Origin: a virus | Taxonomy: Duplodnaviria > Heunggongvirae > Uroviricota > Caudoviricetes | DNA length: 12,505 bases | Virus record (IMG/VR): IMGVR_UViG_2778261350_000008 | Coordinates: 1-12,505 of that record | Strand: one strand, 5' to 3' | Part shown: positions 1 to 12,505 of the stretch, in pieces | Layout of the letters: every line of letters begins with the position of its first letter | Position numbering within the stretch: the first letter of the stretch is position 1 | Position numbers and translations under genes: made by a program | The notes under the pieces: model-generated | What the model was told of the DNA's origin: nothing | Database searches by the model: none | Seen by the model: the letters and a program-made list of their open reading frames with translations, nothing else

Positions 1-273
1 AGCCGGATTGGCGTGGGGAATCTCTACCGGCTGATGCGCGGCTATGCCACCGGCGGTTATGTCGGTACACCGGGCAGCATGGCGGAGAGCCGGTCGCAGG
101 CGTCCGGGAAGTTTGAGCAGAATAACCATGTGGTGATTAACAACAACGGCACGAACGGGCAGATAGGTCCGGCTGCTCTGAAGGCGGTGTATGACATGGC
201 CCGCAAGGGTGCCCGTGATGAAATTCAGACGCAGATGCGCGATGGTGGCCTGTTCTCCGGAGGTGGACGATGA
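1..273 (+). CDS. H: Tail tape-measure protein H, C-terminal fragment (5' end lies outside the window)
   Basis: Frame 1 is open from base 1 to the TGA at 271-273. The translation (...GNLYRLMRGYATGGYVGTPGSMAESRSQ...IQTQMRDGGLFSGGGR) matches my recollection of the lambda gpH C-terminus. Its stop overlaps the next ATG (ATGA), as in lambda H/M. Confidence 0.8.
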   Translation, partial: SRIGVGNLYRLMRGYATGGYVGTPGSMAESRSQASGKFEQNNHVVINNNGTNGQIGPAALKAVYDMARKGARDEIQTQMRDGGLFSGGGR

Positions 274-599
274 AGACCTTCCGCTGGAAAGTGAAACCCG
301 GTATGGATGCGGCTTCGGCTCCTTCCGTCAGGGAAGTGCGCTTTGGTGATGGTTACTCCCAGCGCTCGCCTGCCGGGCTGAATGCCGACCTGAAAACGTA
401 CAGCGTGACGCTCTCTGTCTCACGCGAGGAGGCCACGGCGCTGGAGTCGTTTCTGGCTGAACACGGGGGCTGGAAGGCCTTTCTGTGGACGCCGCCTTAT
501 GGCTACCGGCAGATAAAGGTGACCTGCGCAAAGTGGACAGCGCGGGTCAGCATGCTTCGTGTTGAGTTCAGCGCAGAGTTTAAACAGGTGGTGAACTGA
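270..599 (+). CDS. M: Minor tail protein M
   Basis: 109 aa, the same length as lambda gpM and near-identical as recalled (MKTFRWKVKPGMD...LRVEFSAEFKQVVN). Position H-M-L is conserved and the gene is overlap-coupled on both sides. Confidence 0.9.
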   Translation: MKTFRWKVKPGMDAASAPSVREVRFGDGYSQRSPAGLNADLKTYSVTLSVSREEATALESFLAEHGGWKAFLWTPPYGYRQIKVTCAKWTARVSMLRVEFSAEFKQVVN

Positions 600-1297
600 T
601 GCAGGATATCCGACAGGAAACACTGAATGAATGCACCCGTGCGGAGCAGTCGGCCAGCGTGGTGCTCTGGGAAATCGATCTGACAGAGGTCGGTGGAGAA
701 CGTTATTTTTTCTGTAATGAGCAGAACGAAAAAGGCAAGTCGGTTATCTGGCAGGGGAGAGAGTATCAGGCGTATCCCATTCAGGGGAGTGGTTTTGAAC
801 GGAATGGCAAAGGTGCCAGTACGCGGCCCACGCTGGCAGTCTCTAACCTGTACGGCATGGTCACCGGTATGGTGGAAGATATGCAGAGTCTGGTCGGCGG
901 AACGGTGGTCCGGCGCAAGGTCTACGCCCGTTTTCTGGATGCGGTGAACTTCATCAACGGAAACAGCGACGCCGATCCGGAGCAGGAGGTGATCAGCCGC
1001 TGGCGCATTGAGCAGTGCAGCGAACTGAGCGCGGTGAGCGCCTCTTTTGTACTGGCCACGCCGACGGAAACGGATGGCGCTGTTTTCCCGGGGCGTGTCA
1101 TGCTGGCCAACACCTGCACCTGGACCTATCGCGGTGATGAGTGCGGTTATGATGGTCCGGCTGTCGCGGATGAATATGACCAGCCGACGTCCGATATCAC
1201 GAAGGATAAATGCAGCAAATGCCTGAGTGGCTGTAAGTTTCGCAATAACGTCGGCAACTTTGGCGGCTACCTTTCCATTAACAAACTTTCGCAGTAA
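599..1297 (+). CDS. L: Minor tail protein L
   Basis: 232 aa, the lambda gpL length. The start overlaps the M stop (TGATG). Cys-rich C-terminus (CTWTYRGDECGYDG...CSKCLSGCKF) as in gpL-family proteins. Confidence 0.9.
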   Translation: MQDIRQETLNECTRAEQSASVVLWEIDLTEVGGERYFFCNEQNEKGKSVIWQGREYQAYPIQGSGFERNGKGASTRPTLAVSNLYGMVTGMVEDMQSLVGGTVVRRKVYARFLDAVNFINGNSDADPEQEVISRWRIEQCSELSAVSASFVLATPTETDGAVFPGRVMLANTCTWTYRGDECGYDGPAVADEYDQPTSDITKDKCSKCLSGCKFRNNVGNFGGYLSINKLSQ

Positions 1298-1302
1298 ATC
1301 CC

Positions 1303-2046
1303 ATGACAGAGACAGAATCAGCGATTCTGGCGCACGCCCGGCGATGTGCGCCAGCGGAGTCGTGCGGCTTCGTGGTGAGAACGCCGGAGGGGGAAAGGTA
1401 TCTTCCCTGCGTGAATATCTCCGGTGAGCCGGAGGCGTATTTCCGGATGGCTCCGGAAGACTGGCTGCAGGCAGAGATGCAGGGTGAGATTGTGGCGCTG
1501 GTCCACAGCCATCCCGGTGGACTGCCCTGGCTGAGTGAGGCTGACCGGCGGCTGCAGGTGCAGAGTGATTTGCCGTGGTGGCTGGTCTGCCGGGGGGCGA
1601 TTCACAGGTTCCGCTGTGTGCCGCATCTTACCGGGCGGCGCTTTGAGCACGGGGTGACGGACTGTTACACGCTGTTCCGGGATGCTTACCATCTGGCGGG
1701 AATTGAGATGCCGGATTTTCATCGTGAGGATGACTGGTGGCGTAACGGTCAGAATCTCTATCTGGATAACCTTGAAAGACATGGTTTTTACCGTGTCGCA
1801 CTGACAGAGGCACAGCCGGGCGATGTGCTGCTGTGCTGCTTTGGTTCATCGGTGCCGAATCATGCCGCCATTTACTGCGGCGACGGTGAGCTGCTGCACC
1901 ATATTCCTGAACAACTGAGTAAACGAGAGAGGTACACCGACAAATGGCAGCGACGCACACACTCCCTCTGGCGTCACCGGGCATGGCACGCATCTGCCTT
2001 TACGGGGATTTGCAGCGATTTGGCCGCCGCATCGACCTTCGTGTGA
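1303..2046 (+). CDS. K: Tail tip assembly protein K (JAB/MPN-like plus NlpC/P60-like domains)
   Basis: 247-aa ORF starting 5 bp after L. Contains a JAMM-like motif HSHPGGLPWLSEAD (H-x-H-x7-S-x2-D) and an NlpC/P60-like Cys/His pair (GVTDCYTLF ... NHAAIYCGDGELLHH). An internal ATG at 1447 would give the 199-aa form usually annotated for lambda K. The 3' end overlaps I by 103 nt, as in lambda. Confidence 0.85.
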   Translation: MTETESAILAHARRCAPAESCGFVVRTPEGERYLPCVNISGEPEAYFRMAPEDWLQAEMQGEIVALVHSHPGGLPWLSEADRRLQVQSDLPWWLVCRGAIHRFRCVPHLTGRRFEHGVTDCYTLFRDAYHLAGIEMPDFHREDDWWRNGQNLYLDNLERHGFYRVALTEAQPGDVLLCCFGSSVPNHAAIYCGDGELLHHIPEQLSKRERYTDKWQRRTHSLWRHRAWHASAFTGICSDLAAASTFV

Positions 2047-2579
2047 AAACGGGGGCCGAAGCCATCCGGGCGCTGGTCACACAGCTTCCCGCCTTTCGTC
2101 AGAAACTGAACGACGGCTGGTATCAGGTACGCATTTCCGGACAGGATATATCCCATGAAACATTGTTCACACAGATGAATGACACACTGCCTCCGGGCGC
2201 GGTAATACATATTGTCCCTCGCCTGGAGGGGGCAAAAAACGGAGGGGTTTTTCAGGTCGTGGCCGGTGCTGTGCTTGCTGTTGTCGGTTATGCATTAAGC
2301 TGGACAGGCATAGGTGCGGTTATTGGCAACCTTGGTGTGGCCATGATGCTTGGAGGGGTGGCACAGATGCTGGCCCCTAAATCCAGAACTCCCCGTACAC
2401 AGACAACGGATAACGGCAAACAGAATACCTATTTTTCATCACTGGATAACATGATTGCCCAGGGGAATGTTCTGCCCGTTCTGTACGGTGAAATGCGCGT
2501 GGGGTCGCGGGTGGCATCTCAGGAGATCAGCACGGCAGATGAAGGGGATGGTGGCCAGATAGTGGTGATTGGTCGATGA
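1944..2579 (+). CDS. I: Tail assembly protein I
   Basis: 211 aa. N- and C-terminal regions match lambda gpI as recalled (MAATHTLPLASPGMARICLYGDLQRFGRR... ; ...NGKQNTYFSSLDNMIAQGNVLPVLYGEMRVGSRV...). A hydrophobic Gly/Ala-rich middle is present. Starts inside the 3' end of K in another frame. Confidence 0.85.
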   Translation: MAATHTLPLASPGMARICLYGDLQRFGRRIDLRVKTGAEAIRALVTQLPAFRQKLNDGWYQVRISGQDISHETLFTQMNDTLPPGAVIHIVPRLEGAKNGGVFQVVAGAVLAVVGYALSWTGIGAVIGNLGVAMMLGGVAQMLAPKSRTPRTQTTDNGKQNTYFSSLDNMIAQGNVLPVLYGEMRVGSRVASQEISTADEGDGGQIVVIGR

Positions 2580-2597
2580 TGAAATACGTTTTATGTG

Positions 2598-2626
2598 AAA
2601 CCGCCTCCGGGCGGTTTTGTCGTTTA
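2598..2626 (+). terminator. GC-rich hairpin plus T-rich tract in the I-J intergenic gap (terminator-like or attenuator-like)
   Basis: Inverted repeat AAACCGCC (2598-2605) / GGCGGTTT (2610-2617) with loop TCCG, followed by TGTCGTTT. It sits 14 bp before the J start, so it cannot be a fully efficient terminator if J is expressed. Confidence 0.35.
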
Positions 2627-2639
2627 TGGAGCGTGAGTA

Positions 2640-5600
2640 ATGGGTAAAGGTGGTGGTAAGGCGCATACGCCCCGTGAAGCCAGAGATAATCTGAAATCAT
2701 CCCAGATGCTGAGTGTGATTGATGCCATCAGCGAAGGACCGGTTTACGGGCCTGTTGACGGGCTGAAAAGCGTGTTTCTGAACGGCACGCCGGTACTGGA
2801 CCGTGAGGGGAATGCTAACTTTTCCGGTGTCACTGTGGTGTTCCGTGCCGGTGAACAGGAGCAGACACCACCGGAGGGCTTTGAATCCTCCGGTTCAGAA
2901 ACGGTGCTGGGGACGGAAGTGAAATATGACACGCCGATCACCCGGACCATCACGTCGGCAAATATCGATCGTCTGCGCCTGACCTTCGGCGTGCAGGCAC
3001 TGGTGGAAACCACCTCAAAGGGGGACCGTAACCCCTCTTCTGTCCGCCTGCTGGTTCAGATACAGCGTAACGGTGGCTGGGTGACGGAAAAAGACATCAC
3101 CATTAAGGGCAAAACCACGTCCCAGTATCTGGCCTCGGTGGTGGTGGATAACCTGCCGCCGCGACCGTTCAGTATCCGGATGCGCAGGATGACGCCGGAC
3201 AGCACCACAGACCAGTTACAGAACAAAACGCTCTGGTCGTCATACACTGAAATCATCGATGTGAAACAGTGCTACCCGAACACGGCACTGGTCGGCGTAC
3301 AGGTGGACTCGGAGCAGTTCGGCAGTCAGCAGGTGAGCCGCACTTACCATTTTCGGGGGCGTATTCTGCAGGTGCCGTCGAACTATAACCCGCAGACGCG
3401 GCAGTACAGTGGTATCTGGGACGGAACACTTAAACCGGCATACAGCAACAACCCGGCCTGGTGTCTGTGGGACATGCTGACCCATCCGCGCTACGGCATG
3501 GGGAAACGTCTTGGTGCGGCGGATGTGGACAAATGGGCGCTGTATGTCATCGGCCAGTACTGCGACCAGTCAGTGCCGGACGGCTTTGGTGGCACGGAGC
3601 CGCGCATCACCTGTAATGCCTGGCTGACCACACAGCGTAAGGCGTGGGATGTTCTCAGCGATTTCTGCTCGGCGATGCGCTGTATGCCGGTATGGAACGG
3701 GCAGACGCTGACGTTCGTGCAGGACCGGCCGTCGGATAAGGTGTGGACCTATAACCGAAGTAATGTGGTGATGCCGGATGATGGCGCTCCGTTCCGCTAC
3801 AGCTTCAGCGCCCTGAAGGACCGCCATAATGCCGTTGAGGTGAACTGGAGTGACCCGGATAACGGCCAGGAGACGGCGACAGAGCTTGTGGAGGACACAC
3901 AGGCCATTGCCCGTTACGGTCGTAACGTCACGAAGATGGATGCCTTTGGCTGTACCAGCCGGGGGCAGGCACACCGCGCCGGGCTGTGGCTGATTAAAAC
4001 AGAACTGCTGGAAACGCAGACCGTGGATTTCAGCGTCGGCGCAGAAGGGCTTCGCCATGTACCGGGCGATGTTATTGAAATCTGTGATGATGACTATGCG
4101 GGGATCAGCACCGGTGGTCGTGTGCTGGCGGTGAACAGCCAGACCCGGACGCTGACGCTCGACCGTGAAATCACGCTGCCATCCTCCGGCACCACGCTGA
4201 TAAGCCTGGTTGACGGAAGTGGCAATCCGGTCAGCGTGGAGGTTCAGTCCGTCACCGACGGTGTGAAGGTGAAAGTGAGCCGTGTTCCTGACGGCGTTGC
4301 AGAATACAGCGTGTGGGGGCTGAAGCTGCCGACGCTGCGCCAGCGCCTGTTCCGCTGCGTCAGTATCCGTGAGAACGATGACGGCACGTATGCCATCACC
4401 GCCGTGCAGCATGTACCGGAAAAAGAAGCCATCGTGGATAACGGGGCGCACTTTGACGGTGACCAGAGCGGCACGGTGAATGGTGTCACGCCGCCGGCAG
4501 TGCAGCATCTGACCGCCGAAGTCACCGCAGACAGCGGGGAATACCAGGTGCTGGCGCGATGGGACACGCCGAAGGTGGTGAAGGGTGTGAGCTTCCTGCT
4601 TCGTCTGACCGTGGCAGCGGACGACGGCAGTGAGCGGCTGGTCAGCACAGCCAGGACGACGGAAACCACATACCGCTTCAGGCAGCTGGCGCTGGGGCGT
4701 TACACGCTGACGGTACGGGCGGTAAATGCCCAGGGGCAGCAGGGGGATCCGGCGTCGGTATCGTTCCGGATTGCCGCACCGGCAGCGCCGTCACGGATTG
4801 AGCTGACGCCGGGCTATTTTCAGATAACCGCCACGCCGCATCTTGCGGTTTATGATCCGACGGTACAGTTTGAGTTCTGGTTCTCGGAAAAGCGGATTGC
4901 GGATATCAGGCAGGTTGAAACCACAGCCCGCTATCTTGGCACGGCGCTGTACTGGATAGCTGCCAGTATCAATATCAAACCGGGCCATGATTATTACTTT
5001 TATATCCGCAGTGTGAACACCGTTGGCAAATCGGCATTCGTGGAGGCTGTTGGTCAGCCGAGTGATGATCCATCCGGCTATCTGGATTTTTTCAAAGGAG
5101 AGATAGGGAAAACCCATCTGGCTCAGGAGCTGTGGACGCAGATTGATAACAGTCAGCTTGCGCCTGACCTGGCTGAAATCAGGACGTCCATTACGGGTGT
5201 CAGCAATGAAATCACGCAGACTGTCAATAAGACACTGGAAGACCAGAGTGCAGCGATCCAGCAGATACAGAAGGTTCAGGTTGATACCAGTAATGACCTG
5301 AACAGCATGTGGGCTGTGAAGCTGCAACAGATGAAGGACGGACGCCTTTATATCGCGGGTATTGGTGCCGGTATTGGGAACACCCCCGACGGCATGCAGA
5401 GTCAGGTGCTGCTGGCGGCAGACAGGATTGCGATGATTAATCCTGCAAATGGCAACACAAAGCCGATGTTTGTGGGGCAGGGCGATCAGATATTCATGAA
5501 CGACGTGTTCCTGAAATATCTGACGGCTCCCACCATTACCAGTGGTGGTAATCCTCCGGCATTTTCCCTGACACCGGACGGGCGGCTGACGGCGAAAAAT

Positions 5601-6119
5601 GCGGATATCAGCGGTAACGTGAACGCGAACTCCGGGACGCTCAACAATGTCACGATTAATCAGAACTGCCGGATTCTGGGAAAACTGTCAGCCAATCAGA
5701 TTGAAGGCGATCTCGTTAAAACAGTGGGCAAAGCTTTCCCGCGGGACTCCCGTGCACCGGAGCGGTGGCCATCAGGGACCATTACCGTCAGGATTTATGA
5801 CGATCAGCCGTTTGACCGGCAGATTGTTATTCCGGCGGTGGCTTTCCGCGGTGCCAGACATGAGCGGGAGAATAGCGATACTTATTCGTCATGCCGTCTG
5901 ATAGTGAAGAAAAACGGTGCTGAAATTTATAACCGAACGGCTCTGGATAATACGCTGATTTACACGGGTGTTATTGATATGCCTGCAGGCAGTGGCGTAA
6001 TGACACTGGAGTTTTCTGTATCAGCATGGTGGGTAAATGGCTGGTATCCCACAGCGAGTATCAGCGATTTGCTGGTTGTTGTGATGAAGAAATCCACTGC
6101 AGGCATCACGATTAGCTGA
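2640..6119 (+). CDS. J: Tail tip / host-specificity protein J (central tail fibre)
   Basis: 1159-aa ORF (lambda J is 1132 aa) directly after I. GGAG lies 9 nt upstream of the ATG. Position and size are diagnostic; the divergent C-terminal ~250 aa would be the receptor-binding part. Confidence 0.9.
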
Positions 6120-6137
6120 ATTTTATAACCCAGATAC

Positions 6138-6163
6138 GGGCGCCAGAAATGGCGCCTTTTTTA
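6138..6163 (+). terminator. Rho-independent terminator after J
   Basis: Perfect palindromic stem GGCGCC (6139-6144) / GGCGCC (6151-6156) with loop AGAAAT, immediately followed by TTTTTTATT. Confidence 0.6.
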
Positions 6164-6186
6164 TTACAGAAAAGCGAGAGGTAATT

Positions 6187-6786
6187 ATGCGTAAAGTTTG
6201 TGCCGCCATTTTGTCCGCTGCCATCTGTCTGGTCGTATCCGGTGCGCCTGCATGGGCGTCTGAGCAGCAGGCCACACTGAGTGCAGGGTATCTTCATGCC
6301 CGGACGAACGCTCCCGGCAGCGATAATCTGAACGGGATTAACGTGAAATACCGTTATGAGTTTACGGACACGCTGGGGCTGATTACGTCCTTCAGTTATG
6401 CCAGTGCCGAAGATGAGCGAAAAACGCACTACAGCGATACCCGCTGGCATGAAGATTCCGTGCGTAACCGCTGGTTCAGCGTGATGGCGGGGCCGTCTGT
6501 GCGCGTGAATGAATGGTTCAGCGCGTATGCGATGGCGGGTATGGCTTACAGCCGGGTGTCGACTTTTTCCGGGGATTATCTCCGCGTAGCTGACAACACG
6601 GGGAAAACGCACGATGTGCTGACCGGAAGTGCTGACGGTCGCCACAGCAACACGTCTCTGGCGTGGGGCGCTGGCGTGCAGTTTAACCCGACCGAATCCG
6701 TGGCCATTGATGTCGCTTATGAAGGTTCCGGCAGTGGCGACTGGCGTACTGACGGTTTCATCGTGGGTGTTGGTTATAAATTCTGA
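6187..6786 (+). CDS. lom: Lom / Ail / PagC-family outer-membrane beta-barrel protein (lysogenic-conversion type)
   Basis: 199 aa. N-terminal signal peptide MRKVCAAILSAAICLVVSGAPAWA. The C-terminus ...VDVAYEGSGSGDWRTDGFIVGVGYKF matches the lambda Lom C-terminus as recalled. GAGAGG RBS; lambda-like position after J. Confidence 0.85.
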   Translation: MRKVCAAILSAAICLVVSGAPAWASEQQATLSAGYLHARTNAPGSDNLNGINVKYRYEFTDTLGLITSFSYASAEDERKTHYSDTRWHEDSVRNRWFSVMAGPSVRVNEWFSAYAMAGMAYSRVSTFSGDYLRVADNTGKTHDVLTGSADGRHSNTSLAWGAGVQFNPTESVAIDVAYEGSGSGDWRTDGFIVGVGYKF

Positions 6787-6808
6787 TTGTTAACACAGCT
6801 TTACGACA

Positions 6809-6835
6809 GCCCGCCGGTTCAGGCGGGCTTTTTTG
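6809..6835 (+). terminator. Rho-independent terminator after lom
   Basis: Stem GCCCGCC (6809-6815) / GGCGGGC (6822-6828), loop GGTTCA, followed by TTTTTTG. Confidence 0.6.
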
Positions 6836-6845
6836 TGGGGTGAAT

Positions 6846-9200
6846 ATGGCAGTAAAGATTTCAGGTGTACTGAAAGATGGTGCAGGTAAGCCGGTACAAA
6901 ACTGCACTATTCAACTGAAAGCCAGACGTAACAGCACCACGGTGGTGGTGAACACGGTGGCCTCAGAAAATCCGGATGAAGCAGGTCGTTACAGCATGGA
7001 TGTTGAGTACGGTCAGTACAGCGTCAGTCTGTTGGTGGAGGGGTTCCCGCCGTCACATGCCGGGACCATCACCGTCTATGAAGATTCCCGACCCGGTACG
7101 CTGAATGATTTTCTCGGTGCCATGACGGAGGATGATGCCCGTCCGGAGGCACTGCGGCGTTTTGAACTGATGGTGGAAGAAGCGGCACGTAACGCTGAAG
7201 CCGCCTCTAAGAGCGCAGCGGCGGCAAAGAAATCCGAAACTGCAGCGGCATCATCGAAGAACGCGGCGAAAACCTCAGAAACGAATGCAGCTAACAGCGC
7301 ACAGGCGGCAGCGACCTCACAGACTGCATCAGCAAACTCCGCGACAGCAGCCAAAAAATCAGAAACCAACGCGAAAAACAGCGAGACAGCCGCAAAGACG
7401 AGTGAAACTAACGCAAAGTCCAGCCAGACGGCAGCGAAGACCAGCGAAACGAATGCCAAAGCCAGTGAAACTGCGGCGAAAAGCAGTCAGGATGCAGCAG
7501 CCGAAAGCGAGAGTGCTGCAGCCGGTTCTGCGACTTCAGCAGCTGGATCAGCAACTGCTGCGGCTAACAGCCAGAAAGCCGCGAAGACGAGCGAAACTAA
7601 CGCAAAGTCCAGCCAGACGGCAGCGAAGACCAGCGAAACGAATGCCAAAGCCAGCGAAACTGCGGCGAAAAACAGTCAGGATGCAGCAGCCCAAAGCGAG
7701 AGTGCCGCAGCTGGTTCTGCAACAGCGGCAGCTAATAGCCAAAAAGCTGCAAAAACCAGTGAAACTAACGCAAAGACGAGTGAAACAAAAGCAGCAGCCA
7801 GCGAGACAGAAGCAACGTCAGCCGCAACAAGAGCAGAGAATGCAGCCCGGATTGCAGAAGATGCCGCTGATCCTGCTTCTGTCCCTCCGCTTCCTGATAT
7901 CTGGCTACCCTTGAATGATTCTCTGGAAGCGATAACAGGGTATGCCCCGGGCTATAAAACAATAACCATCGGCAGTGATGAAATAACAATGCCTGTTAAT
8001 GGCATATGCCAATTTAGCCGGGCTTCATCTGCAACGTATATTGATAAGTCCGGGCATATTACCGTGGCAGGGAATAACGTTCCTCGTTTTGAAAAATATG
8101 GTTTGCTGATAGAGAATCAGCGAACAAACATGTTCGTAAATAGTTTTAATCCTGATGCCTGGAATAAAAGCGGTGGTATATCTGTAACATCATCAACAGA
8201 TGAATTTGAGTTTAAATATGGACGTTTCACGGTAGGAAGCGATATAGCAGGAACGACAACAGGGCGAAATATATGCACAGTTGCTGGTAACAAAGGCATA
8301 GATGTGACTGGCGATGAACAGTACAGTAAAGGTCCGTATGTTACCGCGTCGTTCAGGGTAAGAAGTGATCTCAATGTTCGCGCACGTATCCGTTTTGAAC
8401 GGTATAACTCGGAAGGATACACCTTCCTTTGCGACGCCTATTTGTCATTACAGACCCATGAACTACAAATTACTGGTGGCAATGCCCAGCTATTAACAGC
8501 AAACTTTGAAATCGATCCAGGTAGTGGATGGATATATTTTCAGGCAACACTGAAATGTCTGCCAGAATGGGGAATGGTTGGTACGCAGCTGCAAATTGCA
8601 GCCGACAGAGCAGTGGGGGCTTTTGCAACAGGTGACTGGATAGAAGTAACCACCCCGCAATTCGAGTATGGTGCCTGTGCAACTTCCTTTATCATAACGA
8701 CAACAGAGCCAGCGACTCGTGCATCAGATTTATGTAAATTTCCGCTGATGAAAAATATGTATACCATGCCTTTTACGTTCATGGTGGAAGTCCATAAAAA
8801 CTGGTTTATTTCTCATAATGCTGCACCGCGTGTCATTGATTCAGAAAATCACCAGTCCGGAGGCCCATTTATTATGGGGTTTGGTTCTTCTGGAACTATC
8901 AGTCAGGATGGTTATTCGTATTGCGATATAGGCGGGGCTAACCGGCGTGTATATGAGTCATGCGGAGTAAGAGATCTCGTTATGGGATTCAGGGTTAAGG
9001 CTGACGGCATGACATGCTCATTTGCAAATAAGAATATAAGCACTGAAACCAAAACAGTATGGAAATATATTCGTGAAGCAGCCGTGATTCGTATCGGGGG
9101 GCAAACGACGACAGGATTACGACACCTTAATGGTCATATAAAAAACCTCCGTTTCTGGAACAGAGCATTGTCAGATACGCAGATTAAGGAATACGTATAA
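6846..9200 (+). CDS. stf: Side tail fibre protein, mosaic: lambda Stf-like N-terminus, Ala/Ser/Thr repeat shaft, foreign C-terminal receptor-binding region with a lectin-like (LamG/ConA-type) end
   Basis: N-terminus MAVKISGVLKDGAGKPVQNCTIQLKARRNSTTVVVN...VYEDSRPGTLNDFLGAMTEDDARPEALRRFELMVEE matches lambda Stf as recalled. The ORF track begins at a GTG (6840); the ATG at 6846 gives the lambda-like start. Residues ~120-330 are low-complexity SETNAK-type repeats. From about nt 7880 the DNA is visibly AT-richer, and the protein ends ...LRHLNGHIKNLRFWNRALSDTQIKEYV, which resembles the terminal strand motif of LamG-like jelly-roll domains. Confidence 0.8.
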   Translation: MAVKISGVLKDGAGKPVQNCTIQLKARRNSTTVVVNTVASENPDEAGRYSMDVEYGQYSVSLLVEGFPPSHAGTITVYEDSRPGTLNDFLGAMTEDDARPEALRRFELMVEEAARNAEAASKSAAAAKKSETAAASSKNAAKTSETNAANSAQAAATSQTASANSATAAKKSETNAKNSETAAKTSETNAKSSQTAAKTSETNAKASETAAKSSQDAAAESESAAAGSATSAAGSATAAANSQKAAKTSETNAKSSQTAAKTSETNAKASETAAKNSQDAAAQSESAAAGSATAAANSQKAAKTSETNAKTSETKAAASETEATSAATRAENAARIAEDAADPASVPPLPDIWLPLNDSLEAITGYAPGYKTITIGSDEITMPVNGICQFSRASSATYIDKSGHITVAGNNVPRFEKYGLLIENQRTNMFVNSFNPDAWNKSGGISVTSSTDEFEFKYGRFTVGSDIAGTTTGRNICTVAGNKGIDVTGDEQYSKGPYVTASFRVRSDLNVRARIRFERYNSEGYTFLCDAYLSLQTHELQITGGNAQLLTANFEIDPGSGWIYFQATLKCLPEWGMVGTQLQIAADRAVGAFATGDWIEVTTPQFEYGACATSFIITTTEPATRASDLCKFPLMKNMYTMPFTFMVEVHKNWFISHNAAPRVIDSENHQSGGPFIMGFGSSGTISQDGYSYCDIGGANRRVYESCGVRDLVMGFRVKADGMTCSFANKNISTETKTVWKYIREAAVIRIGGQTTTGLRHLNGHIKNLRFWNRALSDTQIKEYV
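7392..7748. repeat. In-frame tandem duplication inside the stf shaft (two units of about 189 and 168 bp)
   Basis: 7392-7580 and 7581-7748 are near-identical; unit 1 carries an extra 21 bp (7 aa, SAAGSAT). Each encodes AAKTSETNAKSSQTAAKTSETNAKASETAAK(S/N)SQDAAA(E/Q)SESAAAGSAT...AAANSQKA. Shorter, degenerate copies of the same motif flank it from about 7230 to 7800. Confidence 0.7.
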
Positions 9201-9469
9201 TGCGGGATATAACATTACGATTCGATAACAGAGAACAGTTTAACGCAATTGTATATGACAGTGGCCTGTTCAGTCTTGAAGAAGAAAATGGGATTCTTGT
9301 TGATGTTATTGGCGGCATTATTGATTACGAGGAGCCAGAAAACGAAAGATGTACAGGCATTGATCGCGGTGGTTTTTTCGTAAACATGAGGATTGTTGAT
9401 GGCAGTAAAAACATATCTTCTTTAATGCCTTTCATTACGACAGATCAGCATGTAAGGACATGGGCTTAA
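9200..9469 (+). CDS. Hypothetical 89-aa acidic protein, start-coupled to stf (candidate cognate fibre chaperone or accessory protein)
   Basis: Its ATG overlaps the stf stop (TAATG at 9198-9202). AAGGAA lies 8 nt upstream. AT-rich like the stf 3' half. I recognise no homologue. The same frame stays open for 39 codons after its TAA. Confidence 0.45.
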   Translation: MRDITLRFDNREQFNAIVYDSGLFSLEEENGILVDVIGGIIDYEEPENERCTGIDRGGFFVNMRIVDGSKNISSLMPFITTDQHVRTWA

Positions 9470-9593
9470 TGGAGCTTGCTTGTTCAGGTAGCCAGAGAAT
9501 CAGACGACAGAATAACAGCACTGGAAGAAGAAAACGCAGAATTAAGACAAAGATTATCTGCAATTGAGGCGGCGCTTGCGTCTGAATAATATT

Positions 9594-9618
9594 AAGGGGC
9601 CGAGCGCCCCGTTTTATT
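9594..9618 (+). terminator. Terminator-like hairpin ending the stf / small-ORF transcription unit
   Basis: Stem GGGGC (9596-9600) / GCCCC (9606-9610), loop CGAGC, followed by GTTTTATT. Confidence 0.45.
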
Positions 9619-9631
9619 GGGTAGGATGAAA

Positions 9632-9925
9632 ATGGATATAACACCTTTCCTTCATGCACTTTGTGCTGTGGCTGCGCAGGTACTGATTGGCCTTTTTACC
9701 GGAAACTGGGTTTACGGTGCGATAGCTGGTTGTACGTTCTTCATTGCGCGGGAACACACCCAGGCAGAATATTGCTGGATTGAAATGTTCGGGCATGGCA
9801 AGCGAATGAATATGCCGTGGTGGGGCGGTTTTGATCCGCGTGCTTGGGATGTGGCAAGCCTGATGGATTTTGCTGTGCCGGTGGTGGCGTGTCTGCTGGT
9901 CTGGCTGTTGGTTAATCGTGGGTGA
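9632..9925 (+). CDS. Hypothetical small inner-membrane protein with two predicted TM helices (prophage cargo candidate)
   Basis: MDITPFLHALCAVAAQVLIGLFTGNWVYGAIAGCTFFIA...DVASLMDFAVPVVACLLVWLLVNRG: two hydrophobic segments flank a charged, Trp-rich loop (EHTQAEYCWIEMFGHGKRMNMPWWGGFDPRAWD). AGGA lies 6 nt before the ATG at 9632. In-frame alternatives are ATG 9626 and TTG 9617. Codon use looks coding-like. No homologue recognised. Confidence 0.55.
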   Translation: MDITPFLHALCAVAAQVLIGLFTGNWVYGAIAGCTFFIAREHTQAEYCWIEMFGHGKRMNMPWWGGFDPRAWDVASLMDFAVPVVACLLVWLLVNRG

Positions 9926-9935
9926 AAAAAGGTGA

Positions 9936-10057
9936 GCTGTATATGCAACGGAGGAAGAAACCCCGTTGCTGGCGGCATGGAAGAAGTATCGGGTGCTGCT
10001 CAACCGAACTATACATCAGTAGCTCCGGACATTGAGTGGCCTGTACAACCGGAATAA
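9936..10057 (+). pseudogene. tfa: 3' remnant of a lambda-type tail fibre assembly gene (tfa), truncated and frameshifted
   Basis: One frame reads [28 protein letters not shown]. A second frame continues YTSVAPDIEWPVQPE* (ATG-initiated MEEVSGAAQPNYTSVAPDIEWPVQPE at 9977-10057). Together these match the lambda Tfa C-terminus as I recall it (...[36 protein letters not shown]...). No N-terminal portion is present; the segment begins right after the stop of the membrane-protein gene. Confidence 0.6.
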
Positions 10058-10079
10058 ATATCAGGAGGAGTAATTAATC

Positions 10080-11215
10080 GTGTCGACTCTGATTTCCGGC
10101 GTATTAAAAGATGGTGCAGGTATACCGCTGGCTGCCAGATTATCCTGAAATCCCGTGTAAACACCTCAGATGTGGTGATGTCTGTTGTTGCGCATATTGT
10201 AACCGGGCAAAACGGGGAATATGCGTTTGAGGCCCGGACGGGGAAGTACAGCGTTTATCTGAAGACTGACTGGCGTAATGAGTTTCAGGTTGGTGTTATT
10301 TCTGTTTATGAGGACTCACAACCGGGCACACTGAACGACTTCCTGATAGCAGTGAGTGATGCTGATTTGAAGCCGGACGTTCTGCGGCGGTTCGATGAGC
10401 TGGCGAGGCGTGTCCATGAAGACGCGAACAGCGCAGAACAGTTTGCCGGAGATGCCCGTCGTGCTGTGGATGAACTGGGCGGTAAGGTTCAGGACGATAT
10501 TCGTGACCGTACACCGGACCGTCTGGCTCTGCCCGGTGCTTACGGCTTCGGCGGAATATTCAGCCGCTCGGAAGCTCTGTCGTTTCAGGGGGTATCTGAT
10601 TTTGGTGCGTGGCTACAGAAAGCCACGCCGGGGCGTTATCCGGTCACTGTTGCGGATTCTTCTGCATTGCTGTTGGGCACCACGAAATTTAACGGCAACA
10701 TTGATGTGCTGTGGTCACCCTTTGATAACGACGGGTCGGACACAGCGCACAAATTCAAAACGCTGTTGTGTTACAACGAGCCACGTGCCGGAGAGCACGG
10801 GCTACACCTGCTCCAGTACTGGTACGAGGGCGACAACCTGCGGGTTGCGGGCAGTATGATAGTCTGCGACGCTCCGTCGCTGGCGACACTGCTGTCAGCA
10901 ACAGCGGGAGCGGACCCGTCAGGGTTCTACCGTTATCCGGCGGTGGGTTCCCTGTTGCTGGCAGCGTACCACGGGGCATCTGCCGGTGCTGGCGGGGTGA
11001 GTATTGCAACAGGCGACGTTGTTCCGGGCTCCTGTCTGGGGCCGGTGAGTATTCCGTGCGCGGTGAACGAAGGCGGCACAACTCCGTCGCCGCTGCGGGC
11101 GTTTGTTGGTGGTGCCGGACAGTACAATTTCCCCGGACGTTACCAGGCGTTATCCGGTGCAAATAATGTCCGTGGAAACAATGGGTTTATCTGTCTGTTT
11201 GTGCGCGTTGAGTAG
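10080..11215 (+). pseudogene. Second tail fibre gene (Stf N-terminal paralogue), disrupted by a 1-nt frameshift near 10131-10133
   Basis: The GTG at 10080 (GGAGGAG upstream) opens a frame reading VSTLISGVLKDGAGIPLAARLS*, which stops at 10146-10148. The -1 frame continues ...CQIILKSRVNTSDVV and joins the 347-aa ORF 10172..11215. The joined product aligns with the stf N-terminus (ISGVLKDGAG ; C-Q/T-I-x-LK ; VYEDSQPGTLNDFL ; LRRF-EL). The C-terminal part is Gly/Ala-rich and GC-rich. Confidence 0.6.
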
Positions 11216-11222
11216 GTGAGAA

Positions 11223-11816
11223 ATGAACGCAGTAAAAGATATTCGCAATCCGGTGCATCTCGGAAACGGCGCGGTTGACTGTGAGGTGCTGTTTGAGGGG
11301 CGCAGCGAGTACGTTGTTTATACGGCTGCGCCGGGCGACGCAGCCCCGACAGGTCAGCGTATCTGGCAGGAACTACAGAGCGGCAAATGGGGCGAAATTG
11401 CCCCGTTCACGGCCACGCCGGAACTGATAGCGGCGGCGAAGGATGCAAAACGTCAGGAAATTGAGGTGTGGCGTACCGAACAGGAAGCGCAGTCGTTCAC
11501 GTTTGAGTGGAACGGTCGAACCTGGAACGCGGGGCCGTCCTCACTGGCCCGGCTCACGCCTGCGATTACGGCGGCGGAATACGCCGGCGAGCAGGCTGTT
11601 ACCTGGAGCGATACAACCAACGAGCCGGTAAACCTGACAGTGCAGGAACTGAAATCGCTGGCCGTCGCACTGGCTCAGGCACTCTCTGAGCGGAACAACG
11701 CGATTTATCGTCGCCAGCGGGAGATGAAGGATACGTTAAACACCCTGGAGAATCTGGCAGAGGTGCAGGCGTTTAAGGTTGGAGAACAATCTATATTGGG
11801 GGTAAGCCGTATTTAG
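11223..11816 (+). CDS. Putative tail fibre assembly / chaperone protein (assigned by position)
   Basis: 197-aa ORF 8 bp after the stf2 stop, with AGGTGAG RBS. Contains a W-N-G-x-(T/A)-W motif ([11 protein letters not shown]) reminiscent of Tfa proteins (lambda Tfa has WNGTAW), but it lacks the lambda-type Tfa C-terminus seen in the remnant at 9936-10057. Confidence 0.5.
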
Positions 11817-12120
11817 CTCTTGCGCGGTTACACGCCTCATTGACGACGCCGTTCTCGCCAGACATGGCGAATTCTCTGCATGTGGATGATCGATTTTCAT
11901 ATATCGTGCAGCAGGCATTTTTGCCCGGAGTTCCAGCAAGGGCAACACATCTGGGGTTTTTCTGGTTTGTACCGATCATGCATCGGTGAAAAGGCGATAC
12001 TTGTTCAGTAAGTCTGGCGGGAATGGTGCCGCCGGCATCGTCGGCTTCGGCCCAGTAAAAAGAGACGCGGAAAAATGCACAACAGGCGCCACACGTCATG
12101 CATGGATTCAGATTGCTCAT
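11791..12120 (-). CDS. ykgJ: YkgJ-family cysteine-cluster protein (putative Zn/Fe-binding; UPF0153)
   Basis: 109 aa, beginning [25 protein letters not shown], i.e. the C-x2-C-G-x-C-C signature of the YkgJ family, with further C-terminal Cys residues ([17 protein letters not shown]). Convergent with tfa2 and overlapping it by 26 bp. Confidence 0.65.
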
Positions 12121-12139
12121 AATTCACCAGTACAGCTAT

Positions 12140-12188
12140 AAATCATAAAGAAAACAGCGGTACGTCGTATGAAAGAACTTACCGCTGT
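12140..12188 (-). terminator. Possible minus-strand terminator downstream of the DinI-like gene
   Basis: Inverted repeat ACAGCGGTA (12154-12162) / TACCGCTGT (12180-12188). On the minus strand it is followed by TTTTCTTTATGATTT. The 17-nt loop is large, hence the low confidence. Confidence 0.3.
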
Positions 12189-12256
12189 TGGCTGGTGAAC
12201 TTTTCGATAGTGCGAGTATTGAATGATTTCCAGCCGTTACCGATTTTACTCGTTAA

Positions 12257-12505
12257 TTAGCGAACAAACCACTCGTCAGCAGACTCCCAGGTATCTTTCA
12301 GCGTCTCCTGAACAAAAGTTTTTGCAGAATCTTTATCGGCGGTGCGAGTAACTGAAAGGCCATCGTTGCTGGTGGCTTTTATGATCACTTCTACATCGTC
12401 ATAACGCTTACTGATGCGTCGGGTTAATTCTTCCTTTAACGCATCCACAGCACCGTTTGGCATTTTAGTCATTTTTTCTTTGGCTATGCAGATCTCAATA
12501 CGCAT
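12257..12505 (-). CDS. DinI-family protein (DNA-damage-inducible protein I-like; modulator of RecA filament activity)
   Basis: 82 aa, [31 protein letters not shown]...[16 protein letters not shown]. Co-linear with E. coli DinI as recalled (MRIEVTIAK...AIDAL..EL.RRI...ETWESADDWFV). The ATG is the last three bases of the window (minus strand), so the promoter lies outside. Confidence 0.85.

Follow-up and report, generated by a model that had tools for sequence, protein, structure and literature searches.

Among the distal tail genes of a lambda-like prophage of E. coli, a single gene, lom, stands between two hairpins, each followed by a T-tract, and these hairpins appear to differ in origin. 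The upstream one seems to be the generic terminator that follows the tail gene J in this phage group, with or without lom, and the downstream one apparently travels with lom. We think it probable that polymerase modified by the antiterminator Q reads through both of them during lytic growth and that unmodified polymerase stops at them in the lysogen.

The distal tail region and the lom gene

In a lambda-like prophage of E. coli, the window (the whole 12.5-kb stretch of DNA that was analysed) covers the distal part of the tail genes, at the far end of the late, Q-dependent operon. The genes below are all on the plus strand, as are the other features that we will refer to:

599-1297, plus strand: L
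1303-2046, plus strand: K
1944-2579, plus strand: I
2640-6119, plus strand: J, tail tip attachment and host specificity, the last core tail gene before the terminator
6138-6165, plus strand: post-J predicted intrinsic terminator, with an 8-bp GC-rich stem, a GAAA loop, and the tract TTTTTTATT
6166-6834, plus strand: lom cassette, a presence/absence unit of ribosome-binding site (RBS), lom, and its own terminator (from the comparison of junctions)
6176-6181, plus strand: Shine-Dalgarno sequence of lom, GAGAGG (from the sequence, its variants, and the matching RBS annotation in phage 434)
6187-6786, plus strand: lom, 199-aa precursor of an eight-stranded outer-membrane beta-barrel of the Ail/Lom family (from Pfam and PDB matches)
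6808-6834, plus strand: lom-distal predicted intrinsic terminator, with an 8-bp stem (7 GC pairs) and T6, adjoining the RBS of stf
6846-9200, plus strand: stf, side tail fibre (from Pfam phage_tail_N, the PGAP start, and the translation)
9200-9469, plus strand: short open reading frame
10172-11215, plus strand: second stf-like gene, N-terminally truncated
11223-11816, plus strand: tfa-like gene (DUF4376)

J matches the Pfam families Ig_J, FNIII-A_GpJ, Phage-tail_3, and Ig_GpJ_C, among others, as well as the structure of lambda J (PDB 8iyk, E = 0), and PGAP labels it 'gpJ' in an identical genome. The RBS of stf is GGGG at 6837-6840, and its ATG (6846) is 11 nt past the T-tract of the lom-distal hairpin. 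Two minus-strand open reading frames over lom (6112-6645, 177 aa, and 6123-6275) had no Pfam match and were taken as spurious. A scan of the whole window with Rfam found no family.

The region around lom is common. Six complete E. coli genomes (KC-Dl-1, A24, and several FDAARGOS strains among them) match positions 5900-7100 with 100% identity, and DNA related to this stretch occurs in 4900 of 5426 complete E. coli genomes and in 239 phage records. In strain A24, the 100% identical prophage is complete and includes repressor/cro-like genes. It encodes, on one strand, a Q-family antiterminator, holin, lysozyme, Rz, terminase, portal, capsid, and tail genes, J, and lom; its iss (bor-like) gene is on the strand opposite to the late genes. 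In this arrangement lom is co-directional with the late genes, contiguous with them, and downstream of the Q gene, which is the position of a member of a Q-antiterminated lambdoid late operon.

The protein itself is what the first-pass annotation took it to be, an outer-membrane protein of the Ail/PagC family. It matches PF06316 (Ail_Lom) with 405.5 bits (E = 4.8e-122; the curated cut-off is 23 bits) over residues 1-199 of the 199-position profile. It also matches the structures of lambda Lom (PDB 9wso_C, 2.8e-48) and of OmpX and Ail (about 1e-18). Read directly from the sequence, the N-terminus (MRKVCAAILSAAICLVVSGAPAWA/SEQQ) looks like a signal peptide and the C-terminus (...GYKF) ends in an aromatic residue. 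The window's Lom is 43% identical to that of lambda, 88% identical to that of phage 434, and 91-96% identical to many copies in IMG/VR prophages. About 90% of complete E. coli genomes carry its allele family. The leader before the gene (GCAGAAAAGCGAGAGGTAATT) is essentially invariant across relatives. Lom is not needed for plaque formation (PMC10695390). One Lom cluster (at least 85% identity) was paired with five clusters of J C-termini, in a biased sample where 75 of the 84 loci have one J type. When lom alleles were compared with the receptor-binding domain of J, the lambda-type pair was represented by lambda alone.

Hairpins on either side of lom

The upstream hairpin (6138-6157) pairs GGGCGCCA with TGGCGCCT in a stem of 8 pairs, 6 of them GC, around the GAAA loop, and the T-tract that follows ends at 6165. 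It begins 19 nt past the stop codon of J (6117-6119) and is separated from the ATG of lom (6187) by 21 nt. The predicted fold has an energy of −15.7 kcal/mol (z-score −4.2), and none of 200 dinucleotide shuffles folds as well. Among 11 distinct variants, from loci with and without lom, all 88 of the 88 pair-cells are standard pairs. These include two compensatory pairs (G-C to A-U with a G-U intermediate, and C-G to U-A), and a wobble is seen at a third pair of the stem. The covariation score was reached by none of 500 shuffles, and slid controls were only 35-64% paired. A T-tract of at least 5 is kept in nearly all of the variants and the plus-strand polarity is strict. In one variant the loop is exactly inverted (AGAAAT to ATTTCT) inside a palindromic GGCGCC stem. 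This conservation and covariation indicate that the post-J structure is under selection. Lambda and a Citrobacter prophage have other hairpins at this position, and the element is marked 'terminator' in the records of phages 21 and 434.

The downstream hairpin (6808-6829) pairs AGCCCGCC with GGCGGGCT, also 8 pairs, around a 6-nt loop (GGTTCA), with the T-run at 6829-6834. It begins 22 nt past the stop codon of lom, and the ATG of stf follows after 11 nt. Its predicted energy is −21.6 kcal/mol (z-score −4.5), and again none of 200 dinucleotide shuffles folds as well. Across 9 variants 98.6% of positions are paired, and substitutions in the stem stay G-U wobbles except in one sequence. There are no compensatory double changes among these 9 variants because the sequences are too similar. 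Lambda also has a lom-distal terminator, and the phage 434 record marks this element 'terminator'. In both hairpins the changes in the stem are compatible with RNA pairing (G-U intermediates and wobbles), as would be expected if selection acts on the RNA and not on a DNA cruciform.

Of 19 terminator-like sites in the window, these two hairpins rank highest. Under stricter rules, which call for a perfect stem of 7 bp or more (5 or more of them GC pairs), a loop of 3-8, and a T6 that follows directly, they are the only sites on either strand of the 12.5 kb, and 300 dinucleotide shuffles gave none. Neither can be read as a terminator on the minus strand. Both have the anatomy of intrinsic terminators (a GC-rich stem-loop with a U-tract), and both have the expected position, as they are intergenic, co-oriented with the genes, and downstream of stop codons. 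They are conserved across hundreds of phages, and structure is kept through changes in sequence: the slot before stf holds three unrelated hairpin sequences. We infer that both are genuine Rho-independent terminators, at which transcription would actually end. The first-pass annotation had placed terminators at 6138-6163 and 6809-6835, so its placement was accurate to within a few nucleotides (6138-6165 and 6808-6834).

The origin of each hairpin becomes apparent from phages that do not have lom. These include PhiR57_1, 1W, phage 21, ev017, 4A7, and a set of 'Lambda_ev' isolates. In these phages the last codons of J are almost unchanged, the identical hairpin follows (GGGCGCCAGAAATGGCGCC-TTTTTTATT), and then at once comes TGTGGAGTGAATATG, which is the RBS and start of stf. 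At least 1226 of 5426 E. coli genomes have this junction at full length, it is also found in 29 phage records, and in the curated record of phage 21 it carries the annotations 'terminator' and 'ribosome_binding_site'. Since the same hairpin follows J in phages without lom, we assign the upstream terminator to J, as the generic post-J element, and not to a lom unit. The view of lom as an insulated unit, which had been put forward from the letters of the DNA, thus survives in part: lom is a single gene between two terminators, but the upstream one belongs to J.

Comparing the window with two lom-less junctions places the breakpoints of the cassette (about 669 bp) at the ends of the two T-tracts, with an ambiguity of about 1 nt. 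As the post-J hairpin is generic and the second terminator appears to travel with lom, the mobile unit would be RBS, lom, and terminator. Since this unit ends at T-tracts, its presence regenerates the same order of terminator, RBS, and stf that exists without lom. The direction of the change could be either insertion of lom or its deletion by slippage between the two CTTTTTT tracts. In a third arrangement, found in about 1/4 of the IMG/VR loci, lom is followed by about 100 extra nt and an unrelated terminator (AGCCCGTGGC...GCTGCGGGCT-T7), which is directly before stf. As all three arrangements (with lom, without lom, and this third one) put a terminator in front of stf, stf is always preceded by a terminator.

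Transcription of lom and stf

A promoter for lom had been proposed at 6160-6190, and promoter prediction does not bear this out. The space from the T-tract to the ATG is only 21 nt, most of which is the Shine-Dalgarno region and the invariant leader. A scan for sigma-70 sites found nothing on the plus strand near lom, with no match of 9/12 or better in the 240 nt before the gene (in the whole window there were 8 sites, versus 9.2 expected by chance). A relaxed scan (at least 7/12 matches, spacers of 15-19) of the 240 nt upstream of lom gave no convincing promoter: the matches were about 7-9/12 and were without the key −10 positions. These scans cover the sigma-70 consensus; weak, activator-dependent, factor-dependent, or alternative-sigma promoters are outside their reach. 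The best relaxed match, TTGATA-16-CGTAAT at 5974-6001, is within J and upstream of the terminator. For the nearest candidate, CAGGCA-18-TATAAC at 6100-6129 (with TATAAC at 6124-6129), transcription would start right at the hairpin. We set both of these aside. Where the window has TATTAC, the majority variant is TATTGC. In lambda, an 8/12 match (TCGTCC-17-TATAAA) overlaps the upstream hairpin. The curated record of phage 434 gives the order terminator, RBS, lom, terminator, RBS, stf, and annotates no promoter. So, given the 21-nt space and the lack of a convincing sigma-70-like site within 240 nt, an autonomous promoter for lom is not visible in the sequence. The base composition of lom gives no sign of foreign origin either, as its GC content (0.53-0.60) does not stand out from that of the flanking J and stf (0.46-0.58). 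Among papers mentioning a 'lom promoter' or 'lom transcript', we found only PMC2147009, which states that little is known about the promoter.

Published accounts of lom expression vary. The gene has been described as a lysogen-expressed 'moron' (PMC3594210; PMC7067206) and as expressed in lysogens (PMC1151598; PMC7067206). An array study did not detect it in lysogens (PMC2147009). According to two reports, expression of lambda lom is weak in lysogens and increases strongly or dramatically late in infection (PMC9836094 and bioRxiv 10.1101/2025.02.28.640651, citing Liu et al., 2013). In Phi24B, where the genomic context is different, lom was expressed equally in lysogens and in induced cultures (PMC3342100), and lomW, the homologue in O157 Sakai, went up on entry into stationary phase without induction (PMC2241611). 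The constitutive expression in Phi24B and the stationary-phase rise of lomW imply that some lom genes have real, host-driven promoters. [quoted passage not shown] These reports temper the first-pass view that lom is expressed in the lysogen rather than late. It is widely described as a lysogen moron, but 'rather than late' is too strong given the late rise.

We favor the explanation that the two terminators have separate origins and that Q decides whether they are passed. In lytic growth, polymerase that starts at the late promoter and is modified by Q would pass both terminators, so that lom, stf, and tfa would be made as late genes. This is what established lambda Q biology predicts, given the Q gene in the same prophage, and it matches the strong late rise reported for lambda lom. 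In the lysogen, unmodified polymerase would stop at both hairpins, which would keep stray transcription of the tail genes from reaching lom and stf and would keep any lom transcript from reaching stf. As the cassette has no recognisable sigma-70 promoter, the low expression of lom in lambda lysogens would come from a weak or non-canonical promoter that overlaps the post-J terminator, from a factor-dependent promoter, or from leak-through. The same reasoning bears on stf, which had been thought to need read-through or its own promoter on account of lom. With a Q gene further upstream in this prophage, transcription would be expected to reach stf by Q-mediated read-through; but the need for read-through is not a consequence of lom, as a terminator precedes stf without lom too.

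Alternatively, lom could be an autonomous moron with its own promoter, transcribed mainly in the repressed prophage as a lysogenic-conversion gene, with both terminators insulating it from the tail operon. The literature offers some encouragement, as lom is listed among the lysogen-expressed genes of lambda and its product is called a moron product, and the behavior of the Phi24B and O157 Sakai genes points the same way. Lom is also a presence/absence gene with its own downstream terminator, and the weak site that overlaps lambda's upstream hairpin might be such a promoter. However, the upstream terminator occurs without lom, the cassette contributes just 21 nt before the ATG, and the best plus-strand candidates nearby are weak (7-8/12), lack the key −10 positions, and include a hexamer that is TATTGC in most variants. 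Furthermore, lom resembles its flanks in GC content and runs in the direction of the late operon, with a strong late rise reported, in contrast to the antisense bor/iss. We therefore consider autonomy to be rather unlikely for this gene.

Another way to read the hairpins is that they mainly stabilise or process RNA 3' ends, or mark boundaries for the recombination of modules, and are not physiologically important stops. Homology between phages does tend to break within the final ~70 nt of J and at the hairpins (query start 149-220), phage ev207 matches only the hairpin region, the cassette itself breaks at the ends of the T-tracts, and the variant with the inverted loop records an event at a DNA hairpin. 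But nearly all variants keep the full terminator signature, with a T-tract of at least 5 and the plus-strand polarity, and the stems change in ways that suit RNA. Such roles are also compatible with termination, and as a replacement for it we judge them quite improbable. That the hairpins are there by chance and have no function hardly deserves credence: weak terminator-like sites are generally frequent (with a loose pattern, 19 were found in the window versus 12.6 expected), but sites of this quality did not arise in any of the 300 shuffles, and both hairpins are intergenic, co-oriented, and conserved in hundreds of phages with compensatory changes. Also, curators have annotated both as terminators.

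A bolder form of the Q-dependent explanation, which we offer tentatively and hold to be doubtful, is that lom is a promoter-less module running from terminator to terminator, made for expression mainly through Q-antiterminated late transcription and not for lysogenic conversion. It would then serve mainly for self-exclusion late in infection, and the post-J T-tract would be a preferred docking point for cassettes. If so, Lom would keep progeny from adsorbing non-productively to infected cells or to debris, a role that has been suggested for the Lom of lambda (bioRxiv 10.1101/2025.02.28.640651). Accessory cassettes would insert and excise at the post-J T-tract, each with a terminator that restores the order of terminator, RBS, and stf. 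A cassette without a promoter does fit the recent suggestion that Lom works mainly late, as a block to adsorption.

Comparison with known phages and genes

The layout of terminators around lom is already known and is annotated in the phage 434 record. Both lambda and phage 434 (OL657226.1) have the same order of J, lom, and stf, with a hairpin and T-tract at both junctions. In phage 434, both elements are annotated as 'terminator' and the RBSs are annotated as well. In lambda, the hairpins are at 421-436 and 1113-1134 of the stretch that we compared (L001). Its lom-distal terminator and stf RBS are nearly identical to those of the window, but its Lom is only 43% identical, and its upstream hairpin differs in sequence and is far weaker (a stem of 5-6 bp and about −8 kcal/mol). 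Tandem terminators distal to J in lambda were reportedly described by Luk and Szybalski in 1983. The stf gene of lambda PaPa is frameshifted (PMC10695390), whereas the stf reading frame in the window is intact.

The lom-less lambdoids (phage 21, OL657228.1; PhiR57_1; 1W; ev017; 4A7) are near-identical to the window over the last ~70 nt of J, and they have the identical post-J terminator and the same RBS and start of stf. They differ in being without the 669-bp cassette, so that they have one terminator where the window has two.

The concept of morons is said to go back to Juhala and colleagues in 2000. As in morons, lom is an extra gene between conserved late or tail genes that is present in some phages and absent from others, it has a downstream terminator, and its product acts at the envelope. 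Unlike in morons, neither a promoter of its own nor a deviant GC content was seen for lom, and its upstream terminator is that of the recipient operon. So, with presence/absence between collinear genes and a terminator within the indel unit on one side, and no promoter of its own or deviant base composition on the other, the statement that lom works like a moron holds only in part. Morons were reviewed by Cumby, Davidson and Maxwell (2012; PMC3594210); gene 15 of HK97, in the tail operon, is an example.

The bor/iss gene is similar to lom in that it is an accessory gene for an envelope protein in the late region of the same prophage, and the two are classically paired as lysogen-expressed genes. 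However, iss/bor runs against the late operon and therefore needs a promoter of its own, whereas lom is co-directional and can ride on the late transcript. Ail of Yersinia, OmpX of E. coli, and PagC and Rck of Salmonella belong to the same Pfam family and fold class as Lom, but unlike lom they are located on chromosomes or plasmids and have regulated promoters of their own. Chromosomal homologues in Xenorhabdus and Proteus have AT-rich upstream regions and no terminator there.

Lom, its status as a moron, and the flanking terminators are thus textbook knowledge or already annotated for lambda-like phages, and they matter little as a discovery. To what is known of these systems our analysis makes modest additions, which are the generic nature of the post-J terminator, the bounds of the cassette at the T-tracts, the compensatory changes in the upstream stem, and the invariable presence of a terminator before stf. 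This last point is worth knowing for anyone who engineers the junction between J and stf in lambdoid phages, as stf is always directly behind a terminator.

Accessory genes after J

Accessory cargo has a general hotspot in the slot behind J. Some prophages, for example phage PPompW_EH2201 (compared locus L004) and P-EibA (search match H58), carry a lom that is cut short after ~170-490 nt, and the genes downstream of the truncated lom in these prophages are type III effector genes (espO, nleG) or eibA. A lom with 66% identity is found in Citrobacter meridianamericanus (locus L092). The 5' side of this gene (1430-1500 of the compared stretch) keeps a hairpin and T7, with a different stem sequence. 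On its 3' side (2095-2150) there is a GC hairpin whose T-tract is poor (ATCTTATGG), and therefore the distal terminator is not universal. A lambda-type lom, 43% identical to ours, is also present in genome contigs whose assemblies are labelled Neobacillus, Kitasatospora, Pseudomonas, Shewanella, Bradyrhizobium, Desulfosporosinus, and others (loci L095-L108). These copies are mutually identical, and the contigs that bear them are often of very low coverage or ~48.5 kb in length. The lambda-type lom in these assemblies is almost certainly phage lambda DNA, from contamination or a spike-in.

The post-J hairpin (6138-6157) has a natural variant in which the loop is replaced by its exact reverse complement (AGAAAT to ATTTCT), and the arms are the palindrome GGCGCC.

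Inverted-loop variant of the post-J hairpin: loci L008, L017, L020, L025, and L035

The reversal of the loop suggests an event at the level of DNA, either hairpin-mediated inversion or a template switch.

As for the protein, PDB entry 9wso (2026 copy of the PDB) is a solved structure that contains, as chain C, the 206-aa protein of lambda named "Outer membrane protein lom." This structure may be relevant to the block of lambda adsorption by Lom; a PDB search with gene J reported no J chains under this entry.

The stf repeats and a second tail-fibre module

Within stf, the region at 7200-7820 has an extreme skew of A over T (maximum 0.67) and contains tandem repeats with units of 21, 42, and 189 nt. 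These encode a long heptad-like repeat that is rich in Ala, Ser, Thr, and Lys and includes AAKTSETNAKSSQTAAKTSETNAKASETAAK. In the window, stf is an intact ORF of 785 codons; on the identical genome of strain A24, PGAP annotates two "partial pseudogenes." The features that follow stf are:

9200-9469, small ORF directly after stf
9596-9610, bidirectional hairpin with a 5-bp GC stem
10172-11215, second stf-like gene, whose N-terminal domain begins at Pfam profile position 34
Within 9470-11816, after the second stf-like gene, tfa-like gene (DUF4376)

The ~700 bp beyond the small ORF, where the hairpin lies, hold only fragments of tail-fibre and assembly genes (pseudogenes according to PGAP). Overall, 9470-11816 looks like a duplicate tail-fibre module, either stacked or partly decayed.

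Genes on the opposite strand

Window 6112-6645, minus strand, 177-aa ORF with a GTG start, antisense to lom
L128 18594-18878 (in the prophage of strain A24, beyond the window), antisense to the late operon, iss (homologue of bor)

In the A24 prophage, iss lies between the lysis and terminase genes. Its orientation contrasts with that of lom, which in the same prophage is co-directional with the late operon. The 177-aa ORF had no match in Pfam and is probably spurious, and in this it can be likened to orf206b of lambda, which is antisense to stf.

Follow-up and report, generated by a model that had tools for sequence, protein, structure and literature searches.

A common, exchangeable tail-fibre module in partly decayed form in a lambda-like prophage of Escherichia coli

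Does the AT-rich DNA that interrupts the side-tail-fibre region of this E. coli lambda-like prophage represent one foreign cassette swapped in at a single stroke, or does it belong to a fibre locus of a more ordinary kind? The question was raised by an earlier note on the 12,505-nucleotide stretch analysed here (the window; all features described below lie on its plus strand), which proposed that a foreign fibre tip with its own accessory genes had replaced the 3′ end of a lambda-type stf and most of tfa. Here, we found that the locus carries, in partly decayed form, a tail-fibre module that is widespread and readily exchanged, and that phage mosaicism of the ordinary kind accounts for it. Taken as a whole, it is best explained, and in our judgement probably, as a decaying side-tail-fibre locus of modular build that is in wide circulation in coliphages. 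Lateral tail fibres that are branched or made of several proteins are a kind of locus already known, and the expectation that an undescribed host-range or exclusion function would sit in the block survives only for its two truly unassigned parts, since the remainder is mostly recognisable as such a fibre (PMC4728585; PMC8594841). These two parts are p89 and p97 (89 and 97 codons), both members of common, hitherto uncharacterised families.

The left side of the locus is of lambda type. The side-tail-fibre gene stf1 (6840..9200) is an intact, continuous reading frame of 786 aa from a GTG at 6840; the start annotated in relatives is the ATG at 6846, which opens MAVKISG. It matches phrog_1419 over its full length (E=0), is 97.6% identical to the Stf of PhiR11_1 and strain 582, and follows directly after J and lom, the PGAP annotation giving the order gpJ, Ail/Lom, tail fibre at the identical locus (Ail_Lom, Pfam E=4.8e-122). 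The N-terminal anchor (6846..7238, aa 3-133) carries phage_tail_N (PF08400, E=3.7e-70) and would fix Stf1 on the tail tip; its aa 3-96 match chain Ta of PDB 9e7m, deposited as ‘Tail fiber protein’ (E=3.8e-51), and window positions 6659-7195 are 85.6% identical to lambda DNA. The anchor is followed by an alanine/serine/threonine-rich repeat shaft (7239..7886) with tandem repeats of period 189, 42 and 21 nt and an AT skew of up to 0.67, to which the fibre of the T5-like phage mar004NP2 can be aligned. As the earlier note had described, the N-terminus and shaft are lambda-like and GC-rich: residues 3-274 are 61% identical to lambda Stf (orf-401) by BLASTP.

At nt 7887 (aa 350) the motif PLPDIW, part of a conserved neck PLPDxWxPxNDSL..., opens the tip module (7887..9200, aa 350-786), which comprises the neck motif, a CBM-like beta-sandwich and a C-terminal domain. 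Windowed GC falls here from 0.55 in windows up to 7950 to 0.39-0.46 over 7950-9600 and is back up by about 9600. The per-feature composition (GC/GC3) shows the same step at about 7887, with 0.548/0.484 for anchor and shaft, 0.435/0.374 for the tip, 0.389/0.344 for p89, 0.430/0.289 for the remnant of a second fibre gene and 0.524/0.520 for p97. The breakpoint proposed at about 7880 was thus essentially exact, whereas the AT-rich stretch ends at about 9590 rather than at 9935, p97 having a normal GC content. Also correct was the call of an unrelated C-terminus, as the tip has no lambda counterpart and stf1 gave no BLASTP match to lambda orf-314 at E<=0.01; lambda homology of the locus is confined to the anchor, the shaft and the 3′ end of tfa. 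The locus is a mosaic, with a lambda-type anchor and shaft on the left, a tfa 3′ scar on the right and DNA of foreign composition between them, and the block in between is itself composite, the tip, p89 and the second fibre forming a module rich in AT that is joined to the GC-normal p97 gene.

What does the tip do? The model of the tip has a mean pLDDT of 52 and is poor outside aa ~435-610, leaving the C-terminal third with no assigned fold. The confidently modelled part, at about aa 435-610, is a beta-sandwich of the beta-jelly-roll fold that resembles CBM4/CBM22-type modules. Judged by this predicted fold, the Stf1 tip therefore most likely binds a surface glycan. Residues 423-628 also match NCBIfam NF048003 (48.2 bits, cut-off 36), a family called ‘phage head spike fiber’ (GTA_spike_fiber) after which PGAP names the fragment; here it is part of a tail fibre tip and not a head spike.

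In lambda the tip is followed by tfa; here p89 follows, a small acidic protein (9200..9469; phrog_1361, E=1.2e-29) for which no Pfam or PDB relative was found. It would be translated from an ATG that overlaps the stf1 stop codon, and it is the genuine member of the ‘one or two small coupled ORFs’ that had been proposed. Homologues of p89, 31-54% identical across phages, lie directly 3′ of the tip in lambdoid, T5-like, Drexlerviridae, Queuovirinae and rV5-like phages, so that p89 partners the tip in every phage family examined, and in ten pairs compared (a handful on which the co-divergence is based) its identity roughly tracks that of the tip. Because it is always found with the tip and diverges alongside it, p89 probably stands in for Tfa as the folding or assembly factor of the tip, to which it may remain bound. 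The annotation of mar004NP2, in which the fibre is flagged as detected by mass spectrometry and the p89-type protein is not, is weak negative evidence that is compatible with a chaperone role. It also speaks against the alternative that p89 is no chaperone at all but a structural adaptor for the second fibre or a distal adhesin on the tip like T2-type gp38. This alternative draws on the position of the gene between two fibre genes at conserved spacing, and on its evolving faster than the tip (34% versus 47% identity), as expected of a surface-exposed specificity determinant. However, rV5-like phages and many lambdoids have the tip and p89 without a second fibre, which contradicts a role as adaptor only but leaves that of an adhesin untouched, and we regard the alternative as a tentative one, rather unlikely overall.

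The second of the proposed small ORFs (9476-9589) is no gene but the remnant of a deletion. Positions 9474..9589 hold the last 37 codons and the stop of a second fibre gene, matching positions 310-345 of the 346-position profile phrog_4563 (E=5.6e-15), and PGAP labels them ‘tail fiber domain-containing protein, missing N-terminus’. The corresponding 346-aa gene is intact in strain 582, PhiR11_1 and 2G7b. Alignment with strain 582 places the junction at 9473..9474, where the loss of 933 bp took away the ribosome-binding site along with ~308 codons from the start of the gene. The eight best-matching genomes align as a single piece and hence carry the deletion, while in each of the 22 other genomes listed the alignment is split in two by a 933-bp insert (8 + 22 listed of the 79 with at least 80% coverage). 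The reverse reading, in which the 933-bp segment is an insertion in the relatives, is contradicted by the in-frame 37-codon remnant. This degradation of the present copy had been missed in the earlier note.

The lost portion is informative as to how the fibre may work in its intact relatives. The second fibre of strain 582 contains Peptidase_S74 (PF13884, E=8.7e-14) at aa 227-278, and the window retains only the segment beyond it. The N-termini of these second fibres share MxTxTVIPxDIxxLK, a peptide found in 64 phage records. At the start of the 346-aa fibre of the relatives, 12 of the first 17 residues equal those of the ltfB orthologue of mar004NP2 and 16 of 24 those of tuinn p166, both with weak E-values; this docking-type similarity is short (17-24 residues, 67-76% identity), and its counterpart is the mar004NP2 orthologue, not DT57C LtfB. 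The second fibre of mar004NP2 has been described as an orthologue of ltfB (PMC6563131) and is preceded there by a tip and p92, the pair also found here. Branched, L-shaped tail fibres made of LtfA and LtfB have been reported for DT57C and DT571/2 (Golomidova et al. 2016, PMC4728585; Ayala et al. 2023, PMC10713586); LtfB reportedly attaches via LtfA, and its N-terminal 45 aa match gp15 of phiEco32, a branched-fibre partner (PMC4728585). By analogy, we speculate that in intact relatives the 346-aa fibre encoded after p89 would branch off and confer a second specificity, attached by a short N-terminal peptide of the LtfB-to-LtfA type and matured by Peptidase_S74 as a self-cleaving chaperone. In the lineage of the present prophage, the 933-bp deletion removed this second fibre, leaving the 37 codons behind.

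The resemblance to these systems is partial in each case. Like DT57C and DT571/2, the relatives have two tandem fibre genes, the second one short and with Peptidase_S74 and a putative docking-type N-terminus. However, DT57C LtfA ends in an S74 chaperone, with no p89-type gene described, and the primary fibre tip of DT57C differs from that of stf1, whereas a CBM-like tip and p89 are found here; the anchor is of lambda and not of T5 type, and the window has lost the branch gene. As with lambda Stf/Tfa, the locus comes straight after J and lom, has a PF08400 anchor and keeps a tfa remnant at the right end, but the tip is unrelated to orf-314, p89 follows it, and only ~38 tfa codons are left, out of frame. 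Small siphoviruses of the BASEL collection (such as KurtStettler/Bas22, PMC8594841) show the same three-gene order and spacing, with a lateral tail fibre, a 92-aa hypothetical protein and an S74 protein, the last annotated as ‘putative lateral tail fiber chaperone’. In KurtStettler, the fibre protein (P0079) is 51% identical to the stf1 tip over 99% of the tip. Such loci were described as variable O-antigen or glycan binders with the small ORF unassigned (Maffei et al. 2021, PMC8594841). Unlike the present prophage, the BASEL relatives are virulent and, at the loci examined, have neither p97 nor a tfa scar.

Is the block shared as one unit? In strain 582 the order stf, p89, 346-aa fibre, p97 and tfa scar is intact; the first four genes are also intact in PhiR11_1 (recorded host MG1655) and in 2G7b, where the allele is a divergent one. 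Outside lambdoids, the tip, an ORF of ~92 aa and the second fibre recur at equal spacing in mar004NP2 (T5-like), tuinn (Drexlerviridae) and KurtStettler and JenP1 (Queuovirinae), whereas rV5-like phages and some lambdoids, Lambda_ev058 among them, have the tip with the small ORF alone. Tip, p89 and second fibre thus move as a set in virulent phages, p97 being absent from the four loci examined there. Conservation divides the block as well: the window is identical to 2G7b at 83% in the shaft (protein), 47% in the tip, 34% in p89, 73% in the second fibre and 97% in p97. Thus, of the single cassette with its own accessory genes, p89 proved to be linked to the tip, while p97 is set apart by GC, by phage distribution and by conservation.

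Between the two parts, after the stop of the second fibre, a consensus scan found a putative terminator-like GC hairpin followed by a T-rich tract (9596..9620), reading GGGGCCGAGCGCCCC and then GTTTTATTGG, which is kept in strain 582. The small membrane protein noticed earlier is indeed present at 9632..9925: p97 is a predicted membrane protein of 97 aa (phrog_1443, E=1.8e-57), modelled by AF2 as three helices (4-23, 26-53, 74-96; mean pLDDT 87.5). Its relatives fall into 451 clusters at 50% identity (E<=0.001), with lengths of 58-146 aa among the 150 clusters listed, and none was found in Pfam, PDB, BFVD or PADLOC. The core REHTQAEY...MPWWGGFD is invariant in an alignment of 26 sequences. We found no lipobox signal peptide: there is no basic N-region, H-A-L occupies positions -3 to -1 before Cys11, and the cysteine column varies (C, A, I, V) among the 26 aligned homologues. 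All full-length copies of p97 that we saw come from temperate phages or prophage-like contigs, and the receptor-binding genes ahead of them differ widely, being tailspikes or fibre chaperones in other phages; the context shared throughout is the 3′ end of receptor-binding genes. In 2G7b and Lambda_4C10, p97 keeps 93-97% identity although the identity of the tips ahead of it is no more than 46-47%. Judged by these comparisons, p97 is not tip-specific, being near-invariant across tip alleles, and not part of the fibre, since it is also absent from virulent carriers of the module and elsewhere follows tailspikes or chaperones.

Cor of phi80 and N15 and gp15 of HK97 are receptor- or entry-blocking proteins encoded beside receptor-binding genes. 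Like these and like T5 Llp (PMC9586334), p97 would be a small protein of the envelope whose gene comes straight behind those for receptor binding, but it has no sequence or fold relation to them, and it is near-invariant behind different tips while Llp and Cor are matched to a receptor. Our best guess is that p97 is an envelope protein that excludes incoming phage or controls lysis. Could it instead belong to the lysis machinery proper, as a holin, antiholin or timing membrane protein, and have no part in exclusion or conversion? Like class I holins, it has three predicted membrane helices within about 100 aa, homologues in metagenomic phages and a Comamonas prophage directly precede genes for a holin (PF16083), a muramidase or a GH108 endolysin, and in JEP4 and phiHAP-1 the gene overlaps late genes upstream of it. 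Here it follows a terminator-like hairpin instead. However, neither JEP4 (P22-like) nor phiHAP-1 has an adjoining lysis gene, adjacency to lysis genes is seen only in distant homologues, and the common denominator of the contexts remains the receptor-binding gene. The protein lacks a charged C-terminal tail, ending 0-11 residues past the last helix, the loop motif is polar and unusually strictly conserved, and neither p97 nor ten distant relatives gave a Pfam holin match. The lysis cassette of lambdoid phages is normally well removed from where the tail-fibre operon ends, and in the window no endolysin gene is near. We consider a lysis protein unlikely.

The block ends where the tfa fragment begins, as had been proposed, the fragment starting 18 bp past the p97 stop codon. 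This scar (9944..10057), the last ~38 codons of a lambda-type tfa, is frameshifted, without a start codon and non-coding. Its decay is evident: 9944-10043 shares 83% DNA identity with the end of lambda tfa that encodes Tfa aa 156-191, the tblastn matches covering Tfa aa 156-176 and 179-191 are each in a frame of their own, split by a 1-nt indel, and a 1-nt gap also appears against strain 582. Against PF02413 (Caudo_TAP) the scar stayed below the cut-off (E=0.032, 14.8 bits versus 22.1, profile positions 118-131 only). Is it a scar at all? Were the arrangement ancestral for this fibre class, the tfa-like stretch would be chance or a functional short ORF, and its conservation beside p97 in very many genomes might be taken that way. 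Yet the similarity is collinear with Tfa over 100 nt, the tfa frame is startless with a stop codon just upstream and an extra frameshift in the window, and homology to different genomes breaks off precisely at the tfa stop codon, with which the stretch ends. We hold this reading to be extremely improbable; the scar would mark the right edge left when, long ago, the 3′ end of a lambda-type stf and its tfa were replaced.

How old is the replacement? The whole block with the same junctions occurs in 79 complete E. coli genomes and four isolated phages, among them plaque-forming ones such as PhiR11_1, and the junction of p97 and tfa scar in 1910 of 5426 genomes; the two would be inherited together in a third of complete E. 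coli genomes. From these comparisons, the swap is old and inherited, neither private to the present prophage nor recent. The recombinational swap of the earlier note thus stands as far as the mosaic with lambda-type flanks is concerned, but not as an event of this prophage. A single swap here, bringing one foreign cassette whose small genes serve a tip-specific host-range or exclusion function, could appeal to the composition step, to lambda-type sequence on both sides and to p89 and p97 matching no known family. It is largely refuted by the shared junctions, by the splitting of the block in two by GC, phage distribution and conservation alike, and by one of its small genes being a deletion remnant; a tip-specific function of p97 is moreover unlikely, given a protein nearly constant behind divergent tips. 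We therefore deem it quite improbable and retain the decaying, circulating module.

Downstream, a second side-tail-fibre gene, stf2 (10080..11215; phrog_2636), adjoins the locus but lies outside the cassette. It reads VSTLISGVLKDGAGIPLA and then shifts frame near 10133, after about codon 18, and its PF08400 match begins at profile position 34. It was found only in the same eight genomes that carry the 933-bp deletion. The DUF4376 protein that follows (11223..11816; PF14301, E=1.5e-16; phrog_1141, E=5.1e-78) is likely the assembly partner of stf2.

The observation of an apparent cassette replacement in the side tail fibre gene stf1 was confirmed in part. The gene (6840-9200, plus strand) encodes 786 aa in a single uninterrupted frame, and its sliding-window GC content stays at 0.55 up to 7950, falls to 0.39-0.46 over 7950-9600 and exceeds 0.5 again by 9600-9900, so that the composition step at the tip is real. 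Gene by gene, GC (GC3) amounts to 0.548 (0.484) for anchor plus shaft, 0.435 (0.374) for the tip, 0.389 (0.344) for p89, an 89-codon gene at 9200-9469, 0.430 (0.289) for the remnant of a second fibre gene, and 0.524 (0.520) for p97, which encodes a predicted membrane protein of 97 aa (9632-9925). The start of the tip, expected near 7880, was placed accurately: the module opens with the motif PLPDIW at residue 350 (nt 7887). The N-terminus matches PF08400 (E=3.7e-70) and a fragment of a solved tail fibre protein (9e7m, E=3.8e-51), lambda orf-401 shares 61% identity with residues 3-274, and the whole protein matches phrog_1419 end to end. Lambda orf-314 gave no match anywhere in Stf1 upon protein comparison, which bears out the claim of a C-terminus unrelated to lambda.

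In the PGAP annotation the intact stf1 (7041-9401 in the compared locus L001) is broken up: one piece is a pseudogene labelled 'partial, missing C-terminus', the other a 403-aa 'phage head spike fiber domain-containing protein'. The near-identical gene of strain 582 is annotated as one whole gene. The split looks artefactual, and the low-complexity repeat shaft may have caused it. Antisense ORFs of 127, 64, 53 and 48 aa inside the shaft (7076-7742, minus strand) look like by-products of its biased A/C-rich repeats, with an AT skew of up to 0.67, and are comparable with the annotated orf206b antisense to stf in lambda.

Within the tip, NF048003 (phage head spike fibre domain) matches residues 423-628 above its cut-off. 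The structure model is unreliable for residues 371-431 and 613-786, and the last domain gives the impression, from its sequence, of being LamG-like. Based on the modelled fold and on reports on lateral fibres of related phages (PMC8594841), we infer that the tip probably binds a glycan. It occurs in 206 phage records at 31-51% identity, among T5-like Markadamsvirinae, Drexlerviridae, Queuovirinae, rV5-like myoviruses and lambdoids.

Which fibre does the intact locus build? All four genes, i.e. stf1, p89 (phrog_1361), the second fibre gene (phrog_4563) and p97 (phrog_1443), are intact in phage PhiR11_1 (recorded host MG1655); phage 2G7b carries a divergent allele of the set, likewise intact. 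In the loci of mar004NP2, tuinn, KurtStettler and JenP1, a 92-aa ORF homologous to p89 (31-54% identity) overlaps or directly abuts the stop codon of the fibre gene, and a second fibre-type gene lies 10-13 nt 3' of it. The second proteins of these virulent phages have the N-terminal peptide MxTxTVIPxDIxxLK in common with the lambdoid 346-aa protein. The second gene of mar004NP2 is reported to be an orthologue of ltfB (PMC6563131), and the genetics of DT57C indicate that LtfB is attached through LtfA, giving a branched fibre (PMC4728585; indirectly PMC10713586); moreover, LtfB is similar over its N-terminal 45 residues to phiEco32 gp15, which is known as a branch partner (PMC4728585). According to the BASEL paper, one, two or more proteins may make up a lateral tail fibre in T5-like phages and small siphoviruses (PMC8594841). 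Because of the shared gene order, the p89 homologues, the common N-terminal peptide and the LtfA/LtfB precedent, the intact locus is best read, by analogy, as a lambdoid version of a multi-protein lateral fibre, and this fibre is probably branched. We also considered Gifsy-1 Stf as a published precedent and set it aside, as that paper concerns a different architecture.

The copy in the window, to judge from its sequence, has lost its branch fibre. In strain 582 and PhiR11_1, an intact 346-aa 'tail fiber domain-containing protein' with a Peptidase_S74 intramolecular chaperone (E=8.7e-14) is encoded between p89 and p97, and upon pairwise alignment 933 bp are cleanly missing from the window at the junction 9473/9474. 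The 37-codon ORF at 9476-9589, which the earlier note had taken for a small gene, turned out to be the in-frame C-terminus left by this deletion: it matches positions 310-345 of 346 of the phrog_4563 profile (E=5.6e-15), and PGAP names it a fragment without N-terminus. The 8 best-matching genomes align in a single piece and therefore carry the same deletion, while in all 22 further genomes listed, of 79 with a query coverage of at least 80%, the insert splits the alignment into two pieces. The locus provides a clean natural example of a branch fibre lost by deletion in a resident prophage.

A member of the p89 family lies 3' of the tip wherever the tip occurs, including phages without a second fibre (rV5-like phages and lambdoids), and in Lambda_ev058, one such phage, only about 290 nt separate tip and p97. 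Between the window and 2G7b, identity is 83% in the shaft, 47% in the tip, 34% in p89, 73% in the second fibre and 97% in p97, and over ten phage pairs the identity of p89 roughly tracks that of the tip. Its start codon overlaps the stf1 stop codon, and the stf1-p89-p97 locus holds no intact Tfa. Based on this linkage, the divergence along with the tip, the overlap and the missing Tfa, we see about an even chance that p89 is the tip's own assembly factor and functionally replaces Tfa. The main alternative keeps the same association with the tip and lets p89 stay on it, as an adaptor or adhesin. A role merely as adaptor for the second fibre was rejected, given the phages with tip and p89 that have no second fibre. 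Sequence and profile searches found no relative of p89 in Pfam, NCBIfam, PADLOC or PDB, and a word-indexed homologue search returned only 4 fragments. If p89 is an assembly factor, it matters in practice: retargeting engineered lambda-type particles with this tip would need its co-transfer.

Downstream of p97, the 3' remainder of a lambda-type tfa (9944-10057) is real as well: over 9944-10043 its DNA is 83% identical to the 3' end of the lambda gene, Tfa residues 156-176 are read in one frame and 179-191 in another, and it has no start codon and a 1-nt gap relative to strain 582. Of 5426 complete E. coli genomes, 1910 (35%) have a match to the segment of p97 and this scar, 1190 of them over at least 80% of it, usually at 90-95% identity; dozens of lambdoid phages carry it as well. 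Homology between genomes stops at the tfa stop codon, beyond which strain 582 continues with appY-ompT, 2G7b with a methyltransferase and the window with a second fibre gene; we therefore regard the scar as the old end of the late operon. Phage Lambda_4C10 (L004) continues with sitABCD; it has no second fibre gene, its stf ends early, at 642 aa, and stf and the p92 gene are separated by three 'mobile element protein' genes (2137-4553).

By its sequence, the replacement of the lambda-type stf 3' end and most of tfa did take place, though long ago. Relaxed recombination at fibre genes between lambdoid phages and resident prophages is documented (PMC3945230), and the composition of the AT-rich three-gene part would be as expected for DNA exchanged with AT-rich virulent phages. 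The DNA identity to 2G7b is 84% up to stf nt 1156 and then collapses, which makes the conserved neck motif the likely crossover site. The interpretation of the earlier note is thus partly supported: the recombinational replacement holds as an ancient event, but not as what is special here. The block is a module of a familiar kind and not a swap private to this prophage. As an ordinary case of tail-fibre mosaicism, the locus adds little as such. It is, however, a clean natural example of a fibre module that temperate lambdoids exchange with virulent T5-like, Drexlerviridae and Queuovirinae phages at a conserved neck motif, and of an old tfa scar that reached a third of E. coli genomes by hitch-hiking with its neighbour gene. 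Its practical value rests on the two unassigned families, p89 and p97.

We consider p97 an element separate from the fibre module, because its GC content is normal, it is 93-97% identical behind tips of only 46-47% identity, and the virulent carriers of tip, p89 and second fibre lack it (the mar004NP2, tuinn, KurtStettler and JenP1 loci). Its model has three confident helices, and over 26 sequences down to 51% identity D2, H8, Q16, R40-Y47, M61-D68, W72, S76 and D79 are invariant, forming a strictly conserved polar core (REHTQAEY...MPWWGGFD). A profile search of 1.84 billion representatives yielded 451 clusters at 50% identity (E<=0.001); in the best 150 of these, the relatives stand alone with 58-146 aa, and no function-hinting fusions were seen. 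No relative was found in Pfam, NCBIfam, PADLOC or PDB by sequence or profile, nor by Foldseek against PDB and BFVD, and literature searches on accession numbers, PHROG ids and 'ybl63' returned nothing.

In every context examined, p97 homologues sit at the 3' end of receptor-binding genes: 3' of the tailspike and 5' of int in the P22-like JEP4, 3' of a fibre assembly gene in phiHAP-1 and a Pantoea contig, 3' of a gpJ-like gene in Comamonas, and, in several metagenomic phages, directly 5' of holin and endolysin genes. Our best guess, a tentative one, is an envelope-acting protein excluding incoming phage independently of the fibre's receptor; p97 could block DNA entry or alter a shared envelope component and so cause superinfection exclusion. 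Lysis control, in which p97 would instead tune lysis, is only slightly less probable. That p97 founds an undescribed family of phage inner-membrane proteins, acting in envelope-wide exclusion or lysis tuning, and that p89 at the same time represents a new assembly-factor class replacing Tfa for CBM-type tips, is a joint reading we hold to be possible but rather doubtful. As p97 is one of the commonest uncharacterised E. coli prophage membrane proteins, it would be reasonable to include it in screens for exclusion or lysis control. A Cor/Llp-like lipoprotein was rejected, as p97 has no lipobox. In the window a terminator-like hairpin lies 5' of p97, and in other phages its homologues overlap the upstream late gene; a consensus scan found no sigma-70-like promoter upstream, so that the idea of an independently transcribed moron is unsupported. 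In two metagenomic phages (L018 4419-4943; L020 4475-4999), a 174-aa protein, DUF7338 in L018, precedes the p97 homologue, and the genes for holin and endolysin come next.

A lambdoid prophage in E. coli KC-Dl-1 matches the window at 100% identity, as do 7 other complete genomes. PGAP orders the KC-Dl-1 prophage as tail genes, gpJ and Ail/Lom, then tail-fibre fragments with two hypothetical proteins and a tfa pseudogene, then a second tail-fibre gene and a DUF4376 gene, and finally ykgJ-family and dinI-like genes on the opposite strand before an integrase adjoining dusA. The second tail-fibre gene, stf2 (10080-11215), opens directly 3' of the scar with its own ribosome-binding site and reads VSTLISGVLKDGAGIPLA before the frame shifts near 10133; the long ORF picks up again at GTG 10172, ~33 residues into the PF08400 anchor, and stf2 is probably a pseudogene. 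Together with its DUF4376 partner (10040-11830) it is GC-rich (0.57-0.58; GC3 0.59-0.64) and, among the 5426 complete E. coli genomes, confined to the very 8 with the 933-bp deletion, which suggests that both were acquired recently, from a source other than the usual prophage pool of E. coli, and came to lie in tandem with the decayed first fibre locus. The YkgJ-family cysteine-cluster and DinI-like genes at the prophage end occupy 11791-12505 and beyond (minus strand), and a tyrosine integrase abuts dusA further on in the source genome. 5' of the window, the tape-measure gene is annotated by PGAP as frameshifted, a further sign of prophage decay.

Follow-up and report, generated by a model that had tools for sequence, protein, structure and literature searches.

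We describe here an intact lambdoid side tail fibre gene, stf, in a lambda-like prophage of E. coli, carried on a 12,505-nucleotide stretch of DNA (the window), whose product ends in two stacked beta-sandwich domains; the last of them, residues 631-786, is supported as a LamG/pentraxin-type jelly-roll of the ConA-like superfamily. Taken as a whole, the explanation that we favour, and consider probable, is that a low-GC end cassette was acquired onto a lambda-type front end (PF08400 domain plus repeat shaft) and that this two-domain end acts as a low-affinity glycan adhesin.

The stf reading frame is uninterrupted from 6840 to 9200 on the + strand (786 codons counted from GTG 6840) and its 786-aa translation closes, as the original prediction had quoted, with ...GQTTTGLRHLNGHIKNLRFWNRALSDTQIKEYV*. 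The probable start is ATG 6846 (gene 6846..9200), since the PF08400 match begins at residue 3 and both the PGAP and the PhiR55_1 annotations start at 6846. The product matches PHROG 1419 'tail protein' from end to end (1263 bits), and at the nucleotide level the gene is 95-97% identical to the CDS annotated 'side tail fiber protein' in three plaque-forming phages, PhiR55_1, PhiR11_1 and PhiR47_1; a literature search returned no descriptive paper on the PhiR phages. The gene order M-L-K-I-J-lom-stf places stf after J and lom in a lambdoid tail operon, a position that, together with the N-terminal PF08400 domain, identifies a lambda-type Stf. RefSeq splits this intact gene into two "partial" pseudogenes, and the allele occurs in 141 of 5,426 complete E. 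coli genomes (~2.6%). No Pfam or PHROG match to a distal end of the lambda/T4 gp37 type was obtained in residues 345-786, and no Tfa chaperone gene lies immediately 3′ of stf, where orf89 (PHROG 1361) follows instead; a fragment at 9945-10057 and a DUF4376 gene behind a second stf are the Tfa-like genes closest to it.

The front end is that of lambda. The N-terminal attachment domain (residues 3-133; 6846..7238, + strand) corresponds to Pfam PF08400, prophage tail fibre N-terminal, with 234.6 bits against a cut-off of 26.6. In the translation it is followed by an Ala/Ser/Thr-rich shaft of KTSETNAK-type repeats (residues ~134-344; 7239..7871, +), which contains tandem repeats of 189 bp and 42 bp between 7362 and 7815 and is presumed to be a trimeric helical, probably coiled-coil, structure. 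Most of the 234 matching phage records share only the first ~600-900 nt of stf, at ~86-93% nucleotide identity, a length equivalent to the N-terminal domain and the start of the repeats. At the neck (residues 345-422; 7872..8105, +) the GC content drops from ~0.55 to ~0.43 and the low-GC tip cassette begins; GC is 0.41-0.45 over 7800-9600 compared with 0.55-0.60 on both flanks. Tip-bearing fibres from other groups of phages share the neck at 58% mean identity; as a monomer it gave a poor model (pLDDT 24-43).

How LamG-like is the C-terminus? Domain 2 occupies residues 631-786 (8730..9197, +), so that the ~150 aa LamG-like (ConA-type) ending first proposed is borne out at ~156 residues. The whole-protein Pfam scan called no domain in the C-terminal 440 residues of Stf, and the match to PF13385 (Laminin_G_3) was seen only with the C-terminal fragment at relaxed E-value, where it reached 23.0-23.4 bits (E 7e-5 to 1e-4, below the gathering score of 27.6 bits) and aligned residues 735-783 to profile positions 104-151, that is, 48 of 151 positions. 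That Stf itself stays below this threshold counts against the adhesin reading. Among homologous domain sequences, 22 of 29 match PF13385 at E<0.01, and four of ten scanned singly pass the gathering score (50.6, 38.6, 36.8 and 27.8 bits), covering the profile from positions 11-35 through 150-151 of 151. Because the full length of these homologous domains can be aligned with residues 626-786 (phmmer E 1e-57 to 1e-3), domain 2 can be assigned to PF13385 transitively, by sequence, its own score missing the cut-off; the Laminin_G_3 hit expected in the original prediction was thus found for the homologues (up to 50.6 bits) and not for Stf (23 bits). Searched against the PDB, the family profile retrieved only structures of the ConA-like superfamily (BoNT HCN, pentraxins and sialidase lectin domains), with marginal E-values of 0.007-0.9. 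To our knowledge, no lectin role has been established for the BoNT HCN domain, and the ligands of the LamG fold also include proteins (as in neurexin), lipids and small molecules.

Structure prediction and the search for structural neighbours, both proposed beforehand, led to the same superfamily. A usable prediction came from the domain alone with an alignment of 29 more diverse sequences; an earlier prediction of residues 345-786 with 34 sequences of ~50% identity had yielded pLDDT ~26 over the LamG part. The predicted fold, a jelly-roll sandwich of two sheets, can be superposed on solved LG, pentraxin or CBM40 domains at 9-18% sequence identity. Neurexin LNS, agrin and laminin LG domains count among its structural neighbours, and the closest bacterial ones are a CBM40 with sialyllactose and an arabinanase domain, both carbohydrate-binding. 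A right-handed beta-helix of tailspike type was also considered for the Stf end and rejected, since the Pfam Beta_helix matches (E 0.03-0.07) are well below threshold and the confident sandwich model is preferred. In nearly all full-length-matching homologues, domain 2 lies at the C-terminus or within three residues of it. The most conserved part, residues 749-786 (9084..9197, +), comprises a strand, the GQTTTGLRHLNG loop, the last strand LRFWNRAL and a short helix; it has the lowest column entropy in the domain among the 29 diverse sequences (0.74 for the last strand) and is the only region of Stf that the Laminin_G_3 model aligns. The hydrophobic-R-x-W-N-R-A-L-S-x-x-Q-I string was therefore correctly read as the last strand of the jelly-roll, and no other element is as well conserved in the family. 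Residues ~670-748, in the middle of domain 2, are hypervariable with indels, and residues 749-785 are nearly invariant. Within the ~50%-identity group, the entropy of domain 2 (0.43) is lower than that of domain 1 (0.94).

Domain 1 (residues 423-628; 8106..8723, +) is a beta-sandwich of the GTA head-spike-fibre type with a CBM4/CBM22-like predicted fold. It passes NCBIfam NF048003 (GTA_spike_fiber) with 48.2 bits against a cut-off of 36, over profile positions 1-181 of 182, and matches Rcc01080 of the RcGTA in sequence (phmmer E 1.3e-3). Its AF2 model has pLDDT ~80-94 over fragment residues 90-268, and Foldseek related this model to the Pa193/E217 baseplate fibre, CBM4, CBM22 and CBM6 (E 1e-4 to 1e-3). 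PDB 6TB9 was discarded as an experimental structure for domain 1: its chain is modelled at residues 2-10 only and the match is one of sequence. The PQFEYG...TRASD stretch upstream of the LamG domain had been regarded as a generic fibre-tip motif; it is instead the final strand of this separate domain plus the interdomain linker. The conserved motif, PQFEYGACATSFIITTTEPATRASD (residues 606-630; 8655..8729, +), aligns to QLEAGAAVSSVIPTEAAAVTRAADL of Rcc01080; T605, P606, Q607, E609, G611, S616, F617, I618, T626, R627, S629 and D630 show no variation among 34 sequences, and the TRA-D part is at least 90% conserved across the wider family. Consequently, the interval 8700-9200 originally assigned to the lectin-like end holds domain 2 but misses the beginning of the motif, just upstream of 8700.

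Three parts make up the mobile cassette at the fibre end: the neck, the two domains and a coupled ORF of ~90 codons. Domains 1 and 2 form an obligatory pair: NF048003 directly precedes the LamG domain in ten out of ten divergent homologues, and among those checked the LamG domain is never found without domain 1. The two-domain end is present in 206 phage records, T5-like, Drexlerviridae, Seuratvirus, Dhillonvirus, rV5-like and lambdoid phages among them, and also on P2-type fibres carrying PF12571 and PF03406. The cassette has spread over unrelated phage groups, and this type of ending is widespread and swappable. The coupled gene in the window, orf89 (9200..9469, +), encodes a ~90-aa protein of PHROG 1361 (E 1.2e-29); its ATG overlaps the stop codon of stf by a single base (TAATG) and it is translationally coupled to stf. 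No relative of orf89 was detected in Pfam, NCBIfam or the PDB, where a profile search gave noise only (E 0.17), and tblastn retrieved just the four PhiR phages, the wider family requiring PHROG and HMM searches. The same arrangement of fibre end and small ORF recurs in IrisVonRoten, ev017, VogelGryff and PhiR55_1, with small ORFs 29-31% identical between lineages, and in 79 of 80 IMG/VR loci. Downstream of orf89 lies a 38-codon remnant, ...DDRITALEEENAELRQRLSAIEAALASE* (9476..9589, +), of a deleted distal fibre gene with a chaperone-type C-terminal tail, which PGAP labels 'tail fiber domain-containing protein, missing N-terminus'; PhiR55_1 has at this position an intact 227-aa gene that the window lacks. 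The order fibre, ~90-aa ORF, distal fibre is seen in IrisVonRoten, VogelGryff, PhiR55_1 and about 23 IMG/VR loci, the distal proteins having their N-terminal ~50 aa in common, and a distal fibre gene is absent after the small ORF in at least 28 IMG/VR loci and in phage ev017. With the distal fibre gene deleted in the prophage, the fibre truly ends in the LamG domain.

What might such an end do? We infer that it binds glycans. Working as low-affinity, multivalent adhesins, the two beta-sandwich domains would first bind reversibly to a polysaccharide on the cell surface (LPS core, O-antigen, ECA or capsule, for example), and the J protein would bind the terminal receptor afterwards. Specificity would come from residues ~670-748, the hypervariable part of the LamG domain, and from the variable domain 1, and the invariant C-terminal strand and loop of domain 2 may serve the fold or a conserved contact. 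In relatives such as IrisVonRoten and PhiR55_1, the equivalent end additionally bears a second, distal fibre and so forms the proximal part of a two-piece fibre. The best indirect support for a carbohydrate ligand comes from the relative of domain 1, Rcc01080, whose tagged recombinant protein binds the capsule polysaccharide of R. capsulatus (PMC10218006; PMC7296036). E. coli C, K-12 and ECOR13 served as hosts for growing phages whose stf is 95-97% identical; an O-antigen can therefore not be a receptor on which they depend, in keeping with an accessory adhesin. In the ~50%-identity group domain 2 varies less than domain 1, which is not expected of the main specificity determinant, and Stf tips that are not lectins can also bind LPS sugars, as in Gifsy-1 (PMC12312913).

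The LamG domain could alternatively bind the small protein or the N-terminus of a distal fibre rather than a host glycan, the two-domain end and the small ORF being mainly a socket for an interchangeable distal fibre in a two-piece or branched assembly; in the prophage that socket would be a leftover, as the distal fibre gene is deleted. This seems to us unlikely, even if several observations agree with it: the recurrent gene order and the common N-terminus of the distal proteins, the nearly invariant C-terminal loop and strand of the LamG domain, reminiscent of a conserved protein-protein contact, the remnant kept in the window, and the modelling of IrisVonRoten Gp22, whose end is 50% identical, as a proximal fibre bearing the T-shaped Gp24 (PMC11990801). 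That published model, mainly of a proximal fibre holding an O16-binding distal fibre (PMC11990801), also counts against the adhesin reading. However, the cassette and the small ORF stay intact in many prophages and in ev017 without a distal fibre gene, which argues for a function of their own, both domains have predicted folds of the carbohydrate-binding-module type, and the authors of the Bas32 model themselves note that the lectin-like domain protrudes and may be an additional receptor-binding domain (PMC11990801). More tentatively still than the adhesin reading, both roles may be combined: neck, GTA-spike domain, LamG domain and ~90-aa protein would form a universal, horizontally mobile plug-and-socket end, at once an adhesin and a docking site for interchangeable distal fibres, an idea to which we give a modest chance. 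The socket would be the invariant LamG C-terminal loop and strand with the small protein, and the plug the ~50-aa N-terminus common to distal fibres. If true, adding or deleting one gene would gain or lose a second receptor specificity in lambdoid, T5-like, Drexlerviridae, Queuovirinae, rV5-like and P2-type phages, and the window would represent the 'unplugged' state.

Recognition of an outer-membrane protein, in the way that many eukaryotic LG/LNS domains bind proteins, is in our opinion quite improbable. The protein-binding neurexin LNS, agrin and laminin LG domains are indeed among the structural neighbours, and Ur-lambda Stf has been suggested to use OmpC as primary receptor (stated in PMC11990801), but the closest bacterial neighbours bind carbohydrate, the relative of the partner domain binds capsule polysaccharide (PMC10218006), and glycan targets are generally assigned, largely by inference, to the lateral fibres of the carrier phage groups (PMC8594841). 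There is very little chance, too, that the C-terminal sandwich only caps, folds or trimerises the fibre, in a Tfa or intramolecular-chaperone role, and binds nothing on the host. A structural module of this kind would agree with the strictly C-terminal location of domain 2, with its very conserved last ~40 residues and with a stf that is directly followed by coupled orf89 and not by a Tfa-type chaperone gene; a hypervariable, indel-bearing middle is unexpected in a purely structural cap, the domain has no similarity to S74 chaperone domains or Tfa, and the related RcGTA fibre, a single flexible subunit, functions without such a cap. Finally, the low direct Pfam score, over 48 of 151 profile positions, could suggest a chance resemblance with no domain behind it, a reading that is scarcely credible and already refuted by the threshold-passing homologues and by the predicted structure of domain 2 with its neighbours. 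Glycan adhesion by the acquired two-domain end thus remains the reading we prefer.

These results correct and complete the annotation of this E. coli fibre allele and give domain boundaries for a putative receptor-binding cassette of many coliphage groups used in phage therapy and host-range engineering. Both the ~90-aa protein, always coupled to this end, and the distal fibre, which is optional, offer handles on modular fibre assembly. The lectin-fold end on Stf is itself correct but fairly ordinary: phage specialists expect such ends on lateral fibres and one homologue has already been so described, hence the finding will hardly surprise them.

Compared with known systems, the window Stf resembles lambda Stf/Tfa and Gifsy-1 Stf in its N-terminal PF08400 domain, its place after J and lom and its presumed accessory role in adsorption, whereas its C-terminal half is unrelated and no Tfa gene lies directly 3′. 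Gifsy-1 Stf, which is 50.65% identical to Ur-lambda Stf, a similarity that the window Stf end does not have, binds Gal II of the LPS core experimentally without a lectin-fold end (PMC12312913); its end being lambda-type, we rejected it as a direct precedent. The branched LtfA/LtfB fibres of the T5-like phages DT57C and DT571/2 are comparable in that the first fibre protein bears the second and both are able to bind receptors (PMC4728585, PMC10713586). Both end in self-cleaving S74/pfam13884 chaperone domains and carry no GTA-spike and LamG tandem (PMC10713586), so they were dismissed as homologues of the Stf end and serve as an analogy only. Residues 45-284 of Rcc01080 align to domain 1, including the ...E.G...S.I.T.....TRA.D ending, but this protein is a single subunit on the capsid penton rather than a tail fibre end, and it stops about 30 residues past the TRAADL motif and thus has no LamG domain. 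PF13385, pentraxin and CBM40 domains have the last-strand motif in common with domain 2. Among the closest systems is that of the Tequintavirus IrisVonRoten (Bas32; Humolli et al. 2025, PMC11990801), in which a lateral tail fibre, Gp22 (bas32_0022), is accompanied by the small Gp23 and by a T-shaped distal fibre, Gp24. The C-terminal 388 aa of Gp22 are about 50% identical to the Stf end, and a 92-aa PHROG 1361 ORF, 31% identical to orf89, overlaps the fibre stop codon. Its attachment N-terminus is T5-type, that of Stf being lambda-type (PF08400), and its distal fibre is intact (574 aa), whereas the window retains only the 38-codon remnant; relative to this two-piece fibre, the window therefore has the GTA-spike and LamG proximal end with its coupled ~90-aa ORF and lacks an intact distal gene. 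In the AlphaFold-Multimer model of Bas32, a 'galectin-like domain' protrudes from the Gp22 C-terminus as a possible extra receptor-binding domain (PMC11990801); where the Bas32 literature names one lectin-like domain, the analysis of Stf resolves two stacked sandwich domains.

The product of the first side tail fibre gene (stf, 6846–9200, + strand) ends, as the original prediction proposed, in a LamG/ConA-type domain, a fold that structural modelling confirms for its C-terminus. The C-terminal sequence on which that proposal was built is found as described in the translation of the ORF at 6840–9200. Taken from the Stf sequence by itself, the LamG call is borderline: a whole-protein Pfam scan returned PF08400 alone and no LamG match, and the C-terminal fragment matched only the last 48 profile positions of Laminin_G_3 (E 7e-5), its 23 bits falling below the gathering score of 27.6 bits. 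The profile search that fell short with Stf alone succeeded with its homologues, since 4 of 10 domain sequences scanned individually passed the gathering score (50.6, 38.6, 36.8 and 27.8 bits) with matches running from profile positions 11–35 through 150–151 of 151, and 22 of 29 aligned domain sequences matched PF13385 at E<0.01. When 1.84 billion representatives were searched exhaustively with phmmer, residues 626–786 had 102 relatives, and in nearly all those aligning over their full length the domain lies at the C-terminus or within about 3 residues of it. The C-terminal motif singled out in the prediction is the best-conserved element of the family, and therefore the only portion of Stf that the Pfam model recognises, while the middle of the domain (residues 670–748) is hypervariable and rich in indels.

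Against the PDB, the family profile matched ConA-like-superfamily structures only (BoNT HCN, pentraxins and sialidase lectin domains), with marginal E-values. AlphaFold2 with a diverse alignment predicted residues 621–786 as an all-beta, ConA-like sandwich (pLDDT 87.8, pTM 0.82), whose Foldseek neighbours were SAP/CRP pentraxins, PAPP-A, BoNT HCN, CBM40 and the neurexin, agrin and perlecan LG domains (E 6e-6 to 1e-4, TM 0.6–0.69). The family Pfam scores, the predicted sandwich and these neighbours together bear out the domain, a correct and useful annotation of the Stf end, if not a surprising one.

The string PQFEYG...TRASD, which had been likened to a fibre tip motif, is present at residues 606–630 (nt 8655–8729), partly upstream of where it had been placed, and proved to form the final strand and the linker of a distinct domain. 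This domain, residues 423–628, passes the NCBIfam GTA head spike fibre model NF048003 (48.2 bits, cut-off 36) and is predicted as a sandwich (pLDDT ~80–94) resembling CBM4, CBM22, CBM6 and a Pseudomonas phage baseplate fibre protein. Only residues 2–10 of Rcc01080, the RcGTA head spike fibre protein, have been resolved, hence the type has no experimental structure (PMC7296036). The LamG domain directly follows the GTA-spike domain in 10 of 10 divergent homologues, and therefore both form one unit; unlike the Stf end, Rcc01080 is without the LamG part. Outside the window, the 576-aa protein P0132 joins a lambda TipJ segment (profile positions 220–527) straight to a GTA-spike and LamG end; this is a chimeric central fibre unless it arose as an artefact of assembly or annotation.

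The window is the tail end of a lambdoid E. coli prophage, with the gene order H'-M-L-K-I-J-lom-stf-small ORFs-second stf-DUF4376 assembly protein-ykgJ-dinI; strains A24 and FDAARGOS_1295 are 100% identical to it, and the integration site there adjoins dusA. The first stf ORF runs over 786 codons (6840–9200) with no interruption and probably starts at ATG 6846, because the PF08400 match begins at residue 3 and the PGAP and PhiR55_1 annotations start there too. In RefSeq NZ_CP028751, PGAP splits this gene into two 'partial' pseudogenes, AOY77_RS24880 and AOY77_RS24885 (window 6846–7221 and 8118–9200); the gap is the Ala/Ser/Thr repeat region, the frame is open throughout, and the split is probably an artefact of low-complexity repeats. 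Within the shaft, a block at 7362–7815 (about 2 copies of a 189-bp unit with nested 42-bp and 21-bp repeats) encodes KTSETNAK-type repeats. This block is probably where a lambda-type front end was joined to the cassette by recombination, because nucleotide similarity with most other lambdoid phages breaks off inside it.

GC content is 0.41–0.45 over ~7800–9600, which spans the neck, both tip domains, the small downstream orf89 and a gene remnant, versus 0.55–0.60 on either side, a composition that sets the cassette apart as foreign to the prophage. Most of the 234 phage records matching stf have only its first ~600–900 nt (N-terminal domain and repeat start, ~86–93% nucleotide identity); the whole gene is matched by only 4, the group of plaque-forming phages PhiR55_1, PhiR11_1 and PhiR47_1, whose hosts are E. 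coli C, K-12 and ECOR13. At the protein level the two-domain end occurs in 206 phage records (30–50% identity), carried by T5-like phages (IrisVonRoten, also called Bas32), Drexlerviridae, Seuratvirus (VogelGryff), Dhillonvirus, rV5-like myoviruses and other lambdoid phages, and also by P2-type fibres with PF12571 and PF03406. The window allele (≥95% nucleotide identity) is present in 141 of 5,426 complete E. coli genomes, chromosomal in every case.

What follows the fibre? Next comes orf89 (9200–9469, ~90 aa), whose first base is the A of the stop codon of stf and which belongs to PHROG 1361 (unknown function); we found no Pfam or PDB relatives for it, and its product may be a chaperone, adaptor or cap. 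In IrisVonRoten, ev017 and VogelGryff a homologue with 29–31% identity overlaps the stop codon of the fibre gene, and such an ORF abuts it at 79 of 80 IMG/VR loci, which come from just two or three close clades and are not independent observations. This coupling after LamG-ended fibres extends over T5-like, Seuratvirus, Jouyvirus and lambdoid phages.

Beyond the small ORF, gene content differs between loci. Bas32 and VogelGryff have larger distal fibres there, and PhiR55_1 and 14 IMG/VR loci a protein of 227 aa. Its N-terminal ~45 aa match phrog_4563, the PHROG that Bas32 Gp24 also matches with its first ~30 aa, while towards the C-terminus it matches the C-terminal ends of tail-fibre PHROGs and by eye looks like an S74-type chaperone. 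At 9476–9589 the window holds the last 38 codons of a distal fibre, a chaperone-type C-terminus ending …DDRITALEEENAELRQRLSAIEAALASE*. Because PhiR55_1 keeps the intact 227-aa gene where this remnant lies, the window is a deletion derivative of a distal-fibre-bearing arrangement. A 97-aa PHROG 1443 protein directly follows the small ORF in at least 28 IMG/VR loci and ev017; its counterpart here (9632–9925, membrane-like by eye), possibly a moron or superinfection-exclusion gene, lies downstream of the cassette in most related prophages as well as in ev017 and PhiR55_1. The second stf (10081–11215, N-terminus VSTLISGVLKDGAGIPLA…) carries a 1-nt frameshift near 10135, and the PF08400 match of its remaining ORF starts only at profile position 34. 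Together with the intact DUF4376 tail-fibre-assembly-like gene after it (11223–11816), it looks like an earlier stf-tfa pair that the LamG-ended cassette has displaced.

A carbohydrate receptor, which the original prediction drew from the lectin-type tip, is plausible but unproven. We consider it fairly probable that the two sandwich domains are putative low-affinity glycan adhesins that would serve reversible primary adsorption and, because the distal fibre gene is gone, would form the true distal end of the fibre in this prophage. The CBM-type and lectin-type folds argue for this, as do the hypervariable, indel-rich LamG middle and the many prophages that retain the cassette without a distal fibre. 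So does the relative Rcc01080: recombinant tagged RcGTA spike fibre binds capsule polysaccharide (PMC10218006), the sole experimental ligand among cassette relatives.

Two observations count against an adhesin. Among the homologues that share ~50% identity, the LamG domain varies less than the GTA-spike domain (entropy 0.43 versus 0.94), and its C-terminal loop and strand, being almost invariant, may serve to contact another protein. The main alternative, that the Stf end serves mainly as the socket of a distal fibre, would accommodate such a contact and seems unlikely given how many prophages have retained the cassette although they lack a distal fibre. Lesser alternatives to glycan adhesion are a protein receptor and a purely structural role.

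Gp22 of IrisVonRoten has been modelled as a proximal fibre bearing the O16-binding, T-shaped distal fibre Gp24 (Humolli et al. 2025, PMC11990801). A putative lectin-fold end on this fibre family is therefore already in print, there not split into two domains. The Stf of Gifsy-1 has a lambda-type end and binds LPS-core Gal II (PMC12312913), and a division in which a lectin fold means sugar and any other end a porin is therefore too simple. LtfA and LtfB of DT57C offer a precedent for the attachment of one fibre to another although, unlike Stf, both end in S74 chaperone domains.

Follow-up and report, generated by a model that had tools for sequence, protein, structure and literature searches.

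The DNA downstream of the side tail fibre gene stf in a lambdoid E. coli prophage is very probably a deletion scar, in which a complete small gene now abuts the last codons of a second fibre gene whose body is gone. We analysed the locus within a window of 12,505 nucleotides, the whole stretch of viral DNA available (IMG/VR record IMGVR_UViG_2778261350_000008); coordinates are window positions, and the features from stf to the membrane-protein gene lie on the forward strand. A sequence-only reading had seen here a frame of 129 codons interrupted by one stop codon and had taken it either for an 89-aa protein followed by a coupled micro-ORF or for a protein of ~129 aa, ending in a coiled coil, that a nonsense change or sequencing error had split. 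An in-frame run past a stop, with a convincing coil, invites calls of an interrupted gene, of readthrough or of an error; a 933-bp deletion explains all of these features, and recognizing it spares the annotation a spurious 129-aa gene and a spurious micro-ORF. The lesion is an ordinary prophage deletion scar, and the pseudogene status of the 3' relic is already present in public annotation.

The gene stf (6846-9200), placed from the ORF list and its start region, encodes 784 aa from the ATG at 6846. The protein comprises a phage_tail_N attachment domain, a shaft rich in Ala, Ser and Thr, and a C-terminal module of ~330 aa ending in ...IRIGGQTTTGLRHLNGHIKNLRFWNRALSDTQIKEYV. It matches Pfam PF08400 (E 3.7e-70) and, at full length, phrog_1419, with a further match to NCBIfam GTA_spike_fiber at residues 423-628. 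The C-terminal 330 aa share 38-50% identity with fibres of phage 21, Tritos, IrisVonRoten, KarlBarth and JeffSchatz (49.7% with IrisVonRoten Gp22); this fibre type's conserved C-terminal module is galectin-like according to the BASEL collection paper. The stf stop codon overlaps the ATG of the next ORF in a TAATG at 9198-9202, as had been reported, and this overlap implies translational coupling of the small gene to stf.

The downstream ORF, at 9200-9469, was confirmed to encode 89 aa, and RefSeq places WP_021549949.1, a 'hypothetical protein', at identical coordinates. It belongs to phrog_1361, a family of unknown function (E 1.2e-29; residues 1-89 against profile positions 1-92 of 92). The C-terminus, RTWA followed by the stop, agrees with the RxW[A/M/S]-stop that ends the family alignment and is kept across lambdoid, T5-like, Dhillonvirus and other relatives. 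Although the window protein is divergent, with about 30-34% identity to most other members, and three residues shorter, it shares its position, the overlap with the fibre stop and the RxW[A/M/S] end with CPT_21_23 of phage 21, bas32_0023 of IrisVonRoten and TRITO_20 of Tritos. By comparison with these sequences, the 89-aa ORF is a complete, intact and real gene.

Past the TAA at 9467-9469, the same frame does stay open for 39 codons, encoding WSLLVQVARESDDRITALEEENAELRQRLSAIEAALASE, as far as the TAA at 9587-9589. An open stretch of this length is not unusual in the window, where, over all six frames, 21% of the intervals between stops reach 39 codons or more, against 17% predicted by base composition. 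Its heptad-like, coiled-coil appearance nevertheless reflects authentic coding sequence that was orphaned only recently; the segment belongs to the 3' end of a 346-aa fibre gene and not to the 89-aa protein. A single ~129-aa protein with a C-terminal coil, broken by a nonsense mutation or sequencing error at 9467-9469, has practically no chance of being correct, even though the frame is continuous but for one TAA and the downstream segment resembles real coding sequence. The sequence-only reading had proposed codon 90 in relatives as a check and had named a consistent end at this TAA as grounds for rejection; all homologues of the 89-aa protein terminate at this position, with 117 of the 120 in a profile-retrieved set being 92-94 aa long and ending in LRxW[M/S/A], and with the phrog_1361 profile covered to its last position. 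The downstream codons are the C-terminus of a distinct protein, and in the intact parents a 13-nt spacer and 308 codons separate the two parts. Likewise for readthrough, the sequence past the small gene in relatives is a spacer and the start of a separate gene, or another gene, with no conserved continuation. The interrupted frame reflects a deletion allele and not a sequencing error: a stretch of 601 bases, TAA included, recurs at 99.8-100% identity in eight complete E. coli genomes of independent assembly, FDAARGOS_1295 among them, and one IMG/VR contig carries the same junction and TAA.

Comparison with phages located the junction. In blastn, similarity splits at window position 9474: sequence to the left matches stf and the small gene of PhiR11_1, PhiR47_1 and PhiR55_1 at 98-99%, and sequence to the right, at 96-98%, the 3' end of a gene for a 'tail fiber protein' in Tritos, HannyBb, 2G7b and PhiR46_1. 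Aligned base by base with PhiR11_1, whose flanks are 96-99% identical to the window and not 100%, the left flank matches up to 9474 and the right flank from 9474, with 933 bp absent between them; the deletion junction is at 9474/9475, with a microhomology of one nucleotide (G9474). In the intact order, found in PhiR11_1, PhiR46_1 and Tritos, stf is followed by a phrog_1361 gene of ~90 aa, a second fibre of 346 aa, a terminator and a small membrane-protein gene. The second fibre begins with MVTKTVIPxDIxxLK and carries a C-terminal Peptidase_S74 domain, a self-cleaving intramolecular chaperone (PF13884, residues 227-278, E 2.7e-13). The intact parent reads TAATGGAGTAAGACAATGG, with a GGAG 7 nt before the ATG of this gene, and the GGAG survives in the window at 9471-9474 as an orphaned ribosome-binding site.

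We propose that illegitimate recombination with 1 nt of microhomology removed 933 bp, from 6 nt past the stop of the small gene through codon 308 of the second fibre gene. Left behind are the second gene's ribosome-binding site without its start codon, its last 38 codons, its stop and the terminator. Since the two parental genes had a common reading frame and 933 is divisible by three, the relic lies in frame with the 89-aa gene, where it mimics a C-terminal coiled coil severed by a stop. The prophage would thereby keep Stf and the small protein and lose the second, distal fibre. The junction could instead have come from a module exchange between two phages, one supplying stf and the small gene and the other the relic, terminator and membrane gene, and we regard this as unlikely. 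The latter three do occur as a unit in an unrelated P22-like phage whose breakpoint differs, and the best relatives of the two flanks differ slightly, but in PhiR11_1 and many prophages the two flanks stand in this order and orientation on either side of precisely the gene that the window lacks, which makes a single deletion the simpler history. Under either deletion or exchange the 39 codons are a relic, and the verdict on them is unchanged.

The intact state is the norm and the deletion allele is rare. Among complete E. coli genomes, 88 have the intact junction and 8 the deletion junction, and the corresponding counts among IMG/VR contigs are 27 and 1. The second gene is full in 25 of 25 readable intact IMG/VR loci, with a length of 346 aa (n = 14), 227 aa (n = 9), 234 aa (n = 1) or 363 aa (n = 1).

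The relic proper (9475-9589) comprises the last 38 codons and the stop of the 346-aa second fibre gene, with no start codon and the catalytic part gone. Its peptide aligns with positions 309-345 of 346 in phrog_4563 'tail fiber protein' (E 8.3e-16), and 37 of its 38 residues are identical to the C-termini in PhiR11_1 and Tritos; they correspond to the C-terminal helix of the intramolecular chaperone region. The relic by itself does not match PF13884, the parent domain (227-278) being upstream of the retained residues 309-346, and the cleavage motif S-D-x-x-x-K (TSDRDLKDNI) present in the parent falls inside the 933 bp missing from the window. RefSeq annotates 9476-9589 as a pseudogene, 'tail fiber domain-containing protein, missing N-terminus'. 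The coil does come from a chaperone, in the form of the self-cleaving intramolecular domain, but this domain served the deleted second fibre and not Stf. The relic and its intact copies differ at 2-5 positions, and the scar is young. Most likely the relic is not translated: the stop context is UAAU, and the sole in-frame start candidate is a TTG only 1 nt past the GGAG. A low level of termination-reinitiation at the ATG of 9469, or of leaky readthrough, may nonetheless occur; that termination-reinitiation at the TAATG of 9467-9471 now yields a new basic peptide of 32 aa from the relic is less likely than the proposal for phrog_1361 considered below.

This second TAATG was confirmed, as was the ORF that it opens, a basic micro-ORF of 32 aa (MELACSGSQRIRRQNNSTGRRKRRIKTKIICN) running from the ATG at 9469 to 9567. 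The overlap of its ATG with the stop of the 89-aa gene is a geometry that permits termination-reinitiation, yet a genuine gene translationally coupled in this way is extremely improbable. Only the rare deletion allele contains the micro-ORF: the corresponding ATG of the intact PhiR11_1 and PhiR55_1 begins the two-codon ORF ATG GAG TAA, and Tritos has no TAATG at that site, its small gene terminating in TGA. Of the six sites that vary in the relic region, four fall at third positions of the fibre frame and at first positions of the micro-ORF frame, and no family match was found for the micro-ORF. Its basic composition arises because a GAA/AGA-rich, coil-coding stretch is read out of frame. Of the pairing first offered, then, the 89-aa ORF stands as a real gene, whereas the micro-ORF is an unconserved by-product of the deletion and not a conserved coupled gene.

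Downstream of the relic, a scan confirmed a GC hairpin (GGGGC-CGAGC-GCCCC) at 9596-9610 and the T-run after it, together a terminator-like element (9596-9617) that once closed the 3' end of the gene now deleted. With a fold of -11.7 kcal/mol (z -0.79 against shuffles), its energy is not unusual, and we read it as a terminator because of its form and conserved position, not its folding energy; an identical sequence lies just downstream of the 346-aa gene where that gene is intact, in PhiR11_1, Tritos and PhiR46_1. The next intact gene (9632-9925), a RefSeq CDS matching phrog_1443 (E 1.9e-57), encodes a small membrane protein of unknown function whose phage 21 counterpart is annotated 'putative membrane protein, 2 TMDs'. 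Rfam, searched over 9000-10300, gave no match within the range of the scar.

Two independent truncations, one in the window and one in phage vB_EcoP-611R6, keep the 3' end along with both terminator and membrane gene, as might be expected if the relic were retained for a function of its own, either as a promoter or regulatory element for the membrane-protein gene or as a source of a 37-aa coil peptide initiated at TTG 9476. We consider such a function very unlikely. A scan of 9470-9630 found no sigma-70-like promoter, and TTG 9476 lies only 1 nt from the GGAG, a spacing from the Shine-Dalgarno sequence that is too close for initiation. In phage 21 and many lambdoid phages, moreover, this membrane gene is expressed from a place right after the small gene, with no relic between the two. 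Under the deletion reading, the relic is still there because the scar is young.

What remains intact at the locus deserves attention in its own right. In eight of eight phages compared, drawn from five groups, a phrog_1361 gene comes directly after, and overlaps the stop codon of, a fibre gene whose product has homologous last 330 aa, and the conserved C-terminal module of these fibres reads ...IRIGGQTxTGxRHLxGHIxNxRxW...; the gene after phrog_1361 varies among the eight and is absent altogether in phage 21. This fixed place behind one fibre type makes a fibre-accessory role plausible. With conserved gene order as the sole basis, we infer that the 89-aa protein may be an accessory partner of the fibre C-terminal module, acting in assembly or as a small subunit of structural or adaptor type. 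More tentatively, and with a little less than an even chance, phrog_1361 could represent an undescribed class of fibre-accessory proteins dedicated to the lectin-like C-terminal module, acting as an assembly chaperone or as a small adaptor onto which distal fibres bearing the MVTKTVIP N-terminus would dock. The lectin-like module concerned is common to the side or lateral fibres of lambdoid, T1-like, Dhillonvirus, T5-like and rV5-like phages. If that reading is true, the window would offer a natural 'distal fibre minus, accessory plus' genotype. A widespread, uncharacterised protein of ~90 aa, tied to one type of fibre C-terminus in five phage groups, is a reasonable experimental target.

The 89-aa protein matched no Pfam family at E <= 0.1, no NCBIfam family at E <= 0.01 and no Caudo_TAP/DUF4376 or related tail-fibre assembly model. 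A PDB sequence search returned nothing for it or for the 346-aa parent, and structure prediction gives the 89-aa protein a small alpha+beta domain of generic type. Used as a single query against a collection of 5.8 billion proteins, it retrieved four fragments only, and the family was retrieved with a profile built from seven diverse members; similarly, tblastn found only four near-identical phage copies with the window protein as query and 181 records with the Tritos homologue. An exhaustive search of cluster representatives gave eight matches, several of them to giant Ig-like, cadherin or HYR repeat proteins that aligned in multiple stretches and were taken as compositional or beta-strand noise. 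A 246-aa 'fusion' (P0005) proved to be a frameshift-riddled translation of the same locus. A literature search found no study of the phrog_1361 small protein; the DT57C and BASEL papers cover two-part fibres, not this gene.

Among known systems, the tail-fibre assembly proteins (lambda Tfa, Mu U and P2 G; Caudo_TAP/DUF4376) have the kind of role that the sequence-only reading put forward as possible for the 89-aa protein. They share with the 89-aa protein a place directly downstream of a fibre gene, but the latter has no sequence match to them and is half their size. A real Tfa-like gene (DUF4376) occurs elsewhere in the window, at 11223-11816. The deleted 346-aa parent resembles the Peptidase_S74 fibres and spikes, such as the T5 L-shaped fibre pb1, the K1F endosialidase, DT57C LtfA/LtfB and IrisVonRoten Gp24, in having both PF13884 and the Ser-Asp-x-x-x-Lys motif; this intramolecular chaperone domain has been described previously (PMC4728585, PMC11990801). 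The window relic, by contrast, keeps only the last 38 codons, without the start, the fibre body or the catalytic motif, and is a pseudogene fragment, not a member of this group.

The parental arrangement is also like the two-part or branched lateral fibres of T5-like phages, formed by LtfA and LtfB in DT57C and by a proximal Gp22 and a T-shaped distal Gp24 in IrisVonRoten (PMC4728585, PMC10713586, PMC11990801). In IrisVonRoten, the proximal fibre has a C-terminal galectin-like domain and the attached distal fibre carries the intramolecular chaperone domain (PMC11990801). In the parental arrangement, as in these fibres, a tail-anchored proximal fibre precedes a second one that has an intramolecular chaperone domain but no tail-attachment domain; in the window, however, the distal partner is lost. 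DT57C differs in that LtfA has a chaperone domain of its own and that LtfA and LtfB are numbered as consecutive genes. Loss of the distal fibre of a two-part side tail fibre in a prophage lineage would be expected to narrow or change its receptor range. Laboratory lambda PaPa lost its side tail fibres through a frameshift in stf (Hendrix & Duda 1992, as cited in PMC11990801). In both, a simple mutation deprived a lambdoid phage of some of its side-fibre apparatus and left the rest of the phage intact, but the lesion in the window is a 933-bp deletion of a second fibre gene, occurs in natural isolates and leaves stf intact.

The window, which forms the tail end of a lambdoid prophage of E. coli, carries J (2640-6119), lom (6187-6786), stf (6846-9200) and, 3′ of the locus studied here, a small membrane-protein gene (9632-9925); it is 99.97-100% identical to prophages of several complete E. 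coli genomes. The stf gene is joined to an 89-aa ORF (9200-9469) by TAATG at 9198-9202, and a second TAATG at 9467-9471 opens a 32-aa basic ORF (9469-9567), with exactly the sequence originally reported. The 89-aa frame stays open for 39 codons past its TAA, closing at 9587-9589; just beyond it, at 9596-9617, stands a GC hairpin with a T-run. Length alone does not make this open stretch rare, as intervals of at least 39 codons account for 21% of the stop-to-stop intervals in the window. The sequence-only reading of these features holds as observation and, in part, as interpretation, with a real, fibre-linked 89-aa gene; neither a split 129-aa protein nor a conserved micro-ORF is present.

By blastn of positions 9100-9700 against phage genomes, similarity was found to break sharply at 9474. 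Left of this point, stf and the small gene of PhiR11_1, PhiR47_1 and PhiR55_1 are 98-99% identical to the window; on the right, the counterpart is the 3′ end of a 'tail fiber protein' gene of Tritos, HannyBb, 2G7b and PhiR46_1, at 96-98%. The gene order in the matching phages is stf, small gene (89-93 aa), second fibre gene (346 aa long; PhiR55_1 has a 227-aa version) and membrane-protein gene. In a base-by-base comparison with PhiR11_1, a 933-bp segment, which in close relatives holds the second fibre gene, is absent from the window, with the left flank matching to 9474, the right flank from 9474, and one G shared. At the left edge of the missing segment (slash) the parental sequence is ...TGGGCTTAATGGAG/TAAGACAATGGTT..., at the right edge it is ...GTTACTGG/CTTGCTTGTTCAGG..., and across the junction the window has ...TGGGCTTAATGGAGCTTGCTTGTTCAGG.... 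By this comparison, the deletion took the start codon and first 308 codons of the second fibre gene, leaving its GGAG ribosome-binding site (9471-9474), last 38 codons, stop and terminator. In RefSeq (PGAP), positions 9476-9589 have a pseudogene call ('tail fiber domain-containing protein; incomplete; missing N-terminus'), and the locus is an ordinary deletion scar, already annotated.

The retained peptide (9475-9589) matches positions 309-345 of the 346 in phrog_4563 ('tail fiber protein'; E 8.3e-16) and shares 37 of 38 residues with the C-terminus of the parent. In the 346-aa parental protein, residues 227-278 match Pfam PF13884 (Peptidase_S74, 'chaperone of endosialidase'), and the motif TSDRDLKDNI is present. 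Given this domain and the match to the parental C-terminus, the heptad-like segment noted at the outset is the last helix of an intramolecular chaperone region of the self-cleaving type, orphaned without its catalytic part. Its continuity with the 89-aa frame is coincidental, because the parental small and second fibre genes, whose starts are separated by 282 nt, share a frame and 933 is a multiple of three. The same relic, terminator and membrane-protein gene occur 3′ of an O-acetylase gene in Escherichia phage vB_EcoP-611R6, a P22-like Lederbergvirus (L010, 1450-1950), where the breakpoint lies ~45 nt further upstream than that of the window, marking it as an independent truncation. The membrane-protein gene and upstream relic seem to travel between phage types as a cassette. 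On the minus strand of IMGVR_UViG_2585427745_000003, which carries a 363-aa distal fibre gene, the sequence diverges within the same terminal coil (...LSAIEGKRKLTAV...), and this departure point is another rearrangement breakpoint within that short stretch.

A sequencing error had been considered as a source of the interrupted frame. Of 5426 complete E. coli genomes, 8 share the deletion junction (human, armadillo and beluga isolates), as does one IMG/VR contig; the intact junction is found in 88 complete E. coli genomes and in 27 contigs of IMG/VR. A full second gene is present in each of the 25 readable IMG/VR loci of the intact type (14 of 346 aa, nine of 227 aa, one of 234 aa and one of 363 aa). 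The relic is undecayed: 2-5 positions separate it from intact copies, and over its length the deletion allele of the IMG/VR contig is identical to the window. Recurrence of the junction and the undecayed relic show the scar to be recent and heritable, not an assembly error. Between the window and that IMG/VR contig (L013), 59 of 63 differences fall within 1 kb of J (3959-4961), a recombinant patch in the central tail-fibre gene, with the stf region nearly identical.

The 32-aa ORF had been put forward, in one of two readings, as a coupled micro-ORF. In PhiR11_1 (locus L002, 3368-3385), and at the same positions in PhiR55_1, the same ATG reads ATG GAG TAA, a two-codon ORF that overlaps the small-gene stop and includes the GGAG that serves the distal fibre gene as ribosome-binding site; the Tritos small gene has TGA as its stop, with no TAATG. 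The micro-ORF owes its existence solely to the deletion, which placed coil-coding DNA behind the ATG at 9469, and its Arg/Lys richness reflects a GAA/AGA-rich coil read out of frame. Relatives vary at six sites of the relic region, four of which are third positions in the fibre frame and first positions in the micro-ORF frame.

The 89-aa protein aligns end to end with phrog_1361 (profile positions 1-92 of 92). All diverse members aligned, including phage 21, Tritos, T5-like IrisVonRoten and Dhillonvirus KarlBarth, end in RxW[A/M/S]-stop, as does the window (RTWA), and 117 of 120 database homologues are 92-94 aa long. Homologues that end at the same point, the pattern named beforehand as refuting a 129-aa protein, are what we found, and the 89-aa gene is complete. 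We compared fibre C-termini among lambdoid (window, PhiR11_1, PhiR55_1, Tritos, phage 21), T5-like, Dhillonvirus and rV5-like phages, and T1-like phages by tblastn. In every phage compared, the small gene lies 3′ of a fibre with homologous last 330 aa (38-68% identity) and a shared motif, IRIGGQTxTGxRHLxGHIxNxRxW, whereas the gene 3′ of it is variable, and absent in phage 21; this constancy ties the small protein to the fibre C-terminal module rather than to the distal fibre. A conserved two-gene module, a ~330-aa fibre C-terminal domain and a ~90-aa phrog_1361 protein whose start overlaps the fibre stop, spans 8211-9469 (also in related loci L002, L003, L006, L007, L008 and L009) and is common to lambdoid, T1-like, Dhillonvirus, T5-like and rV5-like phages. 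Distal fibres 3′ of it, where present, often begin MVTKTVIPxDIxxLK. The IrisVonRoten homologue of the C-terminal module has been described as galectin-like (PMC11990801).

The 89-aa protein had no match in Pfam, NCBIfam or PDB. Its AlphaFold model, of moderate confidence, is a small alpha+beta domain with generic or uncharacterised structural neighbours. A search of cluster representatives gave multi-stretch matches (E down to 6e-14) to giant Ig-like/cadherin/HYR repeat proteins (P0006, P0008, P0009, P0010), which probably reflect compositional or beta-strand similarity; a distant link to Ig-like repeat domains is conceivable. We propose an accessory role, as an assembly factor or small structural adaptor.

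The Ala/Ser/Thr-rich stf shaft holds a tandem duplication at 7377-7793 (period 189 bp, ~2 copies, 84-94% identical) with 42-bp and 21-bp sub-repeats, a stretch that phage 21 Stf lacks. On identical prophages, RefSeq renders the 784-aa stf ORF as two 'incomplete' pseudogene pieces or just an internal 403-aa product (L004, 1247-3601; L005, 390-1601); as the frame is open over its full length in the window, this splitting is probably an annotation artefact of repetitive shaft and mosaic domains. Older fibre leftovers accumulate 3′ of the membrane-protein gene (9945-11816): a frameshifted tail-fibre-assembly fragment (9945-10057, RefSeq), an N-terminally truncated second stf-like gene (10172-11215; phage_tail_N matched from profile position 34 onwards) and a DUF4376 Tfa-like gene (11223-11816), followed by ykgJ-like and dinI-like genes adjoining the integrase end. 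A partial, sub-threshold Rfam match to IS009 (RF02111) at 9923-10020 (49.4 bits, gathering score 117; E 5.5e-10), immediately 3′ of the membrane-protein gene, spans both model ends at only half the model length.

The stop codon of the 89-aa gene stands in a UAAU context, which favours strong termination in E. coli, and the only in-frame start candidate for the relic, TTG at 9476, lies 1 nt from the GGAG; for both reasons the relic is presumably untranslated. The prophage would still make Stf and the small protein, without a distal fibre. The 89-aa protein lies outside the Tfa-type assembly families, belonging instead to phrog_1361. The parental second gene belongs to the Peptidase_S74 fibre class; the window fragment is descended from it but retains none of the functional features of the class. 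The overall parental layout is similar to that of the two-part lateral fibres in DT57C and IrisVonRoten; in the T5-like relatives, the proximal fibre is presumed to carry the distal one suspended from it (PMC4728585; PMC10713586; PMC11990801).

Follow-up and report, generated by a model that had tools for sequence, protein, structure and literature searches.

The window, a stretch of 12,505 nucleotides from a virus of the Caudoviricetes (IMG/VR record IMGVR_UViG_2778261350_000008), carries a tandem repeat within a long open-reading frame, which raises the question of what the repeat encodes, how and when it arose, and whether its length differs between isolates. The original prediction, made from the sequence alone, was of an expandable fibre shaft with a recent duplication. 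Taken as a whole, the best explanation is very probably that region 7230–7800 is the mid-part of the α-helical shaft of the side tail fibre protein Stf of a lambdoid prophage, and that the duplicated module in it is old and inherited.

The gene is a side tail fibre gene of the ordinary kind found in lambda-type prophages. PF08400 matches residues 1–131 of Stf (E = 3.7e-70; 234.6 bits, cut-off 26.6), phrog_1419 covers the protein end to end, and the N-terminus matches the structure of residues 1–94 of Ur-lambda Stf (PDB code 9e7m) with E = 3.8e-51. The collar function of this N-terminal domain is taken from the work on Ur-lambda Stf (PMC12617516). The tail operon has the order M, L, K, I, J (2640–6119), Lom (6187–6786) and stf, so that stf lies at the end of the operon, 3' of J and lom, the same order as in lambda and in PhiR55_1. 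The latter is an inducible phage with a 96.9% identical gene labelled “side tail fiber protein”. An alternative GTG start for stf is present at 6840. The positions of the features are collected in Table 1.

Table 1. Features of the stf gene and its surroundings (positions in the window)
Feature	Position	Strand	Description or basis
stf, side tail fibre gene	6846–9200	+	intact ORF, 784 aa
N-terminal collar/anchor domain, aa 1–94	6846–7127	+	~90% identity to the solved Ur-lambda Stf collar
Antisense ORF, 127 aa	7076–7459	-	judged non-coding
Coiled-coil shaft, 33 heptads, aa 111–341	7176–7868	+	pattern x-[A/N]-A-[K/A]-x-S-[E/Q/A]
Overlapping +1-frame ORF, 209 aa, Arg/Gln/Pro-rich	7285–7914	+	judged non-coding
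Module copy 1, 189 nt, 9 heptads, TAAKTSE ... TAAANSQ	7386–7574	+	TRF, heptad layout, alignment
Perfect repeat core, 62 nt, longest exact repeat	7404–7465; second copy 7593–7654	+	
21 nt present in copy 1, missing from copy 2	7530–7553	+	pairwise alignment; placement ambiguous by a few bases
Further antisense ORFs	7548–7742; 7765–7989	-	
Module copy 2, 168 nt, 8 heptads, KAAKTSE ... TAAANSQ	7575–7742	+	155/168 identities to copy 1
Two heptads KAAKTSE TNAKTSE, third repeat of the module start	7743–7784	+	TRF (2.1 copies), heptad layout
C-terminal receptor-binding region	7869–9197	+	GTA-spike-fibre-like putative β-sandwich and ConA/LamG-like C-terminal motif
Conserved 89-aa partner ORF	9200–9469	+	phrog_1361, E = 1.2e-29

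The repeat was rightly predicted to lie in a fibre shaft, as it consists of heptads in the coiled-coil tract of stf. It is present at 7230–7800, but sits within a larger periodic tract of 33 consecutive 21-nt (7-residue) repeats, which runs from 7176 to 7868 with no phase breaks or stutters. Alanine occupies heptad position 3 in 32 of the 33 heptads and serine position 6 in 29 of them, in the same register as in lambda Stf. The core residues are thus small (Ala, Ser) as opposed to the usual Leu, Ile or Val; lambda Stf, a fibre that has been observed experimentally, shows this pattern too. The AF2 model of the monomer contains helices at residues 98–227 and 236–340 (mean pLDDT 81.7), separated by a break at Gly-containing heptads (residues 228–235), which could be either a real hinge or an artefact of modelling a single chain.

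In Ur-lambda, residues 102–393 of gpStf form a trimeric proximal coiled coil, and the Stf trimers, four per virion, are attached at the gpV/gpM junction (PMC12617516). The shaft tract likely corresponds to this proximal coiled coil, and its homology to Ur-lambda gpStf suggests a trimer of chains wound together. With the canonical helix rise of 0.148 nm per residue, the shaft would be ~34 nm long. From the tail outward, the collar would dock on the tail, followed by the Ala/Ser-core shaft and then by the presumed β-sandwich of the receptor-binding region, which the shaft would keep at a distance from the tail tip. According to RefSeq, the identical prophage has a frameshifted tape measure gene, so that this particular fibre may never be assembled.

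The C-terminal region is matched by NF048003 (GTA head spike fibre domain) over residues 421–626 (nt 8106–8723, E = 1.8e-12, 48.2 bits, cut-off 36), and Laminin_G_3 scores 23 bits, below its threshold. An AF2 model of the C-terminal 443 residues, built from a 14-sequence alignment, has a pLDDT of 42, with values of 55–87 in the NF048003 stretch. A Foldseek search with this poor model returned the fibres of phages Pa193 and E217, CBM4/16/17/30 and lectins, at TM-scores not above 0.26, and gives only a hint that the region might be a carbohydrate-binding β-sandwich. A scan of a one-genome-per-species contig set with the C-terminal domain yielded no confirmed relative, a result that carries little information, as only particular strains of E. 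coli have the gene. The 89-residue ORF downstream has no Pfam or NCBIfam match, and an ORF of 89–93 residues is also located 3' of stf in PhiR55_1, PhiR49_1, ev207 and two further loci (L118 and L119). A lambda-style gp37-like distal domain with a gene for a Tfa-type chaperone was not found; the C-terminus matches NF048003 and phrog_1419/5939 instead and is followed by the 89-residue ORF, which indicates a different distal subtype of Stf.

The tandem 168/189-bp duplication with its 21-bp indel is recovered in agreement by TRF, global alignment and comparison of the tract with itself at successive lags. With TRF, a period of 189 nt is scored 625 at 7377–7720, with 1.8 copies and 94% matches, and the same period is reported at 7391–7793 with 2.1 copies and 84% matches. 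Globally aligned, the two copies show 155 matches, 13 mismatches and one 21-nt gap, and 10 of the 13 mismatches are synonymous. At a lag of 189 the self-identity reaches 94.6% across 147 nt; other lags that are multiples of 21 nt give 52–67%, those outside such multiples at most 45.6%, and none of 500 shuffles of the heptad order exceeded 77.6%. The modules are 92% identical overall, and “near-identical” was an overstatement.

In heptad register, the extra unit of copy 1 is TSAAGSA (7533–7553). Comparison with the 189-nt versions of copy 2 found in other alleles points to a loss of 21 nt from copy 2, between GCAGCT and TCAGCC. The most likely origin of the duplication of the nine-heptad (189-nt) module is an unequal homologous exchange between repeats in heptad phase, and the second copy most likely lost its one heptad when short GC(A/T)GC(T/C) repeats slipped or recombined. 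Unequal recombination or slippage was also the kind of event originally proposed, and to this extent the proposal holds. The shaft is free of Chi sites (GCTGGTGG), and the sole one in the window is located at 12368.

The recent age originally assigned to the duplication is not supported. The arrangement of nine plus eight heptads (9+8) is found in 74 of 74 protein clusters bearing the window-type receptor-binding domain and in 27 of 28 IMG/VR loci, which comprise 20 distinct protein variants, and the gene has the same length in 58 of the 60 best complete-genome hits. The one odd locus, L099, carries the same receptor-binding domain with one heptad more. The layout is common to alleles that are 3–4% diverged from the window, including metagenome contigs and phages such as PhiR55_1, and the paralogous distance between the two copies (12.9/144) is larger than the orthologous distances (7.3 and 4.3). 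Together with the predominantly synonymous differences between the copies, this indicates that the two-copy module is old, inherited and essentially fixed in this allele group, and both the duplication and the loss of the heptad are old in comparison with those alleles of the fibre type that were sampled.

A duplication that is recent in this isolate or lineage, with a copy number differing among close relatives, would be in line with the 62-nt perfect core, with the high identity over 147 nt, with the additional heptad of L099 and with the genuinely recent triplications in a sister allele group. The 13 differences between the copies, the sharing of 9+8 by diverged alleles, phages and metagenome contigs, and the excess of paralogous over orthologous distance speak against it, and this explanation is largely refuted and very unlikely. 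For the duplication, “old” refers to the architecture and not to every base. Nine polymorphic sites are common to both copies where three are expected (P = 4e-4), an excess which shows that some exchange between the copies continues. Strong concerted evolution was considered and rejected, as copies within a gene are no more alike than copies between genes, with the modest excess of shared polymorphism remaining.

The shaft was predicted to be expandable and its length to vary between isolates. Expandability is borne out in the wider Stf family, where relatives have zero, one, two or three modules; within the allele group of the window, the only length variant is the one locus of 28 that differs by one heptad. 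The shaft of ev243 has 19.7 heptads and no full module, that of IdasGreatGrand has 25.7 heptads with one module made of a copy-1 head and a copy-2 tail, and those of ev207 and PhiR49_1 have 34.7 heptads in a 9+9 arrangement. Three modules occur in three draft E. coli assemblies (clusters P0076–78), where the extra unit bears the private variant of that allele and the crossover points differ by allele. None was present in the top 40 complete E. coli genome hits, out of roughly 970 complete E. coli genomes with this shaft, and these alleles are known from draft assemblies alone. At least two independent gains of a whole nine-heptad module have taken place, probably through unequal crossover.

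The end of the shaft in relatives was placed at the first proline after the collar, since Val, His and Tyr occur inside the relatives' coils. Measured from residue 112 to that proline, the shaft has 373 residues in 61 of 74 cases in a set of 80 IMG/VR loci closest by their N-terminal domain, and a general hypervariability of Stf shafts is accordingly rejected. Sister types of receptor-binding domain are found on shafts of 20, 26, 34, 35 or 44 heptads, those of 34 being 9+8 but unlike the window at the distal end. Nearly all of the length changes are multiples of seven residues, which means that the coiled-coil register is kept in those that survive; P0085 has a 16-residue deletion that is out of heptad phase. 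Family-wide, the module occurs zero to three times, with single heptads gained and lost, and shaft length would change in steps of ~1 nm for a heptad or ~9 nm for a module.

It is also conceivable that the tract is a high-frequency contingency locus, in which slippage switches or tunes the fibre within populations. The 21-nt periodicity and the single-heptad and whole-module indels of the family are compatible with this, but the heptads are just 52–67% identical at the DNA level, every unit has a length in nucleotides divisible by 3 and slippage therefore cannot toggle the reading frame, and the length is invariant in all clusters of the allele type and in all of its loci except one, which makes such a locus highly improbable. 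A different role for length is put forward tentatively and is rather doubtful: that selection acts on shaft length, which would be adjusted heptad by heptad to suit the receptor-binding domain, with the module serving both as a length adjuster of ~9 nm and as a preferred splice site for anchors and receptor-binding domains. The window-type domain occurs almost only with 33 heptads. If this reading is true, the fibres might reach receptors under O-antigen or capsule layers of differing thickness.

The long ORFs predicted on both strands of the repeat do exist. The +1 frame is stop-free over a 696-nt tract in nearly all alleles, and the record of lambda contains an equivalent antisense ORF, orf206b, inside its own coil, both of which could be taken to mean that the ORFs at 7285–7914 and 7076–7459 are real genes and that the repeat is maintained for them. 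Against this, 51 of the 77 sites of allelic variation are third codon positions when read as stf, 43 variable codons are purely synonymous in that frame, and the products would be low-complexity strings of Arg/Gln/Pro or Ala/Phe/Leu. Real overlapping genes are therefore extremely improbable; the ORFs look like by-products of codon composition, as open alternative frames are expected from the GCN/AAR/ACN/AGY codon usage. An assembly artefact, with units of the tandem repeat collapsed or expanded, had been raised as a concern; repeats are a classic source of misassembly, and many database proteins of the family are “partial” at contig ends. Such an artefact is unlikely to the point of being nearly negligible, because eight independent complete genomes are 100% identical across the 2361 nt of the gene and dozens more are equal in length, 13 sites distinguish the copies, no exact repeat reaches ordinary read length and the partial proteins stop at residues 550–690, past the repeat.

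The low-complexity shaft is also a joint, to which receptor-binding domains of various types have been spliced, as has at least one other N-terminal anchor. At the DNA level, similarity to the stf genes of other phages stops within the tract, at query positions 473, 585, 630 and 894, and in P0067 a different anchor is fused within copy 1. Homologous or homeologous recombination is described as the means by which Stf genes trade parts with other prophages (De Paepe 2014, PMC3945230).

The repeat is nothing unusual in a protein family that is already known and does not represent a new kind of system, and its importance is mainly practical, in annotation and engineering. In RefSeq this intact gene appears in two parts, as a “pseudogene” at the N-terminal end and as a protein of its own with the label “head spike fiber domain”, and 7222–7988 is left unannotated, although the same gene is annotated whole in other genomes. 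The heptad shaft explains both this splitting and the under-annotation, and its recognition resolves the inconsistency and flags the overlapping ORFs, like orf206b of lambda, as non-genes. Alleles with zero, one, two or three modules on near-identical fibres make up a natural set for testing side-fibre length against adsorption, and they point to a position at which fibres can tolerate being lengthened, shortened or re-targeted.

Mosaic tail fibre genes, with recombination of their distal or receptor-binding parts and invertase-linked cassettes, are said to have been described by Haggard-Ljungquist in 1992 and by Sandmeier in 1992 and 1994. The similarity breakpoints inside the heptad tract and the alternative N-terminal anchor fused within it resemble these cases. 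As far as the searches reached, the studies of mosaic tail fibres contain no account of a varying number of heptad-phased modules in the proximal shaft, and searches for the SETNAK/TSETNA/KSETNA motif, heptads or duplication in tail fibre shafts returned nothing relevant.

Among the closest known systems are sister Stf alleles from prophages and phages of E. coli (ev207, PhiR49_1, Tritos and 2G7b, and clusters P0083, P0091 and P0114), which share the collar and the shaft with both copies, at ~91–93% DNA identity up to window position 7733. In these alleles copy 2 retains all nine heptads (189+189), the last four shaft heptads and the type of receptor-binding domain are unlike those of the window, and the C-terminal domain is of the same family with ~50% identity. 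The one-module (IdasGreatGrand) and three-module (P0076–78) alleles also belong to this group.

The T5-like L-shaped tail fibre (PDB code 8hqz, chain d) has N-proximal Ala/Ser-rich heptads with SE(L/T)NAK-type motifs and aligns to residues 154–345 of Stf with E = 4.7e-6. It comes from a different phage group and has a different anchor and different distal domains; the likeness is limited to the low-complexity heptads and may be partly compositional.

Ur-lambda gpStf (PDB codes 9e7m and 9mgh; Yu et al. 2025, PMC12617516) has a ~90% identical collar and shares the position after J and lom. Its collar is likewise followed directly by Ala/Ser-core heptads in the same register, of which there are at least 36 in lambda and 33 here. 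Unlike the Stf of the window, the lambda shaft shows no large tandem module in its heptad layout. Beyond the shaft, the lambda fibre has a hinge, then a gp37-like distal domain and a tip that binds OmpC, and Tfa comes next, whereas here the shaft joins directly to what appears to be a GTA-spike-fibre/CBM-like β-sandwich, followed by the 89-residue ORF.

The window holds the distal part of a lambda-like prophage tail operon, identified by Pfam matches and listed in the table. The region 7230-7800, described in the original prediction as an expandable SETNAK-type shaft with a recent 168/189-bp tandem duplication, lies entirely within the ORF of stf, the side tail fibre gene. Its product matches the solved Ur-lambda gpStf collar domain (PDB code 9e7m, E=3.8e-51) with ~90% identity over residues 1-94. 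The stf stretch occurs at 100% identity in 8 complete E. coli genomes, in one of which (NZ_CP063046) it adjoins an integrase and dusA, themselves neighbours. The tape measure gene of this identical prophage, upstream of the window (L001 1-1434), is flagged by PGAP as frameshifted, so the prophage may be defective. The same gene, annotated as Stf and 96.9% identical, is carried by PhiR55_1, a phage grown on E. coli C, and this fibre type is therefore found in viable phages.

Features of the tail operon, fibre gene and downstream region, in window coordinates
Feature	Position	Strand	Remark
Minor tail proteins M and L, K-like JAB/NlpC peptidase, I-like protein			Pfam
Tip attachment protein J	2640-6119		Pfam
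Lom	6187-6786		Pfam
stf, 784-aa ORF	6846-9200	+	first 131 residues match PF08400 "prophage tail fibre N-terminal", E=3.7e-70
PGAP N-terminal "pseudogene"	6846-7221		NZ_CP063046 annotation
PGAP "phage head spike fiber domain-containing protein"	7989-9200		NZ_CP063046 annotation
Copy 1	7386-7574	+	9 heptads
Copy 2	7575-7742	+	8 heptads
+1-frame ORF	7285-7914		209 aa, Arg/Gln/Pro-rich
Antisense ORFs	7076-7459, 7548-7742, 7765-7989	-	
89-aa ORF	9200-9469		phrog_1361, overlaps the stf stop codon
Insertion, 2.27 kb	9910-12180		extra relative to PhiR55_1
Second stf-like ORF	10172-11215		in the insertion; N-terminally truncated, ~5 heptads
DUF4376 protein	11223-11816		in the insertion
YkgJ-like ORF			in the insertion

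The stretch 7176-7868 encodes 33 successive 7-residue repeats, in frame and with a phase that is never broken. The tandem duplication predicted within it is genuine and statistically unambiguous: TRF finds a 189-nt period (score 625), and copy 1 and copy 2 share 155 of 168 aligned bases, with 13 differing sites and, as predicted, a 21-bp indel, a single 21-nt gap equal to one heptad. Self-identity at lag 189 reaches 94.6% over 147 nt as compared with 52-67% at other heptad lags, and none of 500 shuffles of the heptad order exceeded 77.6%. An assembly artefact, a concern raised with the prediction, is countered by the 8 identical complete genomes and by the length of the longest perfect repeat in the shaft, 62 nt.

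The repeat is the proximal coiled-coil shaft of the side tail fibre, as indicated by the identity of the collar, the register shared with lambda and a helical AF2 model. According to the Ur-lambda structural paper (PMC12617516), the gpStf collar (residues 1-91) is followed by a linker, then by a trimeric proximal coiled coil (102-393), and then by a hinge and the distal domain. The lambda Stf tract shares its register with the window shaft from residue 111, with Ala at heptad position 3 in 31 of 38 heptads (32 of 33 in the window) and Ser at position 6 in 26 of 38 (29 of 33). A single-chain AF2 model of residues 95-360 (mean pLDDT 81.7) is helical at 98-227 and 236-340. Given a helical rise of 0.148 nm per residue, the shaft would be ~34 nm long, to which the second module would contribute ~8 nm. 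The modelled helix is broken only at Gly-containing heptads (residues 228-235, AAGSATSA, window 7527-7550), which coincide with the site of the one-heptad indel, while the equivalent Gly heptad of copy 2 stays helical. Either a hinge or an artefact of modelling a single chain could account for this break; similar fold-back artefacts in single predictions were noted by the lambda authors (PMC12617516).

The proposal that the duplication is recent is not supported. Ten of the 13 differences between the copies are synonymous, and a single-piece alignment of equal length is obtained for 58 of the best 60 complete-genome matches (96-100% identity). In the two others (H45 and H60) an IS2 or IS3-family element, ~1.3 kb long, interrupts the otherwise conserved gene. 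The exact layout of nine plus eight heptads (9+8) is present in 27 of the 28 IMG/VR loci that share the C-terminal domain of the window (20 distinct shaft proteins), L099 being 9+9, and a 232-residue shaft in all 74 protein clusters with this C-terminal type within the top 120. Across alleles, the two copies within a gene differ at a mean of 12.9 of 144 comparable sites, on par with copies from different genes (12.5), while orthologous copies differ less (7.3 for copy 1 and 4.3 for copy 2), and the duplication therefore predates the sampled allele diversity. Strong concerted evolution is ruled out by the same parity of within-gene and between-gene distances. Fixed differences between the copies amount to one site, and 9 sites show the same-base polymorphism in both copies against 3 expected (P=4e-4; P=0.02 for third positions alone), an excess suggesting that exchange between the copies probably still goes on occasionally.

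Expandability holds at the level of the wider family. Among fibres with the same collar and proximal shaft as the window, ev243 lacks a complete module (19.7 heptads), IdasGreatGrand has one (25.7), the window type is 9+8 (33), ev207 and PhiR49_1 are 9+9 (34.7), and the alleles P0076, P0077 and P0078 are 9+9+9 (43.7). The predicted variation in length between isolates is thus seen across this family, with 0-3 modules, but not within the allele type of the window. Length differences are nearly always multiples of seven residues (42, 63, 105, 112), with the exception of the singleton P0085, which has a 16-residue deletion close to the shaft end.

Unequal recombination or slippage, the mechanism originally suggested, suits the family, in which products of the crossover type are found. 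The lone module of IdasGreatGrand begins with copy-1 states and ends with those of a 189-type copy 2, as would be expected had one module been lost through an unequal crossover. The three-module, 854-aa alleles come from 3 different draft E. coli assemblies (L118 3001-5565; L121 and L122, both 1001-3565), and the extra unit of each bears its own private copy-1 variant (TAMANSQ, TNTKSSQ or TATANSQ). The point where head gives way to tail falls between nt 23 and 92 in one and between nt 1 and 5 in the other two, which together with the private variants implies at least two independent and recent unequal crossovers. One of these alleles contains a 257-nt perfect repeat at lag 189. The top 40 complete genomes include no three-module allele; the state is therefore rare and so far based on draft assemblies. 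Set against the 189-nt version of copy 2, the 168-nt version appears to have arisen by a putative 21-nt deletion, AGCGCGGCAGCT[GCTTCTGCCACTGCATCAGCC]AACAGTCAA, located between similar hexamers, off the heptad boundary in the DNA and with the heptad phase kept. A further 8-heptad copy 2 (P0080, SAAAGSA TASANSQ) seems to have arisen separately.

The +1 frame is stop-free over a 696-nt tract, and the predicted overlapping ORFs are present on both strands. Their description as spurious is supported: among 21 distinct alleles of the same length, 77 sites vary, 51 of them at third codon positions of stf, and 43 of the 68 codons that vary do so by synonymous changes only, showing that selection acts on stf. 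In P0084 some ten codons are read in the +1 frame (ARPRRLHRQT for ATSQTASANS) before the frame is restored, through paired compensating frameshifts or sequencing errors; the absence of stops in the +1 frame allows such a stretch to be tolerated. In NZ_CP063046, RefSeq/PGAP splits the intact stf (L001 8007-10361) and leaves the repeat, 7222-7988, without annotation, while in other genomes the same gene is annotated as one CDS.

Within the C-terminal 443 residues, the NCBIfam model NF048003 (GTA head spike fibre domain) scores 48.2 bits, above its cut-off of 36, at residues 421-626; phrog_1419 and phrog_5939 match as well, with a sub-threshold ConA/LamG-like match at the extreme C-terminus. The C-terminal allelic types, ~50% identical to one another, have a conserved framework in common. 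The AF2 model of this region is poor (pLDDT 42) and Foldseek gives it weak matches, with fibre proteins of Pseudomonas phages and with carbohydrate-binding modules, so that a glycan-binding beta-sandwich is only suggested. Dozens of "partial" database entries of this Stf protein (P0004-P0075) end at ~aa 550-690, indicating that draft assemblies often break in the C-terminal half and not in the repeat, possibly owing to sequence in common with other prophage fibre genes. The 89-aa ORF is a candidate fibre assembly factor because it is kept downstream of every examined stf of this C-terminal family. The 227-aa gene that follows it in PhiR55_1 is mostly gone from the window, with 149 nt (9474-9623) remaining of ~690 nt.

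The repeat is inherited and belongs to a Stf allele that is widespread: of 5426 complete E. coli genomes, ~970 have related shafts. Such repeats are ordinary among phage fibre shafts, and the modest value of this one lies in the natural series of 0-3 modules and in the trouble it makes for annotation. The lambda record still lists the antisense orf206b in the heptad tract of its stf (orf-401; NC_001416 20147-20767, minus strand; L120 648-1268), a composition-driven ORF of the same kind as that at 7076-7459. The shaft also serves as a joint. Within it lie the points where DNA similarity to other phage stf genes ends: query positions 473, 585, 630 and 894 (window 7312, 7424, 7469 and 7733). In P0067 (L119 6001-8157) an unrelated N-terminal anchor (phrog_22609/3299) precedes a window-type shaft and receptor-binding domain, the fusion point falling within copy 1; in the tail operon of P0067, J is of another kind (1386 aa) and lom is absent. 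Both the end points and this fusion fit the published exchange of stf segments between lambda and resident prophages through relaxed homologous recombination (PMC3945230).

Follow-up and report, generated by a model that had tools for sequence, protein, structure and literature searches.

PHROG 1443, a family of small predicted membrane proteins encoded with phage tail-fibre cassettes and possibly acting on the host envelope

The fibre cassette in the window

The window is a 12,505-nt stretch of DNA from a virus of the class Caudoviricetes, and the features described here all lie on its + strand. It holds a tail-fibre cassette of a defective prophage, in which the genes run in the order side tail fibre, orf89, Peptidase_S74 distal fibre and membrane protein. 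The first of these (6840..9200) encodes a 786-aa side tail fibre, identified by synteny and by a phage_tail_N domain at its N terminus (Pfam PF08400, E = 4e-70). It is followed by orf89 (9200..9469), a small soluble ORF that matches phrog_1361, a family of unknown function (E = 1e-29), and that is syntenic in most E. coli loci. ORFs of this type come after side tail fibres tipped by a lectin-like domain, and equivalent ORFs of 94–95 aa stand behind each Laminin_G_3 fibre in a Leclercia P1-like element. A partnership of the membrane protein with orf89 or orf93 was considered and discarded, as the small ORF tracks the lectin-tipped fibres and not the membrane protein.

The distal fibre, of the Peptidase_S74 chaperone type, is reduced to a remnant (9473..9589) in which the last 37 codons, encoding the C-terminal coiled coil, survive together with a Glu codon and the stop codon. 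The remnant corresponds to residues 309–345 of the 345-aa fibre of phage 2G7b, which carries Peptidase_S74, at 97% identity (tblastn), and it is labelled by PGAP as a ‘tail fiber domain-containing protein, missing N-terminus’. Behind it, a terminator scan finds the hairpin that a preliminary description of this DNA had noticed upstream of the ORF (9596..9618, with the stem-loop at 9596–9610); it consists of a 5-bp G+C stem and a 5-nt loop, GGGGC-CGAGC-GCCCC, and continues into a T-rich tail, GTTTTATT. On the 3′ side of the membrane-protein gene lies the tfa remnant that had likewise been recognized (9945..10057), a frameshifted 3′ fragment noted by PGAP, with the translation …LAAWKKYRVLLNRTIHQ, a stop codon and then the frame shift. 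The junction at this remnant recurs in phages 2G7b, PhiR63_1, PhiR49_1 and ev243, and the remnant is the right-hand edge of the insertion of the cassette into an older stf–tfa module. The membrane-protein gene had been placed between the fibre modules; fibre genes do lie on both sides of it, but it ends the first module, which is internally deleted and sits inside the remains of the older stf–tfa module.

The open frame at 9617–9925, read directly from the sequence, had been taken for a coding ORF of about 98 aa. It is a real gene and not a chance frame: it matches phrog_1443, and dN/dS is 0.115 across the 42 distinct alleles found among 83 E. coli copies, a value that together with family-wide conservation shows the protein to be under constraint. 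The start codon had to be moved from TTG 9617 to ATG 9632, giving a CDS of 97 aa that ends in TGA (9632..9925). PGAP calls a CDS with identical coordinates, and hence the same ATG, in an identical genome; the first position of the PHROG profile aligns with residue 6 of the 102-aa frame; and MD(I/L)(T/S)P is the N terminus of all homologues. The five codons of the in-frame upstream extension (9617..9631) are unsupported and probably untranslated, because homologues and profile alike start at the MD… residues; they hold a weak Shine–Dalgarno-like GGTAGGA (9620–9626) and a second ATG at 9626. In this copy residue 48 is Cys, where 81 of the 83 E. coli copies have Arg. With a private Arg48Cys change at a nearly invariant site, and in a decaying prophage, the copy may be impaired.

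Family membership and predicted membrane structure

By its full-length profile match (residues 6–101 of the 102-residue frame against positions 1–96 of 97; E = 2.2e-57, 192 bits), the protein is assigned at sequence level to PHROG 1443, a family with uncharacterised function. The family is carried by 1,900 of 5,426 complete E. coli genomes, with a median of 2 and a maximum of 7 copies per carrier genome, and it occurs in classical phage 21, where the gene is CPT_21_24. Its range extends over phages and prophages of Gamma-, Beta- and Alphaproteobacteria, with homologues at 35–60% identity across the three classes (60% in Comamonas), and includes plaque-isolated jumbo phages of Aeromonas. A profile search of proteins gave 1,206 matches, and the family falls into 325 clusters at 50% identity. 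Arg40, Glu41, Trp72 and Pro83 are invariant among 64 distant members. The invariant polar residues are His8, Arg40, Glu41, Gln44, Glu46 and Trp72; Asp79 is invariant only in closer relatives.

The preliminary description had left the protein unassigned, and so it has stayed. The sole match in a Pfam-A scan of the protein at E ≤ 1 was PhoR at E = 0.8, and a Pfam scan of the 64 distant relatives gave nothing above noise and no exclusion family. NCBIfam returned no match to the protein, PADLOC-DB v2 no defence-protein family at E ≤ 1, and a profile search against PDB sequences only chance matches at E ≈ 0.8. The PHROG scan matched only families of unknown function, so that neither Pfam, PHROGs nor PADLOC indicates similarity to an exclusion or defence family. 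Among the best 120 of 195 and the best 120 of 1,206 protein matches, there was no informative name and no Pfam domain. The gene and family are not mentioned in the literature searched by family identifiers, peptide motifs and genomic context, including the phage 21 genome announcement. As to homology with virion or lysis components, which the preliminary description had asked about, there was no confident match, only one weak holin match in 1 of the 64 members (E = 0.0036). A CAAX-protease-like or PAP2-like enzyme was also considered and rejected, as the motifs misfit and neither profile nor fold matched.

Hydropathy and an AlphaFold model both support the earlier view that this is a membrane protein, and the Trp- and charge-rich loop is present in the frame as it had been quoted. 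The model is confident (pLDDT 90) and contains three helices, at residues 4–23, 26–52 and 74–96; a fold search with it found no informative neighbour. Two hydrophobic helices had been proposed. There are indeed two hydropathy blocks, at residues 5–38 and 76–94, but the first is predicted to form a helix-turn-helix, which brings the helix count to three. A crude insertion-energy sum for the membrane spans is only marginal, and TMHMM, as quoted in the phage 21 record, gives 2 transmembrane domains with the loop in the periplasm. By the positive-inside rule, the 5.8 Lys+Arg that the conserved loop averages per sequence point to a cytoplasmic location; across the family the N-terminal tails are acidic and the C-terminal tails basic, and the charge rules thus disagree with the TMHMM note about the side on which the loop lies. 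From these predictions we infer a small integral inner-membrane protein. Its invariant polar residues would stand at helix ends that a three-helix bundle, with the connecting loop, would gather on one face of the membrane.

Position behind receptor-binding genes

In most contexts examined, the gene lies directly 3′ of a tail-fibre, tailspike or fibre-assembly gene. This linkage is seen in 82 loci of E. coli lambdoid phages and in phage 21, in two phage-plasmids (one SSU5-like and one Leclercia P1-like), in a P2-like Leclercia prophage and Halomonas phage phiHAP-1, in Comamonas and Chelativorans prophages, in phages with a diversity-generating retroelement and in the Aeromonas jumbo phage ACP1. 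In prophages, the linked fibres and spikes are of Peptidase_S74, SGNH-esterase, pectate-lyase-like or Laminin_G_3 types. A specific tie to Peptidase_S74 fibres was rejected, as many loci lack Peptidase_S74. Whether homologues are always near tail fibres, a question raised by the preliminary description, is thus answered with yes for most contexts and no for a set of stand-alone copies.

These copies persist in varied settings. On the chromosome of Aeromonas, the gene is kept in four genomes in the order MatE-PolB-pirin-X-RIO-LpxL/M, with no phage genes; in alphaproteobacterial genomes it sits after ligA. An E. coli P1-like plasmid has a copy among accessory genes that include envelope-directed products, one signal-peptide protein and one lipoprotein, and another intact copy lies beside an IS1 element. 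In the window, too, the gene is intact despite the deleted fibre gene. Since stand-alone copies persist in bacterial chromosomes, the protein does not need an adjacent fibre gene.

Where a fibre gene precedes it, the spacing is close, with gaps of 9–18 nt and a strong Shine–Dalgarno sequence or with overlaps of 4–8 nt; the gene is therefore the last of a receptor-binding cassette and not a moron with its own promoter. The hairpin is absent from 56 of 82 related E. coli phage loci, in which stop codon, a strong AGGAGG and ATG follow within 10–18 nt. The other 26 have the identical hairpin junction, a fixed junction of the 345-aa Peptidase_S74 fibre gene with the membrane-protein gene, and the hairpin belongs solely to this type of cassette. 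A consensus scan of the + strand between 9100 and 9632, which weak or non-sigma-70 promoters could escape, found no sigma-70-like site, and the T-run ends only about 13 nt before the ATG. The idea that the gene probably has its own promoter, which had been drawn from the hairpin, fails on these three counts: little room, no such site and no hairpin in most loci. Gene order and spacing instead show a gene that is predicted to be transcribed as part of the fibre operon.

Within the E. coli loci, the protein is 94–99% identical beside fibres that are 43–100% identical. Constancy of this degree next to fibres diverging down to 43% means that it is no blocker matched to the receptor. The analogy with colicin or microcin immunity, in which the protein would confer immunity to a polymorphic fibre tip, was dropped, as changes in the tip are not accompanied by changes in the protein.

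Candidate functions

Several known genes occupy a similar niche: cor (phi80, N15, HK022 and T1), llp (T5), lom (lambda) and P2 Z/fun lie at the 3′ edge of a fibre or receptor-binding module. Cor and Llp are, like the PHROG 1443 protein, small envelope proteins encoded beside receptor-binding genes, in temperate and virulent phages. They act alone, without other phage proteins, and are outer-membrane lipoproteins that mask FhuA in phages using FhuA. By contrast, the PHROG 1443 protein is predicted to be an integral helical membrane protein, is constant while the receptor-binding protein varies, and has no sequence or PHROG relationship to either. It has neither a lipobox Cys nor co-variation with the receptor-binding protein: the N terminus, MDITPFLHALC, lacks a basic n-region, and a lipobox does not tolerate the Leu found at −1 before Cys11, a residue that itself lacks conservation. 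A lipoprotein was accordingly rejected. The lom and Z/fun morons share the location, after J and stf in lambdoid phages and between fibre-assembly and sheath genes in P2-like phages, and ORF19 of phiHAP-1 lies between just such a fibre-assembly gene and sheath gene. A classical moron brings its own promoter and terminator and is often atypical in base composition. The PHROG 1443 gene differs in being tightly spaced and in having no sigma-70-like site in 9100–9632, its only hairpin upstream of the ORF, and a typical G+C content (52.7%, close to that of the phage overall, with flanks at 0.47–0.60).

T4 Imm, P22 SieA and HK97 gp15 are small multi-helix inner-membrane proteins, which the PHROG 1443 protein would also be by prediction. 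They are 80–160 aa long, work alone, block phage DNA entry and are not tied to fibre genes. Imm-like proteins also have chromosomal homologues outside prophages, paralleled here by the Aeromonas and alphaproteobacterial copies. Two differences stand against the likeness: their known timings are early or from the prophage, whereas the PHROG 1443 gene is wired into a late operon, and a high copy number per genome is unexpected for broad entry blockers. T4 Imm-type and other exclusion families have Pfam models (Imm_superinfect and SieB), and neither was matched by the protein in Pfam-A at E ≤ 1 or by any of the 64 family members; the PHROG scan gave no profile of such families either. Finally, D3 Iap and the epsilon15 inhibitor are also small hydrophobic proteins encoded next to glycan-specific tailspikes. 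They target the inner-membrane glycan machinery of the host and are tiny, poorly conserved and serotype-specific; the PHROG 1443 protein, unlike them, has about 97 aa, is deeply conserved and serotype-independent, and has no detected homology to them.

The explanation that we favour, tentatively as a whole, is that tail-fibre or tailspike cassettes carry along, as their last gene, one for a small integral inner-membrane protein, that the target of this protein would be a conserved component of the host envelope, and that it would block a step of phage entry after adsorption and so exclude superinfecting phages at the inner membrane. In genetic logic it would be akin to cor and llp, and in location to T4 Imm, P22 SieA and HK97 gp15. 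The invariant polar residues predicted on one membrane face, together with the independence from fibre genes, argue for action on a conserved envelope component. We hold with moderate confidence that the protein is a free-standing accessory with its action on the host envelope; entry exclusion as the specific form of this action is a more hesitant proposal, in which we place less than even confidence. Superinfection exclusion or defence cargo had been suggested before from gene position. Independence from fibre genes and the niche 3′ of the fibre module fit that suggestion, but its original version, a lysogen-expressed factor with its own promoter, is weakened by the operon coupling, the lack of any promoter sign, the typical G+C content, the absence of receptor matching and the multiple copies. 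A median of 2 and up to 7 copies per genome mean that the protein does not block the acquisition of further phages carrying the family. Multiple carriage thus argues against broad self-exclusion; either the protein would be silent in lysogens or its spectrum would leave out its own carriers. The operon coupling, moreover, predicts late expression, which would be poor timing for exclusion, and invariant charged residues at such density are less suggestive of a passive plug than of a site for catalysis or ligand binding.

This last feature bears on a different outcome of action at the inner membrane, a rather unlikely one in our estimate, in which the protein inhibits or alters a step in the biogenesis of LPS, O-antigen, enterobacterial common antigen or capsule, for instance at undecaprenyl-phosphate-linked intermediates, so changing the glycans bound by the neighbouring fibres or spikes and affecting adsorption and not DNA entry. 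Glycan-binding or glycan-cleaving kinds make up the overwhelming majority of the adjacent receptor-binding proteins (Peptidase_S74, SGNH esterase, pectate-lyase or beta-helix spikes and Laminin_G_3 lectin tips), seroconversion genes normally lie beside tailspike genes and the attachment site, and the invariant Arg, Glu, His, Gln and Asp resemble a catalytic or head-group-binding site. One prophage has an acetyltransferase-like gene within its fibre cluster. The Aeromonas chromosomal copy is two genes away from two lipid A acyltransferase genes, although these are on the opposite strand and the proximity may be chance. Such surface conversion is weakened by the lack of similarity to GtrA/B, Oac, Wzy, Iap-type inhibitors or lipid-phosphate enzymes and by the mismatch between highly variable O-antigen machinery and a protein that is nearly invariant across serotypes and still 60% identical in Comamonas. 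A late membrane function in the lytic cycle would accommodate the predicted co-expression with fibre genes; the protein could be an accessory of lysis timing (holin-like, antiholin-like or a small channel) or could shield the cell late in infection, for instance from premature triggering of the holin on superinfection. Its size of about 100 aa, three predicted helices and polar His and Gln inside helix 1 suit this reading, as do its presence in plaque-isolated jumbo Aeromonas phages, its place in the Leclercia P1-like element directly upstream of a gene pair of which one is LydB, and the precedent of T4 t and T7 17.5, both holins encoded directly 3′ of tail-fibre genes. We nevertheless consider it distinctly improbable. 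Class I holins have three transmembrane domains, but here the C terminus (…LLVNRG) has no charged tail, the neighbours are fibre genes with no adjacent endolysin, and Phage_holin_8 is matched by just the one member mentioned above. Phage 21 encodes a full S21/R21/Rz lysis cassette of its own at another place, the strong conservation of the family is unlike the poor conservation of holins, and stable chromosomal copies in Aeromonas and alphaproteobacteria are hard to square with a lysis protein.

Two further readings keep the protein, or just its gene, in the service of the fibre cassette. It is very unlikely, in our view, that the protein assists folding, maturation or membrane attachment of fibres, or is a minor virion protein delivered with the fibre. 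Its tight linkage to fibre genes in siphoviruses, myoviruses, jumbo phages and phage-plasmids, with the stop codon of one gene often overlapping the start codon of the next, and the fact that several carrier cassettes have no canonical Tfa chaperone would be explained in this way, yet the protein stays constant beside wholly different fibre families, which therefore offer it no common partner, and it persists without a fibre gene in Aeromonas, in alphaproteobacteria, on the P1-like plasmid, beside IS1 and in the window. Lambda makes side fibres without a PHROG 1443 protein, and fibre assembly is cytoplasmic, with no membrane factor known to be needed for it. That the ORF has no function of its own, serving as a stretch of 3′ homology through which fibre cassettes are exchanged by recombination, or merely hitchhiking, is extremely improbable. 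Nucleotide identity of 94–97% does flank highly divergent fibre genes, and the tfa remnant immediately 3′ of the ORF marks a cassette boundary, but constraint (dN/dS 0.115), conservation (homologues at 35–60% identity in three proteobacterial classes, with invariant residues) and a confident structure prediction have already largely refuted this reading.

A wider reading, which we regard as possible but rather doubtful, is that PHROG 1443 is a hitherto overlooked universal companion of receptor-binding cassettes, an inner-membrane protein with a catalytic or ligand-binding role and the invariant signature Arg-Glu-x-x-Gln-Ala-Glu … Trp … Pro. On this view the gene would accompany fibre and spike genes through siphoviruses, myoviruses, jumbo phages and phage-plasmids, and the chromosomal copies of Aeromonas and alphaproteobacteria would be domesticated ones. 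The target would be a step common to the Proteobacteria, such as one that involves lipid-linked glycan carriers or general entry at the inner membrane, and the mechanism would be unrelated to known exclusion, seroconversion or lysis families.

No part of a phage genome varies more, or is more heavily engineered, than the receptor-binding region, and within it the PHROG 1443 gene is near-invariant. It is carried by a third of complete E. coli genomes, often in several copies, and by phage 21, and it has no Pfam family, name or literature. Should the protein block entry or remodel the envelope, it would help to determine, unnoticed and in very many strains, how susceptible E. coli and its relatives are to phages, with a bearing on host-range prediction and phage therapy. 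Should it instead have a role in the lytic cycle, it would supply an accessory function so far missing from the picture of the fibre cassettes that are swapped when phages are retargeted.

A constrained family of small, predicted membrane proteins

The open reading frame at 9617–9925 is present as first described and encloses a real gene, although its supported start is ATG 9632, giving a 97-aa product (9632–9925, plus strand). This ATG is the start called by PGAP in an identical genome, alignment to the PHROG profile starts only at residue 6 of the longer reading frame, and every homologue has the N-terminus MD(I/L)(T/S)P. The product matches phrog_1443, a family of unknown function, end to end (E = 2e-57). 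The 42 nucleotide alleles present among 83 E. coli copies encode just 20 protein variants, with a dN/dS of 0.115, establishing that the gene is constrained at the protein level.

The protein, which the preliminary description could not place in any family, thus belongs to one that is already catalogued (PHROG 1443) but wholly uncharacterised. Scans of Pfam, NCBIfam and PADLOC gave no match, PDB sequences no similarity and a fold search with the predicted structure no informative neighbour; no informative name appears among the matches listed from a profile search that recovered 1206 proteins, nearly all of 90–110 aa, and we found no mention of the gene in the literature, the phage 21 genome announcement included. 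Searching 1.8 billion representative proteins gave 325 clusters at 50% identity. The gene's DNA occurs in 1900 of 5426 complete E. coli genomes, with a median of 2 and a maximum of 7 copies per carrier and 57 plasmid-borne copies. Family members appear in 74 phage records, among them phage 21 (annotated there as CPT_21_24, 'putative membrane protein'), mEp460-like phages, Halomonas phiHAP-1 and jumbo phages of Aeromonas, and are also found in Leclercia, Enterobacter, Aeromonas, Comamonas, Acidovorax, Pigmentiphaga, Chelativorans, sphingomonads and Desulfovibrio.

Among relatives at 55–97% identity, the core FIAREHTQAEYRWI...GKR.NMPWWGGFDPR.W..S..D hardly varies; in 64 members at 30–54% identity, Arg40, Glu41, Trp72 and Pro83 never change and His8, Gln44, Ala45 and Glu46 rarely do. 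An AlphaFold2 model (36-sequence alignment, pLDDT 90) has three helices, 4–23, 26–52 and 74–96, and hydropathy gives a 34-residue hydrophobic block at 5–38 and a second at 76–94. The protein is therefore predicted to be helical, as proposed, with three helices rather than two, the supposed first helix being a helix-turn-helix. The conserved polar residues map to the N-terminal end of helix 1, the C-terminal half of helix 2 and the start of helix 3; judged from helix order in the predicted bundle, these polar ends and the Trp-rich loop would share one membrane face. The loop carries 5.8 Lys+Arg per sequence, favouring the cytoplasmic side; against this, N-terminal tails are acidic and C-terminal tails basic, and a TMHMM note in the phage 21 record puts the loop in the periplasm.

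Receptor-binding cassettes in E. coli

A common gene order runs through 82 E. coli phage loci: lom, stf, orf93 (a small soluble ORF, the counterpart of orf89 in the window), an optional distal fibre and then the membrane-protein gene. Three junctions are seen. In 26 loci, of the window's type, a 345-aa fibre carrying a Peptidase_S74 chaperone domain is followed by a hairpin and the gene; in 36, a 227–234-aa Peptidase_S74 fibre is followed by TAA, AGGAGG and ATG with a 10-nt gap; and in 20 loci and phage 21 the gene comes directly after orf93 with a strong Shine–Dalgarno sequence (gap of 12 nt in phage 21 and 18 nt in the other 20). The gene is thus not placed between fibre modules, as had been supposed, but is the terminal, operon-coupled member of receptor-binding cassettes. 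The terminator-like hairpin upstream was borne out by a terminator scan (9596–9610); the promoter of its own postulated from it was not, and on the evidence of the sigma-70 consensus and terminator scan, base composition and the junctions of the 82 loci the gene is not a promoter-bearing moron. The membrane protein is 94–99% identical beside fibres that are 43–100% identical, establishing that its sequence does not track that of its receptor-binding neighbour.

The very short 'fibres' of 227–234 aa that precede the gene in the most frequent type of E. coli cassette (4286–4990 in loci L009 and L014) comprise little beyond a coiled coil and the Peptidase_S74 chaperone domain, which self-cleaves. 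The orf89/orf93 type (phrog_1361, without Pfam match) comes after every side fibre that ends in a lectin-like Laminin_G_3 domain, occurs twice in a Leclercia P1-like element (L149, 3994–4278 and 5601–5888), and has its position taken in Comamonas by an ORF of similar sequence pattern (phrog_18574); it may be a dedicated fibre chaperone in place of Tfa.

The window covers the tail end of a lambdoid prophage, from the 3′ end of the tape-measure gene through M, L, K, I and J (2640–6119), lom (6187–6786), a 786-aa side tail fibre (6840–9200) and orf89 (9200–9469). Directly 3′ of orf89, the 345-aa fibre gene is cut down to codons 309–345 (9473–9583), so the cassette has an internal deletion. Just 3′ of the membrane-protein gene, the tfa remnant noted earlier was verified by a PGAP note and translation (9945–10057); it recurs in several phages and shows the site at which the cassette displaced part of an earlier stf–tfa module. 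Further downstream lie a second fibre gene and a DUF4376 assembly-like gene, the latter, on the plus strand, overlapping 3′ to 3′ by 26 nt (11791–11816) a minus-strand YkgJ-family cysteine-cluster gene. DinI, also on the minus strand, comes next, and a dusA-targeting integrase lies outside the window. The 786-aa fibre has 189-bp tandem repeats in its shaft (7362–7815; about 2 copies, 84–94% matches), with 42-bp and 21-bp sub-repeats, an extreme AT skew of up to 0.67 and an encoded Ala/Ser/Thr/Lys/Glu-rich motif (...AAKTSETNAKSSQTAAK...); repeat number may vary fibre length.

The region around the gene (309-nt query and flanking gene order) matches a dusA-adjacent prophage of E. coli KC-Dl-1; a frameshift in the tape-measure gene of that prophage makes the element defective. 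In the window, the second fibre gene has a frameshift close to its 5′ end (10080–10181): a GTG-initiated N-terminus (VSTLISGVLKDGAGIPLAARLS*) agrees with the conserved beginning of phage_tail_N but ends after 22 codons, and the long ORF restarts at 10172/10178 minus the first ~33 residues of that domain, so this fibre is probably non-functional. Residue 48 of the membrane protein (codon 9773–9775) is Cys in the window and Arg in 81 of 83 copies, a CGC to TGC type change private to this prophage among the 83. Together with the two frameshifts, Arg48Cys suggests relaxed selection in a decaying prophage.

Settings beyond the coliphage cassette

The rule that the gene follows a receptor-binding protein holds beyond E. 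coli, with unrelated receptor-binding proteins. Family members lie beside a P2-like Peptidase_S74 fibre in Leclercia, an SGNH-esterase tailspike, a pectate-lyase-like spike, tail proteins in Comamonas and DUF4376 assembly genes; in prophages with GpJ and then a Peptidase_S74 fibre, the fibre overlaps the family gene by 8 nt, and in Chelativorans a Laminin_G_3-tipped tail protein does so by 4 nt. In phiHAP-1 the order is fibre-assembly gene, ORF19 (the family member) and sheath gene, with a 4-nt overlap, and in the Aeromonas jumbo phage ACP1 the gene is directly upstream of a beta-helix tailspike. A P1-like phage-plasmid of Leclercia and an SSU5-like phage-plasmid also carry it. In two phages with a diversity-generating retroelement, a tail protein is followed by the family gene and Avd; in prophages of Comamonas nitrativorans and Pigmentiphaga humi (L114 and L115, 4785–6691) the member sits between a tail-like protein (phrog_2889/5302) and an Avd gene, a position that separates the retroelement's accessory genes from the variable receptor-binding gene. 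Several enterobacterial prophages (L142, L145 and L151, 6383–6945) have, ~90 nt downstream of the gene, a conserved pair of ORFs of 79 and 105–106 aa without Pfam match, in whose place other prophages carry umuDC-like genes.

Homologues thus neighbour receptor-binding genes in E. coli and beyond, with exceptions. Four Aeromonas genomes have a conserved chromosomal locus of MatE, PolB, pirin, the family gene, a RIO kinase and two lipid A acyltransferases, with no phage genes within 6 kb (4992–9730 in L094 of A. media; also L091, L095 and L097); the member there is two genes from the tandem pair of late acyltransferase genes. Alphaproteobacterial genomes carry the gene after ligA, a P1-like plasmid of E. 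coli has it in a group of ea22/eaa-type accessory genes with a signal-peptide protein and a lipoprotein, and one E. coli copy is intact beside IS1. The protein therefore needs no adjacent fibre gene, and the gene can persist alone.

Candidate functions

The preliminary observation was largely right, and its idea of superinfection exclusion is a reasonable candidate. The protein probably acts on a conserved host envelope component. The niche beside receptor-binding genes is also occupied by cor, llp, lom and P2 Z/fun, and for this reason exclusion of incoming phage at the inner membrane is the leading candidate mechanism. We hold exclusion only tentatively, because the gene's expression is tied to that of the late operon, the protein is homologous to no exclusion family, several carriers routinely accumulate per genome, an argument against its broadly excluding phages of its own kind, and the invariant charged residues resemble an active or ligand-binding site more than a plug.

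Behind exclusion comes remodelling of surface glycan or LPS, which we consider unlikely; a late lytic membrane function is less probable again, a role in service of the fibre would be surprising, and the absence of any function is very improbable. There is a modest but genuine chance that the mechanism is new. Most simply, the protein would be one more small phage envelope accessory protein encoded beside receptor-binding genes.

What the first reader, a model, noticed from the sequence alone, without database searches (positions are those of the whole stretch)
9936..10057. Fossil 3' end of a lambda-type tfa gene
Two adjacent frames spell ...[21 protein letters not shown]... and ...YTSVAPDIEWPVQPE*, which I recognise as the conserved Tfa C-terminus. 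There is no N-terminal part and a frameshift lies between the pieces. This dates the upstream insertion and shows the ancestral chaperone is non-functional, so the new fibre must fold without it or use another factor.
Basis: partly seen in the sequence, partly recalled or inferred. Interest (0 to 1): 0.5.

Follow-up and report, generated by a model that had tools for sequence, protein, structure and literature searches.

The report
Truncated tfa pseudogene, recombination scar
This is a real but dead leftover of the last 38 codons of a phage tail-fibre chaperone gene, a scar that a third of E. coli genomes share and that RefSeq already annotates as a pseudogene, so it is ordinary.

Summary
Window 9944-10057 is the 3' end of a lambda-type tfa gene: 83-84% nt identity to lambda tfa (E 5e-20), and Pfam Caudo_TAP positions 95-131/131 (E 2e-13) once the frame is repaired. 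A 1-nt deletion lies between 10010 and 10011. Codons 1-155 occur nowhere in the window. RefSeq (PGAP) already annotates 9945-10057 as a frameshifted tfa pseudogene lacking its N-terminus.

The fossil is neither local nor recent. The same left junction, directly after a 97-aa membrane-protein gene, occurs in 1739 of 5426 complete E. coli genomes and in plaque-forming lambdoid phages. The 3' half varies between lineages and is collinear with different intact or partial tfa copies (K-12 tfaD, K-12 tfaX).

In this window the remnant has three parts:
- 9926-9972 matches the common remnant.
- 9973-10036 is an allele found nowhere else.
- 10037 onward, including the stop codon, belongs to a 2.5-kb second-fibre module. 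That module follows an intact tfa in a Mu-like E. coli prophage.

So this is one old truncation, later reshuffled by recombination inside the conserved tfa 3' end. It cannot date the upstream replacement. That the upstream fibre needs no Tfa is plausible but untested. Interest is low.

The parts
9926..9943 (+). Spacer between the stop codon of the 97-aa gene and clear tfa homology. It may be degenerate tfa sequence (GAGCTGTATAT against tfaD GATCTGGAAAT).
   Evidence: Identical in nearly all relatives. Weak extension of the alignment to K-12 tfaD from 9934. The frame carries TGA at 9933-9935, so nothing reads through from upstream.
9944..9972 (+). Remnant part 1: tfa codons about 156-165 (ATEEETPLL). 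This is the 5' piece common to all remnants linked to the 97-aa gene.
   Evidence: 9926-9972 is 100% identical to strain 582, 98% to phage 2G7b and 96% to HannyBb. The same junction is found in 48 relatives and in 1739 of 5426 E. coli genomes.
9973..10036 (+). Remnant part 2: tfa codons about 166-187 ([12 protein letters not shown] / TSVAPDIE) from a different tfa allele. It contains the 1-nt deletion between 10010 and 10011.
   Evidence: Only 72-77% identical to 582, 2G7b, HannyBb and lambda, and 50% to the Mu-like tfa. The best non-self E. coli hit is about 82%. No donor was found. The gap is placed.
10037..10057 (+). Remnant part 3: the last about 6 codons and the TAA stop (WPVQPE*). It is continuous with the downstream stf2 module.
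   Evidence: blastn: window 10037-12505 matches L089 4958-7430 at 96.7% over 2473 nt. L089 4958 lies inside an intact 196-aa Tfa gene (4388-4978) of a Mu-like prophage.
9632..9925 (+). Gene for a 97-aa hydrophobic protein (PHROG 1443, function unknown). It is the constant left neighbour of the remnant.
   Evidence: PHROG 1443 at E 1.8e-57; no Pfam, NCBIfam or PADLOC hit. 295 relatives in IMG/VR. Hydrophobic segments at aa 3-27 and 72-96.
9596..9610 (+). Terminator-like GC hairpin followed by a T run, lying between the fibre genes and the 97-aa gene.
   Evidence: Consensus scan only.
9476..9589 (+). Second fossil: the last 37 codons of a 346-aa tail-fibre gene. The rest is removed by a 932-bp deletion at 9474.
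   Evidence: PHROG 4563 positions 310-345 of 346, E 5.6e-15. The window joins strain 582 positions 4073 and 5006. PGAP annotates it as a pseudogene.
9200..9469 (+). 89-aa ORF (PHROG 1361, unknown) whose ATG overlaps the stf stop (TAATG). It is a candidate fibre helper or adaptor by position only.
   Evidence: No family hit. The AF2 model is unusable, pLDDT 46.5.
6840..9200 (+). Side tail fibre of 786 aa: lambda-Stf N-terminus, 7-aa repeats, and an unrelated C-terminal half with a domain like the GTA head-spike fibre.
   Evidence: PF08400 at aa 3-133, E 3.7e-70. Full-length PHROG 1419. NF048003 at aa 423-628. DNA homology to lambda ends at about 7195-7288.
10080..11215 (+). Second stf-type fibre gene (stf2), disrupted by a 4-nt deletion near 10126-10130.
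   Evidence: An intact 379-aa homologue, P0001, is 96% identical. Alignment CCGCT----GGCTGCC against CCGCTGGCGGGCTGCC. PF08400 match begins at model position 34.
11223..11816 (+). 197-aa DUF4376 protein, the partner gene of stf2 in both the lambdoid and the Mu-like prophage.
   Evidence: PF14301 at E 1.5e-16. PHROG 1141. Same gene order in L089.

Best explanation
Window 9944-10057 is a non-functional remnant of a lambda-type tail fibre assembly gene (tfa): its last 38 or so codons, which are part of the conserved C-terminal domain.

Origin (inferred). One old illegitimate replacement in a lambda-like phage swapped the middle and C-terminal part of stf, together with tfa codons 1-155, for a different fibre module. 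That module consists of a new Stf C-terminus, an 89-aa gene, a second fibre gene and a 97-aa membrane-protein gene. Only the tfa tail was left behind.

Later history (the pattern is shown; the mechanism is inferred). The tfa tail is conserved at the DNA level among otherwise unrelated tfa genes, and E. coli genomes carry a median of 3 copies of it. The remnant has therefore served repeatedly as a short substrate for homologous recombination. These events join the fibre module to different downstream DNA and replace the remnant's own 3' half.

In this prophage one such event fused it, within the last few codons, to a second fibre module (stf2-DUF4376-YkgJ-DinI). That module sits behind an intact tfa in a Mu-like prophage.

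The 1-nt deletion at 10010/10011 is a late and inconsequential mutation in DNA that was already dead. It accompanies two other decay events in the region: a 932-bp deletion of the second fibre gene and a 4-nt deletion in stf2.
For: Identity as a tfa 3' end. PGAP gives the same annotation at 9945-10057.

Not expressible as a Tfa:
- TGA lies in frame at 9933-9935, and the N-terminal fibre-binding domain is absent from the whole window.

Single old origin:
- The junction TGAAAAAAGGTGAGCTGTATA|TGCAACGGAGG is identical in 48 of the 55 relatives with enough downstream sequence.
- It is present in 1739 of 5426 E. coli genomes, at 3276 places.
- A strongly decayed variant (L056, L058, L059) still carries lambda's own post-tfa sequence TAATCGTTTTGTGATATGC.
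- Homology to lambda is limited to 6659-7195, 26 nt at 7263-7288, and 9944-10043.

Recombination inside the remnant:
- The 2G7b remnant and 1.1 kb downstream match the K-12 tfaD 3' end through ybcY to tfaX at 96.8%.
- The strain 582 remnant and 1.4 kb downstream match the K-12 tfaX 3' end through appY at 98.8%.
- Pseudogene-specific changes (L>R, W>R, W>L) each occur with two or more different 3' ends.
- The window shows a three-part identity profile of 100%, 72-77% and 86-97%.
- An intact Tfa lies directly upstream of stf2 in the Mu-like prophage L089.

Relaxed constraint:
- Within-type polymorphisms are 21 nonsynonymous to 11 synonymous. They include a nonsense change at the conserved Trp, and other relatives carry a frameshift or truncations by sitABCD and an IS element.

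Plausibility of the mechanism:
- Lambda recombines with the stf/tfa homologies of the Rac and Qin prophages (88-96% identical) in experiments (PMC3945230).
- Tfa proteins have a variable N-terminal domain and a conserved C-terminal domain (PMC9608196).
Against: - The donor of the middle segment 9973-10036 was not found. The three-part model therefore rests on identity profiles and not on an identified parent.
- The crossover with the Mu-like module falls in only about 7-10 nt of shared sequence (TGGCCTG..AC). It could be microhomology-mediated and not homologous, or it could have occurred further upstream in an unsampled allele.
- Most remnants keep an open frame through to the natural stop. 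That is expected for 37 codons at low divergence, but it does not exclude weak selection.
- The N:S count is crude and is confounded by recombination.
- No expression data were available.
Confidence: 0.85

Rival explanations
1. One reading: the tfa of this particular prophage was truncated and frameshifted recently, when the new fibre DNA was inserted upstream. On this view the fossil is a local time-stamp for that insertion.
For: The fossil lies at the right edge of the DNA that replaces lambda's stf C-terminus and tfa N-terminus. The 1-nt deletion is confined to 8 nearly identical genomes.
Against: The truncation junction is shared base for base by a third of E. coli genomes and by many isolated phages. 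The frameshifted part (9973-10036) is a different allele from that of the other remnants, and the last 21 nt belong to the downstream Mu-like module. The fossil is therefore not a single ancestral gene decaying in place.
Confidence: 0.04
2. The fragment is kept because it does something. It might encode a mini-peptide with the conserved Tfa C-terminal helix, an sRNA (Rfam IS009-like), the overlapping 30-aa ORF at 9943-10035, or signals for expressing the downstream gene.
For: The remnant is retained in 48 of the 55 checked relatives, mostly with an open frame. There is a sub-threshold Rfam IS009 hit at 9923-10020, E 3.8e-10. An SD-like AAGGTGA lies 8 nt before the ATG at 9943 (read directly from the sequence). 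The stop-proximal AGGAGG at 10062-10067 serves stf2.
Against: - There is no in-frame start and a stop lies just upstream.
- Relatives carry W>stop, W>R and W>L changes, a frameshift, and truncations by sitABCD and an IS.
- The IS009 hit covers only the unpaired 3' part of the model, which is plain tfaD coding sequence, and scores 49.4 against a gathering score of 117.
- The RNA fold z-score is -1.23, which is not unusual.
- No promoter or terminator match lies on the + strand within the remnant.
- The overlapping ORF ends after 19 codons in 2G7b-type remnants, as read from the sequences.
- The SD for stf2 comes with the Mu-like module and not from the remnant.
Confidence: 0.04
3. The remnant is a leftover of an invertible (Gin/Pin/Cin-type) tail-fibre switch, being the tfa copy from one orientation of a former invertible segment.
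For: In phage HannyBb a DNA invertase gene lies about 100 nt downstream of the same remnant. Invertase-linked exchange of stf genes is cited in PMC3945230.
Against: The window has no invertase gene and no significant inverted repeats around 9900-12500; the longest arm is 17-19 nt at 79-89%. The remnant has the same orientation as stf. Most relatives have unrelated downstream DNA (ybcY, appY, sitABCD).
Confidence: 0.03

Closest known systems
Lambda Tfa (orf-194) and E. coli K-12 TfaD: Caudo_TAP tail fibre assembly proteins
   Same: 21 of the 34 tblastn-aligned residues match at 86-90% identity and 13 at 77%, with the conserved motif [10 protein letters not shown]...APDIEWP. Nucleotide identity to lambda is 83-84%. 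The position downstream of a side tail fibre gene is also the same.
   Different: Only the last 38 or so of about 190 codons remain. There is no fibre-binding N-terminal domain and no start codon, and there is a 1-nt deletion. It is a pseudogene, not a family member in the functional sense.
K-12 DLP12 tfaX, and the PGAP 'tail fiber assembly protein, incomplete, missing N-terminus' pseudogenes found in many E. coli prophages
   Same: They are the same kind of object: short 3' fragments of tfa at the cargo end of lambdoid prophages. The strain 582 remnant is collinear with the tfaX 3' end and appY at 98.8%. This exact locus already carries the PGAP pseudogene annotation.
   Different: The window copy has an additional frameshift, a unique middle segment, and a Mu-like fibre module downstream instead of ybcY/appY/ompT.
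Mosaic joints formed by relaxed homologous recombination between temperate phages and defective prophages (De Paepe et al. 2014, PMC3945230)
   Same: A short conserved stretch in stf/tfa acts as the crossover region between otherwise unrelated modules. The exchange partners include prophages resident in the same species.
   Different: Here the exchange is inferred from comparative patterns and was not observed. One partner is a Mu-like myovirus prophage, and the shared stretch at that joint is very short.
Rfam RF02111 (IS009, an E. coli sRNA candidate)
   Same: The 3' 70 positions of the model align to 9950-10020.
   Different: The family maps inside the tfaD coding sequence in K-12. All paired positions are missing here, and the score of 49.4 is far below the gathering score of 117.

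Membership tests
Caudo_TAP tail fibre assembly protein (Pfam PF02413; lambda Tfa family) | Sequence match to the family model above the curated cut-off | tested here: met
   The frameshift-repaired 41-aa translation scores 51 bits against a cut-off of 22.1, E 2e-13. It covers only model positions 95-131 of 131.
Caudo_TAP tail fibre assembly protein (Pfam PF02413; lambda Tfa family) | Complete two-domain protein: a variable N-terminal fibre-binding domain plus the conserved C-terminal domain | tested here: not met
   tblastn with lambda Tfa, TfaD and the Mu-like Tfa finds nothing for residues 1-155 anywhere in the window. Domain organisation is taken from PMC9608196.
Caudo_TAP tail fibre assembly protein (Pfam PF02413; lambda Tfa family) | Uninterrupted ORF with a start codon | tested here: not met
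   There is a TGA at 9933-9935 just upstream and no ATG or GTG in frame. A 1-nt deletion at 10010/10011 splits the remnant across two frames.
Caudo_TAP tail fibre assembly protein (Pfam PF02413; lambda Tfa family) | Chaperone activity on the cognate fibre | not testable with these tools
   This needs co-expression or a phage assembly assay.
Rfam RF02111 IS009 | Covariance-model score at or above the gathering score, with the paired regions present | tested here: not met
   The score is 49.4 against 117, and 122 model positions that include all helices are skipped. The bona fide K-12 copy scores 227.8 and lies inside tfaD.
Invertible tail-fibre segment (Gin/Pin/Cin type) | Adjacent serine invertase gene and inverted-repeat crossover sites flanking stf-tfa variable parts | tested here: not met
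   There is no invertase ORF in the window and no long inverted repeats. An invertase is present only in some relatives, such as HannyBb.

The most novel reading that the evidence does not exclude
The conserved tfa 3' stub, together with the 97-aa membrane-protein gene to its left, is not mere debris. It would be a maintained 'recombination handle': a portable module boundary whose retention is favoured because it lets lambdoid phages swap the cargo or second-fibre region downstream with any resident tfa-bearing prophage, including Mu-like myoviruses.
Probability: 0.1. Interest if true: 0.4.

Novelty: already known. Interest (0 to 1): 0.1.

Why it matters
It matters little in itself. Truncated tfa genes at the ends of lambdoid prophages are routine, and this one already carries a pseudogene annotation in RefSeq.

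The modest value lies in the comparative picture. One truncation junction is shared by about a third of E. coli genomes, while the 3' half of the stub keeps being exchanged. This is a clean natural illustration of short conserved gene ends acting as crossover points between phage modules, here even between a lambdoid and a Mu-like prophage.

It is also a caution against using such fossils to date neighbouring insertions.

Tried and rejected
- Searching for the donor of stf2 and of the remnant's middle segment. The genome-contig scan with stf2 found nothing. The viral-contig scan found only the same prophage. tblastn against phages gave at most 45% identity. A degenerate pattern for [13 protein letters not shown] found three unrelated intact tfa genes with no DNA similarity to the window. 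Only the large protein search followed by a contig look-up found the Mu-like context.
- Characterising the 89-aa ORF as a possible chaperone. It has no Pfam, NCBIfam or PADLOC hit. The homologue search returned 4 fragments. The single-sequence AF2 model has pLDDT 46.5 and is unusable, so no fold search was run.
- A functional RNA or regulatory reading of the remnant. The Rfam hit is explained by shared tfaD coding sequence. The fold z-score is -1.23. No + strand promoter or terminator lies inside it.
- Fusion or programmed frameshift from the 97-aa gene. The A AAA AAG heptamer lies after its TGA stop, and both alternative frames have stops. Rejected.
- An invertible-segment reading. There are no inverted repeats and no invertase in the window.
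- The literature search for tfaD/tfaX returned only irrelevant papers.

Full report
**What the window is.** Positions 5400-12505 are 100% identical to E. coli KC-Dl-1 (NZ_CP063046), in a lambdoid prophage next to an integrase and dusA. The gene order is as follows:
- J (2640-6119)
- lom (6187-6786)
- a 786-aa side tail fibre (6840-9200)
- an 89-aa ORF (9200-9469)
- a 37-codon stub of a second fibre gene (9476-9589)
- a hairpin (9596-9610)
- a 97-aa membrane-protein gene (9632-9925)
- the finding (9936-10057)
- a second stf-type fibre gene, stf2 (10080-11215)
- a DUF4376 gene (11223-11816)
- YkgJ and DinI-like genes on the minus strand

**Check of the observation.**
- At the DNA level, 9944-10043 aligns to lambda tfa 22437-22537 at 83-84% identity, E 5e-20 to 1e-21 against 2.3 Gb of phage DNA.
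- The only gap is one missing base between 10010 and 10011.
- tblastn puts lambda Tfa residues 156-176 and 179-191 on the two frames and finds no trace of residues 1-155 anywhere in the window.
- The repaired translation matches Pfam Caudo_TAP positions 95-131 of 131 at 51 bits (cut-off 22.1).

RefSeq's PGAP pipeline already annotates 9945-10057 in this genome as 'tail fiber assembly protein; frameshifted; incomplete; missing N-terminus'.

**The fossil is shared, not local.**
- A 121-nt probe spanning the junction between the 97-aa gene and the remnant (9870-9990) is covered at 80% or more in 1739 of 5426 complete E. coli genomes. There are 3276 places in all, mostly at 95-99% identity.
- In IMG/VR, 295 stretches encode the 97-aa protein. 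Of the 55 relatives with enough downstream sequence, 48 have the same junction TGAAAAAAGGTGAGCTGTATA|TGCAACGGAGGAAGAAAC.
- The same arrangement occurs in isolated lambdoid phages: 2G7b, ev243, HannyBb, Tritos, PhiR49_1, PhiR63_1 and 4A7. It consists of an Stf of about 690-810 aa, a small ORF, an optional second fibre, the 97-aa gene and the tfa stub.
- Against lambda, DNA homology covers 6659-7195 (lom 3' end to about stf codon 118), 26 nt at 7263-7288, and then only 9944-10043. The DNA between replaces lambda's stf middle and C-terminus plus tfa codons 1-155.
- A strongly decayed copy of the stub (L056, L058, L059) is still followed by lambda's own post-tfa sequence TAATCGTTTTGTGATATGC. This fits a single old event in a lambda-like ancestor.

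**The 3' half of the stub is exchanged.** The left junction is constant, but at least eight different 3' ends and downstream contexts occur.
- The 2G7b stub and the next 1.1 kb are 96.8% identical to the 3' end of the full-length tfaD of K-12 DLP12, followed by ybcY and tfaX.
- The strain 582 stub and the next 1.4 kb are 98.8% identical to the 3' end of the K-12 tfaX fragment, followed by appY.
- In 4A7-type phages the stub is cut at about window position 10000 and followed by sitABCD. In one contig it is cut by an IS element.
- Changes that can only be pseudogene decay (L>R, W>R and W>L at the conserved Trp) are each found with two or more different 3' ends. That requires crossovers within the 110-nt stub.
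- tfa 3' ends are abundant substrates: 5266 of 5426 genomes have at least one, with a median of 3.
- Experimentally, lambda recombines with the stf/tfa homologies of the Rac and Qin prophages, 88-96% identical, through phage recombinases (PMC3945230).
- The stub belongs to the conserved C-terminal domain of Tfa proteins, while the N-terminal domain is variable and binds the fibre (PMC9608196). This explains why unrelated tfa genes share just this stretch of DNA.

**The copy in this window is a three-part mosaic.**
- 9926-9972 is 100% identical to strain 582.
- 9973-10036, which holds the 1-nt deletion, is only 72-77% identical to every relative and to lambda. The best non-self E. coli hit is about 82%. 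I could not find its donor.
- From 10037 to the end of the window the DNA is 96.7% identical over 2473 nt to contig L089 from an E. coli assembly (aspS 99.9% identical). There the sequence begins inside an intact 196-aa Tfa gene of a Mu-like prophage with Mu gp45-48-type baseplate genes. It continues through the same 22-nt spacer into an intact 379-aa stf2, then DUF4376 and DinI.

The stop codon of the 'fossil' and the Shine-Dalgarno sequence of stf2 therefore came with the downstream module. The joint lies in the last few codons of tfa. Only 8 of 5426 complete E. coli genomes carry this combination, all at 99% identity or more.

**Signs of non-function.**
- The remnant's frame has TGA at 9933-9935 and no ATG or GTG start.
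- The 41-aa ORF at 9932-10057 listed mechanically exists only because of the frameshift.
- Within each 3'-end type, polymorphisms are 21 nonsynonymous to 11 synonymous and include a W>stop. This is a crude count, but it is near the neutral expectation.
- The RNA fold is unremarkable, z = -1.23.
- No promoter or terminator match lies on the + strand inside the remnant.
- The only Rfam signal, IS009 (49.4 bits against a gathering score of 117), arises because that family maps inside the K-12 tfaD coding sequence. The window matches only its unpaired 3' portion.
- The neighbourhood is decaying too. A clean 932-bp deletion at 9474 removes the second fibre gene, and stf2 has a 4-nt deletion near 10126-10130.

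Calling it a tfa fossil is right. It cannot date the upstream replacement, for two reasons. The truncation predates this prophage by a long way, and two thirds of the stub here is later, imported DNA.

The inference that the upstream fibre does without Tfa is reasonable. Its C-terminal half is unrelated to lambda Stf and carries a domain like the GTA head-spike fibre (NF048003). The lost Tfa N-domain is the fibre-specific part. HannyBb, Tritos and PhiR63_1 show no other tfa-3'-like DNA.

It remains untested, because lambda-type phages plate without side fibres. The 89-aa ORF, whose ATG overlaps the stf stop (TAATG), is the positional candidate for a helper. I could not characterise it.

**Verdict.** This is a genuine, statistically solid, non-functional tfa 3' pseudogene fragment that is already annotated. 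It is best understood as an old truncation scar that doubles as a recombination joint between phage modules. Its novelty class is 'already known' and its interest is low.

The most novel reading not excluded is that the stub is maintained as a recombination handle for swapping downstream modules. I give that about 10%.

Noticed in passing
window 9474-9589: A clean 932-bp deletion relative to E. coli strain 582 removes a 346-aa second tail-fibre gene (PHROG 4563). Only its last 37 codons remain, and the junction has at most 1 nt of microhomology.
   Followed up: partly
window 10080-10180 (about 10126-10130): The second stf-type gene has a 4-nt deletion (CCGCT----GGCTGCC against CCGCTGGCGGGCTGCC in the intact 379-aa homologue). 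This frameshifts it after 20 codons. PGAP instead annotates a shortened protein starting at an internal codon.
   Followed up: yes
window 9632-9925: A 97-aa protein with at least two hydrophobic segments (PHROG 1443) has no Pfam, NCBIfam or PADLOC hit. It always sits immediately upstream of the tfa stub and is present in about a third of complete E. coli genomes. It is preceded by a terminator-like hairpin (9596-9610), so it looks like a moron. Its function is unknown.
   Followed up: partly
window 10037-12505 and L089 4958-7430: A 2.47-kb module (stf2, DUF4376, YkgJ-type, DinI-like) is shared at 96.7% identity between two prophages. One is this lambdoid prophage at dusA. The other is a Mu-like myovirus prophage next to yecD/aspS in another E. 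coli. A lambda-type 'prophage tail fibre N-terminal' protein thus sits behind the Mu-like phage's own fibre and tfa.
   Followed up: partly
L088 5857-6055 (K-12 NC_000913.3 581856-582054): Rfam family RF02111 (IS009, an sRNA candidate) maps entirely inside the tfaD coding sequence of the K-12 DLP12 prophage. It will therefore give sub-threshold hits on any tfa 3' end.
   Followed up: yes
window 6840-9200 (repeats 7258-7828): The 786-aa Stf ORF is uninterrupted and matches PHROG 1419 end to end. RefSeq nonetheless splits the identical DNA into an N-terminal 'pseudogene' and a separate 'head spike fiber domain' protein. The middle consists of 21-nt (7-aa) units with a 189-nt tandem duplication.
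   Followed up: partly
window 9943-10035: A 30-aa, very basic ORF (MQRRKKPRCW...) in the other frame of the stub has an SD-like AAGGTGA 8 nt upstream. Its ATG is created at the truncation junction. It ends after 19 codons in 2G7b-type relatives, so it is probably chance.
   Followed up: partly
L006 5092-5818 (phage HannyBb): In HannyBb-type phages a DNA invertase gene lies about 100 nt downstream of the same tfa stub. This suggests that this variant descends from an e14/Mu-like invertible fibre region.
   Followed up: no
window 11791-11816: The 3' ends of the DUF4376 gene (+) and the YkgJ-family gene (-) overlap convergently by 26 nt.
   Followed up: no

Follow-up and report, generated by a model that had tools for sequence, protein, structure and literature searches.

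The closest described counterpart of the locus reported here is the side-fibre gene stf of phage lambda. In laboratory lambda PaPa, this gene carries a single-base deletion in its middle, and its N-terminal part of 401 codons stays expressible. The stf gene of Ur-lambda is split there into orf-401 and orf-314, according to Hendrix & Duda 1992 as that work is cited in PMC12617516. The same paper describes residues 1-94 of Stf as a six-stranded antiparallel sheet with a helix, and 12 copies of Stf, supplied by four trimers, as a collar that clasps the gpV/gpM junction (PMC12617516). The locus that we describe resembles lambda PaPa in that an stf gene with a PF08400 collar, carried by a lambdoid phage, is most likely inactivated by a small frameshifting deletion, and in that J, the essential adhesin, is kept. 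It differs in that 4 bp are missing at codon 18, so that the collar would be lost and the distal part left without a start, and in that the prophage retains another, intact Stf. The likeness to the stf frameshift of laboratory lambda proposed in the initial annotation is therefore apt in outline, a frameshift relative to an intact orthologue being present here too, but the size and the position of the lesion are different: it affects four bases rather than one, lies near the 5' end rather than in mid-gene, and does not spare the expression of the N-terminal part.

The window, by which we mean the whole stretch of 12,505 nucleotides that was analysed, is the tail end of a lambdoid E. coli prophage, whose features are collected in Table 1. 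In complete genomes, the window genes are followed by the integrase and dusA, and the insertion site of this lambdoid prophage lineage adjoins dusA. The collar domain of the first Stf is 90% identical to residues 1-93 of lambda Stf. The first stf is one continuous ORF of 786 codons in the window; in the matching genomes RefSeq/PGAP annotates two pieces instead, an N-terminal pseudogene marked "partial" and a CDS of its own named "phage head spike fiber domain", a split that likely stems from a chimeric protein without a full-length relative.

Table 1. Coordinates of the genes, gene remnants and signals of the window.
Feature	Position	Strand	Description
M, L, K, I			precede J
J	2640-6119		
lom	6187-6786		
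First stf	6840-9200	+	intact Stf, 786 aa; resident lambda-type side fibre
Fibre-gene debris	9200-10057		89-aa ORF (phrog_1361), 97-aa ORF (phrog_1443) and TAP 3' remnant
Fibre fragment within the debris	9476-9589		37-codon C-terminal fragment of a tail-fibre-domain protein
3' remnant of tail-fibre-assembly (Caudo_TAP) gene	9945-10057	+	PGAP annotation
Shine-Dalgarno sequence of the ancestral fibre gene	10063-10070	+	AGGAGGAG, 9 nt 5' of GTG 10080
Second fibre gene	10080-11215		
5' fragment	10080-10148	+	17 native codons from GTG, then 5 codons out of frame and TGA
4-bp deletion junction	10129-10133	+	CCGCT^GGC^T; intact orthologues have CTGGCGGGCTGC and ATGCCGGGCTGT (DNA alignments)
Remaining 347-codon ORF	10172-11215	+	-1 frame; collar residues 33-93, linker or coiled coil, C-terminal distal (presumed receptor-binding) domain
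DUF4376 gene	11223-11816	+	197 aa; PF14301, E = 1.5e-16; phrog_1141 "tail fiber protein"
ykgJ-like and dinI-like genes		-	beyond the DUF4376 gene

Between the two fibre genes, debris of the fibre module is stacked, pieces of which are found in 1,910 of the 5,426 complete E. coli genomes; its 37-codon fibre fragment corresponds to an intact 234-aa gene in related prophages. Directly past this fragment, at 9596-9610, lies a GC-rich hairpin with a T-run on its 3' side (GGGGCCGAGCGCCCC GTTTTATTGG), which could mark where the late operon once ended, 5' of the imported cassette discussed below. A scan of the region for promoters and terminators gives site counts no higher than those of shuffled sequence. 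The prophage of strain KC-Dl-1 differs from the window at 52 positions and is identical to it over 10000-11300; the first 20 differences listed all fall within about 320 bp of J (3530-3850), a clustering that suggests a recombination patch in this gene. The remainder of the KC-Dl-1 prophage appears complete except for its tape-measure gene, upstream of the window, which PGAP flags as frameshifted (L002 1-1274 / L009 1145-3707), and this copy may be tail-defective whatever its fibres.

A search of 5.8 billion proteins for intact orthologues of the second fibre gene retrieves P0001, of 379 aa and 95% identity, and a second one, P0124, also of 379 aa and a member of the 90% cluster of P0001; their N-termini are MSTLISGVLKDGAGIPLAGCQIIL and MSTLISGVLKDGAGIPMPGCHIIL, respectively. 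The DNA of both (loci L003 and L004) was aligned with the window. Both orthologues possess four extra bases at the junction, CCGCTGGC[GGGC]TGCCAG, so that CCGCTGGCGGGCTGC and CCAATGCCGGGCTGT stand against CCGCT----GGCTGC in the window, and the deleted and intact alleles are told apart by the junction strings GGTATACCGCTGGCTGCCAG and CCGCTGGCGGGCTGCCAG. The exact placement of the deletion is ambiguous within a GGC...GGC microrepeat, and losses of this pattern at GGC microrepeats are typical of replication slippage, which would be the probable origin here. The deletion removes one codon and shifts the reading to the -1 frame, the lesion lying at codons 18-19. The comparison with orthologous genes recommended in the initial annotation thus confirms the frameshift, but not its nature: a single-base event had been proposed, and the gap against two diverged intact orthologues measures 4 bp. 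For the same reason we have dropped the single-base model in which GG arises from GGG. The expected length of the intact gene, given as 377-378 codons, has likewise to be replaced by 379.

The consequences for the reading frames are direct. In frame 0, translation from the GTG at 10080, which has a strong ribosome-binding site whose Shine-Dalgarno sequence is identical in both intact orthologues, yields VSTLISGVLKDGAGIPLAARLS and runs into TGA after 22 codons; codons 1-17 of this product, VSTLISGVLKDGAGIPL, are identical to residues 1-17 of P0001, save for the M written for the shared GTG start. The -1 frame, which reads ...YTAGCQIILKSRVNTS... and ...YTAGCQIILKSRVNTSDVVMSVV..., is stop-free to TAG 11213-11215. 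It is open across the whole overlap from 10058, downstream of a TAA at 10055-10057, and between this TAA and GTG 10172 it contains no ATG, GTG or TTG, so that GTG 10172 is its first canonical start and ATG 10178 the next one. The gathering cut-off of Pfam PF08400, "prophage tail fibre N-terminal" (26.6), is exceeded only once both frames are rejoined, and the rejoined protein then gives a single match, of residues 2-130 to positions 2-131 of the profile (167 bits, E = 2e-49). The two-frame layout therefore reflects a disrupted gene and not open frames that occur by chance, and the gene of the window is not the single uninterrupted ORF with its own ribosome-binding site by which an Stf-type fibre is recognized. 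On these points the initial annotation is borne out: translation confirms that the first 17 codons lie in frame 0 and the remainder in the -1 frame, with the original frame stopping at 10146-10148; the switch, placed at about 10131-10133, occurs between 10129 and 10133; and a second Stf-type fibre gene is disrupted by a frameshift near its 5' end. The same 4-bp deletion is seen in a Logan contig (L010, SRR11277200, 1,961 nt) together with a 14-bp deletion corresponding to 10092-10105 of the window. The two deletions, -18 in total, restore the frame, so that an ORF of 373 aa runs from the native GTG (138-1259 of the contig), in which eight out-of-frame residues, KRWCRYTA, take the place of the conserved ISGVLKDGAGIPLA; this contig may represent a second-site revertant or an assembly artefact.

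Judged from its sequence, the intact protein is a short Stf of 379 codons, composed of a collar domain, a short linker or coiled coil and a distal domain. Residues 1-93 match the N-terminal Stf chain of Ur-lambda (9e7m/9mgh), the only solved relative, with a sequence E-value of 8e-19. The AlphaFold model of the P0001 monomer, whose mean pLDDT is 58 and pTM 0.32, superimposes on 9e7m_Ta with a TM-score of 0.84 (Foldseek E = 1.5e-7); its predicted strands 2-8, 21-29, 33-42, 48-54, 56-63 and 70-77 and helix 86-89 would reproduce the six strands and the helix of the Stf collar fold. Residues 137-379 match the C-terminal part of phrog_2636, "tail fiber protein", and share about 50% identity with the C-terminal domain of E. 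coli fibres of 654 aa, a large family in which a long Phage_fiber_2 shaft separates the N- and C-terminal parts. The significant Foldseek matches in the PDB come only from the N-terminal domain, which leaves the C-terminal one structurally unplaced. The DUF4376 gene lies downstream of the fibre gene in every orthologous locus examined (L003, L004 and L006-L008), and its product may be a fibre chaperone, a role that no tool result backs, or a distal component of the fibre.

The model that we propose combines these observations, and we regard it, taken as a whole, as very probably correct: a short Stf-type gene, brought in as a recombined cassette, has recently become null as a fibre gene through a 4-bp slippage deletion. 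The bases would have been lost inside codons 18-19 by slippage between the GGC microrepeats. Ribosomes starting at the native GTG, behind its ribosome-binding site, would terminate after 22 codons and release a peptide of 17 native and 5 foreign residues. The downstream frame of 345-347 codons offers no canonical start before codon 33 and no properly spaced ribosome-binding site, and a product starting at residue 33 or 35 would be devoid of β1, β2 and part of β3 of the six-stranded collar domain. No fibre able to attach to the tail would thus be made; we infer that adsorption would proceed via J and the intact 786-aa Stf, and that the cassette would stem from a contractile-tailed or baseplate-bearing prophage, with which recombination would have occurred at the remnant of the TAP gene. 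As a source of virion fibres, the gene is most likely null.

On the other hand, the gene could be shortened rather than lost, by reinitiation at GTG 10172 or ATG 10178 after the TGA of the 5' fragment. The resulting product of 345-347 aa would keep the distal domain and could act, for example, as a free receptor-binding protein or be carried on another fibre. We consider this unlikely, even though several observations speak for it: the candidate starts lie no more than 24-30 nt past the stop of the short ORF, the downstream frame stays open over 347 codons without further lesions and displays a dN/dS of about 0.2, the allele is widespread (at least 141 contigs), and PGAP annotates a normal CDS of 345 aa from ATG 10178 (WP_021549950.1). 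Against it, in the sequence that precedes the two starts, cagatgtGGTGATG, the sole string resembling a Shine-Dalgarno sequence is GGTGAT, which overlaps ATG 10178 and is not properly spaced, and a docking domain deprived of β1, β2 and part of β3 would be unable to enter the collar. The low dN/dS, for its part, is mainly a record of divergence older than the deletion. It amounts to 0.19 between the window and L003 and to 0.25 between the window and L004, and the intact pair L003-L004 also gives 0.25; as these values match that of the intact pair and no second lesion is found in 1 kb of the window allele, the inactivation is young compared with the divergence that separates the alleles. The copies of the deletion allele being near-identical, dN/dS is uninformative on selection after the deletion, and together with the open frame it fits a recent pseudogene and a retained truncated product equally well.

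The inactivation proposed in our model concerns a gene that appears to have been imported. The blastn homology between the window and L003 starts at 10037, with the last 21 nt of the TAP gene (10037-10057), and extends to the right end of the window with 96.7% identity, the counterpart of 10037-12505 being 9958-12430 of L003. Related lambdoid prophages (L011) end with the same TAP remnant and have nothing further, and 10037-10057 is thus the probable recombination joint. In L003, the gene of P0001 stands at the end of a Mu-like cluster encoding sheath, tube, homologues of Mu gp45/46/47/48, a 248-aa fibre and a 196-aa Caudo_TAP protein. In L004, the gene of P0124 also comes after a Caudo_TAP gene, the only gene upstream on this contig, the tail type being outside its view; the adjoining genes include lydB, darA and ddrB, which we take to be P1-like. 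The gene of the 654-aa family follows Baseplate_J, a fibre and a TAP gene, and phiP27 (L005) displays the same order with L54 (fibre), L55 (TAP), L56 (PF08400 fibre) and L57. Among the loci found, no intact orthologue was seen in a lambdoid tail module. At the level of the phage collection, megablast gives no match, and tblastn finds phiP27 and an Actinobacillus phage at 37-38% identity. On the simplest reading, the lambdoid prophage appears to have gained the block of fibre, DUF4376 and DinI genes through a recombination event at the 3' end of the TAP gene; transfer of the cassette in the reverse direction is possible. The capture reading implies that the two PF08400 genes of the window are not local paralogues; their collar domains are only 47% identical. 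The "second tail-fibre paralogue" of the initial annotation is hence right as to a second Stf-type gene and loose as to paralogy, the left junction suggesting import and not local duplication.

Could the PF08400 fibre and DUF4376 block be a portable accessory collar-fibre cassette, exchanged between contractile-tailed and lambdoid prophages via the conserved 3' end of the TAP gene and silenced here by a selected knockout at codon 18? We find this improbable. If so, a foreign subunit, whose collar is only 47% identical to that of the resident Stf, would vie for the 12 collar positions around the gpV/gpM junction, the knockout would reflect selection against an interfering subunit instead of neutral decay, and the 14-bp deletion of the Logan contig would testify to renewed selection for the expression of the distal domain.

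The ordinary pseudogene of our model requires that the deletion be a real, inherited allele, and its distribution speaks strongly in this sense. At the level of megablast, the gene is present in 8 of the 5,426 complete E. coli genomes, and all eight have the deletion. Over 10000-11300, seven of them are 100% identical to the window, and the eighth differs only at 10532. The hosts were a beluga whale (Korea), an armadillo and, for several isolates, humans, and the genomes were produced by different laboratories. Among the protein records, 141 contigs contribute the 345-aa call; a 385-aa call (P0122, ...RYTAGCQIIL..., …RWCRYTAGCQIIL…), which follows the -1 frame across the junction and whose start, back-calculated from its length, is a non-canonical ATA at 10058, is on record from at least 168 contigs. 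Some deletion-allele records bear the label Shigella sonnei or "MULTISPECIES Enterobacteriaceae". The records of 385, 370, 357 and 345 aa are differing gene calls on one frameshifted sequence. A sequencing or assembly error, which would leave a phage with two intact side fibres and which the initial annotation had kept as an alternative, is effectively excluded and seems to us extremely improbable: the site is homopolymer-free, four bases are missing and not one, the deletion recurs in every matching complete genome whatever the laboratory, host or country, and proteins of the deletion allele come from 141-168 contigs.

Joining of the two frames by programmed ribosomal frameshifting or transcriptional slippage, through which a full-length fibre would still be made, could draw on the -1 frame being open over the entire overlap from 10058, but we reject it as scarcely credible because inspection by eye of 10080-10148 reveals no X_XXY_YYZ heptamer and no homopolymer run, the orthologues are single-frame, so that the two-frame layout is not conserved, and a -1 shift anywhere 5' of the deletion would replace conserved collar residues.

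In conclusion, the second fibre gene is most likely an ordinary recent pseudogene, created by a real and inherited 4-base deletion, as is expected in the mosaic fibre region of a prophage. The main value of this result lies in the correction of annotations and in host-range prediction. WP_021549950.1, which RefSeq names "prophage tail fiber N-terminal domain-containing protein" and gives 345 aa, and the older 385-, 370- and 357-aa records with non-canonical starts would all be calls on one frameshifted pseudogene, and only J and the 786-aa Stf should enter into predictions of the host range of the dusA prophage. The event itself is of the kind expected in the most recombinogenic part of phage genomes, and the locus illustrates cleanly how different tail morphotypes can share one fibre cassette.

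Compared with known systems, the intact form of the protein is nearest in its N-terminal part to the Ur-lambda Stf collar (9e7m/9mgh), with 47% identity over 93 residues and the same fold of six strands plus a helix. Beyond this part the two proteins diverge: lambda Stf possesses a proximal coiled coil of about 290 residues, for an equivalent of which a protein of 379 aa has no room, and in lambda Stf is followed by Tfa, whereas the window fibre, with its phrog_2636 C-terminal domain, is followed by the DUF4376 gene. The phiP27-like prophages, which have Mu-like tails, and the 654-aa family share the gene order of a primary fibre, Caudo_TAP, a PF08400 fibre, a small partner and the end of the prophage; L56 of phiP27 is 37% identical over the whole length, and the 654-aa PF08400 plus Phage_fiber_2 family about 50% over 82% of the query. 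The copies of phiP27 and of the 654-aa family are intact, and the genomes of L003 and phiP27 encode sheath and baseplate; unlike these, the copy of the window is frameshifted and sits in a lambdoid tail module of the siphovirus type. Finally, the N-terminal domain of the collar spike of the Vibrio myophage XM1 (7kjk) belongs to the same fold class (Foldseek E = 3e-6, phmmer E = 1e-3), although it is 22% identical, is located at the neck and not at the tail tip, and the rest of the protein is unrelated. The XM1 spike shows that contractile-tailed virions, too, can have collars built from this domain, and a PF08400 fibre on such a virion is therefore no anomaly.

Follow-up and report, generated by a model that had tools for sequence, protein, structure and literature searches.

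The end of this window, the whole stretch of 12,505 nucleotides that was analysed, raises the question of whether the two small genes found there, one ykgJ-like and one dinI-like, belong to a prophage or to the host chromosome beside it, and whether they have a part in prophage induction. The window comes from the tail end of a lambda-like prophage, and its final 715 bases are the feature studied here (Table 1). From the comparisons described below we consider it likely that positions 11791-12505 are a segment of the b region of an mEp460-like prophage integrated in the 5′ end of dusA, composed of an SOS dinI cassette and a passenger ykgJ gene.

The preliminary description had called the two genes convergent. 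Both do run opposite to the tail genes, but relative to each other they are co-directional, and only with the tail-fibre-assembly-like (tfa-like) gene are they convergent. The 26-bp overlap between the 3′ ends of ykgJ and the tfa-like gene was borne out by the ORF coordinates (11791-11816). The match of the tfa-like ORF to PHROG 1141 ('tail fiber protein') spans residues 2-189 of 197, and most phage homologues align to residues 1-186/187 only, with two extending to 194. Homology to the chromosomal ykgJ locus starts at most ~15 nt from the ykgJ stop codon, and the final ~10 codons of the tfa-like ORF extend past the junction and are antisense to the ykgJ 3′ end. Since the homologues and the profile end at about residues 187-189 and the homology to the ykgJ locus begins near the ykgJ stop, the overlap appears to be the scar of a module junction, where the tfa frame stays open past the module boundary, up to the next stop codon. 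The last base of the window belongs to the dinI start codon, and the dinI promoter therefore lies outside the window.

Table 1. Features of the window and of the dinI promoter just beyond its end
Feature	Position	Strand	Basis
Tape-measure 3′ end, then M, L, K, I, J, lom and a 786-aa side tail fibre, in this order		+	
Small ORFs, after the 786-aa side tail fibre		+	
Second tail fibre	10172-11215	+	
Tail-fibre-assembly-like gene (DUF4376), 197 aa, last of the tail module	11223-11816	+	PF14301, 1.5e-16
ykgJ-like gene, 109 aa	11791-12120	-	ORF list and PF03692
Intrinsic-terminator-like hairpin with U-rich run	12140-12189 (arms 12153-12162 and 12180-12189)	-	RNA fold
Near-invariant ~60-nt lambdoid b-region element	12190-12249		Phage alignment
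dinI-like gene, 82 aa	12257-12505	-	ORF list and PF06183
LexA boxes of the dinI promoter, predicted	Equivalent to 12519-12538 and 12547-12566		CTGT-N8-ACAG

The ykgJ-like gene and the dinI–ykgJ spacer

The YkgJ-like identity proposed for the 109-aa protein was supported by Pfam (PF03692, CxxCxxCC, 43.5 bits against a cut-off of 23). The protein shares 104 of its 109 residues (95%) with YkgJ of K-12, and the cysteines of the motif C7-x2-C10-x2-C13-C14, likewise C71 and C81, are invariant across 32 YkgJ homologues. Between the window gene and the chromosomal gene there are 32 nucleotide differences, with 25 synonymous and six non-synonymous changes. With a dN/dS of 0.054 and a dS of 0.45 in this comparison, the window ykgJ is intact and evolves under purifying selection; it has been kept as a coding sequence and is no recent acquisition. 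Its family makes a small [4Fe-4S] protein the most likely product, a prediction based on FliB, a characterised relative of the YkgJ family that methylates lysine and depends on [4Fe-4S] and SAM (PMC8598068). A second characterised relative is the phage preQ1 methyltransferase DpdM, and the study that describes it names YkgJ as the E. coli homologue (PMC10516641). Searches of PHROG, PADLOC and PDB gave no relative of the window YkgJ, and a role in defence or anti-defence was set aside as PADLOC gave no match. An AlphaFold2 model built from a 32-sequence alignment was unusable, with a pLDDT of 47 and a pTM of 0.31.

The spacer between dinI and ykgJ is 136 bp long, with the ~60-nt element on the dinI side and the hairpin on the ykgJ side. 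When positions 12110-12270 (minus strand) were folded, the hairpin appeared as a 10-bp stem with three inner pairs, followed by UUUUCUUUAU (z = -3.2); it lies past the dinI 3′ end, with the ykgJ start 33 nt further downstream. A simple terminator scanner had missed it, as its loop exceeds 8 nt. The sequence of the stem varies between phages, while the pairing and the T-run are kept, with compensatory changes at three pairs, and we read the hairpin as the predicted terminator of dinI. No sigma-70 promoter for ykgJ passed the scan of the spacer. With no convincing ykgJ promoter and a terminator-like hairpin in between, co-regulation of dinI and ykgJ is uncertain. As for known RNAs, the only candidate in the spacer was CssrB at 12022-12186 (plus strand), which was rejected, since it scored 36.6 bits against a gathering threshold (GA) of 76 and the match did not recur at the K-12 or VT1-Sakai loci. 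Short plus-strand ORFs that other annotations call 'capsid/nucleocapsid protein' are thrown out of frame here by a 1-nt indel.

The ~60-nt element is widespread. A 241-nt query around it matched 199 phage records, including lambda, HK97, phage 21 and HK446; the region lies at 24170-24256 in lambda, between ea47 and ea31, and at 20936-21040 in HK97, beside sib. Lambda-like phages are reported to enter prophages at a 96-bp secondary site, attB-in-PP_2, which is homologous to the ykgJ/ecpE intergenic region (PMC8112680), and the element forms the core of the sequence homologous to this site (about window 12189-12286). The segment might thus be a landing pad of the attB-in-PP_2 type for other lambdoid phages, with ykgJ functionless and decaying, and both the missing ykgJ promoter and the truncated or frameshifted ykgJ of nearly all other carriers would agree with this. 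We regard such a reading as unlikely, however, given that the window ykgJ is intact and has the low dN/dS reported above. Moreover, the site in PPompW_EH1992 is just 81.6% identical to window 12189-12286, no integration into the window's prophage was seen, and the 60-nt core is not simply an att site, being found also in phages such as HK446. There, identity of the 48-60-nt element with attP could be ruled out, as an unrelated, annotated thrW-type attP lies ~230 bp away.

None of the 216 phage records with dinI and the spacer carries more than approximately the first 38 codons of ykgJ, and full-length phage homologues of YkgJ were found in two Acinetobacter phage records only (49% identity). 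The whole module is present in 18 of 5426 complete E. coli genomes, eight of them with window-like and ten with divergent copies, and in all three divergent copies that were inspected ykgJ is frameshifted or truncated. Nor are dinI and ykgJ a conserved pair of the Enterobacteriaceae: in 80 GTDB loci, a dinI remnant adjoins ykgJ only in three E. coli/Shigella records, and one other locus has a dinI-like match ~2.7 kb from its ykgJ homologue, not adjacent to it. The module as such is already known from the annotation of VT1-Sakai, and the unusual feature here is the intact ykgJ.

The dinI-like gene and its SOS promoter

That the 82-aa protein is DinI-like was confirmed by Pfam (PF06183, 70.5 bits against a cut-off of 24.2, residues 16-80) and by its match to PHROG 189 (6e-31). 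It is 45% identical to DinI of E. coli (PDB 1GHH, E 1e-12), and its residues 72-80, TWESADEWF, align with TWESADDWF in the acidic C-terminal helix of 1GHH. In DinI this helix is a DNA mimic that contacts RecA, and from the 45% identity the window DinI would be expected to bind RecA filaments as well. With 71 bits it did not reach the 111-bit cut-off of the NCBIfam equivalog model for DinI (NF007893), and for this reason it is a paralogue of DinI, as had been suggested.

The preliminary description had proposed to look for a LexA box upstream of dinI. As the window stops at the dinI start, we read the upstream sequence in genomes that hold the window at 99-100% identity, and found two canonical boxes 14-61 nt past the window end. 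In a genome with the window at ~100% identity, one box (TACTGTATACAAACACAGTA) begins at -33 and the other (CACTGTTTATCCATACAGTT) at -61, the latter between TTGACA and TAAAAA. On the dinI strand the full order is TTGACA, CTGTTTATCCATACAG, (T)TAAAAA, TAA, TACTGTATACAAACACAGTA, TAGAGGGACTTTT and ATG. This is a sigma-70-like arrangement, TTGACA-17-TAAAAA, in which one predicted LexA box fills the spacer and the second covers the region of the transcription start. The pattern CTGT-N8-ACAG is expected by chance 0.32 times per 31 kb. The scan recovered lexA's own box as a positive control, and the only other canonical match in the prophage was one GC-rich chance match within the tape-measure gene. 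The layout TTGACA–box–TAAAAA–box–SD precedes dinI at eight loci that otherwise share no related upstream DNA (prophages at dusA, prfC, mlrA/btsS (yehV-yehU) and ssrA, plus the mEp460 and cdtI phage genomes), and on this ground the dinI unit appears to be a portable SOS cassette.

We propose that in the lysogen LexA would hold the dinI cassette off. Upon DNA damage LexA would be cleaved and DinI would be made with the rest of the SOS regulon; it would then bind RecA filaments via its acidic C-terminal helix and temper or time RecA-stimulated cleavage, including that of the prophage's own S24-type CI repressor. The ykgJ gene would probably be expressed at a low level, through transcripts that pass the hairpin or start at a weak promoter, and would be a passenger that phages usually lose, standing outside the induction switch. 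The CI of the prophage contains HTH_3 and Peptidase_S24 domains and is thus of the self-cleaving type, which makes the earlier suggestion that DinI may modulate RecA-dependent induction a reasonable idea. The literature on the function of prophage DinI reports on chromosomal dinI only, or reports no effect. Non-polar deletions of the dinI homologues of Gifsy prophages were without significant effect on induction (PMC3121763), and in light of these deletions any effect of the window DinI on induction is likely to be subtle.

The same prophages offer a different model of what a dinI unit can do. In Gifsy prophages an operon of the order LexA box–dinI–antirepressor (gfoA/gftA)–irsA triggers induction (Lemire et al. 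2011, PMC3121763), and the window DinI is 45% identical to that of Gifsy-2. By analogy the gene after dinI, here ykgJ, would encode an antirepressor of a non-cleavable repressor under LexA control. Such a switch is very improbable in the window's prophage. In Gifsy-1, -2 and -3 the unit follows the replication genes and includes a 73-aa antirepressor and a DUF1367 gene, and the repressors are non-cleavable, whereas in the window the downstream gene is ykgJ (PF03692), and the CI has the self-cleavage domain. A hidden antirepressor was ruled out by the spacer (12121-12256), where the dinI (minus) strand is devoid of any ORF of at least 20 aa. IrsA is a DUF1367 protein and not a YkgJ protein, and a tblastn search with YkgJ matched no Gifsy record. 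Furthermore, YkgJ is 95% identical to the species-wide chromosomal YkgJ, which is linked to no repressor there, and most phages with the dinI cassette have lost ykgJ.

Prophage boundaries

The preliminary description had left open whether the pair came with the prophage or belonged to the flanking host DNA. The window is ~100% identical to E. coli strain A24, and eight complete E. coli genomes hold it at 97.6-100%. In the three that were inspected (A24, KC-Dl-1 and GN05064) the next gene beyond dinI encodes a tyrosine integrase and has the same orientation; past it comes the divergent dusA–pspG–qorA–dnaB. The integrase (365 aa, PF00589) starts 88 nt from the dusA start. The prophage begins ~46.7 kb to the left, after lexA–dinF–yjbJ–zur, where the displaced original 5′ end of dusA is kept at attL, and a 17-bp imperfect repeat, ATTGC(C/T)CC(G/T)ATGCTTGA, is found at both prophage ends, 46.7 kb apart and identical at 15 of 17 positions. 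The suspicion that an attR was nearby therefore proved right, with the dusA junction ~1.3 kb past the window end. Integrases specific for dusA lie beside its 5′ end, and imperfect dusA direct repeats flank the elements that carry them (Farrugia et al. 2015, PMC4482086); the window's prophage has both the integrase beside the dusA 5′ end and the direct repeats. Between the repeats is a complete lambdoid genome with a PrtN-type excisionase, early-left genes, CI, cro, replication genes, Q, lysis genes, iss/bor, terminase, head and tail. Three observations show that dinI and ykgJ are prophage cargo: the integrase separates dinI from dusA, both genes fall inside the att repeats, and the free phage mEp460 has the same order of tail fibre, dinI and integrase. 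Their place, between the tail-fibre genes and the integrase, corresponds to the b region of lambda.

That the two genes are instead chromosomal, adjoining attR outside the prophage, is refuted by synteny and has almost no probability left, despite the chromosomal dinI of E. coli and a near-universal chromosomal ykgJ with 91% DNA identity to the window copy: the pair is inside the att repeats and separated from dusA by the integrase, just 18 of 5426 genomes have the full pair, which sits at a prophage end in all six copies inspected, the zur–dusA order of K-12 is broken by the 46.7-kb element, and the virion DNA of mEp460 holds the dinI cassette.

The chromosomal ykgJ locus and known relatives

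Presence of both genes in the same context in prophage-free strains had been named as what would mark them as host genes. Such a context exists in part, as 5251 of 5426 E. coli genomes carry a chromosomal ykgJ with a decayed dinI in an apparently 'prophage-free' setting, but this setting itself looks like the end of a fossil prophage. The chromosomal yagU–ykgJ–ecpE locus of these genomes is 91% identical to window 11807-12314, a stretch that covers ykgJ, the hairpin and the 60-nt element and reaches into the dinI 3′ end. Past a 22-nt deletion, the K-12 sequence encodes DinI-like peptides, of which KNRLNDVEAIVNITCNDGLS aligns with 20 residues of the window DinI, and VQETRKG…ANEWF aligns with VQETLKD…ADEWF of the window protein. 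On the other side, the yagU–ykgJ spacer still has remnants of tfa and of the C-terminal part of a lambda-type stf, both frameshifted and oriented as in the window; the tfa remnant is 58% identical to residues 136-159 of lambda Tfa (E 1.8e-5) and includes KKYRVLL. The chromosomal locus is hence collinear with the window in its tail-fibre remnants, ykgJ, hairpin, 60-nt element and dinI remnant, and differs from it in that dinI, stf and tfa are decayed, while the window copies are intact, and in that it has no LexA box, integrase or att site.

The location of ykgJ in other species is informative too. In 71 of 80 species-representative loci, among them those of E. albertii, Salmonella, Klebsiella and Enterobacter, a YkgJ homologue with 68-79% identity is encoded between ompW and yciC–yciB–yciA–tonB. 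No ykgJ remnant was found in the yciC–ompW gap of K-12. The nine closest homologues (81-94%) are encoded outside ompW–yciC. Those of E. coli and Shigella lie at yagU/ecpE, those of E. whittamii and Escherichia sp. E1V33 adjoin icd, the e14/phage-21 site, and that of C. braakii is beside a lom-like gene and a DUF1833 gene, read as phage-tail related. We lean slightly towards the view that E. coli ykgJ is the survivor of a fossil lambdoid right arm that was fixed between yagU and ecpE, while the ancestral ompW–yciC-linked gene was lost. Phage origin is favoured because the 60-nt element occurs in lambda, HK97 and phage 21 and because remnants of dinI and of tail-fibre genes flank the chromosomal ykgJ. 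If this is true, the window is a living, intact copy of the ancestral phage module. A bolder extension, prompted by the filamentation in biofilms of a ΔykgJ mutant (PMC8743551), is that YkgJ may have been retained for working with the SOS/DinI system.

For years, records of lambdoid and Stx prophages have listed dinI cassettes with an SOS box at the tail-fibre end, and such cassettes seem to affect induction only subtly. The main value added here is the intact ykgJ and the light that it sheds on the origin of the E. coli ykgJ locus. A complete dinI–ykgJ module lets the yagU–ecpE interval, including ykgJ and the region of the sRNA EcsR2, be read as a fossil prophage arm. The same reading would also cover the sequence that was later reused as a secondary phage attachment site, and would reverse the published direction of transfer. 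Two natural copies of ykgJ, one of them possibly SOS-linked, provide a system for probing the role of the predicted Fe-S protein YkgJ.

Among the known relatives, phage VT1-Sakai (Sp15, AP000400) has at its right end H0001, annotated as dinI, and H0002, annotated as 'similar to E. coli K12 YkgJ'; the record also names a putative SOS box and a 'promoter of H0001 and H0002'. The VT1-Sakai cassette also follows the tail fibre genes and lies beside an att site, is 89.5% identical in DNA over window 12014-12505, and has the same promoter architecture, spacer and hairpin. In contrast to the full 109-aa ykgJ of the window, its ykgJ homology is limited to approximately the first 38 codons (H0002 is a 66-aa ORF); in addition, one of its LexA boxes is degenerate, and its neighbour is attR in yehV/mlrA and not an integrase. 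Phage mEp460 (NC_019716), a free phage, resembles the window's prophage in its overall map, with the order tail fibre–dinI–promoter–365-aa integrase and a PrtN-type excisionase. Its dinI has 92% DNA identity and its SOS promoter is the same, with both LexA boxes identical, but it has no ykgJ, and the homology ends within the spacer. E. coli DinI (1GHH; RecA complex 7YWA) shares with the window DinI the fold family, the length, the motif of the acidic C-terminal helix and control by a LexA box; the window DinI differs in sequence, as given above by the identity and the equivalog score, in having two LexA boxes and in being phage-borne. Finally, attB-in-PP_2 belongs to the same sequence family as window ~12189-12286, and the flanks of 184 bp on the ykgJ side and 29 bp on the dinI side are as described for that site. 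Nakamura et al. (2021, PMC8112680) proposed the opposite direction of transfer and derived the prophage sequence from the chromosome, whereas our comparisons would favour the reverse, or a common phage origin.

The ykgJ locus of E. coli K-12 and its relatives

The 'core' ykgJ locus of E. coli K-12 looks like a fossil prophage arm. When we compared it with the window, the gene order at 11223-12505 was found to be collinear with the K-12 yagU–ykgJ–ecpE interval (~3653-3791 and 4184-4495 of the segment NC_000913.3 300000-306000). The K-12 interval contains lambda-type stf/tfa remnants, ykgJ, the hairpin and 60-nt element of the window and a dinI pseudogene, which is frameshifted. The stf/tfa remnants coincide with the region of the EcsR2 sRNA, and this same stretch is covered by a match to Rfam IS009 (RF02111, 202 bits), which spans the yagU–ykgJ spacer (3612-3811 of the segment). 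Nothing in the window corresponds to the IS009 stretch; the tfa-like gene, which is intact, sits at that position instead.

In most Enterobacteriaceae the YkgJ homologue is flanked by ompW and yciC, as seen in the species-representative loci L016, L024, L025 and L064 and in 67 other GTDB loci (~3080-5800). The yciC–ompW gap of K-12 is 356 bp long and empty. The ompW gene is in its own right a lambdoid attachment site.

The tail-fibre region and the rest of the prophage

The side tail fibre gene is a continuous ORF in the window, whereas the RefSeq annotation of strain A24, which carries the window at ~100% identity, splits the matching gene into two pseudogene fragments. Its long Ala/Ser/Thr/Lys-rich repeat region (…AAKTSETNAK…) gives rise to long ORFs in other frames. 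At 9200-10170 the two tail-fibre sets are separated by two small ORFs and by pieces annotated as parts of tail fibre or tail-fibre-assembly genes, a layout that suggests that the host-range module was exchanged in the past.

Features of the window
Feature	Position	Strand	Remarks
Side tail fibre	6840-9200	+	786 aa; continuous ORF
Repeat region of side tail fibre	roughly 7200-7900
Small conserved phage ORF	9200-9469		PHROG 1361
Small conserved phage ORF	9617-9925		PHROG 1443; hydrophobic
CssrB-like stretch	12022-12186	+	sub-threshold Rfam match
~60-nt element	12190-12249		near-invariant across phages and the E. coli chromosome

Outside the window but in the same prophage (locus L004), a Panacea-domain protein and two small ORFs adjoin a PrtN-type excisionase at the attL-proximal end (10740-12270), and iss/bor and tRNA-Ile are present in the lysis region (28594-28878). 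The Panacea domain is toxin–antitoxin-associated.

RNA-like and conserved elements beside ykgJ

Antisense to the 5′ end of ykgJ and the adjoining spacer lies a stretch resembling CssrB, an sRNA encoded on the Shigella chromosome; the match (36.6 bits, E 2e-5) is below the gathering threshold (GA) of 76, and it did not recur in the homologous regions of K-12 and of phage VT1-Sakai. The ~60-nt element shows stronger conservation than the coding DNA on either side of it, and its GGCTGG…CCAGCC stem is invariant. It is carried by lambda, HK97, phage 21, HK446 and Stx phages, as well as by the E. coli chromosome.
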